Assembly (NCBI GenBank): GCA_904063045.1
Contig: CAJFCJ010000024.1
Location: 620,001 to 684,000 of the forward strand
DNA: 64,000 bases
Direction of reading: 5' to 3'
DNA from: Dimorphilus gyrociliatus
Lineage: Eukaryota > Animalia > Annelida
Positions 1 through 64,000 of the stretch are shown here, in pieces (position 1 is the stretch's first letter; the number at the start of each line of letters is the position of its first letter). Below the pieces are notes generated by a model, which saw nothing but the letters and a program-made list of their open reading frames with translations, was not told the origin of the DNA and made no database searches. The translations under genes and the position numbers were made by a program.

Positions 1-180
1 CATTGATTCGTTGCATTTATTTGACTACGAACCTTAAAAGTTTGGTTATCAATCTTTTCACCGAGACAATTATCGCTTGATTGCCAGGCGCTTTTTTCCC
101 ACAAAGTTTTCAAATAAAAATTCAATTATCATTTATATACTTATCTGTTTAGATCGAATTGAACTGAGCAGTATAGCAAA

Positions 181-2908
<2,728 letters not shown>

Positions 2909-4112
2909 AATTTAGATAACTAGACAGGCGGAGATCAACGCCGGCAACGACGATGGTAATGGCGATGCTGATAATGATGATAATTTAAATATTTTTGATA
3001 ATGGCAAGGAAACATATGTAAATTTATGAAAAGTATATAAACTTGAGTGGAATACAAAAATATAGTTTAGATTCTCTTCCTCTCTTTTCTCGGCATGTAT
3101 ACTTAAATTCGATAATCTAACTTTAGATGATTCAGCATAAATTTCTTGTGTATTTAAATAAAATTAATATATTCTGCGCTAAATATATACTTATATATAT
3201 ATATGGAATATATAATTATGCAAATATACACAGAGGAGCGAAAATGAAATTGATTGAAGCGCCACCTCAAACATGCTATTATATACACCCACGTTTTGTC
3301 ACATGAAAAGTTTCATAAGGGAAATAAAAGCCTGAAAAGGCTTGGTTTTTTATTATTTATTAGAGTTCACTAATTAAATATTCTAAAGTTAACAAAGCGG
3401 AATAATATATCTATAATCATATCAATGAAAAAAACAGCGTCTCTATATGAAAAAATTATTGATGAGTGTAATAGGTTGACGTCATAAAAATAATTAAATT
3501 CCGTTAGGAATTCTATAAAATAATAATTAAAGTATTATATACTATTAATTAAAATCTTTACAAATTGTGCATCTTTTATTTTATATACTTTGCGGTATCT
3601 TTTGCAGTTCTCTGCATATATACTGCATACTGTATATATAGTTTATAAACAAAAAAGGAAAATCAGTTGTTAAAATAAAAAAAATCAATTTTGCTTTTCC
3701 TTTCAGCTTTTCTTTTTATTTCCTTTTTGGTTATGACTGTTTTTTTCAATTCGCATATCGGACAATCATTTTTATGGATAAAAATGGAAAAAGAGCGAGA
3801 CAGAGAGAAGGGAAAGAAAAAAAGATCAATGGGAAAAATCGAAATATAAAGCTGTTTACAGCTTAAATTTTTTGTGGTAATAGGAATTAGAAAGAAATTC
3901 TTAATGGACCTGAAAAGGCTGTTCAAACTTATAGTTAAACGAGTTTTGTAATCGATAAATAACTAAATATTGTCTTTGACATCGCTAACGAGAACATTGA
4001 TTAGCGAACTCTAAGCGTCCAATAACCTTGTTTCTATAACAATATTGAATTTTTTTCTCTTCTTTCACCATTCATTCTTGCCGGTGACGTTCAAGAGAGT
4101 ACTTAAAGTTAA

Positions 4113-5170
4113 ATGATAAGGGCGTCTACGATTGAGGAAATTAGGGATATTACCCCAATGCCAAAGAATGCCTTCGGAACAATCATTAGAAGAATTGAAA
4201 AGCGCGTTGACAGACCGGATAGTAAATATTTCTTAAGTAGAAGGAAATTACCCCCTCCGGTTGCCTCCCAAACAGAAAAAGAAAGAAACGCTTGCCTAAG
4301 AAACAAAAAGGAGGATGCTAAACTCTTCAAAGAAATTGATCAAATTAACTCCGAGGCCAACCTTTCCATCGGCTATATGAATAGGTGAATATAGAAATAT
4401 AAACATAAATTTGCGGCTAACTTAACGTTTAAAGTGTTTTCTTGATGAATGATTTAATTAAGTATTAATTCGTTTACGCTCAATAAAAGCCTATTGATAT
4501 TCTCAGGTGGGAAAGAGTGATGAGAGTTAAGAGTGCCGGTATTCAAGAAAGAGCCAAGAAACTCAACTCTAACGAGTCAAATGAAGAAGTTAAAAGTAGA
4601 CCCAAAACAGCAATTTCCTCAACTCTATACAGGGATAGAGCTTCAACTTTTCAAGATATAGGACTAACGCCTGTTCAGGCCGTTCAAGAAGAACATAAAG
4701 TTAGAAACGCATGGACTATTTTTACTCCAAAGTATTATGATATCTTCTATAAACCTCCTGCTTACAACGATACTCCAGACATAGTTAGAAATGATCAATT
4801 TTCCTATGCCGAATCTGAAAATTGCCTTAGTGAATTTTCTTTCGATGATAATAGTTGTGAAGATGCAAAAAGTCTTCCAATATGGTCAAGGGATGAGACG
4901 CCTCATAAAAAGTATATTGAAGTACCAAAATATCTTCCCCGAAAGCCAAGTTGGGATAAAAGAAAAAGTTATTTCGACTCTTCGCATGCTGAAAAAGATC
5001 TTAAGAAACAAATTCAGCAGGAAAGGAAATTACGTAAGAAGCAATCTGATCTTACTGTAATTAAATCTCAAAGAATTCAATTAGCACTTGACCAACAAAG
5101 GTTAAGATGTAAACTATGCGACGAAAAAGTGAAGAAATTCTGCAAATCTTTTTCCAGTAAAATTAATTAA
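4113..5170 (+). CDS. Uncharacterised basic protein with C-terminal coiled-coil-like segment, 311 aa
   Basis: Exons 4113-4384 and 4507-5170 join in phase (AG|G TGG; 936 nt), linking the ORFs 4113..4388 and 4517..5170. No recognised domain. Confidence 0.7.
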
Positions 5171-5892
5171 AAAATTAAATGTCGCTTTCTCTATTTTTCC
5201 CATTTTTCTCTTTCTTCAAAAGATATCCCGGTGGAGTTTTATTCTTCATTTTTCGTCTAATAATACTGAAACAATATAAACCGATAGATGGCGTATTTGT
5301 ACGAGAAAAATGTTTTAAATTCTTTTTATAATTACTATACTATTACAATTAATAAATAACTTTATTATTCATGAATATTTAATTAATTACCGTATAAAAA
5401 AGGGATTTTTTTCATAAATTAATTAATAAAAACCCAAGATTATTAAAAACAATACTGACGGAGAGAATTTTATGTTCAATAACTAAACAATATCATTTAT
5501 TAAAAAAGAATGCTATAAATTATAAGAAGATATACTTAAATAATTTAGTAATAATATGAAAATGAGCATTATAGGTCTACTTACAAAAGAAAATAAAGGG
5601 AAGAGAAAGTCAGTATAAAGTACATACAGATATATATGTAAATAGGCATATTTTTAATGATATAAAAGGGAAACAAATGGCGTTGTATAAATCTGTATGT
5701 AAGGAGAGTTTTCAGGTAAATAAAGCAGTTTAAAAGTTTTAGCTTTATTTTATCTGGTCGATTAATCCAATCTTGTTTAAAGGTTTGCTTTTCTTTAAAT
5801 ACAGACATATTCAGTTTATATATACAGTATATATAATAGTTTTAGAATGACTTTTTCTCAATAGTCAATAGAGTCCCTTTCTTCTTGTTGAC

Positions 5893-6876
5893 TTAATCAG
5901 TTTTAGCAAGTCCATAGTATGTTTGCATGAAAGTTACTATTACGTCACCCAAATCTCTAGCAAATTTATTCCTGATAGAAGAATTAAATCGAATGCTTTT
6001 TGGTGCTTCAATTTGAATTGCATCTGTATTACCGCAGTTTGATGAACCGTAGGTTTTGGTTATGAATCCTCCACTATAATAATTACCTGACGCTGTTGGA
6101 TCGGGATTGTTAGGAGAAGGTACAACATTATAAGAATAGTCATTCAGTAATTTTCCAAAGCTGTTTGATCCTCGTAATAGACTCTCAAAGCTTATATTAT
6201 TGAATCTTGAATTTAGAGATTTAATTGATGAAGTTGACGGGTCTAGAATATTATTTACTAATTTATGTTTTGAGATCAAATAACCTAATTCAATCCACTG
6301 CTCTGGATGAGTTTGACCATGCATATCAATAAGAAGGCCATGCTCTGAAAAAGAATTTTTTGCCTGATCAATGAAGCCGTGAAAGTCATTGTAGACTTGA
6401 ATCGCTATTGGATCACCAAAAGTAGCTTCATTTATCTCACGATTTGGATCCATCTTTACCCTTCTTAATTCGCTAATGATCATATGAGGATATAGACCAG
6501 TCAACTCGTGAACCCTATTGTAACACTTCATAGCAATATTCTTGGTATATCCGTCACCAATAGTAATTGCTTTACACGACGATGACTGTGGACTGCAGTT
6601 GTTGGACCAAACACAGTTGTTGTTTTGATCAGTACATCCTTTTGTTCTATCTATGAAGTATTAAACTAGAAATTAACTTAAACTTAAGCAAACAATTATC
6701 GTTTAGTAACCTGAAATATTAACTGGAGCCTTTTGACCATTATGAGGAACAGTGATTATTAAATTCATGTTGCCAACGTAGTAGGTAGTAAGGCTATCTT
6801 GGCCGTGGAGAACTGGAACACCATTCGAGGAATGAAAAATGAAAAAAAGAATTGAACATAGAGAATCGTTAATCAT
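5893..6876 (-). CDS. Secreted N-formylglutamate amidohydrolase-like (zinc hydrolase) protein, copy 1, 307 aa
   Basis: Exons 6876-6711 and 6650-5893, phase-1 intron. Signal peptide MINDSLCSILFFIFHSSNG. Motifs VPHNG, GDGYT, KMDPNRE, IDMHGQTH, IELGY, YYSGGFITKTYGS, DAIQIE. Confidence 0.8.
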
Positions 6877-7984
6877 TGTCTAGTAGTTTCTATGACCTAT
6901 TCAGAGATATAAGGTTTTTTTTTTGTAAGCATTATTTTTATATATGGTGTGAAAAGATAGGCCGGTGTGTGTGGTACATCTACCTAAGTTGATACTAAAT
7001 ATAGGACTATAGCCGCAGAAAATTTTTTTTTAAAATCAATAAATATTTTGAAATAGCTCTAGAATGGAACAAATAAACAACAGTTATTTTAATATTACAA
7101 TGATAATATATAGATTTTTGCTTTAATTATTATTTATAACTTTAGTTCATTTTTCAATCATTTTCATCCTCAACTTGAAATATCTGGTTTTGGATAACTG
7201 ATAATAATAAAAAAGAAGAAACCTTATCAATTTCATCAAAAGCATAAGCTATTACGTGTAAAGATAAGCGATATAAAATTGTTAAAACAAGTAAGATTAT
7301 TGAAAACGATAAGATAAGAGTAGTTTCAAGTTCTCACCATAGCTTTTTTTTTCATTCATTTTGAATATTTTATATTTAAATAGAGTTTATGTATTGAAAA
7401 TTTCAATTTCAATCTTAGAACTTTGCTAGAATCAGTAGTTGTAGCTTTTTAAATATTTATATAAAAAAAATAGGGGAATGAAGTGATAAAGGGAATAGAG
7501 GAGTATACCAAATATACCAATAATGAACTTATAATGATTTTACAATAAATGATATTCTATTTCCACTTCTATCAAAATATGCACACATCAAACATAAAAG
7601 TCTATTTATATAGCAAAAGTAATGTAAAGAAGTAAATATTTATTAATTTAAACTATTTAAAATTTATGAAATGACCTTTATGTTTAATGTTTGCATATTT
7701 TGATAGAAGTAGAAATAGAATATCATTTATTTTTTGGAAAATGACTTTATTCAATAATAAGAATATAAGTGATATACGCTTTAAATATTCTCTTTAAAGT
7801 TTGAAAAGCATAATGGTTGTCACCTTTTCTTTTATCAGAGTTACTCCCCTAACAATCTTTCATTACTTAAAATTTCGTAGGGAGGATATTACCCTCTAAA
7901 GGAGTTCAGTTGTACTTAAATTCACCACATGCTGTCTATTGATTATTAAATCAACACCTTGATCTCGTTGTACTAAATTTCCTC

Positions 7985-7991
7985 TATAAAA
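7985..7991 (+). promoter_or_regulatory. TATA box of amidohydrolase-like copy 2
   Basis: CTATAAAAAGG about 50 nt upstream of the ATG at 8039. Confidence 0.5.
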
Positions 7992-8038
7992 AGGCGAAAA
8001 CTTTTTATTTCAACCAACAAGAACCAGACAAAATAAAA

Positions 8039-9018
8039 ATGATAAAGTTTGCTTGTTTAACTTTTATCTGCTTTCTACTCCATTCTTCTAATGGAGTTCA
8101 AATCCTTCATGGAGTTGGTGACTATACAAGTTATCATGTTGGCAATATGAACTTGGTTATATCTGTTCCTCATAATGGATTGAAGACAACTTCAGATATT
8201 CCGGGTAATAATAGAAAAAGAAATGTTACAGTTTCATTTTGTATCTTTATCCTTTCCATGTATTTTCAGATAGGCACAATGGATGCTTAGATCAAAATAA
8301 TAATTGCATTTATACACACAACTGCGGCCAACAAAGTAACTCCTGTTCAGTTAGAACTGCAGGTGATAGTTACACAAAATCTATTGCCACGAAATTTTAC
8401 GATAAGGTACATGAGTTGACTGGTCTCTACCCTCATATGATAGTTAGTGAACTGAGAAGGAAAAAGATGGATCCTAATCGTGAAGTAAATGAAGCTACTT
8501 TTGGCGACCCATTGGCAACTCAAGTCTACAATGATTTTCATAATTTTATCAATCAAGCAAAGAATGCCATTTCGGGAGATGGTCTTCTTATTGATATGCA
8601 TGGTCAAACGCATCCAGAGGAGTGGATTGAATTGGGTTATTTGATCTCAAGATATCAACTAGTTAACAATATTTGGATTCCATCAATCTCTTCCATAAGA
8701 GCTCTGGATTCAAGATTCAATAATGTTGGTCTTGAGAATCTAGTAAGAGGTCCAAACAGCCTTGGTAAACTACTGAATGACCATTCACAACTTGTCGTAC
8801 CTTCCCCAAACAATCCCGATCCAACAGCGTCTGGTAATTATTACAGTGGCGGCTTTATAGTAAAAACATATGGATCCAAAAATGGCGGAAATATAGACGC
8901 AATTCAAGTCGAGGCTCCAAAAAATATTCGATTCAGCTCTACAAAAAGAACCAAATTCGGTCAAGACCTTGGCAGTGCTGTCGTAAGCTTTATGCAGACT
9001 TATTACGGTCTACTTTAA
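8039..9018 (+). CDS. Secreted N-formylglutamate amidohydrolase-like protein, copy 2, 304 aa
   Basis: Exons 8039-8204 and 8270-9018, same phase-1 intron position as copy 1. Signal peptide MIKFACLTFICFLLHSSNG. Motifs VPHNG, GDSYT, KMDPNRE, IDMHGQTH, YYSGGF, DAIQVE. Confidence 0.8.
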
Positions 9019-9609
9019 GAATGTCATAAGTTGTGATTGAAAGCTTTTCTTCAGGTAATGTTTCAGATATAGTTAACTAATATAGAATACAATTCTATTA
9101 GAAGGCAAAGATAAAACACTGTCATTTTCTTCGTAATAGAATCTTATAGTTAATTGGAAATGTTTTACCATTTCATCATGAGTATTCTTATTCAAACTAC
9201 GGTAGAAACTAAAGAAGAAGAATTTCGATATTAATCTAGAGAACGTAATAAACATCTTTATTAAAGTCTTTATCATAAAATTTTGAATGCAAAGGAACTT
9301 AATTGTTAATTAAACATTTTGACTGAATTTCGTTCAGTTAATAATTGACAACCGGCAAAAGGTTAGTGAACTTGTCATTTGAGTAAGAAGCACTAGGCTC
9401 AGAATAAGGTTTATGTGAATGATATTATTGAAATGTTCCTCTCATAAATAATGTTTATTGAATAGTAAATATTTATTGAAAAACGATCGTAGGAGTGAAA
9501 ATCTTAAAAGGTATAAAGAATATATATAAAAGATTTTTTCATATACAGAGATATTATATTGAAGCGCTCTCCTTTTTTTCTAACAATGCTCATAAGGTCA
9601 GTAAACTTC

Positions 9610-10783
9610 TTAGAAATTTGCTAAACATACAGAAATTAAAAGGCATAAATAAAGTGATATAGTATTTCTTGCATTGTTGAGACCATTCATACCACTTGTA
9701 GGGTCTGTTGAATCTTGTCTTTTGTAATATTTGTCCATAAACTGTGCTGTAATTGTCCCCAAATCTTTACCATATTTATTTCTTAATGCCGGCGTAAATC
9801 TTAAATTTCTTGGACTTTCAATTTGAATAGCATCAATTTCACCTTCATTTCTCGAACCATAAGTTTGAGTTATATATCCTCCACGAAAATATCTTCCATT
9901 TCCAGGACTCCAGTAGGAAGGAGACGGAACAGTTTTGTAAGATAAATCATCCAAAAGCTTACCATAACTTTCCGATCCTCTGAGTAAATTCTCAAAAGTT
10001 ACATTCTTGAATCTTTTGCTCAAGGAAAATATTGAAGATGTTTCCGGATTTGTATCATTGGTATTTAACATTTCTCTGCTGAATAAGTAGCCCAATTCAA
10101 TCCATAATTCAGCATGGCTTTGGCCATGAATATCTAACAAGAGACCAAAACTGTTTATAGAATTCTTTGCTTGATTTATAAAGCCATGATAGTCATCATA
10201 TACTCTTAGTGCTTCCGTATTATCGTATGCACCCTCTTGTCTATTTCGATTGGGATCCATTTTTGCTCTTCTCAAGTTGCTAATGATCATATGAGGACTC
10301 CTTTTGGTTTCATTTTTATACGACTCATACAAAAGCATAGCTAGCTTTCTTGTATGAGAATCCGTAACCGTAGTAGGCTTACAACTCGTTGATGGAGTTG
10401 TACAATTGTGTTTCCATATACATTTTCCAGTATTATCCTTACACCCATTTTTCCTATCTGGAAAATAGAACAGATTCATTATTTAAATATGAATACATAC
10501 AGTATACAGTATAATTCGTATTATGTATGCTAGTATAATCAACTCAGACAGCGTATATAGAACGCAAGAAACATTTTGAAGATTATACAGTCTAGTCCCA
10601 CTGAATCAGCAAATATATACCTGGAATGTCATCTGGAGAACTAAGACCGTTGTGAGGTACTGATATAATCAAGTTTGTATCTCCTATATAATATTCTGTC
10701 AAGTTTCGATGTCCCTTAATAATTTCAACGCTATTTGCAAAACTGAAGCCAGCTATTAGCATGGTTACAATAGAAGTTAACAT
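9610..10783 (-). CDS. N-formylglutamate amidohydrolase-like protein, copy 3, with C-terminal GPI-signal-like tail, 336 aa
   Basis: Exons 10783-10621 and 10457-9610, same intron position. Signal peptide MLTSIVTMLIAGFSFA. Motifs VPHNG, TDSHT, KMDPNRN, LDIHGQSH, YFRGGY, DAIQIE. Extra tail DSTDPTSGMNGLNNARNTISLYLCLLISVCLANF. Confidence 0.8.
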
Positions 10784-13700
10784 AATCTTGTCGCTTGAAT
10801 CTGTAAAAATATTATTCGTTAACTTAGTGTGAACTGTAATATGAAAATGATTAAATTTTTAATAAATCGGTTTAGCGATAGTACTTTTTAAATAAAGATA
10901 CATATTTTATTGACTATAAATAGACAGCCATTTTTGTCTATCTTTCGCAAATAGAATATTCTGTATATTATTACTATTTATCGACTTTCTCTTGTTTAAT
11001 AACAATTTACATTTTTATGTTACAAATACTATAAGTTTTTATGCAGAGCTAAAAAAATTGTACATAAAGCCAAACTTCAAATTTTACATGCTGTACACAC
11101 GTTGAATTACATAAACAAAACAAAACAACAAAAAACAATGTAAAATGTTAAATACTTTTAATAATGTACTTGCGGGAAGTTGGTATAATTACGTATGAAT
11201 TCTCAGTCCATACTAAGCCTTCCCTCTAGTTAACGAACTAAATAAAGAGAATTTGCGTTTGAAATTTTCTAAGAAGGTATGACTTGTTACTTTCTTTAGA
11301 AATAAACCAGGCAAATTCTTCATAATCTTTTTCTTTGTATATCACTTGGAAATAGGGGTATAAATATTCATGTTATATTAGAATTTTTACCTATTTCTTT
11401 AATTTGACGATTATTGACCATTAGATTACGATTCTAGATAATTTCGGCAAGTAATCTGTTTTTCCTTTGATAACTATTTTTAATATATCGATGTCTTTGA
11501 GGTTTTTTTCTAGTTGAAAAATAGGCTGAAGAAATATTTTCTAATTATAAATTTCATTATGTTTTTTCTAGGCCTATGTTTATTATAATACTTGTAATCT
11601 ATATAATTGCTTCTCCCTCTTTTTAAGCTAAACTAATAATCTAAAATAGTAAGATAATGAAAGAAAGAGAAAGGCCTCATTTATTTTCTATTCCATTACA
11701 ATACTAAGATAGTTTTAGGCTATAGATGGCAGGTATGAACGTAATGGATTAACTTTATATTTTCTTTTTTGATCTTACAAAGGCTAGAGCTAACGATCAC
11801 TCGTACGACTTTTCTTTAAGGTAAACATTTAACAATTTATTTACTATTAGTTGCTTTCCTATAGTTATTTTATATGATTAAAAAGAAGAGATTTATTCTT
11901 AATTACAATAGATTCTGAATTGTTTTAGATAATGAATATTAGTTTATAATTTCAGTTTGATTTTTCTTTATTGTAGTAATATTCTTTTATTAAAAACAAA
12001 CAGAATTACATACTGCAACGTATCTCTATTAAAATTTATTTCTATCATTTATTTATCCCTTAAAGATATTTAGTCTATGTATTTCATATATGAACTTAAA
12101 CAGATTATACTGTATACTGTAACATTCGTAGATTGAGATAACTTACTTAAGAAACGTTAGGAGAGGATTATTCTATTAAGCTTGAATAACAAGTTCAAAA
12201 CCGTATAACTACAAGCAAAAAAATTATCTATTATATAATAAAATCATTATAAATTATGCATTATTGTAATATTTGAATAATTAAATGAAAGTTAAATATA
12301 TTTTAATTAAAGGTTTTTGAAATATCATTGGAAGAAACCTAACCAATAAGCTTTGTAAAATATTATTTTAGTTGAATGTTGAATTGTCTTTGTAAAAATT
12401 ACGATTAATGAAAATTTTCCAGCTTTTAAGTTTTAATGAATTATCAAAGAAAGCGCAGAACCCGTTACCTTTGCAATTGTTTCAGTGTCGTGTATTTCTT
12501 GGGAATTTTTACTAAATAAATGAACTCTATAACATTAACAATTGAAAATTCCCCTTTTCTTCAAAAGTCTTTTGCCATCTATTTATTAATATACCTATTT
12601 TTTTGTATAATAAACTAAGAAGGTGGGGTTATCTGGTTAAAAAAAGATGAATACCCTTAGGCTAGAGTCAGTACTTGTAATAATCTCATTGAGAGCTTTC
12701 TTCTTTTGAAATACACAGTACATCATGTACAAATTAGTTTCTACACTGTAAATACACAGTATATATATATAAATTTATATATACTATATATCGTATGTAT
12801 ACTATGAGTTGTAAATACTATAATTATAGATGTACAGTTGTGTGATGTTTAAAGCATACGTAAAATAACAAAAAAAAGAATTTTGCCCATTTGAATTTCA
12901 TACAATTCATTATTAAAGTATAATAGGCTTTCAATTAACTTTTTCATCTATTCGTTTCATTCATATTGAAAATATCAATAATTTTTAGCATCGACCATAT
13001 TGTTGTAAAATTGGCGTAAGCGAAATAAATATCCGGAATTGTATGTATATATTAATGGTAAAAAAATGAATATTCTGTCAGATATCCCTTTCAATATAAA
13101 TAATAATTGACATTAAAATCTTAACAATTTCTAGATGAGGTTTTCCACAAAACAAAAAAGACTAAGATATCAAAGAAAAGAGAAAGAATTTAATCTTTTC
13201 ATTATTGATTACTAGCATGTTTTATTCCTTATATTTCCTATATATTTTATTACAATACGTATTAAAACTTAGGAAATAGAATGTTTTTTTTTGTAATTTA
13301 TATCTCTAATTCTTTCTCTTTTACAACTTTCTACACCGAAATGTTGATTTATATTAGCAGTTTGTTACATTTTAATATTATTGGAAAGGCTTCTAAATAT
13401 ATTGTTTAATGAATAGCTTATAAATTATCTGTATAAATGGAGATTAATGCTAAAATTTTCATGTCATATTTGCTGAAAGGGCGCGGGTAAAAATATTACA
13501 ATTATGAACACCTTTCTCCCCTGACTAACATATAAAACACTACTAAAAATGACTATTGTTTTGTTTTCTAGGTAAATGTTATATATAGTTTTTGAACGAC
13601 CTTTTCATTAATATTCTCTACCGATGGTTAAGCATAATGAAAACTATAAAAATACAAATTTACATTAGTGTTCGCTGCATCCAGGAATTTTTTATTTGTT

Positions 13701-14861
13701 AAACTTTTATGCACCACCCTTTTCTCTTTGCTTACCGCATATTCATTGCATAAGGATTATACGATATATTTTTGTAAAAATACCCTATTTTCTCACTTTG
13801 TTGTACATCCTTTGTAAATTTTAGTAGAGACTTGGATATATTTTGTAAATATTATTTCAACTTGATGTTTTTTTTATAATTAAACTTAAAATATAGAAGA
13901 GGCTTTTTTACTATAAGAAATTTTAATACAATAATAATCTTTTGTTTTTTTTCATCTTTTTTTACTTTGCAAATTCAATCTCCAAAGACAAAAGAAAGTA
14001 AAAGGAAAGAGAAAAAACTTTTATTCAAAAGAGAATAGTTTATATCATTTTTCATAAGTAAAAAGGCCAATCATAAGAGAGATTTTTAAATAAAATATAA
14101 ATGATTATTACAACCATTTAACTATAGATATTTAGCTATAATAATATAGTATATTAGATTATTATTCGTAAAAAATCTCTCTTTATCAATAGGATTTCCT
14201 TTTGAAGTTTTAATTCAATTCACAGCAAACTTTTGACACAATTTTTTTAAGTTGTTCACTTTTTTTCCATTATTTCTTTCCGAACAAAAATTAAAAAGAA
14301 AGAAGATAAACATTATTATCGAAAGTTGAAAAAGATTTCAACCTTCATTCGTCTTTTTCTTTCTTTTCATGTTCAAAAGAAAAGAGTTAAAAAGTTAGAT
14401 TTTTTTTCAATTATTTATCCTAAATGCAAAACAATCTAATTCGCGATAAAAAAAAAAACAGACATAAAAGGTAAAATTAAAAAATAGAAAACAAAAGTTA
14501 AAAACAAAAATAGGTTATTGGTGGTAAAAATTTCTGTTAACATAAAAAAAACAAGGAAAAATATGTATAAAACTGTTTAGGAGTTCTTAATTAGATATTA
14601 ATTACATGTTTTATTGGCATTGGCCTAAAAAATATACGATTGGCTAATATTTTTTTCATTTGGTACGATTTTGTTAATTTAATTATTTTAGACTTTGATT
14701 TTGTTTGTTTCTTAATTTTAAAAAGATGAAGATTTTCACTTTTCTTTTTATGTCAAAAAAATTAAGAGAAAAATAATAAAAAAAACAAAAGGAAATAAAT
14801 TTCAGATAGAAATTAAAGCATTTCTAAGGAAATTCTACTAATTCTTGTTTTGATTTCTGAT

Positions 14862-15868
14862 TTAACGTCGAGCTCTATAAAATTGAATGCTGCTTAGGAC
14901 AGCAACAATTACGAAAAATCCAGCTCCAATAGCAATAAAAGCAAATGACCAAGATAGTGATGGGTTGTCCTCGTGTGATCCACCTCTTTTTAGTTCGTTC
15001 TTCTTAACGGCAAATATAATTAACCCAACAACGGAGAAGATAGCTAAATAGGGTAAGGGATAACCATGTAACTATATACAAGTATATAAATAGTGTATAT
15101 TACAAAAATAGAAAGAATAGAATAGCTATAGAAAAAAATGGAAAATAATTTCGCTAAGTGAACAATTTCTTTTTTAGTGTATAGGGAGAAATTCTCTAAA
15201 GCAATTCGCTCATTAACCACTCATTCGTTCGCATGATGTCATAATTTTTTGCACTACTTATGCTATTAGAAATGTACGGTTATAATTGTATAACTTTTTG
15301 TTATTTCTGTCTTTTTGTATGGAACAGGGAGAACAATTAAAAATGGATGAGTCTTCTTTTTTTTTCTTACGATCTCTCTAATTATTCTATATTGTATTTA
15401 TTATTTTTGAAAATGATGAACTCTAACTTACCAGAGCATATAGATCCAATAAGGACCGTGATAAGCATTCCACCCTTTGTACAGCAGCCATGAATACAAA
15501 CATAAAATCCTGCTCCCAAAAGTGCTATGGCCCCAAATCCTAAACCAATAGTAGTAAGGGCTTGAACAGCTTGAAACCAATCTTGCCTATCTTTAATTTT
15601 AATCGTGTCACAATTGCAAGTTTCCCAAAGTCCATGTTGGGTAGTTTCAGAATTTGAACGATCTTGAATTAACCAACCGGAAGTAGCAAATCCGAGAACT
15701 CCGGCTAAAATAGCAGCAACTGCTAGGGCCTGTTTATAATTGATAAAAAATTTTCGTTTTATTTCTTTTTAATTTAAAGATATTATTCGAAATAAATACC
15801 AATATTGCTCCTGCTATACCTCTGAGGTCGATGGTATGAACTTCGGCTGACTGTTGAACTTTAGTCAT
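14862..15868 (-). CDS. Claudin/PMP22/EMP-family tetraspan membrane protein, 182 aa
   Basis: Not in the ORF track. Exons 15868-15800, 15729-15432, 15043-14862 (549 nt). Four hydrophobic segments; first loop has W..(H)GLWE-T-C-N-C (claudin W-GLW-C-C signature); SWSF before TM4; short basic tail YRARR*. Confidence 0.85.
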
Positions 15869-18568
15869 AGTTTTTAGAGAATTCTGCAAAAGAAACAGAG
15901 ATAAAATTATCTCTATTCAGTTAAGATATAATCTTTCGCTATATTTATCTTTATTTATAAATAAAGGGTGAAAAGTAACTTGGTAACTACTTACCTTTAA
16001 TTATTAATGATCAAAGGATAATCGTGATTATATTTATTGTTCTAAGAGAAGAGACTGTCTGTTTTCTAACCAAAAAGTTGCTCGAATACAACAATATCGC
16101 ACACGCCCAACGCGTAATGCTGATTCACAATTCACATATTTAATATAATGTATATTTGCAAAGCGCCTCGAAGAGCACCAACTGCAAAAACTGCACCAAC
16201 CAACCAGGCAGCAGTGTTTATAAAAAGTACCAGTTACTATTTTACAGTACGCACTCTCTCGATTTTTATTTCGTTCCCTCTCTCTCTGTTACTCTATATA
16301 TTTTGTGTATAGGATCAAATTGATTTTTTTATAATATGGGGGCCTACACCTCACTATTTAAATGCAAATTTGTATATCATAGTTTTGTGGCCCACTATTT
16401 ATGTCCTCAAAATAAGGCCTATTGGGGTTATAGTTCTAAACGACTGTTCAATTTTCTATTATTATCACTATTACTTTTGTATTCTCGCTTCGCCACCCAC
16501 TCTCATGACTGCTGCCATCTACTTTATAGAGAAAGAACTATCTACTTGTATTAACTGTACGCGTCAAGTAAGGGTGTAGTTTTTAAAACAATATAGTAGA
16601 TAAAAAAGAAATAGAATTATATTGAAAAGAAAGGAAGCACTTTTCTTCTTATTCTTACATTGTTTCATCTTTTTTTTTCCCTCTGCAATCTTTTCTTTTT
16701 AACAAAATATTAAAGCTAACAGTTAACTTTCTTTAAGATATGTATACATTTATAATTTTCTTTACTTAGATTCCTAGTTTACTTTCGTATTGAATAAATA
16801 CTGCTAAACTTGATCAAACTGTAAGCTTAAGTAAAGGATTAAATAAAAATTGTAATTGTTGTGTCTTTTCACATAAATTTTATTCCTTATGTTTTCTTCT
16901 CTACTATTTACTTCTTTCTTTATTCATCATCTCTTTTTTCCTCTTCTTTTCCTTTTTCTTTCTTTCTTTCTCTCTCCTTCTCTATTTCTTTTGTATATTA
17001 CTTTTCAGTACGAATAATACCTCATTTCTATAGTATGTAATAGCTGTGGAACAATACTAATTTGTTTTATATAATTCATAATCTGTCTAAATTAATTTAT
17101 TAATGGACCAATGTTAATATCTTCTTTATGTATACCTTTAAATAGAAAGGACACGACTTAACCTTGAATAATATTGATGTTTGATCTATTAAGGCCCATA
17201 AATAAGAATAAATTGTTATTAAATGAATGTACAACGTTTAAAAAGGAATAATAAATCACTTTCCTTTCCTCAAGTAACTTTTTTGTAGGCGTTGCGTAAT
17301 ATCTTATCTTTATCTAGTAACATTAAAAAGTTTATACCGACCTTTTATTGATATATTCAAGTTAAGTAATAAATGAATAAAGTCATAAATGAATAAATAA
17401 GCATTGTTTTCCAAGTTGATATGATGAAGTTAGTCTAAAAGAAACCGTTGAAAAGGTGTTTCTAGAGATGATAAATTTGAATCCATTTGGCGTCTAACTA
17501 ATGGATTATACTTTTTCGATAAAAACCAAGCGAAATGGAAGTGCTTAAAAGCTATAAGATATCCCCCACCCTCCCTAACAATCTACTTTACATCAGGGCT
17601 TAACCCTCAAGACGCATATGTCTCAAAAACCTAGCAGACCAGATGACATACTTATTCTCGTACTAAATACAAAAAAGAAAGAAATATTGAAGAAATTAGT
17701 GTTGTTACAGTATTATAAATATCTCGTTACGAGCAGAAATGGTAAAGACGTGCAAAGGATGAAATTTTTCCTCATTCTAACGAATTCTTTATTTTTCTCC
17801 TCTTCTCTCGCATTTCCTTTTGCTTCCTTGTTTTCTTTTATTGCAAAGTTTAAACTAAAGAAGTCTACTTTAGACGGATAATTACGACAAAAAAATGACA
17901 GATATTTCATACTAACATAAACTGTCCTTGGACAATTTTTTTAGAATTATTAGTATTTTTTGCATTATATTGTTATTTTTATTATTATTATTTTTCTCAC
18001 TATTGTATTGTATCTGTTGTTGTTAGTATTAGATTTCTTCGTAAGGAGTTTCAACTTTCTGCTTTCTCTAATGATTACGTAACAAGGAAAATTCCTCCCC
18101 TTAACACAGAAATTTTAGTAAAGGAATGCCATAAAATTTTTTTATAGCTATATTATTAATTATATTTAAATATATCCAAGTTGATTCACGTTTTTTTTAT
18201 TATAGGCTTACTATATATGCTTCAGTGGTGCTTTGGCCGAATTAAGTAAATAGGTAGGGGCTTAGTCAATATTTATTTCTAAGAGATCAATGTAGAACGT
18301 GTAGAGCAAGGAGACGTTTAATTTCACTTTTCTCAATAACAGGTATAAGGCATCTTTCTTTTTTAAAGAAAACATATAGTTTGCAAATATTATAAATTAT
18401 TACATAATTTTGAAAAAGATTAGGCTTTTTCAATTATGTGAATAAGTTTTTTTCTTTCTATTCTTCTTTTGTTAGTACAAAAATTGTATTATATTTATAG
18501 AATCAGTATGTATTTTGTATATTTATACAGATATATGTAACGACATACGGTATATATATAATTATATA

Positions 18569-18609
<41 letters not shown>

Positions 18610-20065
18610 TATATATACACATATATATAAATTTATATATATATATAAATACTTGGTCAAGTGTGGAATGTACAATTTTCTATGAGGAGAACAATAATTG
18701 CTGAAAAAAAATTGCATACCGAAGTGTATTGCTTGTCTATAGTATACTCTAACATACTTACTAGATATTCCTTTTAGAATGTAGTATATATATTATGCAT
18801 TATATTTAGTCGTGTATTTCATCAAAGTAACAATCTTTATTAAACATTAAAACATTAAAATTCATCAATACTAATCAGCAATTAACCATTACATTTAAGA
18901 GAAAATAAAAATTAATTAATGTTTGTATACTATTAATTAATAATCTATTGTTTATTTTAGTAAGAACTGTAACAATGATTTTCTCTCTTTATTTTTTCAT
19001 AGAAAATTTATTTCAAGTAAAAATAGGATAAATCAATTTGTTACTTTCGTTGTAATTGTGTATTTTGATATGAACACTATACTTTTTTATCCATTTTTAT
19101 TATAAATATTTATATAATTCGTGTACTTGTGTAAATATAAAATAGTACATTTTATATATGCAGTACATATACATATATACATATATATATATATATACTG
19201 CATTTACATATTAATTTTCATATTTTCATGTAGAACTAAAGTAAAGGAAATTAATCTGGCATAGTTTACTTTTGAGTAAAAGAAATATAAAACTGCAAAC
19301 ATCTATAAGATGAATACTTTTTTCTCAGTTAATAATAATTGGTTAGGTAAAACAATGCTTAAATATTGATTAGCATTATATTTTTGACAGGATCAATGAG
19401 GAGCACATAGTTACAATGTTAGTTTACGGTTTGGCAAATAAATGTTAGAACAGTACTTAATTGAATCTGACCTTGTGTAGTAAATTATCACTATTATTAG
19501 TTTATTATTTTAATAAAAAACAACTTCTGATTCAAGTGTACAATACACATTATATAATTTATTTAACTTCTACTAATATATATATACTAATATATTAGAT
19601 ATATTAGATTTATACAGTAATATACTTGATTAAAGATTTGTAGGAACATGTTGAAATTTTTTAATTGTTTGATAAATTGTTTAGTCGCAATTGTTGATAC
19701 AATAGTATCTTAATATACCTTTCCAATTTCTTTTATCAAGGTTAACTGTTAATTTATTAGAAATACTTCTTTGAAGTAGGTAATATCCATATAATTAGAT
19801 ATACAATTAGGTATATATCTATTAAAAGAAAGCGTAATTATCGTCCTATTCTTTAGTATATTAGGTATTTTTATATGTAGAAATAAATAGAAATAAACTA
19901 GGGAGAGTTAACTTTTTTCCTTCAGCTTAACTTTATGGCAATTTAAGTATTAGGTATTATTTTCTTATGATATCAATTAGTTGAATATGGATTATATATA
20001 TATATATAAATATATATTATACATTTATATATGTATATATAGTATATATAGTATACATACACAGC

Positions 20066-20071
<6 letters not shown>

Positions 20072-20126
<55 letters not shown>
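20072..20126. repeat. (AT)n microsatellite
   Basis: Uninterrupted AT dinucleotide run. Shorter runs occur near 18571-18606 and 22735-22764. Confidence 0.95.
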
Positions 20127-20129
<3 letters not shown>

Positions 20130-20729
20130 AATATTTTTAAAATGTACTAATTTGATTATTCTTTAATAAATATGTATTTACAAATTGGCACTTTTATTCT
20201 CTGTGTAACTTTCAAATCCTTTCCTTTCTGTCTTATATTTAAACTAAGTGTTAATATTAAATAGTATTATGTGGAGCAATCGTTATCATATCAAGTACTT
20301 AATCTAAATCTAACGTTAAAAATGCCACAGTATTACTTAGGCTTAAGAAGGAGATTTTTTTTTAGAATTAATACAAAAAAAATCCGAAAGGAGGCGTTCT
20401 TTCTTGTTTAAAAAATAGAAAGGTGGTGTAATGAATATAAAGCGATAGATCGATGATAATCAAACAATTAAATGGTAGTGTACACTTGTGTTAAGAATAG
20501 TTGAGATATTAGTGAAATATTTTTTAAAATATGCAACAAGGTCATTCAATTAAAGCACGACAAAGATAAAACGCTATCGTGTTAATCAGCGTTGCGGAAT
20601 GCGACAGAATCGTTAATCAGTTTATTACAAAAAAAAGAAAAATAAGAAGAGAAAAACTTAGTACCGGCAGTGCAACGATAAGCTACGTACGAATGAGAAA
20701 GAGAAAAAATTTCGCTACCAGGACTCAAC

Positions 20730-20736
20730 TATAAAG
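20730..20736 (+). promoter_or_regulatory. Candidate TATA box of the TRIM-NHL gene
   Basis: CTATAAAGG about 100 nt upstream of the ATG at 20837, in a locally GC-richer region. Confidence 0.35.
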
Positions 20737-20836
20737 GCATTCAGTACAGGCGACTGCAACGATCTCTGGTGCAGTTGGCAGGTTAGACGCCGTTTTATTG
20801 TTTGTACATAATTCACCTGCGAAATAACATTGGCTT

Positions 20837-21639
20837 ATGTCGTCAATCAGGCGCCGTTTATCGATGGCTACCCAAAGTATGAACAAGCATAAGGCACCTA
20901 GTAGGTCCTTATCGACGAAAGCTCCCGAAGGTAGAAGAACATCAGTATCATCGCAACCTTCGAGGAGAGCGTCGATTGTTTCTTGGAGAGCATCAACTGG
21001 ATCTAATTTTCTTGAGGTTGAACATTGTCTTATGTGCGTTCAAGTTCCAACTGGTGGAAGGACATTAAAATGCGATCATATAATTTGCGAAGGGTAAGTG
21101 TTTTCATGTTATTTTCAAACAGTATAGTATAAAAGGAAGCATTTTTTCCCTTGGAAAAGCAGCAAACCAGCTGTAAATAATTTTATAATTAGCAAAAAAA
21201 TTATATACTCGAAAAATTTTTTAATAGGTTATCAGAGTCTTACTAAGCCTTTTACATTTATACTATACTTAAATTCTCCACTCTAAAAATATCTCTTATA
21301 TATACTGTATATACTGTATATAGATATATATATTAAATGTAATCAAATTTAAGAGATTCTCATTTAATTCTTGTTACCCAAGCGTTGTATTTAGGATTAT
21401 GTAATATATACTTTACTAATATATATATAGAGAGAGAGATTATTAGTATTCACCTCTCTATTTATCATATTTTTTCCTTAATATTTCATACATAAATGCC
21501 TACAGGGTATTAGAATCAACAGATATTACATTTTTACAGTAAAAGTTTCCCAATGTTCTTTATAAACAAGTCATATGTAATTATATTTACTTTTAATAAT
21601 TTATTTTATTGTAACGTATGAAATTGTAATAACAATATC

Positions 21640-21674
<35 letters not shown>

Positions 21675-22734
21675 CGTTAACTAAAGCAAATATAGATAAT
21701 TTTGAAGAAATTTTTATCAATTTACTTGTATTTAATATATATATTATCAATATAGTCTGTGTAAGAGAAACATATGTTTAATAGAATAATACTTGTATTA
21801 AACCCATTTTAAGAATTGATAATCAACGATGATTAAGAATGATAGAAAAAATCGAAAGCAACAGAGAGAATAGGAATGAAAGAAGATATTTGATGAAGAC
21901 AAGAATATTACTCTTTATCATTGCCAAGCTTTACTCTTTCCTCTTTACATTTTTCTTTCATTCTCTTCTCTTCTCTTTATGCCTTTTGTATTTGCTAAAG
22001 TATTACCACTGGAAAAGGAAATATTTTCACTTCTCATGTTAGTTCAATTTAAGCAGCTAAAAAAAGAAGGAATGACGATATTTTCCTAAAAATAACAATG
22101 CTTGCTAACGATATTAAATGAGAAGCTTTGTTTTTTTCACACGCTATTAGGAAAATACCTTAGAATTTTTACATTGGGTAAACACGAATATATTCTCCAA
22201 TTTCAAACTGAAATTCCTAATTATTCAACTCTAAATGGTTTACAGATCGTTAAATCTCTAATTTATTTATAAGGTCGTCTCAAAGATACATATATTATTT
22301 TAATACCCAACCGATAAAAATCTATAAAAAGTGAACGTTTCATTTTCATTCATGTGAAAATTAAGAACAGTTCTCAGTTAAACTTTAGTTTTCGTTGGCT
22401 GGTTGAATAGTATTAATTTGTTTATATAAGCAGGAAAATTTATAAATCAAGACAATATTAGAATGATAAATGAGATATCAATAAATCTATATTAAGTTGT
22501 ATAAATTTGTATAGTTTTTCTTTTTTATTTTTAGTTCTTTTCTCTTTTTTCTCCGCTTTTATCTTTAGATTAGACATAAATTCATTAAAATAATCAAAAA
22601 TCTTTACTTCATGCCTCTTATCTTGACAAAGTAACGTAATAGAAAGCTCATTGGGGAATTGAGAAAAAAGTTTTCCTGTATAGTATATACAGTATAGGAT
22701 AAGGAATAAATTGACATATAACGTACGTTATACA

Positions 22735-22769
<35 letters not shown>

Positions 22770-25700
22770 ATAAATATCTCTCCATATTTCATAGACACAA
22801 ATAGATACTTTTGAGAAATCCATTATTAAATCAATCACGATTCGTCAGTTATTACTTGATCAGTTTTTATTAATATAAATTAAACCATCTTACCATTTAG
22901 ACCACGTAAAAATTCGTTTTAACTATATTATAAACATATTTAATAGTCATGTCCAAATATAGATTTAAGAGGATTTACTATAAATTTTACGTATATTGTT
23001 GTTCTTTCCAATTTATTTCTCAATGAAAAAATGAGCATCGTTGATCATGTCACCTTCATTGGTGACAAACAAAAAAAAATGAGATATTGATTTTTTTCAA
23101 AGTAACTAATACTCCATGTACTTGAGCATGTGGGTGAATTAGTACATTGTTTGTTATATATAACTTCACTATTTAATACAATATTTTATAGTTATAATTA
23201 ATTAATTATTTATTATTAAGTAGACAAGAAGATAAAAATTTAATTTTACGTATTTCCTATTAAAAAATTAAAGCATTACGTCTTTCCGTCATGCATAATC
23301 AAGCAATAAAGGTATCTGTCCTGAAATTTAGATATTCTTCCTATAGAATAGCAATTCTTTTTCTATACTAATGTCAATTTATATTTAAAACTAAATGGAC
23401 GATTGAAGGAATTCTTATATAAACTAAATATAGGTAATTTTTTTTAGCAGTCATAATACTTTGATATAAGAAAAGAAAGTACAGTAAATATTTTTATAAA
23501 AGAAATAAATCAAGGATTTACTACTAGTAGTTTTTTAGTTTAAAGCTATTTGTCATACTTGTATAATTATTAAGTAAAAGTTAAAATATAATGTATTGAT
23601 AGATTTACAGCATGCTATTTAGTAACACTGTACATTGTTCATATAGAAAAAAAGTGAGAATAAAAGAAAGGCCTTGATGATAAACAAGGAAAGTGTTAAA
23701 AAAGACAGAAATATTTATACAGTTTTCTCCGTGTACAATAAAAGAGAAAGAGACAGGTGGAAACTAGGAGAGCTAGAGAGAGAGAGAGAGAGAGGTGGGG
23801 AGGGGGGTGGGGGACAATAAGAAGTAGGGAAATAGGAAAGAAATCTAAAAGAAAATACTATCCTTATTCATTGTTTTTTCACAAATTGTGATATATATGT
23901 ACGTATAATACATTATGTAGACCATTAACTTCTTTATGTGTTACGTACATTTAGTTTAAGTAAAAACAAAGAGGATTAGTTGCCTCCCACAGAAAATAAA
24001 TCGAATAGCAACGTCATTAATTAATACATAAATTGTTAAAAATAATTCTGAAGTTTTTATTTGGGACATGAAGAGTTAACGAAAAATCAGAGAATATCCC
24101 TTTACCAAATATAGAAAAAGCTCATTTATACACATATTAGGCACTTAAAGCCTTTATTTACTTATATATATATATATATATAAGTCGTATAAGTTGTACA
24201 TGTATTTCTATTTTAGCATGTATTGGATACTAAGTAATAAGAAATAATATATTGCATTTGTTAAGTTCTGATCAAAGTCATTTGAAAAAAACACTGCCTA
24301 TTTAATGCATATGTCTTCTTGTAATAGTATCAGTTTCAACGTAAAATTTTCCCGAATCGCTGACTATCAGTCGAGGGTTACTCTGATTCATGATCCTAAC
24401 CTGCAATAACTTATTGTCTTTTAACAGGTGCCTTCGACATTACTGCGCCGTTTATGGAGGGGTATGCTACGAAGAGGATGACCAATTTGTTCGTTGTCCT
24501 GTTTGCCTGCAGACAACACTTTTAGAGAATAACGGTCTGTCAGGGTTACCGGCTGCTGGAGAGGGAATATCTTCACCTCGAACAAAATTACAACCTTTAG
24601 TCGAGTCCTTAAAAAAATGTGACGTCTGTAGTTCAAAATTGCCCCCTTCTCAATCAAATGGGACTTTAACACCATCGCCTTCCTTCGGTTGTGATTTAAG
24701 CTCAAGTTTCGTAGATGACATAGCAGAATTCTATTGTACAAAATGTGCCGTCCATTTATGCGACGTCTGCAAGCAATCTCATTCAAAACCTTTGGTATTT
24801 AGAGATCACTCTGGTCAGTAAAATAAGTAAATTTATTTTAATATTATATATTATTGATTACCTAGGACTTGTGGTAAATATATCTCGATATAGTTACATA
24901 AACACATCTATTTATGTTGTAGGAACACAAGGAATAGAAATGCAACTGTACATTCATGACATGATAATGTCTATCTAGCATCTCTCTAGCATTTAAGGAA
25001 TATATATATAGCTAATTACTAAATATATGGGTAATATTGTATATATTGTTATATTCTGCACTGAAAAAAAATAGAATTCTTTTAATAGATCATCGTGGTT
25101 AGTCGCGATAATCTTATCTCTGTTTGCGCATAAGATAATCAATTATTAAATGAAGCTCTGAACAGAGCGTTAAATTTTTTTCAGTACCAAATTTATATAA
25201 AATTATTAAAATCTCATTTTTTAACCGACAAAAAAAACCATAAAAGTAAGAATGCAATAAATCATATAAAAATCTTTATTTAAATAAACTTATTTTACAG
25301 TTATATAAATAGCGGAAAATCAATATGATCTGCTTCTTTCCGTACATTTTCTAGGGTTCCTTTTTTATTAACTTTAAAGAAAAAAAAGTCAATTTAAAGA
25401 TTTCTTTCTTCTCTATTAATAAAAATTGTCTATAAATTCTTTATTTATTTATTTAATATTTTAACTGAATATTACTAGAAAAATATAAATTTTAACTTAT
25501 TCTAAACATACGACTGACAACATTCAGGTTGAAAATTATTATAGCCAATTAATAGCTAATACTCCTTGTAAGAGGGTATCATTAATAAAAATTTATACAA
25601 ACAGATAAGAAATCCTTAACGGAATTAATTATCTTTTGCATAGTTTTTACTTGTATTGTCTAAGCGAATATTTATTAAGATAGCAAAAGAGCTTTACTAT

Positions 25701-27231
25701 AATCTGCATATTCATTAATGATTGTTAGTACTAGAATATCAGGGTATTTCTTAACTTTTTCTGGATAAGTTATTCTAAGGGATTTACTTAATATTTTTAG
25801 TAAAAATAAACAATTTTAATAGTTTCTTGTATTTTTTTTTTGACAGTACTACATGTCAGCAATAAAGAAGCTTTAACAACTATTTGTTCTATTCACAATC
25901 AGAGAGATTGTGCCTTCTATTGCAACAGCTGTAAGACGTCCGCCTGTTCACTTTGTGTTCTTTTAGAGCATAGCGAACATCGCGTAGTAAAATTACTGGA
26001 GGCATTGGATCAGAGTAGAGATATTTTAAGGTCTAGACTAGACATGCTGACCCATCATTTATCTAATTTACGTCACCGCCTAGAACAATTCACTCAAAAA
26101 AAAGTAGATGGAGGAACTGGGAAGGAGGGTAGGGATTTAGTAGAGAAAGCTGAACGTTTATCCAACTTGTCTGCTACTGTTCTCGAATTAGCGCAATCGC
26201 AAAAGATTTTAACTCTGTACGAAGACCTATCGTCCAGGATAAAATCCGTTATCGATATAGAAATACATCAACTTCGAATGGCTTTGGATAGTTCAGTCAC
26301 TCCTGGTTCAGAGCAACCAAGTCCAGAGCCAAACATGAAAACTGAGCACGAACAATTAAAAAGAACTCATACTGGAAACGCCCTTTATAAACCGGAAGTA
26401 ATCTGGAGAATGGAAAAGCTCAGAACTGATTCATCCGATTTATTCAATCCTTGCGACGTTGCTTGGTATGAGAATAGGCTGATTATAGTGGATTATGATA
26501 CGGCATCGAATAGCAAGTTAAGAGTCTTCGACGTGGCGGCTAGAAAAGAATTAGGGATATTAGGAACGTCCGATGTTAAGCCTTTAGGCGTTTGCGTCAC
26601 CAGAGATGGCAATATAGCTGTAACTGATAGTAAAGAGAAAAAAGTAAAAATTCTCTCTTCCGAGGGATTACTCATTGACTCTTGGGGAAAAGGCCATTTT
26701 GGATGGCCTTATGGTATTACTGTAGATTCCAGAGGGCATTTCATAGTATCTGATGCATTTAGTGATACTGTCGGCATCTATTCTAGTGACGGAAAGCTCA
26801 AAGTTAGCGTCGGGAATAAAAATATAACCTTAAGAAATCCTTATCATGTGACTGTTGATAAAAACGATAATGTTGTAGTTTGTGACAGTGGAAATAATTG
26901 TGTAAAAGTATTCGATATAAGTTCTGGTCGTCTTATGGCATCGATGAGACGAACAATTTCTTCATCAGCTGGTCCTAGAAAGAGTACAAAATTAAGATCT
27001 CCTAAAGGTGTTTGTACGGATCATAGGGCTGGTCATATCCTGGTTGCTGACGAATTTAGTAGAGTATGCATGTTTGATACTCAATTCGAATATGTGAGAA
27101 ACTTATTAACTGAACAAGATCATATAAAATTCCCAGAAGCTCTAGATATTAACAAATATGGACAATTGGCAGTTACTGAATGGAGCCCATCAAATATGTG
27201 TGCTTTAACCGTATTTTCGATATATGCATAA
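20837..27231 (+). CDS. TRIM-NHL E3 ligase (RING, B-box1, B-box2, coiled coil, NHL repeats; TRIM2/3/71-like), 675 aa
   Basis: Exons 20837-21093, 24428-24813, 25847-27231 (2028 nt). RING split by intron 1: CLMC..CDHIICEGC..CPVC. B-box1 CDVC..FYCTKCAVHLCDVC..H..H. B-box2 CSIH..FYCNSC..ACSLC..EHSEH. NHL repeats PLGVCVTRDGNIAVTD, PYGITVDSRGHFIVSD, PYHVTVDKNDNVVVCD. Confidence 0.88.
21639..21675. repeat. (CAA)n microsatellite in TRIM intron 1
   Basis: About 12 tandem CAA units. Confidence 0.95.
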
Positions 27232-27284
27232 CTCTGAAAAGTATCTCCACTTTTACAATCTTCTAGTTTCTTCCCTATTTTCTC

Positions 27285-27293
<9 letters not shown>

Positions 27294-27320
<27 letters not shown>
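27294..27320. repeat. (CT)n microsatellite downstream of the TRIM stop codon
   Basis: Tandem CT run. Confidence 0.9.
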
Positions 27321-29660
27321 AATTCTTTTCTTTTCCTTTTTTATATACTTATTTCTCTGTCTTTTTCTTTTTTTTCACTCTTTATTACTTCCAACCTTCC
27401 ATTTACTTGTCAGTCTACAGTATTTATTTTCTCGTTCAAGTAGTTTAAGAATACTTTTCCTATCCTTCTCCGTCTTTTTCCAATTAATTAGTTTTATTGC
27501 CATTTGTTTTATTTATTCTGTATATATAAATATATATATTTCAACTTTTTTCTACAAAAATAGAAATTTATTAACCTTAAAAGGTTAAAGAACATTTGTT
27601 TGTTTTATTTGTCTATTAAAAATGATTTATGCAGAAATTGTTTGTGAACAGAAATGAGAATTTTAGAAACAATAACAAACAAGAATATCAGGAAGTTTCC
27701 TATTGCAATGAGAAATATTTAATAGAAAGAAAAAGGATAGGAAACAATTTTTTCAATTCTCGTGAGTAGTATTCCTAAAAATATGAAGAAAAGATCGTTA
27801 AAGCAGTTTCTTTGCATGATTTTCAACTCTAATCGTGTTTTTTTGTGCTATACGAAAATAGAGGCATTATATTTGAGTATAAATGTGTATAGTTTCTTTG
27901 TAAGTACTGATTCTAATGGAATAGCTTTATTCATTATAGTATTTTTTTCACCATTTCTTTATATCTTTAAGAAGATGGAAACTGTATAATTTCAGGTTTC
28001 AATTTTCATAAGGTTATTATATTAAATATCTTTATCTCTATATATAGCGTTCTTTTTTACTTTTTTATGAGACTCTAATAAAAGAACATTGGTACAGAAA
28101 AATATTTTACGAAAGGATAACAACCATTGTTAATAATGCACCTAAAAATTTTGTTCGAATATGCGATACTAATTAATTTACGTTTCTTAATTAACTTAAC
28201 AATTACAGTCTTGTTTGTACTGTTTTTCTCCTACTACCGCTACTACTGTTCTACAGCAATTACTATTATCTTCCTATCTCTTTTCTCTCAGCTCTTCTTT
28301 ACTATCTCACCCTCATTCCTCCTCATTCCTCACCTTATCACCTTTTCTTCATTTTAAAAAAGCTATCTATTTTCCAACACTTATATTTATCACTAATAAA
28401 ATATATCATTTTAATTAGCATGACCATTTGTTCCGATAGTCTCTTTTGGAGCAAATTACTTTGTGGTTCATATCTTCATTAAATAAATAAAAAAACTAGT
28501 TGCATATATTAATAATTGTATATAACTAAAGAGAAGAAGAAATAGTTATTAAGGTAATACGAAGCAAAGAATCTACCAAAAGATTTTCAATTATCAGAGA
28601 TAGTTTACATACCTAAGATGTGTATTGTTAACATATTGCGCATTGCAATGATCTTCATTTCTAATTGCTAAATATAGATATGACAAAAACAGATATTTTT
28701 ATACTTTATGAATTTCAAGAAGTTACATACATAAGAAGGTAATCCAATACATTTTGAGAGACTTTTACACCTTTTCACTTGAAGTTAATTGATAATTACG
28801 GTTGTACCTGACTTTTTAAGAATGATAGTTTCAGTTTTCTTTCTCGTCTTTTTTTAAGAGAAATATTTCGTGCATTTTAAGTAAAAGAAAAAAAAATTAA
28901 CTTCAACTTTGTTTGGTGAGAACTCGTCTTTTCGTTTTTAATAATGTAATAGATAGGTGGGTTTGTAACAGAGATAATTAATTATTTGTGAAACATAAAC
29001 ATGTAATTATTTGCCTTGTTAGTCATTCTTTATATAAAAAGAAAAATACAAATTAGTGGCTTTTTTTCAAGAGATTAGTCATTAATACTCTATATTCAAG
29101 TAATTATTCATTTACTTTTAAGCTCTTTTATTCACGAGCATATGACCTTAGGTAAATGAGGGTATAAATTATGTGAACTTGTTACTGGACATTGTTAAAG
29201 TATGTTTTACATAACAATGAACAATTTGAAAAGAAAGTCTATATCGAGCTATCTTAAACAAGTTTGCCTCTCCCATAATCTATTATCATAAAAATTAATA
29301 GTTTTGTTACTTGTATGGATAAAAATAATTTAAATTGTAATTTACATTATGACATAAAATACTGTTCAAAAGAATAGGAAATGAACAGCGCTCTCTTTTT
29401 GTCTTTTTTGATTTTCCGTAATCCTACTATTATATAATCCTATCTAAGTACCTTTTCTTCCTCATCCTCTACCTTCTCTTCTCCTTCTCATCTTTCTTCT
29501 ATACTCTATTATTTATTATTTTCTTTACCTTTGAAATGACCTCTAAATTTATATAAAACTGTATTTTAGGAAAAGCTATTAATTTTTGTACGGAGACATC
29601 AACTTCTATAACTCAATTATGCAATTAAAGTTCAAGGTGATCGGGTTAAAACCAGTTATT

Positions 29661-29780
29661 GTCTACGACCTTGCGGCGTTAGCAAACCGGTTCTCGTGAG
29701 CTCACCGAAGTTAAATAACGACCGGCCCAGCTAGTAACTGGATGGGTGACCACCACGAATCCTGGGTGTTGTAGACACCT
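29661..29780 (+). rRNA. RNA5S: 5S rRNA (divergent, single copy in window)
   Basis: About 120 nt. Terminal helix GTCTACGAC/GTTGTAGAC; ACCGGTTCTCGT..TCACCGAAGTTAA; box C-like TGGATGGGTGACC; helices II, IV and V still pair; short T-run at the 3' end. Confidence 0.85.
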
Positions 29781-30227
29781 TTCAAAAGCAGTACTTGTCA
29801 TATTACAAACAATGTTATCTTATTTATCTTATACTGAAAGCAAACGCAAGTTTCCAATCCGTATTAATAGCGTACCTATTTAAAGGCAAGTAAATTTTTT
29901 TTGAACGAATGTTATACTTAACAAGAACTTAGTTACGAATTCATGCTATTTCTAAGTTTATTATAGGTATATATTTATATAATTAGATTTTCTAACACAA
30001 TCGTACGATCCCTTTGCTCAGGCCTATTTAGGATTTTCGAGGTCGAGGATATGCTTTTGGCTTTGACCTAGGAAATTTAACAGAGCTCAGCCTTCGCAAA
30101 ACTCTCGCCCTCATATACCAGTTTCTCAAGAGAAGTCTGGATCGTACTTTCTCACCTTTATCAAGAAGTCAATATAAATCTTAAATCAAGCTAATTGTTA
30201 TCTATTCACACAAAAATAGAATTCAAT

Positions 30228-32034
30228 ATGAGGTTACCAATCGCATTCGGTAGAATCGTAAGTTAAATTTTCATTTTAACGACATTAAATGACCATCTAG
30301 ACGGTTGTGTTTATTTTCAACAGTGACTTGACCGATAATATGTGATTCGAACGAAATCTTTCGTTTGAACGAAACTTTTCATTTCTAAAATTTAATATCT
30401 CTTTTTTTTATCTGTTGATATGACCATGACTAAACTTAAAATAGGTACATTTGTAGACTATATAAGTAGATGCTCACATTAATAGATAATTTATAAAGTC
30501 ATTTTCAACTAAAAGAAAAACATTTTTAGTTTATACTCTCTGAACAGATTACTCGAGCCATGTCGTCTTCAACTGGAGCAACAACAGAACGATGTATTTA
30601 TATACCTTTTCTTTTCTAAATATATAATTAATTTATTCTAAATATACATTCCATAAAATAATATTTTATGTATTACTATAGAAATATTACAAAGCAATAT
30701 AATATTATCTTTCATCCTTATGAAAATATTGTTCAAGGTTAAATAATAGAAAGAGAAAAAAGTAAAGCTATTAGGGTTAAGATAACTTATTGTTATCTAA
30801 TGTAATACTTGGATAATTAATAACATGCTCTAAATTCTTAAAATAATTTTGCAGTTTTACAAGGTAGAAGTGCTTTGATAACTGGATCAACTTCCGGTAT
30901 TGGTTTAGGTATGCTAAATTTGTTTTATTCATGTGTACTCTACTAATAAAAACTTGTTAAAATATTTAAATTTGTAGGCATAGCAAAGTCTCTTGCTGCG
31001 AGAGGATGCGATATTTTATTAAATGGGTTCGCCGATGAAACAGTAGTCAATCGTCTAAAGAATGATATATCTTCGTAAGAGAATAACATTATATAGTATG
31101 ATAAAAGGAAAATAATATTTAATTCTTTTAGAAATCATGGAGTAAATGTACACTTTTTCTCTACTGATCTTGCAAAACCTGAGGAATTAAATGAGATGTG
31201 TAACAGTATCAAGTCAATGTACCCTGTCGTTGACATCATTGTTAATAATGCAGGTTAGATATTTCTTGTTTAATTTACCTAAATGTAAGATTAACTGGTG
31301 TTAAACTTTGAAAAACGTAGGATTTCAACACGTATCTCCAATCGACGAATTTCCTGATGAGAAATGGCATGATTTACTAGAAGTTCTTCTTGGCGCTCCT
31401 TTTCGCTTAATTAAAGTTTGTAAAGTCGTTTTTTTGCCCTTTTTCTTTGTACATATAAAAAAAACCTTCAAATTAGGTGTATATTTTATGACATTTTTAG
31501 GCTTTTCTACCGGGAATGAAGACCCAAAATTACGGCCGTGTCATTAATATATCTTCAGCTCATGGCATCATAGCATCGCCAAATAAGAGCGCTTATGTTG
31601 CAGCCAAACACGGTTTGGTTGGATTAACGAAGGTTGTTGCCCTAGAAACTGCAGAAATGAATATAACTTGTAACTCAATTTGCCCTGGTTACGTTGAAAC
31701 TCCAAGTAAGACGAGATAAACTTAATAAAGTAATTATATCATATGAAATTCTATATTTTTCTCTAGTTTTTGAATTTCAAGTGAAGTCTTTGGCTGAGAA
31801 GGAAAGCCTTGAGTACACTGAAGCTAAAAAGAAATTCTTGTCTAATTTTCATCCCTCAAAAGAAGCTGTTAGAGTTACAGATGTTGGTATTAAATATTCT
31901 AATATTGAAATCGATACCTTATAAAGCAAAGTTGAATTTAGGTCGCTGAAATGACAACATTCTTGTGTACCGACGCCTGCCGAAATATGACAGGATCCCA
32001 AATAACCATGGACGGAGCCTGGACTGCTAAATAA
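30228..32034 (+). CDS. D-3-hydroxybutyrate dehydrogenase, bacterial BdhA-type SDR, with predicted mitochondrial presequence, 285 aa
   Basis: Nine exons: 30228-30257, 30548-30593, 30855-30908, 30978-31074, 31132-31253, 31321-31415, 31501-31705, 31767-31882, 31942-32034 (858 nt). N-terminus [19 protein letters not shown]; TGSTSGIG; NNAGFQHV; ISSAHG; [11 protein letters not shown]; ICPGYVETP; MDGAWTA. Confidence 0.88.
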
Positions 32035-33083
32035 TTTTAATAAGTAATTAATTCCATTTGCCATAAAATTTAATAAATTCGACTTACGTAACAATATTAT
32101 GTTTTTTTCCAAAATAAATTTAGACGAGGAAAAGGAAAAGCAATAATTTTAAACGTCATGATTTTGTTTTTTATCGTCCTATTAAAAGAAATCGCTTGAG
32201 AAGAAGATTCACAGGAGAAGTAATTAATTTTACAATTAATTTTTTTAATATACTGCAGAAAGTTTATTGTCATTTTGGTTCAGTATTTATTTTGAAAGTT
32301 GAAAAAATGGCCATAATTTTTATAATTTTGTTTGTTTTTTTATTCTTAAATGAATAAATGGATAATTTAATTAATTCAATTATTAATTGTTCAATTATTT
32401 TAGTTATATTCTGAAAGAAGAATAGATGAACAGTAAAAGAATTTAGGTAGATATAAACAATATAGAAATGATTTAAATACTTTCTTTCTCACTATATTCT
32501 GATTCGAATCGATAATTTGGAATATTTTCTTACCAATTCTATCAAAAAATAATATTCTAGATAATTTATAGAGTGGTTTCCTGTCAAAGAAGACTAAACG
32601 CTTTAAATTTCTATCCCATTTTTCCTACCGGATGCCATTTTTACCCATATTAAAGCTTATAAATTTCAATATCTTTCTACTTTTATTAAATGAACGTCTA
32701 CCTTTCATATAGATTTCATACATCTTTTACTCATATAACCGATTGAAATTCGAATAATAGTCACCGAATTTTGACGATAAATGCATGTTACATGTATACA
32801 GTACATTTATAAAAGACGAAATGAAATCTTTTCAATATAAAGCATATTTCTTTATTATAACTCACTAGTATAAAATTTCATAAATTTGGAAGTTTAAGGC
32901 AGTCAGATATGAACAAAACCTTTTGAATTTTGACTTTCAACCACAAATAATGTCTTCTTTTATCTACGATAATTGTTTCTCCATAAAATTAATACTCTTT
33001 GTTATTGTTTGCTATACACTTAACAAGCAGATGGCTTTAGTATTAAGAGGAGGATATTGTTGGAAATGAAGCAATTTAATTAA

Positions 33084-34019
33084 TCACTTTCGTCTTTGCA
33101 GTTTACTCGATAGATTTGCAGCGGATGTAATACTTTGTATAGAAATGGCTCCGGCACTTTTTGATCTAACTTCATCGTCCGGCTTATTTGATGAGTCTGC
33201 GGGTACGAATTTCGGCTGTTGGGAAACCCAATTCCAAACTCTTTTACTAACTCCATTTGGTTTATCGTCTGTTAAGCTACTATCGTCGTCGGACGCATTT
33301 AGAGTGTCTAATAAATCCAAATTATGCCTAGTAAGTGTTAATAAAAGAGGAGCTTTTACAGGTTTTTGAAGAATCGCTTTGTGGTGTGTATTGGACGACG
33401 GAATTCCGTTTTCTCTATCCGTCGAATTTCGTCGAGAGATATCTAATTCTTTGATTTCCTCTTTAACTATATGAACATCGGTATCCTTTACCGAGTCTTT
33501 CTCCAATCCCTCTTCTCTCACCTTATTTAAGTCATCTTCAAACGTTACTTTTTTCCTTTTCGTGTTTGAAGTCTTTGCTGACAATGAATTTGTTACTTTT
33601 AGGGAAGGAGTTAAAGTTTGTTCCTTGTGTTCGGGAAAGTTGTATTTTACTATTGCAAATGGTCGTGTTGTACTGAAGAATCTACCGGGAAGACCACCAA
33701 TGAATTTGGAATCCGACTCTCTCTGTAGCAATTTTGGAGATGGGCTAGAACTAACACCATTTATGAAATCCCTTTGCGACGAAATAACTTGATGAGTTAC
33801 GTGTCTTGCAACATACCTAGAATATCTTTCTCGTATAGGTGATGAAGTATTACGTAACAATGGTAGATGGCCTTTGGTAGATGTTGGGGTACTGCTTGCT
33901 AATTTATCTCTAAATCTAGCTATCGGTAACAGTCTAGTTGAATCATTTGTTGGGCTTTTAATTGAGAATCCACTAACACGAGGTTGAGGAGAAGACTCGT
34001 TTATAGCTTCCGTCGACAT
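33084..34019 (-). CDS. Uncharacterised intronless S/T/R/K-rich, probably disordered protein, 311 aa
   Basis: Long open frame in AT-rich DNA; first ATG at 34019 (MSTEAINESS). No recognised domain. Confidence 0.65.
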   Translation of the reverse strand: MSTEAINESSPQPRVSGFSIKSPTNDSTRLLPIARFRDKLASSTPTSTKGHLPLLRNTSSPIRERYSRYVARHVTHQVISSQRDFINGVSSSPSPKLLQRESDSKFIGGLPGRFFSTTRPFAIVKYNFPEHKEQTLTPSLKVTNSLSAKTSNTKRKKVTFEDDLNKVREEGLEKDSVKDTDVHIVKEEIKELDISRRNSTDRENGIPSSNTHHKAILQKPVKAPLLLTLTRHNLDLLDTLNASDDDSSLTDDKPNGVSKRVWNWVSQQPKFVPADSSNKPDDEVRSKSAGAISIQSITSAANLSSKLQRRK

Positions 34020-35695
34020 TTGCAAGCTTCTGACCTCACCTTAAAAGTTTTCAAATCTTTTCTTTTCACATTAACTTTATTGATATACTTAAATATTTTT
34101 TTAACTCTCTGTGAAAACACTAAACAATGTTCTTGTCGTGTTGACAACGCCTTGTCTTAATCCAGCTTAACCTCCATTCAATAAGTTTAATGAGCAGTCT
34201 ACTGTTCAATTCGAGTGTATTAAAATTGCATGGCCGATATGCCCATTGTTTAGTAGTTAGTAGTAGATGGCGCCTTATACAGTCGAAGTTTTGTAGTTGA
34301 TAATTAATAATTTTTTCTTTTTATCAAGATTCGATTTGTGTTTTAGATCAATAAAGAATCTACGACAATGAATGATGTAATACTAATTTTCACTTTTTAA
34401 CGAAAAACAATTGAAAACAATTTATACATTGATTTGTATTCCAACATATATTTTTGTTATAGTTAATGACTTAAGAAAAATATGAATATATGAACATATT
34501 TATAGAGAAAGAAAGAGAGTGACATTTAAAGTTATGATAATATTTAGCTTAAAGGCAAATAGCACTTGATAAAATTAATTAGCTTTTGCTAATAAAAATC
34601 TTGAGAATTTTCGTTCAATAAGTATAAAATAATTTGGATCAATATTACCTCAATAATGAAGCAATTATAACCAAAAAGGTAAAAGTTTCATATTTCTGGT
34701 CAAAATGTATAAGATTTCGTCATCTTTTATAGTTTTTTTTTTAGTATGATTTAATTACTCTATTTCAAAAACCAAATATACAATATATATTAGTATATTA
34801 GTATGTATACAGTCTACTAAACTAGTTCTTCTCCACCCTCTTCTTTCTTTCTTTTTTTCTCTCTTTCTCTCTTTCTCCCTTCCTTTATTCATTTTTCAAA
34901 CTAGAATGTATATTAAAAAGCGTATTATTTCCGCATTTCAAGTAATAACAATAATCACTTTTAATTGCCAGGATTTAGCACTTAATTAGTGTAGGCAGAT
35001 TTAATTGTCTTTTTTAGGCCATCTCCTTCACATTCGACTCTTTCTTAGAAAAGGCTATAAGTATTTATCCGATTATACTATTGCTACTACAATTACTATT
35101 TTAATATAAAAACCACTTAAATCTCCCCAGTTTTGTTCTAAATTTATCCAACAGTTATATTTTATTGCTTCGATTAAGTATTTTTGAAATATACTTTCCC
35201 GCTTCTCGATCTAAGTTATTGTCACGTGATTATTAAGTTTTATTCGAACTGTATAACCAAATTACGTGGTCCGTACTTTTAGACTGATATCATTTACCAA
35301 ATTACTCATTTTCTACGATGTAAGTAACCTGGAATTTATTATATATAATTTTAATATAATTAAGACGGTTTTATAGAAATGAATAGTTTTTCATATTTCA
35401 TTCATAAATTGGATATTAAGAAAAATAGAGCGATAATAAATTAATAAAGGTCATTTGATAATACAGATAGTATCTCAAACACGCTTACTTTTCAGAAATA
35501 GAGCAATAGCAAATAATATCCAAGTTTTAACGCTATTTTGAAATTTGACTGAGCTACATAAGCCATTTCTAGGATTTTGTCTTGTGATTAACACGAACTA
35601 TCCATATCCATAGCTTTCTATTATGTTCAGACAGCTGTACTATTGAAAAACAAGTATTAATTTTCATATTATACATTACTATACAGATACAGATC

Positions 35696-37612
35696 ATGGA
35701 TCGTTGGACTGGAAGAGTTGCATTAGTCACCGGAGCCTCGGTTGGCATTGGAGCTTCTATAGCACAAAAATTAGTTGAAGGTGGAATGAAGGTAATTGGT
35801 GTTGCGAGGAATTTTCAAGCAATTGCTGTATGTAATAAATACTTTGAAATTAAAAAAGCAATAAGAAAACTAGAATTCTTGAATTGAAGGATGCTGCAAA
35901 AAAACTTGAAGGAGCTAAAGGTCAGCTTATCCCAATGAAATGCGATGTAACAAAAGAAGAGGATATCTTGAAAGTGTTTGCCAACATTAGGAAAAATTAC
36001 GGTGGTGTTGATGTATTGATAAACAATGCTGGTTTAGCTCACGATGCTCCTCTATTAGATCCTAGTAGTAAAACTTCGGATTGGAAGAATATGCTGGATG
36101 TTTGTATTTTCTTGCTTCATCAAATCTTATGATAAAACGTTAAATTTTTTATTAGGTTAATGTATTGGGCATAGCAATTTGCTCAAGGGAAGCATATAAA
36201 TCAATGAAGGAAAGAGGCATAGACGACGGTCATATTTTTAATATTGGAAGGTAAGCTCGACTTGATCCATGCTACTAGTTCTTATCTATTTTAAAACCAT
36301 TATCTTTACTAGAATAAGTTTAGTTTTAGAACAAGTTTTTTTTAGCATAGATAGTCTGAAACTTCTGAGTAGCAATTTTTATTTATGAAACTTAGATATT
36401 TTTATAGTAGATGGAGCTATCTAATCTAATTTCAACACATTTCTTGTACCGGTTTAGTCTATAAAGTAAATTCTAATTGAGTACTACTATCCACCAATAC
36501 TTATCGAAGAATTAGTTGGTTAAGTTTGAGTTTGCTCAAGCAATAAGCAGGAGATAAAATGCCTCATTCTATGGAAATAAGACAAAAGGTTCTATTAAAA
36601 AAAGCCGAAGGATTATCGTACGCCGAAATTGCCAGGAATGTTAAGATTAGCAGATCAACTGTTCAGGGAATTGTTCAACAAGGAAGAGTAAAACCGAAAA
36701 AATCAACGGGAAGACCAACTATAATTACAAAACAAGTAGCTGAATATATTTTAAGTGAGGGTCAGAAATTACTTGAACGAGGTGAAAAAGTAACAAGTGC
36801 TAAAATTAAAGAGAACGTTTCAGAAAAAATATCTCAGTCAACAATTCAACGTTATCTAAAGAAGACAGGATATAATTTCGAAACAGTGGAGAATAATTCA
36901 TCTGATACACATTAATTTATTTTATTTTATAACCTTATACTTCCTTCTTATAAAGTAATGCGTTTCATCAAATTGTACGTTTCTTTGTGATTGAAGATAT
37001 CTTAGAGATAAAAAAACACTCTAACAATAAAATTTTATTTGCCACGTCTGCTTTTTTATTTAATTCTTACAAGCAAAACTGTGTTTTTTTCTTTTTTGTT
37101 ATTCTCTTTTGTTAAATATTGCTATACTTAAATTTTATACGGATTTCTGTAAATTTTTCTAATTATAGCATGTCCGGACATCGTGTTATACCATCCAGCA
37201 AAGGCCACTTTTATAGTGCTACAAAATTTGCTGTTAAAGCCATGACTGAAGGTACAAGACAAGAACTTCGCGAGGCAAAGAGTCATATTCGAGTTACTCA
37301 TGTTAGCCCTGGTGTTGTCGAAACTGAATTTGCTTATAGATTTACAGGACCTGATAGTCAAACTTATAAAAATTTAATGGTATATAACTTTTAATTATTT
37401 ACCATGTTCCTTTTGACTTTATTTTGATTTAAAGGCATTACAAGCAGAAGATATTAGCAGCAGTGTTATTCATGCTCTAACAGCTCCTGCTCATGTTGAG
37501 GTACGTGTTAATCTTAAAGTACTATATGTATATATGATTAAATAAAAACGATTATTACATCTATTATTAGATCAACGACATTCTCATAAGACCAACCGAA
37601 CAAAGCAGCTAA
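35696..37612 (+). CDS. DHRS11: Dehydrogenase/reductase SDR family member 11-like, 251 aa
   Basis: Exons 35696-35827, 35890-36099, 36156-36250, 37169-37379, 37435-37500, 37571-37612 (756 nt). MDRWTGRVALVTGASVGIG, INNAGLAH, ERGIDDGHI, SMSGHRV, FYSATKFAV, SPGVVETEF, IRPTEQ match DHRS11. Confidence 0.92.
36559..36915 (+). mobile_element. Truncated Tc1/mariner/IS630-type transposase: N-terminal bipartite HTH DNA-binding domain only, inside DHRS11 intron 3
   Basis: GLSYAEIARNVKISRSTVQGI (HTH), GRP linker, second HTH ISQSTIQRYLKKTGY. The frame stops before any DDE domain. I found no terminal inverted repeat pair in the intron. Confidence 0.8.
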
Positions 37613-39924
37613 GACGCATTACTGTTTGGGGAAGTAGATAGAACCTGCTGAACCCATCTGATTACAAATATTTTTGAAATTATATTGACAAATTGACTAA
37701 TTACTCCTAATTCTTTGATTGTTAAATATTTTTTTCAGAGATATATCAATAAGCATATAGAAATATGAATAAAAGCTTTATATTAACTATTGTGTACATT
37801 AATTTATAATTAACATATTCTAAAAATGGAAACATTTTAAATAAACTGAAAGTACATGTTTTATTTACAGTTATCTAACTGGAGAATTCTCCTACATTCT
37901 TTTTCTTCATACTGAAACTTTTTACATTTCCTCCTTGGCATAGATAGCTGTAGGCTATATTTAGAAAGTTCTTTCTTTTGTTTTATTTTCAGATATGGAA
38001 ACCAACAACGATCAACGCTATTTTAAATAGTTTATATAATTCTTTCAGAGTCAAAGAAGAATATATCGTTTTCCACTATTACCATTCTCCCATGGCTTTA
38101 ACGTCTACTGAAAATTATATCAAAATCAAACTTGGACACTTGATTTTCATGATTTATCAGCTTACAAAACACTTAAAGTTTTAGAAGTCAAAAACTGGAA
38201 CGCTCTATCTAGATAATTGTGGATTTTTTTGCAAAAACATTGATAAGGGAGATATAACCAGCATTACTTTTTGTTAATCTGTTTTTTTGCATATGAGTAA
38301 ATTAAGACATTTTACTATCCTTTATTGTCTATTTGTCTGAATCTAATAAAAAGATGAAACTAAAATAAATGCTTCATATAAAATACACTTTGATAAAGAG
38401 ATATCTCTATTTAATATTTCAATGGGAATTCAACATTGTCTAAAGGCTTCTTCTTGGATTTCTATTTTCAGTAAAATCCAACAGAGTTCACTACTCTTAC
38501 ACTTTGATCTTAAAAAGGAAAAAGAATGATTTAAAAAATTCTTACCTTACTTAAGAAGATCAGCATTAAACTTTAAACATATATGAAGATGATACATATG
38601 TTATCATCTTTCGAAAGTGAAAGAATAAAAGAACCCTAAATCGTTAAAGAGAATGTTGAATTTGAAAAACAATGTATTTTATTGTCAAGTTTCTTGTTCG
38701 AAATATTATATTTACCTTATATATCGTGTTAATAATGTGACAAAAAAGAAAATCACTTTCAATTGTTCTGCGAAATTGTTAGAGATATTGGATTCATAAA
38801 TATTGATAAATATGATAGGTGCATAACAGCATATAATGATATAGAGCTATTCAAAAATATTCTGTTTGAAGAGATAAAAGAACGATTGAATAATAGTTGA
38901 AAAAGCTACTTAAAAAAAAAGATAAGTTTGTAACCTTTATAGAATAGAAATAGGAGATATATAAATATTTTGTTTGAAATATATTATAAATATATAAATA
39001 GAAGATCAATTTTCTAATAATTCAATAATAGAACAGTTTCACCTTCATTCAAAACGATCAAAGTGAACTTTATAAAGAAAAGTGCGTTTTGATTTAATAA
39101 ATTTTTATTTTCCTTTTCCCTTCTTTTCAAGAATGAACGCCAAGACTCTTTTGTATTCATTTAGTTTGTTTACAAGCTCAATAATTTCTCGTTGCTTCTT
39201 GTTATGAAATTCTATTTTGTCGTTTAATTAATCATGTTGTTTTTGTTCTTTTACTCTCAGCCTTCGTCCTTTCCTATTCAATATTTGATCGTTCTTTTTT
39301 TGTTCCATATACATTAAATATTATTATTAGTGTACCATTTATTAACTTGAACATATATGGGAACTGAATTTTGGAAACCCGTTTAATTATTAAGAAACAT
39401 GAAAACTAATTATTTATATCCATTCTCCGCTCTCTACTTAAGTAAAAATATATTCAATTGTTTATTTTCTATAGTAAAATACTTGAATATTCAATTAATT
39501 ATACTTAATAGAGAGGATTTGTTGAAGAATTATATTTAATCATTTATTATCTGTTAATTAATTTATATCAAATAAATATATTAATATATTTTCAAATTAT
39601 TATTATTTTTAATTTATCTAATTAAATCATACATGAGAAAATATAGAATATGGTTTTTAAGGCCTCAAAAACGTTTGATTCATCAATATGTCTAAAAAGC
39701 GATCTTTACAAATGTCAGCCTATACAAATAGAACCTTATACAACCTGGCCATTCGTATTATTGAACGCTATCTGTATTATTAATGGGTAGATAATCCTCT
39801 TTGTTAGGCATTCACAATGGCTTTCATTTCGCTGACTGTGTTTGCAGTTTGTGCTTGACAACTGTAATATGATAAGAACGCTTATTAAAGATTATTTACG
39901 TAAAGTTGATCAAAGTAATCAACT

Positions 39925-41322
39925 ATGTTAAAGACAATCTTAAAGTCAAATGAACATTTGAATCGGAGTACTCCAACGATATTCGAAGATCCGGAGGAAG
40001 AAAAATTGCAATCGATCAATCTATCAAGACAATCTCAAAGGAGTGTAATATCTATTAATGTACCTCAACAGTATGAGAATTCCAAAAAAAATTCAAGTGA
40101 AGATTTATCCGACGAGAGACTGCTATCAAGACAATCTAGAAGAAGTACATCATCCAGTCGAACATTAAATACACCACCCTTGAAAAAATTAGATAAACAT
40201 AGAAATAATAACAATAAAAATAAGAAAAAGATGAAACGAAAAGACAATTTTGGTTTATCACCAGCCGAGGAGGAAGCGCTTCGCACCAAAGAATTTTGGG
40301 AGCATTGGGGTGCTGAAATGACAATAAAAATTCTTAGAAAGAGGCAAATTGAATTGGATAAAGAGGAAGAAAATTATCCTCAAATCTCTGGTAGAATTTA
40401 TCCAGAACCTCGAATTCCCAGAAGAGATTCAACCGAGTCGTTAGTAACCAATTTATCTCTATTCTCTACTTCAGACGCTACTACTGTGGAAGCAGATACA
40501 CCAGATGTCAAATTGAAGACAACAATGAAGAGAAGAAGGAAACCAAAGACTATTAAGCCAACAATAGTCAAGGAAGCAAAAGTAGATTGGGAAAAATTAG
40601 CTAGAGAAAAGAATAATAGCATTTTAAATAAATTAATGGGAGGTAAGAAAGAGGATCATCTTTCAAATGAAGAATGGGAACTTCTTATAAGCTGTTCTAA
40701 GAGAAAAGGTTTAATCGGTAGAGAAAAGAGTAAGTCTACAGCAAATGTTTTATCGACCATAGAGGATAGCGACGAAATGGTCGAATGGCAGATGGAGAGT
40801 TTTAAAGACTATAGCGATGAATTTAAGTTACCAGAGACTAGACCTTTATCCGTAGAGTTAGGAAGTGTAAACTCCAGCATCCAGCGTGATCTGGACGCTC
40901 AGCGTGCCCATCTATCGACAGCTCCCGCAAGAACCTCTAATTTCTCTTTTGAAGATCCCGAACATCGTAAAAAAATTAGGCAAAGACTATCGAAAACTAT
41001 TAACTCCTTATCAAAAATTACTGGACTCGGAGATAATAAAAATGTTTGTAGACAAAATCCAGAGGAAATTGGTAGATATACTGCAGAAGACTACTCCAAA
41101 ATATGTCGCTACCCCCAAAGATTAAAAGTCGCTCCTCAACTTGCCCAAGTAGTTAAATATGATATTATAAAGAGAATGGGTACACCCAAACTCCATAGAC
41201 TCTCAATCAGTGATATTAAGAACCTAAACGACGCAAACCCAGTTTTAGGTAGAATTCATAGAAATTTATTGGTATTCAATTGGTTGAATGATATTGACGG
41301 AAATTACGATATTTGCCAATAA
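39925..41322 (+). CDS. Uncharacterised intronless charged protein, 465 aa
   Basis: Long ORF. Mostly low-complexity and charged, with an ordered-looking C-terminal segment (PKLHRLSISDI..IHRNLLVFNWLNDID). No family recognised. Confidence 0.75.
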   Translation: MLKTILKSNEHLNRSTPTIFEDPEEEKLQSINLSRQSQRSVISINVPQQYENSKKNSSEDLSDERLLSRQSRRSTSSSRTLNTPPLKKLDKHRNNNNKNKKKMKRKDNFGLSPAEEEALRTKEFWEHWGAEMTIKILRKRQIELDKEEENYPQISGRIYPEPRIPRRDSTESLVTNLSLFSTSDATTVEADTPDVKLKTTMKRRRKPKTIKPTIVKEAKVDWEKLAREKNNSILNKLMGGKKEDHLSNEEWELLISCSKRKGLIGREKSKSTANVLSTIEDSDEMVEWQMESFKDYSDEFKLPETRPLSVELGSVNSSIQRDLDAQRAHLSTAPARTSNFSFEDPEHRKKIRQRLSKTINSLSKITGLGDNKNVCRQNPEEIGRYTAEDYSKICRYPQRLKVAPQLAQVVKYDIIKRMGTPKLHRLSISDIKNLNDANPVLGRIHRNLLVFNWLNDIDGNYDICQ

Positions 41323-42393
41323 ATTGCTATTTTTAAGCACCAATTTTCGTAATTTTGACTATTTTTAAACATACACAAAATATATTTGAACTAATCGATC
41401 CATCGATTTGTTTATTCACATACTCCAAACTGAATTAAACGGAATAAACTCTGTTTACACATATTTACTTAATAATTCAGCTTTTAAAGCACGAATTATT
41501 CAATTTATTCATTACTTTTTCTATTGTATACGACAATTAAAATTTCTTCTTTTAATAATCCAATAAAAGCGAAATGAAACTTAAGAAAGACCTATAAAAA
41601 CTAACTAAAATATTGGAAAGCTTTATATTTTATCTAGTATTCTTTAAATCACTGATTTTCTATCTTTTTAATTTATCTTTCTAAATATTCTCTACTCAGC
41701 GTCAAACTGAAGCTAATTAACTTGTGTATTTACTGTATAAATATTTTTAAAAGCGTCAATAGTTTCATGAAAAGGCACAATTTCCTTGTTAAGTTAATTA
41801 GTCGATGAGTTAATTGAAGCTACTTTGAGAAAAGTAGCAACTATTCGAAAATATTTGCAAATTGAGTAGAATATGGGAAATTTAAGTACTAACAAATTGT
41901 TTATAATGTCCAAAGATAGTTAGAAGAGACCGCTTTTCGAGAAATCAATAAGACATTAATCGATTCCTTCCTGATGCTTCTTACCATGGCAACGTCTAGG
42001 CACCACGTGACAAATGTAACATTTATACAGGAAACTGCTGCAGTCATCTTCTATAGCATTGATATGCTTTTAAGATCATTTTTCAGTGAAATTTCGTAAA
42101 TTTTTGTCCTTAAAAGGAATAAATTGAGAATGGATGAAACCAAGATAAACGAATCGGCAAGTATTCAACTTCCAATAAACGACAGGTGTCGCTTATCATA
42201 AATTTTCAGTAGAGCTTACCTCGTTCTATATCTACACCTGTAATAAAATCAGAGAAAGAAATGGTTAATGAATTAACAAATAAACATATGAAAAGAAGGC
42301 AAATGCTGGCCGGTAAATATCTTAACTATTTGAAATATTTCTCCCATTAATCAAGAGTATTGTATTACTTTATTTCCTAATTTTTTAGATAGA

Positions 42394-44055
42394 ATGATTC
42401 CAGTTTTAATTGGCTTATCTGCATTTTTCATTTTCTTTCTCGTATTTTTGCAAGTAAATTCAACAAAGAAAGCTTGTAACTTTGATAAAAAATCAATGAA
42501 AACCGTATGTACAATTAAAGGATTATTAAGCATCCCTGAAGATATATCAAAGCAATCCGTGTCTTTACACATGGGTAGTAAACTCGATAAGTTTGAAAAT
42601 CATTTAAGCGTCTTAAAGAGATCAAATCTTTCTAATTTACACTTACTTATCGAACTAAAATTGGTTAAATGTGGTATAGAAGATATAGAACCAAATACTT
42701 TCTTAGATTTACAAAATCTGAAAAGATTAGATTTGAGCTATAATCGGATTGTTAGTATCAATGAGCACATTTTTAAAGGTTTACAAACAATGGAATATAT
42801 AATATTATCCAATAATCCGTTGACTGTCGTTGGTAATAATGTTTTCAGTGCTATGAATGTTGGAGAAATAATTTTCGGAAATAATCCTGCTCTAACTCAT
42901 ATTTCTAAGGAAGCCTTTAAAGATTCATCAATTGGAAAATTAGTTATAAACCGTGCTAATTTATTTTCAGTGGAAAACGATTCATTCCTACCAATAAGAA
43001 GCAGCCTTAATGAATTAGATATAACTAATAATTTACAAAATTTGCAATTGCCTTTTAATATATTTGATGGCCTTCACCTTAAAAGACTGTCTTTGGTCAA
43101 CAATGGTCTTAAAAATCCTTTCTATTTTTTAAAAAAGGCTAGTACAGAGATCTTAATATTGGATGATAATCCTTTGGAAGATTTCGACCTTTCAGACGTC
43201 GAAAGCGTAAAATCTATTGTTGTTCTTAGTATGAATAATTGTCACTTAAAGACGATTTGCGAAAAGAATTTAAAGAATCTCAACAATTTACAAGAAATTT
43301 ATATGGATTCTAACCGCTTGAAAACTTTAAATTTGACTATATTTGCTACACTAAAAAAGCTAAACAAAATCGATATGTCTAATAATGAAATCGAAGTTTT
43401 ACATCCAACGATTTTATCGGTATTAAAATCAATAGAGACTCTAGAATTGGATGGAAATCAAATTCGTAGAATTCCTGAAACGTTTCAGCCTTTGTTCGAG
43501 AGTTTAAAGTCAATCACTTTGCACGCAAATCCTCTTCATTGCAATTGTGAATTGCGTTGGTTTGTAAAATGGCTGGAAAATTTTGGAGATAAAGTGGAAC
43601 ATCTGGAAAAGATACAATGTTCTACCCCCATTCAAAAAAACATAACTCTAATCTCAAACTATGGCTTTCAATGTAGGCCTCCTACAATTTTTAACGCAAC
43701 TATAGGAAGTGATAGCTTAACATTGGTTTGTATGGCTGACGGTGATCCTCCTCCTGAAATTATCTGGACTGTTTTACCTGAAGGAGTAACCCTATTAGTA
43801 ACGAATAGTCCATTTTCTAGAAGTAATTTCATGGTCAAAAGTGTTCTTACTATCACCAAACATGGAAATTATACTTGTAGCGCTAAGAACATGGTCGGTA
43901 GTGATCAAGTTATTGTCGATACGCGAAATATTCCACTTTCGGGTTTAAAATTTGAAGTAGAATCTCGGGAAATAGATATATTAGAGACACCTCAAGGTTT
44001 TATATTTACTGCCGTGTTAATATTTATACTTGGGTATATTTTTAAGTATTACTAA
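42394..44055 (+). CDS. LRR-Ig (LIG-family-like) cell-surface protein, intronless, 553 aa
   Basis: N-terminal hydrophobic signal; LRRNT C..C; multiple LxxLxLxxNxL repeats; LRRCT NPLHCNCELRWF..C..C; Ig domain LTLVCMADGDPPPEIIW..GNYTCSAKNMVG; C-terminal hydrophobic segment FIFTAVLIFILGYIF followed by only KYY*. Confidence 0.9.
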   Translation: MIPVLIGLSAFFIFFLVFLQVNSTKKACNFDKKSMKTVCTIKGLLSIPEDISKQSVSLHMGSKLDKFENHLSVLKRSNLSNLHLLIELKLVKCGIEDIEPNTFLDLQNLKRLDLSYNRIVSINEHIFKGLQTMEYIILSNNPLTVVGNNVFSAMNVGEIIFGNNPALTHISKEAFKDSSIGKLVINRANLFSVENDSFLPIRSSLNELDITNNLQNLQLPFNIFDGLHLKRLSLVNNGLKNPFYFLKKASTEILILDDNPLEDFDLSDVESVKSIVVLSMNNCHLKTICEKNLKNLNNLQEIYMDSNRLKTLNLTIFATLKKLNKIDMSNNEIEVLHPTILSVLKSIETLELDGNQIRRIPETFQPLFESLKSITLHANPLHCNCELRWFVKWLENFGDKVEHLEKIQCSTPIQKNITLISNYGFQCRPPTIFNATIGSDSLTLVCMADGDPPPEIIWTVLPEGVTLLVTNSPFSRSNFMVKSVLTITKHGNYTCSAKNMVGSDQVIVDTRNIPLSGLKFEVESREIDILETPQGFIFTAVLIFILGYIFKYY

Positions 44056-45557
44056 TGTTACATAAAACGGTCAAAGGTTATAATATTTTTTCCTGTATGT
44101 GTTCCATTGCTTATTCTTGTCAAAAATATAATTAAGAAAAGGAAGAAAACCTCTAGCAGAAGAAGAAAAGAAAACCTTTACACATTGGTGTTTTTACTTT
44201 ATAAGTTTTATTAAACCTTTTTCAAATATGTTTTTGCTAAAAAGTATTAATAATTTATTAATAAATCAAATAAAAATCAACCTTTAAACCATCTTATTAC
44301 CAGTTTTTTATCAAAATTCAAAGGAATTTATGGAATTTGTCACTCTTTTTTTCTCTCCTTCTTGACACAAACATGACAAACCATTACTATAAACATTTTA
44401 ATTAACTTTATAATGATAAATTATTAGAGTTTTACTCTTAGCGATAAAACTTTTATTTCTTTTCAGACTTCTTAAAGGAACGTCTTTCAATGGATATTTT
44501 CTTATGTATTATAGCAATTTTTACGGCGCAGTATGATAAAATAACTCTTCAGGAAATTTTTAATGCATACATTGACCTCTCTTCGCAAATTTCTTTTTGT
44601 TATTACAGAAGACAATATTGTACAGTAACTTGTTGCAAGATTTCTCATAGTCCAGCACAGAATATAAAATACGCCATCTGCTGTTCAATTAAGACAATAA
44701 TTAAGATATAAAGACTGTTTCCTAGAAATATGTTCTAAGTAAGTAAAGGATATAGAAGATAGCACTCCTAATGATGAGAAATCTTATTACTAATATGTAA
44801 TTAAGGAAAAGTGTGCTAATAACCCTCTAGGGGATTAATTAATTAATTCGAAGATAGACCGTAGCAGATATTTCTCAGCATATTTTCTCTCTAACACTTT
44901 TCTAAAAGTTGAGTCTTATTTCTAATTGAATTTGACAAGTTTTATCTAAAAAAAAACGCATTTTTTTGGGAGTCTTTTTCCTATCTTTCATTAAATAATA
45001 TATTAAATTAATCAGTGGAGCGCAGGCGTACAGCTAATAATTGAGTTGTATTCTACTGATAATTACTTTGCATAATGTAAATATAATATGTTATTGGAAA
45101 ATTTGCAGTAGATGAAGGTATTCTACAATTTCCATCTTTTTGAATGTTGTTTATTGTGAACAAATGCCAATAAAGAGACAATGCCTATGAGAAAGAGAAA
45201 GAGAGAGAGCGAGAGAGAGAAAACGAATGAATTTATTAACTTAATTTTATATCTAAGATGTTAAAAAGACGAAAAGATACCTAACTAATTTGCTTAATTC
45301 TTCTTTTTTTAAATAAGTTTAAAGTATAGATAAATTGAAATATGTTAAATTTATTAAGAGGTAGCACAAAGTATGAAAGAGAATATCAACATATCTGTAT
45401 ATCTAACCAATTAAGTAATAATAGGAATAATGATACAAGTAACATGATAAATAGAACAACAGAATTCAAAGTGTGTAATCTGTACAGAATGAATATAATA
45501 CAGAAGATATTTATATTTGAAGGGATCTTTCCTTAATCGTCTCCTTATGTAAAAAGT

Positions 45558-48500
45558 TTAACTTTTTAAGAAAGTTTTATTCTTTTTCGAGAAATAGTTT
45601 CTTCTTTTTATAAAACATTCGGCGTCTTGTTGAAATTGAAAAGATGCCTTCGGATGGCAATAGTTGAGTTTCAAGTAGATTTTCGTTTTAATAATTTGCT
45701 TGTTACTTTTCAGCTTTCGGTGAAAAACTATAGTAATATCAATTCCCTGTTGATCGGTTTCAGAGAATTCCTCAATTTTCAAGGTAATGAAATCTCTTGC
45801 TAGTTCCCTCTTAATGGTACCTAGAAAGGGTATAAGGCGAAAACTATAATTGCATTCCTTACGTAATTATAAAGATAATTTCAAATATGCATAGCGTATT
45901 GATAATAAATTTAAACTAACCGCTTGTTAAGTTTATAGGCGTTATCTCTATAGTTGTTAAGCCGGTATGTTTACATCCGAAAAAGTTGAATGCATCTGTA
46001 TGGATAATGATTTATTTATATATAAAACAAAAGGATACATCTAGATTGTACATTTTGCAGAGGTATTTATATTATTTAAACCCACTTGGAACCGTACTGC
46101 AAATATGTAAGATGTTGCACTTATATATTTTGTATGGCAGAATATACTGTATCTATATTTAGTACTCTCATAGCCTATCCCTACTTTTAACTTGAACTTG
46201 CTTATTTTTTCATTTAAACTGTCATACTTTCTGAATTGTTTCTCCGTTTGATTCTAAGATGAGCCTTTTCTAAATGTTCGAATTTTTTTAATCGATCCAA
46301 GCCGAAGAACATCTTGTTGAAATTCCTTTTTATCTTTCTCGAGAGTTTGCCTGCAATCAATTTTTGGTACTGATAAGTTGCGTAATTGTGAATAGTTATG
46401 CTATATCGGTCAATATACAAACAAGTTTGGCGGAGAATTTTTCTAATTTCTCTCCTTTTCGACAAGGTATTATCGTCCATTTCTCTATTCTCTTGTCTGT
46501 TCCAACGCCTATTTAATAATATACTTGGATGATTTTGAATTCAATAGAGACTTTTGCCTTATTCATTTAATAAACCCATTAAATATTAAAAATAAACCTA
46601 TTAAAGGATAATGCAATCAACACTTACATTTATTACTTGCATAGCAAAATGTCAAAATTTTGATAAGCTAATCTCTTATTTAATGACAGATATCTTGCAA
46701 AAAAGAAAAAGCAATAAGAAGAAAAGCCTTTTTCTTTAATACTAATTTAACATTTCTTTAATATAATTTTCTAGTGTCCTAGTTTCCGGTTAATAAAGAT
46801 TGAACTAGCTTTATTTAAATTATAATAAGAGAAATGATCAATTAACCAGAATTGTTTCTATTTATCTTAATAAATATTTTTATTAGGAATGTTATCGTAA
46901 TCATCATCATAATTTTGTTATTTTACTATTTTCTCCCGATATTATCTCTATCTTTCCCTTTCCTCTCTCTCACACACTCTCTCTCAAAAGCACACACACA
47001 TATATATAAACACACATACACATATTCACTCACTCACTCACACATATACTCCCTTTTTCTCTCTCTTCGCTCTCTCTCCCCCTCCACTTTTTTTTTCTCA
47101 TTCGCTATTTAAAGTTTCAGTCCGTATCAATTTCCCTCTAACTTTGCTCATACCTAAATTAGATTACTTCAACTAGACAAGCAAGATATTTTATGTATTT
47201 ATACTTATTCTTTGCCTATTTTGCAAATGAATTTTAATGGAAAAGACAATTGACTTTACTTTAATTAGTTAAGAGTTTTGTTGGTCTTTGTTTTTTTCTT
47301 TGACGTTCCTTTTGTGCGATAAAAAAAGAAAACAGAACGAGATAAACGCTAGTCCTACTTCTTTTATGGCATAATAAAATTAGATCAAGTTCAAGTTTAA
47401 GCAAAATTCTTTAAGTTATGGTCGCCATGTTGAACTCGATTTCAACCATCCGATAACAAATATATCTTGACAAATGAGAAGGTTTAAGAAATCGACAGAA
47501 ATCAAATAATATATTTTACTGCTCAATTGTCCTATACCAAATAACAAGCAAACATTAATTGATTTTACCACGTGACCTGTTCCTATTATTTCAAAGGTTT
47601 TTTATGTTGTTTTGTTTTGTTTTTATATAAAAAAAATTTAGTGAATGTATTCCTTCTTATTTTGTGATGTAGACCTACTCATTTGTTCGTACATTTTATC
47701 CCTTATTTTCTCTCTCTCTCTCTCTTTGTTTTACACTCTCTCGGCCCTTTCATTTATTCACTCTCTCATTTTTTGTCTTTTCTCTTTCCCACTCACTCAC
47801 CCACCAACCTACTCATTCATTCATTCACTCACTCACTCAGTCGATCTCACTCACTCTCTCTTTCTCTCTCCCTCACTCACTCTCTCTCCTTCTGCTTATA
47901 TTTATCTTTACTAACTTTATTTACTGTTATCATTCAAAAGAATAAATTACATTATTAGTAACTTCCTTGATTATTCTATTCATTTACACTCTCTTTTTAC
48001 ATAGTAATTTTGAAAAGGATTTTGTTGGCGATCTAAAAGGTTGCATTGTTTATTCTGTAAATATTTTTGTTTATGGATGTGTAGTGTGTGCATTAGGTAT
48101 GGATATTTGCAAAAGGGATTGCATAGATTTTGTGTTTAAGCGAAAAAAGAAATTGTATTCCACAACAAAAGTAGCACTTAATTTGTATTTCACTATACCA
48201 TTGATGGATGTGGTCAGACTGCAAATATAAACAAAAAAGAGAAAATTGTTCTACCACTTGAAATATTTTTTTTTACTATTAATGTCATTGGACAAACTTT
48301 TAATTACAGTTTCTTTCGCTCTTTCTTTCGTTCTCTCTCTCTCTCTCTTTCTCAAGACTTCAAGATATTTATATAAAAACATCTTTTACCTTGTACTATT
48401 TATATAATTGTAAAGGAATTATTACAGATTATTTAAATACTAAATAATAAATTTACACATACCCATGAGATAAAATTATTGAGTTTTGATTGAATCTTTC

Positions 48501-48759
48501 GCGATTTCTTTTTTCACACTGATGCCGTGAAAGCATAAATATTTACTACAGGCAGGCTCTTAAGTTATAAACTGACCTTTTCTCTTTCATTTCTGCAGCA
48601 AAATATTAGTTCACGATCACTTATGGAACCAAATCTCCCTTTGCAAAACCTTCTTATTTCTTGCAATCTGTGAAAGCTGTTGCAATCTTCCCTTCCATCT
48701 GATAAATTCCAAATAATAGCCGTTGCAAGGAAAAGAAGCGGATTGGCTATGTGCATCAT
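45558..48759 (-). CDS. Predicted secreted protein of unknown family, 248 aa, 4 exons including a 20-nt microexon
   Basis: Exons 48759-48577, 48218-48199, 46508-46228, 45820-45558. Intron phases 0/2/1 all match with GT-AG ends; total 747 nt. Signal peptide MMHIANPLLFLATAIIWNLSDG. Links three separate ORF-track fragments. Confidence 0.65.
46950..47100. repeat. CT/CA/TCAC low-complexity tract (intronic)
   Basis: Mixed (CT)n, (CA)n and (CTCA)n. Confidence 0.85.
47700..47895. repeat. CT/TCAC/TCAT low-complexity tract (intronic)
   Basis: (CT)n, (ATTC)n and (ACTC)n arrays. They explain the spurious ORFs 47645..47914 and 47683..47958. Confidence 0.85.
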
Positions 48760-51346
48760 ATCTAGACGTACAAAAATTGTAAACAGGCGATTCCGTTGAC
48801 TACTAGGGGACGTTTGCCGCTATTGTAATTATATGCAAATTGAATTCTATATCCTACTACTATTTATTTTACTACGCGTTAATTAAGATATTGATGATAA
48901 TTTTTATCATTTTTAGTAAAACAGCCTAAGTGTCAGCTAATAAAACTCTAATTACTGACCTTTTTTCATTCTTCAGATGTATCTCTTCAAATAAAACGAA
49001 AAGGATAACAATGTAACTTTACTTTTTACTGCGTCTTCCTTTTAAGACTTTAACATTATATCAGCCTATCGAAATCTTGCCTTTTCTTTCCCTCTATCAC
49101 ATTTCTCAAACTTGTTCTTCCTTTATTTTTCTCTCTCTACTTGTCTGTGTGTCTGTCTATTTGTATGTCTCTCTCTTTTGCTCTTTCGCTCTTATATATA
49201 GGCACTCTTTTTTCCATTTTTCTCTCTATCTGCCTAATTTTTCTTGTTCTCTCTTGTTCTTGTATACCCTCGTTCCCTTTTTGTCTCTTTACTCTTTGTT
49301 AATTCTTTTTCAAATACAAGATATTGCTAATAAAAATTGCACTGATTAGAGTTAATCACGTTAATATTGGGGAGACTAAGGATTTGATTTAAAAAAAAGT
49401 TTATTTAATACAATTTTATATTGTAGTTATGCTATTTATATAGCTTACTGAAACAATGAAGGTTTTATATTTTTTTAGCTATTGCGTAATCAATTTATTA
49501 CCAAAATAAAAGATAAATTTCCCGTTTAGAATTTCGAAAATAAACTATTGACAAACAATCAACAGATTCCTGTTTTTTTTTCTTTGTATAATAAATTTCA
49601 GTTATTCATTCTCTCTCCTTCCTCCCATCCCTCTATCCCCCTTCCCTCCTCTCTCTCTCTCTTTTATCTACCTTCTTTATCTTACCTTTCTTCTTACGCT
49701 TCTTACAATTTGAAGGTCATTCTGACTTCTATTTTTGAATTATTTCTTCCTTGTCATTGAAAGATTTTTATTTGATGAATATTAATATATTTGTTTTATC
49801 CAGATATAGTAAATCTTTCAGAGCTTTCTACTATATTACTTAATTTAGAATATTTTCTGTAAAGATTAACTATCTGTTCATTCCTTGGTGAATTTTTTCT
49901 AACAATTAAAAAGACACTGATGCGGTGAAAAACTAAAGAGAATAAATAGTACAAGGCAAATTTATAGGACATTTCTTTTTTCATTATGTAAAAACTACAA
50001 ACCAAAAAAGAAACAGTTTTTCTTCGCATATACTGGAATATTAATTTAGTAGAAGCTTTCTTTAATACATTGATCTTTGACTATCTCTTTTCATTAGCGT
50101 ATTTGACTCATTTTTTTTTGCAGATGGCGTTAAAGAATTACTTATTAGAATATCATATACATAATTGTATTAAATTTAGTAAAAAAAAACCAGATATAGT
50201 CAGTCTGTGGCTAAAAAGAGAGAAAAGATATAATATTCTTAAATAGAAAAATAGAATAATTGAGACGTACAATAAAGCTATCTAATAATAGTAGTAATAA
50301 TAATAATAACAATAATAATATAATTAATTCATATCTTAACATTACAAATATAAAAATTACTGACATTCTACTTTAACATAAAGACTTCCTTTTTTATTTA
50401 AGTACGCATTTGTAATAAACTTTTGTTGCAGTATTAAATCTTATTGATATGATGTATAGTAGAAAAAATTTAAATACATATATACATATACCTCTTTTTC
50501 ATATACTAAAGGCTAAATATTTAGGTTAGTCTTTCTAATTTAAGTCTATTTATTGCTCAATTAACTTGAATCATGAATGGTTTTATAGCATTTATTTAAT
50601 ATAATTCGAAACTAGTCTAACACCGTTAAAAAACGTTTTTTACAGTATAAATCGTGTAATTTTTATTGTAAGCCGGAAGATTTTTAGCGGTATACCGATA
50701 TTTAGTTAGTTACATAACAGACTTTCTCTTATTGATATAGCAGGTTTGCATCACTTTCAATTTCACCCCAATTAAGTTTTACATAAGAGTCCTTGACATT
50801 GAATTCGACTGATAAATTAATTCGACTTAATCGATAAAAATTAAAACATACACCGTACAAATACCTATATATATATATGTGCTTATGAATATGGATATGG
50901 AATAATGATCTTTAAAAAATGATAATATATTACATTCTTTCTAGATAGTTTATAAACAAGAAATACTCCTCTATTTCACCAAAATGTTCTCTTTTTTTTG
51001 TAAAAAACAAATAATGTAACATTTCTTTTAAAAATAGACAAAGATATGCATGGAATGTCTTCTTCTTTTCTTTTCTATTTAACAAACGATTAATTATCCT
51101 TCTACTTAAAAAATTTGAACAAACATATTCTAAATATAGCTTTCAATGCGAAAAAGGTTGATTAGTACTTTTTAGCCAATTTTGAAAGAACTTAGAAAGT
51201 AATATTCAAGTACTCAACTATTCATGGCTAGGTATCTATTTGTAAGTTGGCACTTTTATTATAAATCACGAAGAGAGAGGATCGAAAAGATTCATAATTT
51301 TTTAACATAACCTTTTATTAAGTTGTTTATAAACTGGAGGACAAGT

Positions 51347-52741
51347 ATGAGGAGCTTGGAGCTTTTTCAAATTACTGCTATTTCAATTATCGTATTGGGT
51401 TTTATTATTTTAGGTCAATCTAAATCCATACAAAAAATCATTCCAGTTCAAACTATGGATGATGCAGCCACTTTTTTAACAAAGTTTGGTTTTATGGAAG
51501 AGCAGGATGGGTATATTCCAACAGATAAAGTTACAGATGCTATTGAACAATATCAAGAGTTCTACGGGTTGGCTAAGACTGGACAACTAGATACAAAAAC
51601 CCTCAGTGATATGAATAAAGTACGTTGCGGATTTCCAGATGTGCAACAGAAGAAAAGACGGCAAAAGCGCTTTGTTATCTCGTCATACAGTTGGACGGCT
51701 CCAATTATTACTTGGAATTTCTTGAACTATACTGAAGACTTAACGATAGAGGAACAAGTTGAGGCATTTGAATATGCATTTGAACAATGGAGCTTGCCGA
51801 GCAAACTTGTTTTCGTAAGGGTGCATTCTTCTCCAGATATTCTCATATACTTTACAGATATAGATGGCGAGAATGGCATACTGGGTACCGCCGAACTACC
51901 AATTTTTCCAAACCACAACGTCACCATTAGATTTGACGAAGGAGAGAAATGGAGTACTGCAGATGATAAAACTCATTTATCGATAGTGGCTGCTCACGAG
52001 ATAGGCCATACTTTAGGTTTACTTCATTCGAAAGTACCTGATGCTATGATGTTTGCACAGTACAGCTTCAAGGGTCCAAATTATAAATTACATGTCGATG
52101 ATATTTTAGCTATTAAGGAATTGTATGACACTAAAGAAACTTGTATTTCGGGCGATGGAATTGTAATATTAAAGGACGGCAATCGAGTCAATGTAAGCAA
52201 TTTAAAAATTGGCGATGTTATACAGACATCTGAAGAAACGTACAGTCCTGTTTTAACAATGCTAGATAAAAATGATAAGACTCCTACACTGTTTATTCGC
52301 ATTGAAACAAGCCTTGGAAATTCTTTGAAATTAACACCTAAACACTTAATTGCCGTTCAATCAAATATACTTGAAAAAGAATTTGTGTTTGCTGAAAAAC
52401 TTCAAAATGGTTCAAAAGTATATGTTCATATTGACGGAAAAGAGGTTGAAGATGAAATTGTACATGTTGAAAAAACGGTAGAAAAAGGCTATTATGCTCC
52501 TCTGACGAATGAAGGAACTCTCATAGTCAATGGTATCGAGATATCGTGCTACGCTTTAATTGAAGATCAAGAATTAGCTCATCTATCGATGACACCTTTA
52601 AGATGGTTTCTACAAATATACGAAATGATATTTAGTGAGAGTTTCGACGAAAATCCAACAGATGGCATTCACTGGTATGGTCGCTGGTCTTACAATTATT
52701 TATTACCCATTGTTGATAAAATTGGGTTAATAAGCTTATAG
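51347..52741 (+). CDS. Matrixin (M10 MMP)-Hog (Hint + SRR) fusion protein A, intronless, 464 aa
   Basis: First ATG at 51347. Signal peptide; prodomain with cysteine switch VRCGFPD; furin site RRQKR; HEIGHTLGLLH; Met-turn AMMFAQY. Then T|CISG Hint start (Cys codon 52142), MLDKN, LTPKH, GYYAPLTNEGTLIVNGIEISCYA, SRR-like ELAHLSMTPLRW and GIHWY. Confidence 0.93.
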   Translation: MRSLELFQITAISIIVLGFIILGQSKSIQKIIPVQTMDDAATFLTKFGFMEEQDGYIPTDKVTDAIEQYQEFYGLAKTGQLDTKTLSDMNKVRCGFPDVQQKKRRQKRFVISSYSWTAPIITWNFLNYTEDLTIEEQVEAFEYAFEQWSLPSKLVFVRVHSSPDILIYFTDIDGENGILGTAELPIFPNHNVTIRFDEGEKWSTADDKTHLSIVAAHEIGHTLGLLHSKVPDAMMFAQYSFKGPNYKLHVDDILAIKELYDTKETCISGDGIVILKDGNRVNVSNLKIGDVIQTSEETYSPVLTMLDKNDKTPTLFIRIETSLGNSLKLTPKHLIAVQSNILEKEFVFAEKLQNGSKVYVHIDGKEVEDEIVHVEKTVEKGYYAPLTNEGTLIVNGIEISCYALIEDQELAHLSMTPLRWFLQIYEMIFSESFDENPTDGIHWYGRWSYNYLLPIVDKIGLISL

Positions 52742-53184
52742 AATTGTATATTTTATTGTAAAGATATTTTATTTTCGTACTCTTTTAAACATAGCCTTAG
52801 ATGAAAAAAACTATTTTTTCTTTTAAATAAACTTTTAACTCTAATCATAAATAACACTTTCTGCTTTACCAGTTTATTAGGACAAAATCAGAATAGCATA
52901 TACATGTAAACATCAGTATGTACGACAAGTATCGAGAGCAGTATAGTCTATATATCGAGTAATTACTCAAGACCTTGTTTTTTATATTCTATACAACTAT
53001 CTACAAATGTCATTCTATCTCTAAAGAGAGGGGAGACTGATTAAATTGTGCTGAATTTTGAAAGGTAACCATAGTTTCCTTTTCATATTCATTTTTAAAA
53101 ACATAAGATAAAAATTAATCTTCTGAATGTATTGTATTATCACTTTTTTCTATTGTAGAGGGTTGAAGACTCATTTAGGAAGCT

Positions 53185-54558
53185 ATGCTAAAGCTACTTT
53201 TGATTATCAATCTTTTTCTATTTGACATAGTTAACAGTGCCCCTGTATACACACCTATAGAAAATAGAGCTCAAGCGGTAAAGTATTTAGTAAAATATGG
53301 TTATTTATCGTCTGTGGAAGCCGGTAACAATATGAATGACCTTCAACGTGCTGTTGAATCATTTCAAATAGAATTTGGACTGAATATTACGAAAATGCTA
53401 GATTCGCCAACAATAACAGCTATGGCTAAACCTAGATGCAAAATGAGTAATATTAATATGACAATGTCCATGGGAAAGCCAGATATGATGTATAAGCTTC
53501 ACGATCCTGCAGCAAATATGAAGATTTTCACTTGGACAATTGTAACATTTTTAGACAAATTACCTAGAGACCTTCAATACGAAGCAGTCGAGAAGGGTTT
53601 ACAAAAATGGGCTGATAAATGTGACCTGGTGTTTCATAGGGTTGATGTTGAGAATGCTCACATAAGAATTCACTTTGAATATATTGATAGCCCTGGCTCA
53701 ACATTAGCCTTTGCTTTTTACCCAGGTTATACTAATAGTGGAAAACAAATTTATGATAGTTCAGAATCATGGACTATGGATAATGCTGGACACTCTTTAC
53801 AGTACGTTGTTACTCATGAAACTGGCCATACTCTTGGCATAATGCACTCGTCAGATCCTTTAGCTATCATGTATCCCTCATATAACTATTTGGGAGGAGA
53901 CTATAGCATAACTCCAGACGATGAAAGTGCCTGTAAAATATTATTTGGTGAGAAAAAAGATAACGGTTGTTTTGGACCAAACGGGAAGGTTTTACTCAGA
54001 GATGGTGGTACTGTTCTCATGAAAGATTTACGGATAGGAGACGTTGTGCAAACGTCTGCAAATGCATTTAGTCGCGTCGTCACTCTGCTTGATCGCAATG
54101 AAAAGTCTTTTGAAACATTTATAAGATTAAGAACACAAAGTGGAAACTTTATAGAATTGACAAAAAAACATCTAATTCCCATTAAGTCATCTGAGAATGA
54201 AGAAAAACGTTACGTTTTCGCTCAAAATGTCTTGTTAGGTAGCAAAGTTTACTCTGTTGTTGATGGAAAAGAAATTGAAGATGAAGTTATAGAGATAAGT
54301 TCAAAAACATATCAAGGCTATTATTCACCATTAACGTTTCATGGAACAATAGTTATTAATGGCATTCAGGCTTCCTGTTATGCAGAGGTGGAAAGTCAAT
54401 CAATATCTCATTGGTCAATGTTTCCATTGAGATCTTTATCCTATATTAAAAATATGCTATCCGTATCAAAAGTAGAAGATTTTGAAGGTATCCACTGGTA
54501 TGGAAGACTATCAAAGCAGTACGCATTACCAATAGCCAAGAACTTGGGTATTTTGTAA
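53185..54558 (+). CDS. Matrixin-Hog fusion protein B, intronless, 457 aa
   Basis: Signal peptide; PRCKMSN switch; HETGHTLGIMH; AIMYPSY. G|CFG Hint start (Cys codon 53968), LLDRN, LTKKH, GYYSPLTFHGTIVINGIQASCYA, SISHWSMFPLR, GIHWY. Confidence 0.93.
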   Translation: MLKLLLIINLFLFDIVNSAPVYTPIENRAQAVKYLVKYGYLSSVEAGNNMNDLQRAVESFQIEFGLNITKMLDSPTITAMAKPRCKMSNINMTMSMGKPDMMYKLHDPAANMKIFTWTIVTFLDKLPRDLQYEAVEKGLQKWADKCDLVFHRVDVENAHIRIHFEYIDSPGSTLAFAFYPGYTNSGKQIYDSSESWTMDNAGHSLQYVVTHETGHTLGIMHSSDPLAIMYPSYNYLGGDYSITPDDESACKILFGEKKDNGCFGPNGKVLLRDGGTVLMKDLRIGDVVQTSANAFSRVVTLLDRNEKSFETFIRLRTQSGNFIELTKKHLIPIKSSENEEKRYVFAQNVLLGSKVYSVVDGKEIEDEVIEISSKTYQGYYSPLTFHGTIVINGIQASCYAEVESQSISHWSMFPLRSLSYIKNMLSVSKVEDFEGIHWYGRLSKQYALPIAKNLGIL

Positions 54559-55945
54559 GGTTGATTCTTATTGCATTAAAATATTGAATATTCAATAAAA
54601 TTTAACCTTTCATAAGTTAAATAACTAAACATTTGTCAGTTTTTTTATTATAATCAATTTCTATTAGAAAAACTAGCTCAACGCCAAAAAGGAATAATGA
54701 ACTTTTCTTTACTGCTTTATCAGTTTTCGAAATGTATTTTTCCTACTTCCTAAACGATATTTAAGTGGCAGTAGCATTATTAAATTTACATATTCCTAGT
54801 TGCAAATACACTGCGAAATGTTAGATTAATTAGGTGGAATAATAGGAGTACGATTGAAAAAATTAGCAATCTTGTAAACTCGCATAATATGATCCTTTTA
54901 CGTTTTTTTAGTGTAATTAACTGTTTTTGGAATTACTTGATTGTTAAATTTTACAGATAAAAGATAAGAAGTTAAGTATCTTATTTATTATATTAATACA
55001 TAAGAAAATGAATCAATTCATTACCTTAAAATGGAAATTTCCCATATGAAAACTTAATTGGAGATTTTGTAATACTGGACTTACTGTATATTTAACAGAT
55101 ACAAGAATAAATGATTAAAGCAACGATCGAGAATTGAATATACTATATTTAAGATTTAATACGTAATGCCATAAGAGTCTGTACGATGGATGAGACAGTT
55201 TTTAGAAACGTAGCCCTAGAACTTACCATAAATATGTATTCAAATACATCATGTAAGTTTCAAAATGGTTTCTCTAGCTATTCGACATAAAATCCTATTC
55301 AATTTTATCATTCAAGAAAACTTATAAAAGATATATCTATTCGTTACATTCTGAATATTTTCTCTTTTAAGTAACAAAAATAACACAGAAGTGAAAATTG
55401 AACAGTATAGCAGAGAAACAATACATTATATTTCTTGAGTTGTTTAAATTTAAACGTGATTAAAAGCTACTGAAACGACTGAAATCATGACTTGCTTGAA
55501 CATAAATTATGCCTATTCAATTTCATATCCGGCTAAAATAAATCGTCATTTAACTGTGTATCAATTCGAATACATTTCATAATCGAATATTTTTAAGCGA
55601 AAGCAATATATCGATGAAGATCGAAAAAGCTTCATTTATGAAACATGAATGTTTTATCTACATGAATTTGATAATAAAAAAAACACAATTGTTTCTTTAA
55701 AATGTATCTACAGTTTAGTTTTATTCCGCTAGACTATTTAATTAGCTAATGAAAATTAAACAGAAAGAATTAAACACAAGTAGCAGATTTAAAACATTAA
55801 TATATGACTAAGCTAAAAAAAATTCAGTAAATTGCCAATCACTTCTTAAAGAGTGAAAAATTGTTTATGGCAAAAAAATATATTAAAATATTCAGGTATA
55901 AAATTGTCTTTTTACCACGTATTTCATTAAAATGGCTAATAAGTT

Positions 55946-57397
55946 CTAAGTTGATAGCTGAAAACCGAGGTTTTGTGCCAATGGTAGAATATAATTTTGT
56001 GACATTTCACCATACCAATGAATTCCTTCAGAGGAATCTATGCTAGACTTCAATCCAATTATTGAGTTATATAATTGCAATACCCATCTAAGTGGAGCCA
56101 TGGCCAAGTGTGCAATTTCATGACTATTGATTACGGCGTAGCATGATGCTTCAATCCCATTTACTATCACTGTTCCATCAGCTGTCATTGGAGCATAAAA
56201 CCCATTCATTTGTATTTCTTCAATAGATATCACCTCGGTCACTTTTTCAATTCCATTATCTTGAGAATATAACTTTTGTCCTATTCTTACTTGATCAGCA
56301 TGAATATAGCGTTTACCATCAGCAGTTTCAACAGCGATCAGATGTTGGTGTGTAAGTTGAATAAAATGCCCACTTTTTGTACGTAAAGTAAGAAATAGTG
56401 CTGGTTCTTGTGTATTTCTATCAAGCATAGTAAGAACTGGACTGAAACGACCTTTAGAAGAGAGAACAGAATCACCAAGTTTTAATTGCTTCATTGAAAT
56501 CGTCTGTCCATTTTCAAGTACAACTTTACTTTCACCAGAAAAACATGATTTTCCATAGAGCTTTTGAATACCTTTTTTGTCATCTGAATTCAGTTTATAA
56601 TTCTGTCCCTTATAAGAATAGTACGGATACATAATTGCCTGACTCTTACTGGAATGCTTCAAACCCAAAGCATGTCCGAGTTCATGACAAGCAACTACCG
56701 ACAGATGTATCTTATTATTTGACGTACTCCATTTTTCAGCTTCGTCGAAATGGATTTGACCCTTTCTTGAGGTTTTTGGATAGAAAGCATGGGCTAAAGT
56801 TCCAGATGGTCCATCCATGGGATAACCATCTCCATGTGCACCACTAACAAATCTAAATTTCAAATGGACATTTCCAGAATAAACTCTTGTAAACTTCAAT
56901 TTGCTATTGTCAGACCACTGTTTTAGTGCATATTTTATTGCAGCAACCACTGAAACATTTGGTATATCAGGTGTATAGTTATACAACCTCCATTTAAGCT
57001 TCTTCCTATTCCATTTTTTACCATATAATGCATAACGCTTTTGTCTGCCAGTATTCGGAGCTCTAAATTCATCGTCAACTATCCCGCATCGTTCTTTATT
57101 CATTAGTGACAAAGTTCTTGCATCAAGTTTACCAGTAACGGGTATTGCGGCTTCCTTTTGAAATCTTTTCAGACCCTCAGCATAATCATCTGTTTGATTG
57201 TGTGTAGTCTTGGACATATGCTCATACTTTTGCAAATATGATCTTGCTTCACGCTCACTTTTAACTGCAAGGATACGAGTAGATGAGTCTCGTTTCTCTC
57301 TTAATTTAGATTGAACCAAATTATTTTCTTCCAGATTCTCCTTAATTGCAGCAGACATTACAGCCGTAATAAAGCATAAAAGAATTAATGCCTTCAT
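55946..57397 (-). CDS. Matrixin-Hog fusion protein C, intronless, 483 aa
   Basis: Signal peptide; REKR and RQKR furin sites; ERCGIVD switch; HGDGYPMDG..LAHAFYP..IHFDEAEKW; HELGHALGLKH; AIMYPYY. S|CFS Hint start (Cys codon 56545-56543), MLDRN, LTHQH, GFYAPMTADGTVIVNGIEASCYA, EIAHLAMAPLRW, GIHWY. Confidence 0.93.
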   Translation of the reverse strand: MKALILLCFITAVMSAAIKENLEENNLVQSKLREKRDSSTRILAVKSEREARSYLQKYEHMSKTTHNQTDDYAEGLKRFQKEAAIPVTGKLDARTLSLMNKERCGIVDDEFRAPNTGRQKRYALYGKKWNRKKLKWRLYNYTPDIPNVSVVAAIKYALKQWSDNSKLKFTRVYSGNVHLKFRFVSGAHGDGYPMDGPSGTLAHAFYPKTSRKGQIHFDEAEKWSTSNNKIHLSVVACHELGHALGLKHSSKSQAIMYPYYSYKGQNYKLNSDDKKGIQKLYGKSCFSGESKVVLENGQTISMKQLKLGDSVLSSKGRFSPVLTMLDRNTQEPALFLTLRTKSGHFIQLTHQHLIAVETADGKRYIHADQVRIGQKLYSQDNGIEKVTEVISIEEIQMNGFYAPMTADGTVIVNGIEASCYAVINSHEIAHLAMAPLRWVLQLYNSIIGLKSSIDSSEGIHWYGEMSQNYILPLAQNLGFQLST

Positions 57398-60188
57398 ATC
57401 TTCTTTTTGCCAATTTAAAAATTATATATTTTATAGATGTTCTGTCTTCCTTACTTGAAGGAACTCTGTTCCACTATGTACTTTTACTTACTTATATACG
57501 GTTCTCATTTTGCCCCAGTAACCAAAAAAGTAAGCTTGTTTACGACATTTATGCTATTTTTAGAAAATTTAGCGTGTCTTCGTGTCTTGAACAGCTGAAA
57601 TTGCAATTTTTTTTTTTCAAAGCCTGATGAGTATTTCGCTACAAGTATAAGGCAAAATTTAAATAACCCACGCTTGTATCTGATATAACTATATAACAAT
57701 TCAGGAAGCAGAATTCTGCTTACCTGTCCCAATGCATGTATTTTCAATTATATTATATATTCCAAAATATCCTCAACATTAAGTTTATTCATTTAAAAAT
57801 AGCTGATTATTAGTTGAAAAAACTGTTTAGAAAGATTCTACTCTAATTTTTTAATTAGGTCAACTAGTTTTTAAACCAAATTTATTAGAACTATGTCAGG
57901 CTTGTTTTTCTAATATGTTTGTTATACAATCAAAAGTTTAATAAATAGGTTAAAATTATTAGACAAAAATTGATAATATCAACATGAAGATGAATGATTA
58001 CCTTTATAAAGAATATTGTAAACATTTAATCTTTCTGTTCTGATAGAGAAAAATTCAATAAAGTAAGCCCTCCCAGTGGAAATTTATCTCAAGTACAACA
58101 TATATCTAATTGTATGTTTTAAAGACAAATATCTCTTCTTTCTTTTTTTCAAAAGATCTGACGATTTTATTTTGAATTTAATATTGTTTGTAAAAGCTTT
58201 TGCAATATGGCTTGAATTTTTATAGTAAAAATTGACTTTCTTTTTACCTTGCTGTTTATTCTTTAGAGACTTTTTTCTTAAATATTAAATTTACACAGAT
58301 ATCACAAATTTGAAATTTTCAGAATAGTTTTTAATTCATTCTCATAATATTAAATTACGTTCCTTTTCATGGAGAACAGAATCGACAAGTTTCTATTGAA
58401 ATAGTCTATGTACTGTTTTCTGACCCTTAAGTCACTGCTAATTCGTCGTTAACGAATAGTTAGAATTTTTTTAATAGTTCAACAAAATTATCATTTGAAT
58501 GCAGAAATGAATCATGACTGAAATTGTATTTCATTTTTGTTAATACTTCTCAACTATCGTATCAAATGGATCACTATATATTTGAGATTTCTTTGTTAAT
58601 TCTTACTGATCCGATCTTCATCACCATCATAGTATTACAACATTTGAAAATTCTGACCATTCAAATTACCTTTTATATTGATAGCTACAAGTTGAATCGA
58701 TATAGCTGCATTGCCTGGCAAATTCAACTGCAAAATTTAAATTGCAAACATCGGATCACTTCCGAGAAACATATTTTCATAATATAATCTTGTTTCTTTT
58801 ACAATAAACTTTTTAAAAGCATTACTATCATTCAAGAAATCGTTGTATTCCACAACATTCGTTTCGTCGTTTCTGCATGTTTATCAAAGATCTTACTAGG
58901 AGAGATTTTTTCATCGTCACACAAAGAAGTATTGTTTACATCTGATAATAGCATCTCCAGCGGAAGGCTATAGCTGTAAATTCTATAGACTAAAACTAAT
59001 TTGATATATTGAAAAGAACTGATTGAAATGTGCCAATAGTTTTTCACAAGCATCAAAAAATATTTTTAGATTAAAAGAAAAAAAGAGAATATTAAAAATA
59101 TGAAATCGTTAAATCGATCTTTTATTAGGAAAAGAATTATTTACCAATATTAAATCTGTATCTAAAAGTCTTATTAATTATTAAAGTATTTGCTAAAAAC
59201 CAGTGGGCGAAATAGTAACGAAACACAGATTATATTATTTATAAATATATTGTAAACAAATTAGATTAAGTGGCACTACTGCTTTCAAACTTTTCAAAGA
59301 GAGGATAAGACAGAAAGAGAGAGAGAGAGAGTACAAAATTCTGTTGAATTTAGAGCTATTCGAAATGAAAATTCAACACAAACTCTTATTCTTTCTTTTA
59401 TTTGTATTTCTGAATTGTAATTGTATTAATAAAATATATTTTTTATTAATCATCGTTAAACATTCAACGATTATTTTTTGAGTCATTTTTAGAAGGAATT
59501 TACTTAATCATCAACCTTACGCTAACAGGAAAAAGAGGAAATCCCCCTGTTTTACTATCATTAAACTATAGAGTTTTAAGTCTTTATTCAAATTTTTACA
59601 GCACTTTAAAATGAACGATTTTTTAATGTTTTCCATTAAAAACTAAGAAGCTATCAAACGTGATCTTGTTTATTACTAGTTACTATAGAGATAGCATTTT
59701 TTGTGTTGATCTCTTTCCTTTTGCGTCAATTGTATAAATATTTAATCTTTCCTTGAGCTATTCAAAGAGATTTAATAGTTTGTCACTGTTTTTAAGTAAA
59801 ACTGTAAAAGAGTTAGAGAAAAAGTTCAATATTAAAGAATTGTGTGTTTTAAAGGAATTAAACTTTTATACTTTTATGAAAAGTTGATAAAAGTCAAGCT
59901 GCTTTGCAAATTATTGAAATATAATTATTAATAATTCATATATGAAAATGAGAACAATTAATCTATATTATACAATATTTATTGAACAGTTAATTATAAT
60001 AGACGTCAAATTAATTAGAATTGGAAGTAATATGTATATTTCAAGTTAAACATCTACTTATAAAGGTAAATTTTTGTAACATTTCTTTATTTAAAAGAGT
60101 TTAAAACTCTTTTGGTCTAAAAATTTTTAATAACTAAAATCTTTGTAACTCTTTGATTTCTAATATTAAAGATTTCTTATAATTTAAC

Positions 60189-61482
60189 CTAAATATATGC
60201 TAATAAAATGGACAAAATGATGACAATCTTTCCTATTTTCATTTCGGAAGCATCATTGCAGATTTTCTGTCCTCCATCTGTAAGAAAATGATATTTTGCA
60301 TTTAGTTTATCAATATCTTTGTCTTTAAATAATTAGACTGAAGATAGGAAACTATACCGCAATATCCGCACAATGCTTTACAATTTGACTTCATAAAGTC
60401 AATTATTGTCGGATTTTTGCATACCGACTTTGGATAACCAGGACTTTTACCGCACTTTGAATGATTATCCTTACAATCCTCTGTTAAATAAAGAAATATT
60501 AAGTATTTCTCAATACATGCTTCGGAAAACTTTATATTTACCGGAACAATCACCTCCAGTCCAGCCAGTAGAACACTTACATTTACAATTCGATGAATTT
60601 AGTGTACCACAATTTTTACACTTGAGAGGACAAGCTAGAAAGGCGAGATTAATCAATGGAATCTTTGTGTGCTTATTAATAATTGATTATGTACTGTAAT
60701 ACTTACTACAATCACCGGAAGCAGAACTGCAAGAATCTGCAAAATGGTTTTAATGGATTTTATTATTCTAAATAAACCATAAATAATCAACTCATATTAC
60801 CGCATAAACCATCTCGACACCATCCAGAGCCTGATGAACAGAGTGAACATGCATCACCTTTCTTAAAAGGTTTTTGCCCTTTGAAATTTCCCCTAAAGAG
60901 AAAATTTAAATAAATTCAACTAAGAATTATCACCAAAAAGAAAACTAACGGTGGAGAATAATTGCAGACAATATAGTGTACATTATTTTTAACTTTTCCA
61001 TTATCCTCGGTTAACTTGGAACAGTATTTATAACCGCAACCAAGACGATTAGTGTCTGCCCAAACAACTTGGGTGTAATGACCGCAAACTTTACTACACG
61101 ATAGCTTATTGTAATTGTAATCTTTTTTCTCATTATACCAAGCCTTAACAACTGCCTCCATATCAGTATATTGTCCCGAACCGCCAGAAATGAACAAATT
61201 TTGACCAGCACTGCCATCAACACCTTCAGTCTTGTCGAATCCATGTTCGAAATGACATTTTTCGGCCCATTTAGAAGCCTGATTAGCCAAAGGTCCATTC
61301 CAAGACATAATTTTCATGTCAGCTGCTCCTTCCTGTCTTCTTAATTTATTATGAACATCAAGAATCGCTTTTTCAAGTGAACCAGATAAAACTTCACAAA
61401 AAACTTTTCCATAAAAGCCTAAAATTAGAAAAGTAAGGAAGTGCAATATGAGAAGACTTAATTTATCTTTAAATACAATCAT
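60189..61482 (-). CDS. CAP/SCP (CRISP/PI16/GLIPR-like) protein with hinge, EGF-like and ShK domains and a hydrophobic C-tail, 319 aa
   Basis: Exons 61482-60950, 60892-60801, 60736-60707, 60634-60542, 60480-60358, 60277-60189 (960 nt). CAP motifs HNKLRR, GQNLF, WYNE, CGHYTQVVW, VCNYSPPGN. EGF CPLKCKNCG..CKCKCSTGWTGGDC. ShK CKDNHSKC..C..NCKALCGYC. Ends IVIILSILLAYI*. Confidence 0.88.
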
Positions 61483-62948
61483 TCTTTTTTGAAAAGAAAG
61501 TTTTCAAAATGTTATATTGGCGTCTATAAGAAAAATGAATGATTGTCACGATTTAATATTTACAAAGTGTCCTTTAAAAATGTATTGGCAAACAGTCGTT
61601 TCTATGGTATAATCAATATAGTTTTCATGGTTGCTACCTGTCTTTCAAAGAATATTTCCAGTTACATCCTGACTAATTATACTAACAAACTAATCTTATA
61701 TCCATTTTATCCATTCTTATTCCTTTTTACATAGCCAATGCAGTAGGAATTTAATTAGCTAGTATACCAACTTTTTTAAATGTTATTTTCGTGTAATCCA
61801 TTAGTTCTTGAATAATACTCATTTATTCAGTTTCTATAATAAGAATTAATGAAAATATTCATTGAGACGTTGTTAACATTATACAAACTTTTAAGAAAAT
61901 AATGGAATTTCCTACTGTAAATACACTCGACTTAATCAGTATTGAAATCTCCTTCCGGTCCTTTTCATACAAAACTTTTCGCTCTTTTTTAAATATGATA
62001 AACCTACAAAAAAAAGAAAGGTGAGCAATTATGTAATTTTAACAAACGGTATTATGACAATACCTACAAGTAAATTGCGAAATAGATATGATGTATGATA
62101 GAGATTTAGTAACATTAACGTAAATATAAATGTATTCTCTTTCTAATTAGAAGTACTTGTATAGCCTTAAAAAAAAAGTTTCTTTTCATTTCGTTAAATT
62201 ATACAAGATTTAAATATTCAAGTTAATGAAAGTCTTAACTTGGAAACTTTTAGCAATCAGTCACCTCAAAAGATGCTTACTAAGCATTATACCATTCCAT
62301 TATACTATAGTTAAGAAGAAGTTTGAAACAGAGTTTACAGAGTAAGTTCCTACATTGTTGTATAATTAAAGAGGATCCTTTAAACGATATTTAAATTGGT
62401 TGTGCAACATTTTTGAAGAGCTGCACTCGTTTTATAAACAAACGTTTAAACGCAGAAAGATAAAACTCTTTTCCAATTTCATCTCGGAAGTAAGCTCTAC
62501 AGCACTCTGTAGAATATTTTCATTTGCAGTTCGTAGAGTGTTAGTGCACCACCATTTTAACACCTGAGAGGAAAAGCTAGAAGAGTTCGATTAATCAATG
62601 CACTCTTTTCGTGTATGTTGATGATTGATTAGATACTTCAACGTGTACAATAGCCATCGAAGGTAGATCATCAAGTGGAATCTATAGAAAAATGATTTCA
62701 CTGTCCTTGTTAAAAGTTTTAACTTTAAAATCTTGTTACATAAACTTTTTGCAACACTGTGCGTTCCTCTTGAACTTATAGACTTAAACCAGCATTGATA
62801 AATCCGTTTCGTTTCTATGTTCAAAACGTTAATAATTTTTCGCTTGACATTTTTACAAGTCCGCTCAACCATACTTGCGATCTCATAAAAGATCATCTAT
62901 ATTGTTTTCTTAGTTGACAATAAAATTGGTTAGCGTTTTTAAAAGCGA

Positions 62949-63702
62949 GCAGCTGTCCACGAAATTGATTGGGTACTTGATTTAAATCATTTTTAAGCAA
63001 TAGCTCCCTATTTTTACTCCCATTTCTAATACATCTTTTCATTTGGGACAAGATGAATGGACTTGTGCGAAGGCATCATACCCCACCCCCACCAAGTGCT
63101 TTTCGATGGATGCAACTGTGAGGGTAATAGAAGATCGCCATATAAGAATAGGTCAATTAAATATAGGTGACCTAACTCAAGGAGTTAATGGGCAGTTTAC
63201 AATGATTCGGACAATGCGTCACAGTATTTGTTGAAAGAGATTGAAATTTATTAGCTTTCAAAAGACGGAGAAAATGTCGTTAACAGTAACGCTGAATCAG
63301 CCATATGCCGTTTTTAAAGATAATACTGAAGAGTGTATATGTGCCAAAAAGTATCATTTGGTTCAAGAATTTCAACAATTAATAGTAGAATAAGGTCAGA
63401 GGAAAAGGTCACGTGCATTGGGAAAGTATTGAAGAAGGGCATTTCGCTCCATTAACGATGGACGGCACCCTAGTGGTTAACGGTATTCAAAGGTCCTATT
63501 ACGCCGTTTATTAATAATCATAAAAAAGCCAGAATGTTCATCGCACAAGTTTAGATGAATTAACTATTTCTAAAGCGCCATCTTTAGCTCCTACAAGAAA
63601 CTAAATGTAAATCCTGACAATACACTTCGATATGGAAAGTTATCCTACGTTTACTTGAATTCAATGGCCACCCGGCTAGGACTCGCAAAGTCCATTTCTT
63701 AA
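62949..63702 (+). pseudogene. Decayed fourth matrixin-Hog gene
   Basis: Zinc motif remnant AAVHEIDWVLDLNHF* (62949-62996). Then LGQDEWTCAKASYP..TK|CFSMDATV..IGQLNIGD (Cys codon 63097); (G)HFAPLTMDGTLVVNGIQRSYYAV at about 63440-63510; tail YGKLSYVYLNSMATRLGL* aligning with the intact copies' tails. Several stops and frameshifts. The 5' part upstream of 62949 is too decayed to delimit. Confidence 0.85.
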
Positions 63703-64000
63703 AATGTTCTTTCTTGTTTGTTTAGTCCGACTATAGTATAAAATAAGAATTTTAGAACGAATTTTCGTTTCTTGCAAGGCCAATTTCTTTAAAACTGTCG
63801 GGTTATCTGATAGTTTTTTCACCGCCTTTCCTTCTGGTAACAATAAGACTTTTAATGCGATATCACCTAAAACCTGAAGTTAATTTCTATCTGTGAAAAA
63901 TCAACCTGTTTTTCATTTTAATATTACACAATATACGTAAATATCAACTTAAAAGGTTCAGTTAGGTCTATTTAATCATCAATTTCCAATATTTGTCAGA

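What the first reader, a model, noticed from the sequence alone, without database searches (positions are those of the whole stretch)
51347..57397. Array of MMP-Hog fusions: predicted self-cleaving, cholesterol-modified matrix metalloproteases
Seen: three intact ORFs, each reading signal peptide, MMP prodomain, HExxHxxGxxH catalytic domain with Met-turn, then a Hedgehog-type Hog module where hemopexin normally sits. Every copy keeps the N-terminal Cys, the (M/L)LD(R/K)N Asp, TxxH, G(Y/F)Y(A/S)P(L/M)T..GT..(V/I)NG..SCYA, and both SRR-like segments (e.g. AHLxMxPLRW in A and C; GIHWY in all three). Known: in Drosophila Hedgehog these correspond to C258, D303, T326/H329 and C400. They drive an N-S acyl shift, after which cholesterol bound by the SRR is esterified to the new C-terminus of the upstream domain. 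Inference: after furin and Hint processing, A and C would yield roughly 157-163 aa sterol-anchored proteases, a lipid-tethering route distinct from the TM or GPI anchors of MT-MMPs. Hog domains are known on Hedgehog, nematode Wrt/Grd/Qua and some other partners; I know of no description of an MMP partner but could not search.
Basis: partly seen in the sequence, partly recalled or inferred. Interest (0 to 1): 0.96.

Follow-up and report, generated by a model that had tools for sequence, protein, structure and literature searches.

The report
Metalloproteases fused to Hedgehog self-cleaving domain
A tiny marine worm (Dimorphilus gyrociliatus) has three expressed genes in which a matrix metalloprotease is joined to the Hedgehog module that cuts itself off and attaches cholesterol, so these proteases may be the first lipid-tagged proteins of this kind outside the Hedgehog signals.

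Summary
Three intact, single-exon genes (A 51347-52741 +, B 53185-54558 +, C 55946-57397 -) each encode signal peptide, MMP prodomain, Peptidase_M10 (E 1e-29 to 1e-55) and a Hedgehog-type Hint/Hog module (PF01079, E about 1e-47). The SRR also keeps the HPR and HWY motifs that papers show are needed for cholesterolysis. RNA contigs run colinearly through each gene, and one carries a spliced 5'UTR intron. The genome is the annelid Dimorphilus gyrociliatus (GCA_904063045.1).

An exhaustive search of 1.84 billion representative proteins found the architecture only in these genes and a few unnamed Logan proteins (P0123, P0275, P0006). Ten literature searches found no description. The earlier scan notes also flagged these genes, and another copy on other DNA of this genome.

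MMP, Hint and SRR are under purifying selection (dN/dS 0.09-0.18).

Self-cleavage is very likely. Sterol attachment is a well-founded but untested inference. Verdict: a new variant of a known kind, and high interest.

The parts
51347..52741 (+). Gene A: MMP-Hog, 464 aa. Signal peptide; prodomain with Cys switch (C93, KVRCGFPD); furin site RQKR105-108; HEIGHTLGLLH at 217; Met-turn at 233. The S-loop and structural-zinc ligands are missing. Hog starts at C266 (-1 = Thr). D308, T330/H333, SCYA C401, SRR AHLSMTPLR at 411, GIHWY at 440.
   Evidence: RNA contig colinear over 51400-52790
53185..54558 (+). Gene B: MMP-Hog, 457 aa. Signal peptide; degenerate switch PRCKMSN (C84); no furin site; HETGHTLGIMH at 211. 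The S-loop and structural-zinc ligands are missing. Hog starts at C262 (-1 = Gly). D304, T326/H329, SCYA C398, SHWSMFPLR at 408, GIHWY at 435. Its MMP domain evolves fastest.
   Evidence: RNA contig 53157-54132 spans the MMP/Hog junction
53063..53156 (+). 94-nt GT..AG intron in the 5'UTR of gene B, spliced out in an RNA contig
   Evidence: joint 53062>53157 in run X6
55946..57397 (-). Gene C: MMP-Hog, 483 aa, the most canonical MMP (Peptidase_M10 E 9e-55; best PDB matches are matrilysin/MMP-7). Cys switch C103; furin RQKR118-121; intact S-loop; HELGHALGLKH at 238. Hog starts at C285 (-1 = Ser, only 3 residues after the ...LYG end of the catalytic domain). D327, T349/H352, SCYA C419, AHLAMAPLR at 429, GIHWY at 458.
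   Evidence: RNA contig colinear over 55868-57397
63034..63508 (+). Decayed Hog-only remnant. It has an in-frame stop after ...MRHSIC, a frameshift between about 63351 and 63413, and SCYA changed to SYYA followed by stops. It has no SRR, and no MMP-like sequence is detectable upstream.

Best explanation
These are three paralogous, expressed genes of the annelid Dimorphilus gyrociliatus. Each encodes a secreted pro-matrix-metalloprotease whose usual C-terminal hemopexin domain is replaced by a complete Hedgehog-type Hog domain (Hint fold plus sterol-recognition region).

Proposed mechanism (inferred by homology): in the ER lumen the Hog Cys (C266/C262/C285) attacks the preceding peptide bond, helped by the TxxH Thr and His, and forms a thioester. 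[quoted passage not shown] This frees the Hog and leaves the pro-MMP esterified to the sterol at its last residue, 3-5 residues beyond the catalytic domain. For A and C, a furin-type convertase then removes the prodomain at RQKR. The result is a 157-163 aa catalytic domain held flat against the outer membrane leaflet, or carried on lipid particles.

Shown here: gene integrity, transcription of the fused frame, conservation of all catalytic and SRR motifs, purifying selection on all parts, and lineage restriction. Inferred: cleavage, the identity of the adduct, and protease activity (doubtful for A and B, which lack the structural-zinc site; B also lacks furin activation).
For: Intact ORFs and domains are shown. 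The residue-by-residue match to Drosophila Hh, including the SRR, is, with positions. H430/P435/R437, SCYA and the TxxH His are invariant across all six family members. The atlas model of C (pLDDT 0.78) has a Hog part that superposes on Shh/Ihh Hog domains at TM 0.87-0.88. RNA contigs are colinear through each gene with no internal joints, intergenic depth is zero, and a 5'UTR intron is spliced. dN/dS for P0275 vs P0123 is 0.18 for MMP, 0.09 for Hint and 0.15 for SRR, against 0.73 for the prodomain. Within-species differences in the Hog parts are 4 synonymous and 1 conservative. From the literature: HhN is a bystander replaceable by arbitrary proteins, and Asp303 is Hh-specific and needed for transesterification (PMC4695875). 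The HPR, HWY and SCYA motifs are required for cholesterolysis (PMC7906309; PMC7242414).
Against: There are no biochemical data. The -1 residue is Thr or Ser in A and C, where Hh has an almost invariant Gly, which could slow or alter the acyl shift. A and B lack all four structural-zinc ligands and B lacks furin activation, so their 'protease' product may be inactive or atypical. P0006, the most distant family member, has His in place of the Asp and lacks HWY, so sterol transfer is not uniformly conserved in the family. My AF2 model was too poor to examine the junction. Other Hog families (nematode Wrt/Grd/Qua) have never been shown to add cholesterol.
Confidence: 0.6

Rival explanations
1. The Hog domain self-cleaves but transfers no sterol. 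It acts as a release or maturation device through hydrolysis or another nucleophile, or as an ER quality-control and secretion tag. The MMP leaves the cell as an ordinary soluble minimal (matrilysin-like) protease.
For: The N-S acyl shift residues are conserved. P0006 lacks the Asp and the HWY motif yet keeps the Cys, TxxH and SCYA. The adduct of non-Hh Hog proteins is unknown (Burglin 2008, PMC2362128, uses 'adduct recognition region'). The non-Gly -1 residues differ from Hh.
Against: A, B and C keep the Hh-specific Asp, which is dispensable for thioester formation but required for sterol transfer (PMC4695875). They also keep the HPR and HWY motifs needed specifically for cholesterolysis (PMC7906309, PMC7242414). 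The SRR is under purifying selection (dN/dS 0.15), which is hard to explain if no lipid is bound.
Confidence: 0.25
2. The Hog domain stays attached and serves as a non-catalytic C-terminal binding or regulatory domain, functionally replacing hemopexin, for example as a sterol or membrane sensor that positions or inhibits the protease.
For: MMPs normally carry a C-terminal substrate- or partner-binding domain at this position. A and B have an unusual catalytic domain, which suggests neofunctionalisation.
Against: Every residue of the self-cleavage machinery is invariant across paralogues only 36-40% identical and across species. Hint is the most constrained part (dN/dS 0.09). Conservation of a catalytic Cys/Thr/His/Asp/Cys set is not expected for a mere binding module. 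The nearby pseudogene shows what decay looks like: SCYA becomes SYYA, the Asp is lost and stops appear.
Confidence: 0.08
3. Annotation or assembly artefact: two neighbouring genes (an MMP and a Hog gene) misjoined, or non-functional pseudogenes.
For: Many high-scoring database 'multi-domain MMPs' are tandem MMP-MMP proteins, which may be misjoined gene models. A decayed Hog fragment lies 6 kb away. A nonsense allele exists in an A-type gene of another organism.
Against: There are three independent uninterrupted ORFs with the same junction. The same architecture is found in independent assemblies from other samples (L001, L002, L003). RNA contigs span the junction, and selection is purifying.
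Confidence: 0.02

Closest known systems
Hedgehog proteins (Hh/Shh; Hedge + Hog)
   Same: The C-terminal Hog module has the same catalytic Cys, Hh-specific Asp, TxxH, SCYA Cys and SRR HPR/HWY motifs. The Pfam Hint hit is E about 1e-47. phmmer gives E 4e-26 to Drosophila Hh over the whole Hog. The structural match is TM 0.87-0.88. The precursor logic is also shared: a secreted cargo followed by Hog.
   Different: The cargo is a zinc endopeptidase zymogen (PG_binding_1 + Peptidase_M10) instead of the Hedge signalling domain. The -1 residue is Thr or Ser in two copies instead of Gly. There is no N-terminal CGPG palmitoylation motif.
Other non-Hedgehog Hog proteins (nematode Warthog/Groundhog/Quahog, Lophohog of Capitella and Lottia, cnidarian Hog genes, choanoflagellate Hoglet, fungal AIG1-Hint GIN1)
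   Same: They follow the same evolutionary principle: a Hog domain captures a new secreted N-terminal cargo (PMC2362128; PMC9695228).
   Different: Those cargoes are small novel or Cys-rich domains (or a GTPase in fungi), and no protease partner is reported. Many of them have a divergent 'ARR', whereas the SRR here is distinctly Hh-like.
Matrilysin (MMP-7) and membrane-type MMPs
   Same: The pro- and catalytic domains of C are most similar to minimal-domain MMPs (best PDB hits proMMP-7, 5ue2/2mzh, E 5e-51). A and C have the furin-type activation site that, from my own knowledge (not checked here), is typical of MT-MMPs. The predicted end result, a membrane-associated MMP, parallels MT-MMPs.
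   Different: There is no hemopexin domain, TM helix or GPI signal. Anchoring would be by a C-terminal sterol ester. A and B lack the structural-zinc S-loop found in essentially all MMPs.

Membership tests
Matrix metalloproteinases (MEROPS M10A, Pfam PF00413) | Significant match to the Peptidase_M10 catalytic-domain profile | tested here: met
   E 4.9e-31 (A), 6e-29 (B) and 9e-55 (C), covering profile positions 1-159. PDB hits to MMP-7/-3/-1/-9/-13.
Matrix metalloproteinases (MEROPS M10A, Pfam PF00413) | HExxHxxGxxH zinc-binding motif and Met-turn | tested here: met
   HEIGHTLGLLH/AMMF (A), HETGHTLGIMH/AIMY (B), HELGHALGLKH/AIMY (C).
Matrix metalloproteinases (MEROPS M10A, Pfam PF00413) | Prodomain with PRCGxPD cysteine switch | tested here: met
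   A has KVRCGFPD and C has KERCGIVD. In B the Cys is kept but the motif is degenerate (KPRCKMSN). PG_binding_1 is present in all three.
Matrix metalloproteinases (MEROPS M10A, Pfam PF00413) | Structural zinc site (His, Asp, His, His of the S-loop) | tested here: inconclusive
   Met in C and P0006. Not met in A, B, P0275 and P0123: the loop with the first His and the Asp is deleted, and the other two His are Thr/Arg (A) or Phe/Tyr (B).
Hedgehog-type Hog domain (Pfam PF01079 Hint + SRR) | Significant match to the Hint module profile extending through the SRR | tested here: met
   E 2e-46, 1.5e-47 and 2.6e-47, profile positions about 10-205 of 213. The alignment to Drosophila Hh runs to residue 465 of 471.
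Hedgehog-type Hog domain (Pfam PF01079 Hint + SRR) | Nucleophilic Cys at position 1, TxxH, the Hh-specific Asp and the second Cys (SCYA) | tested here: met
   All are present in A, B and C and aligned to C258, T326/H329, D303 and C400. In P0006 the Asp is His.
Hedgehog-type Hog domain (Pfam PF01079 Hint + SRR) | SRR helix-loop-helix with HPR and HWY motifs | tested here: met
   H-x4-P-x-R is invariant in six of six family members. GIHWY is present in A, B and C (GVHWY in P0123) and absent in P0006. The motifs are defined in PMC7906309 and PMC7242414.
Hedgehog-type Hog domain (Pfam PF01079 Hint + SRR) | Autocleavage with covalent sterol transfer | not testable with these tools
   Needs protein chemistry (cleavage assays, mass spectrometry).
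Bona fide Hedgehog ligand | N-terminal Hedge signalling domain (PF01085 HH_signal) | tested here: not met
   No HH_signal hit. The N-terminal part is PG_binding_1 + Peptidase_M10.

The most novel reading that the evidence does not exclude
These MMP-Hogs are the first natural enzymes, and the first proteins outside the Hedgehog ligands, to be covalently sterol-modified by a Hog domain. That would create a third, previously unknown way of tethering a matrix metalloprotease to membranes or lipid carriers. It would also show that Hedgehog-style cholesteroylation is a general cargo-lipidation device in animals rather than a peculiarity of one morphogen.
Probability: 0.5. Interest if true: 0.85.

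Novelty: new variant of a known kind. Interest (0 to 1): 0.74.

Why it matters
Covalent cholesterol attachment is still described as singular to Hedgehog morphogens (PMC7242414). A naturally occurring protease cargo carrying a fully Hh-like Hog domain would turn that into a testable generalisation. It would also provide a natural example of what protein engineers already do with HhC fusions, and add a new membrane-anchoring mode to MMP biology. The three paralogues form a natural series for dissecting what the Hog tolerates and what the lipid does for a protease: canonical versus zinc-site-deleted MMP, furin versus no furin, and Gly, Ser or Thr at -1. The host has a compact genome (per the title of its genome paper, from memory) and, to my knowledge, can be cultured in the laboratory, so cDNA cloning and in situ expression look feasible.

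Tried and rejected
1. AF2 prediction of C with the six-sequence family alignment gave pLDDT 49.9 and pTM 0.30. That is too poor for fold searches, so I used the atlas model's structural neighbours instead.

2. The word-index searches are lossy: gene B was not even recovered with its own alignment. The rarity claim therefore rests mainly on the exhaustive phmmer search plus the Pfam check of its top hits. A very divergent MMP-Hog scoring below about 154 bits would not have been listed.

3. I first guessed a placozoan, then a rotifer (the atlas neighbours are rotifer Hint families; an atlas query with a lineage-specific ORF was uninformative). I rejected both once the assembly accession identified the annelid.

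4. The idea that the 269-aa and 181-aa members of P0123's cluster are domain-separating transcripts was rejected. The break is a CGA>TGA nonsense variant inside the MMP domain.

5. The 'fourth MMP-Hog pseudogene' at about 63 kb is only a Hog remnant. tblastn at E<=5 finds no MMP trace upstream.

6. dN/dS between the window paralogues is unusable because dS is saturated.

7. I could not place the Hog domain phylogenetically relative to annelid Hh, Lophohog or other Hog families.

8. The identity of the organisms behind the Logan runs (SRR23372229/216/231, SRR31837527, SRR31984831) could not be established.
Full report
**Observation.** Pfam assigns each one PG_binding_1 (the MMP prodomain), Peptidase_M10 (E 4.9e-31, 6e-29, 9e-55) and the Hedgehog C-terminal 'Hint module' PF01079 (E 2e-46, 1.5e-47, 2.6e-47), covering profile positions about 10-205 of 213. 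tblastn of each protein on the window shows they are 36-40% identical to one another. They are therefore old paralogues in a 6-kb cluster, not recent or assembly duplicates.

**Residue-level check of the Hog.** phmmer of the last 204 residues of C against PDB sequences hits full-length Drosophila Hedgehog (6td6_B, E 4.1e-26), human SHH (7e2i) and the Hh-C17 crystal construct (1at0, E 3.7e-17). In the printed alignment the first Cys lies on C258, LDRN on MDRN (D303), THQH on TPAH (T326/H329) and SCYA on SCYA (C400). The match continues through the sterol-recognition region (AHLAMAPLR on AHWGLAPMR, GIHWYG on GIHWYA).

A script located the same motifs in all three copies:
- A: C266, D308, T330/H333, C401, AHLSMTPLR at 411, GIHWY at 440.
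- B: C262, D304, T326/H329, C398, SHWSMFPLR at 408, GIHWY at 435.
- C: C285, D327, T349/H352, C419, AHLAMAPLR at 429, GIHWY at 458.

The ESM Atlas holds a model of C (pLDDT 0.78). Its residues 284-475 superpose on Shh/Ihh Hog domains at TM 0.87-0.88.

**Residue-level check of the MMP.** All three have a hydrophobic signal peptide, a Cys-switch cysteine, HExxHxxGxxH and a Met-turn. C is a canonical minimal MMP. Its best solved relatives are pro-matrilysin (MMP-7; 5ue2, 2mzh, E about 5e-51), and it keeps the S-loop (VSGAHGDGYPMDG...LAHAF). A and C have an RQKR furin-type site after the switch.

Three points were missed:
- Aligned to MMP-9, A lacks the loop carrying the first His and the Asp of the structural-zinc site. 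It has Thr and Arg at the other two His positions. B has the same deletion, with Phe and Tyr at those positions. Both have therefore lost all four structural-zinc ligands.
- B has no RX[KR]R site, and its switch is PRCKMSN.
- The residue preceding the Hog Cys is Thr (A), Gly (B) or Ser (C), where Hh has Gly.

In C the Cys follows the ...IQKLYG end of the catalytic domain by only three residues, so any adduct would sit directly on the catalytic domain.

**Are the fused frames real transcripts?** An RNA-seq metatranscriptome labelled 'coral metagenome' (X6) holds 83% of the sampled words of gene C and 55% of those of genes A and B. Laying its contigs on 51400-57397 gives one contig colinear with all of gene A (51400-52790) and one with all of gene C (55868-57397). 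A third joins 53020-53062 to 53157-54132, which removes a 94-nt GT..AG intron in B's 5'UTR and runs through the MMP/Hog junction. No joint lies inside any ORF, and intergenic depth is zero. A second run (X5, 2017, another organism label, zero mismatches) covers only the three genes at very high depth and looks like a transcriptome of the same species.

**Organism.** The exact-protein look-up places gene C on NCBI GCA_904063045.1, contig CAJFCJ010000024.1 (1,101,111 bp). PMC10212961 lists that accession as Dimorphilus gyrociliatus, a miniature marine annelid. To my knowledge it is common in marine aquaria, which would explain its presence in a coral sample. The window's other genes (TRIM-NHL, LRR-Ig, CAP, ShK) fit a metazoan.

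**Distribution.** An exhaustive phmmer search with C against 1.84 billion representative proteins returned four entries that match across both domains: C itself, P0124 (identical to B), P0123 (451 aa) and P0006 (415 aa). Every other hit above about 230 bits proved to be a protein with two or three MMP domains (MMP-MMP) and no Hint domain. A Hog-region search added P0275 (480 aa), and a family-profile search added nothing more.

P0123, P0275 and P0006 come only from unnamed Logan assemblies. No named NCBI genome other than this one carries the architecture. P0123 and P0275 are A-type: they share the S-loop deletion and are 56-57% identical to A. P0006 is C-type with an intact S-loop. Its gene in L001 has a separate signal-plus-prodomain exon, and it carries His in place of the Asp and no HWY. 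The A-type and C-type genes both occur in runs of one study (SRR233722xx), so at least one other organism has both types. L001's neighbouring genes are absent from the D. gyrociliatus assembly.

In a maximum-likelihood tree of catalytic domains with 25 other MMPs, the six fusion proteins fall on one side of a single branch. Support is moderate (78/83, 76% of bootstrap trees). This is compatible with one fusion event but does not prove it. An earlier scan note reports a further MMP-Hog on another contig of this genome, which I could not check.

**Selection.** For the least saturated pair (P0275 vs P0123, dS 0.8-1.3), dN/dS is 0.73 in the signal peptide and prodomain, 0.18 in the catalytic domain, 0.09 in Hint and 0.15 in the SRR. 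Between the RNA contigs and the genome, the Hog parts differ at 4 synonymous sites and 1 conservative (V>I) site, while most replacements sit in the prodomains. The nearby remnant at 63034-63508 shows what an unconstrained copy looks like: an in-frame stop, a frameshift, the Asp lost, SCYA changed to SYYA, and no SRR.

[quoted passage not shown] It also says that the Hh-specific Asp303 is required for transesterification but not for the N-S acyl shift (PMC4695875). In human SHH, cholesterolysis needs an HPR motif (H374, P379, R381) followed by spaced leucines in SRR helix 1, an HWY hinge in helix 2, and the SCYA loop (PMC7906309; PMC7242414).

The MMP-Hogs have H-x4-P-x-R with the same spacing, and it is invariant in all six family members. 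They have hydrophobic residues at +1, +5 and +9 after the Arg, HWY in five of six members, and invariant SCYA.

The best-supported reading is that the precursor self-cleaves in the secretory pathway and that the pro-MMP receives a sterol ester on its last residue. Furin then activates A and C. Cleavage is the safer inference (about 0.8), and sterol transfer less so (about 0.6). Non-Gly -1 residues, the zinc-site loss in A and B, and the Asp-to-His and HWY-less state of P0006 are the main cautions.

**Rivals.** Three rivals remain, in decreasing order of likelihood:
- Cleavage without a lipid.
- A non-cleaving C-terminal binding domain.
- An artefact, which the RNA data and the independent assemblies effectively exclude.

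**Comparison and novelty.** The Hog passes every sequence-level membership test for the Hedgehog-type Hog. The proteins are not Hedgehogs, because they have no Hedge domain. The N-terminal half is an MMP by profile and by catalytic motifs, with the structural-zinc feature failing in A and B.

Hog domains are known to acquire new cargoes: Wart, Ground, Qua, Lophohog, cnidarian Hogs, Hoglet and fungal AIG1-Hint (PMC2362128). Burglin's survey mentions no protease. A 2022 annelid Hh study found no Hog genes other than hh in Platynereis and Pygospio. Full-text searches combining Hog/Hint/hedgehog with metalloprotease, matrix metalloproteinase or matrixin, or Dimorphilus with hedgehog or metalloproteinase, returned nothing relevant.

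The proteins do exist as automatically annotated NCBI and UniRef records, so the architecture is presumably visible in InterPro. It appears undescribed. I class it as a new variant of a known kind, with high interest because it makes 'is cholesteroylation unique to Hedgehog?' directly testable.

Noticed in passing
window 63034-63508 (+): Hog-only pseudogene 6 kb from gene C. It has an in-frame stop, a frameshift, SCYA changed to SYYA and no SRR.
   Followed up: yes
L009:1160-1162 versus L003:1226-1228: The A-type MMP-Hog of another, unidentified organism is polymorphic for a CGA>TGA nonsense codon at R182, inside the MMP domain. The stop occurs on two different haplotype backgrounds in Logan runs.
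   Followed up: partly
window 60302-61482 (-): A CAP/CRISP-family ORF (PF00188, E 1e-23) is followed downstream on the same strand by an ORF with a ShK domain (PF01549). They are probably two exons of one secreted CAP-ShK protein.
   Followed up: no
window 55000-55800: Low-depth transcript contigs lie between genes B and C, including a 119-nt GT..AG skip (55252>55372) in run X5. This is an unannotated small spliced transcript.
   Followed up: no
L001:823-2668: The C-type homologue P0006 has an intron between the Cys-switch exon and the MMP-Hog exon, a poly-Arg furin site (RRRRRRR), a 17-residue Cys-containing linker before the Hog Cys, His at the Asp position and no HWY. It may represent a mechanistically different (non-sterol?) branch of the family.
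   Followed up: partly
window 25840-27231 (+), 42394-44055 (+), 39925-41322 (+): Single-exon TRIM-like B-box/NHL gene, an LRR-Ig gene and a disordered 465-aa ORF with FAM110-like atlas neighbours. This is ordinary metazoan context.
   Followed up: partly
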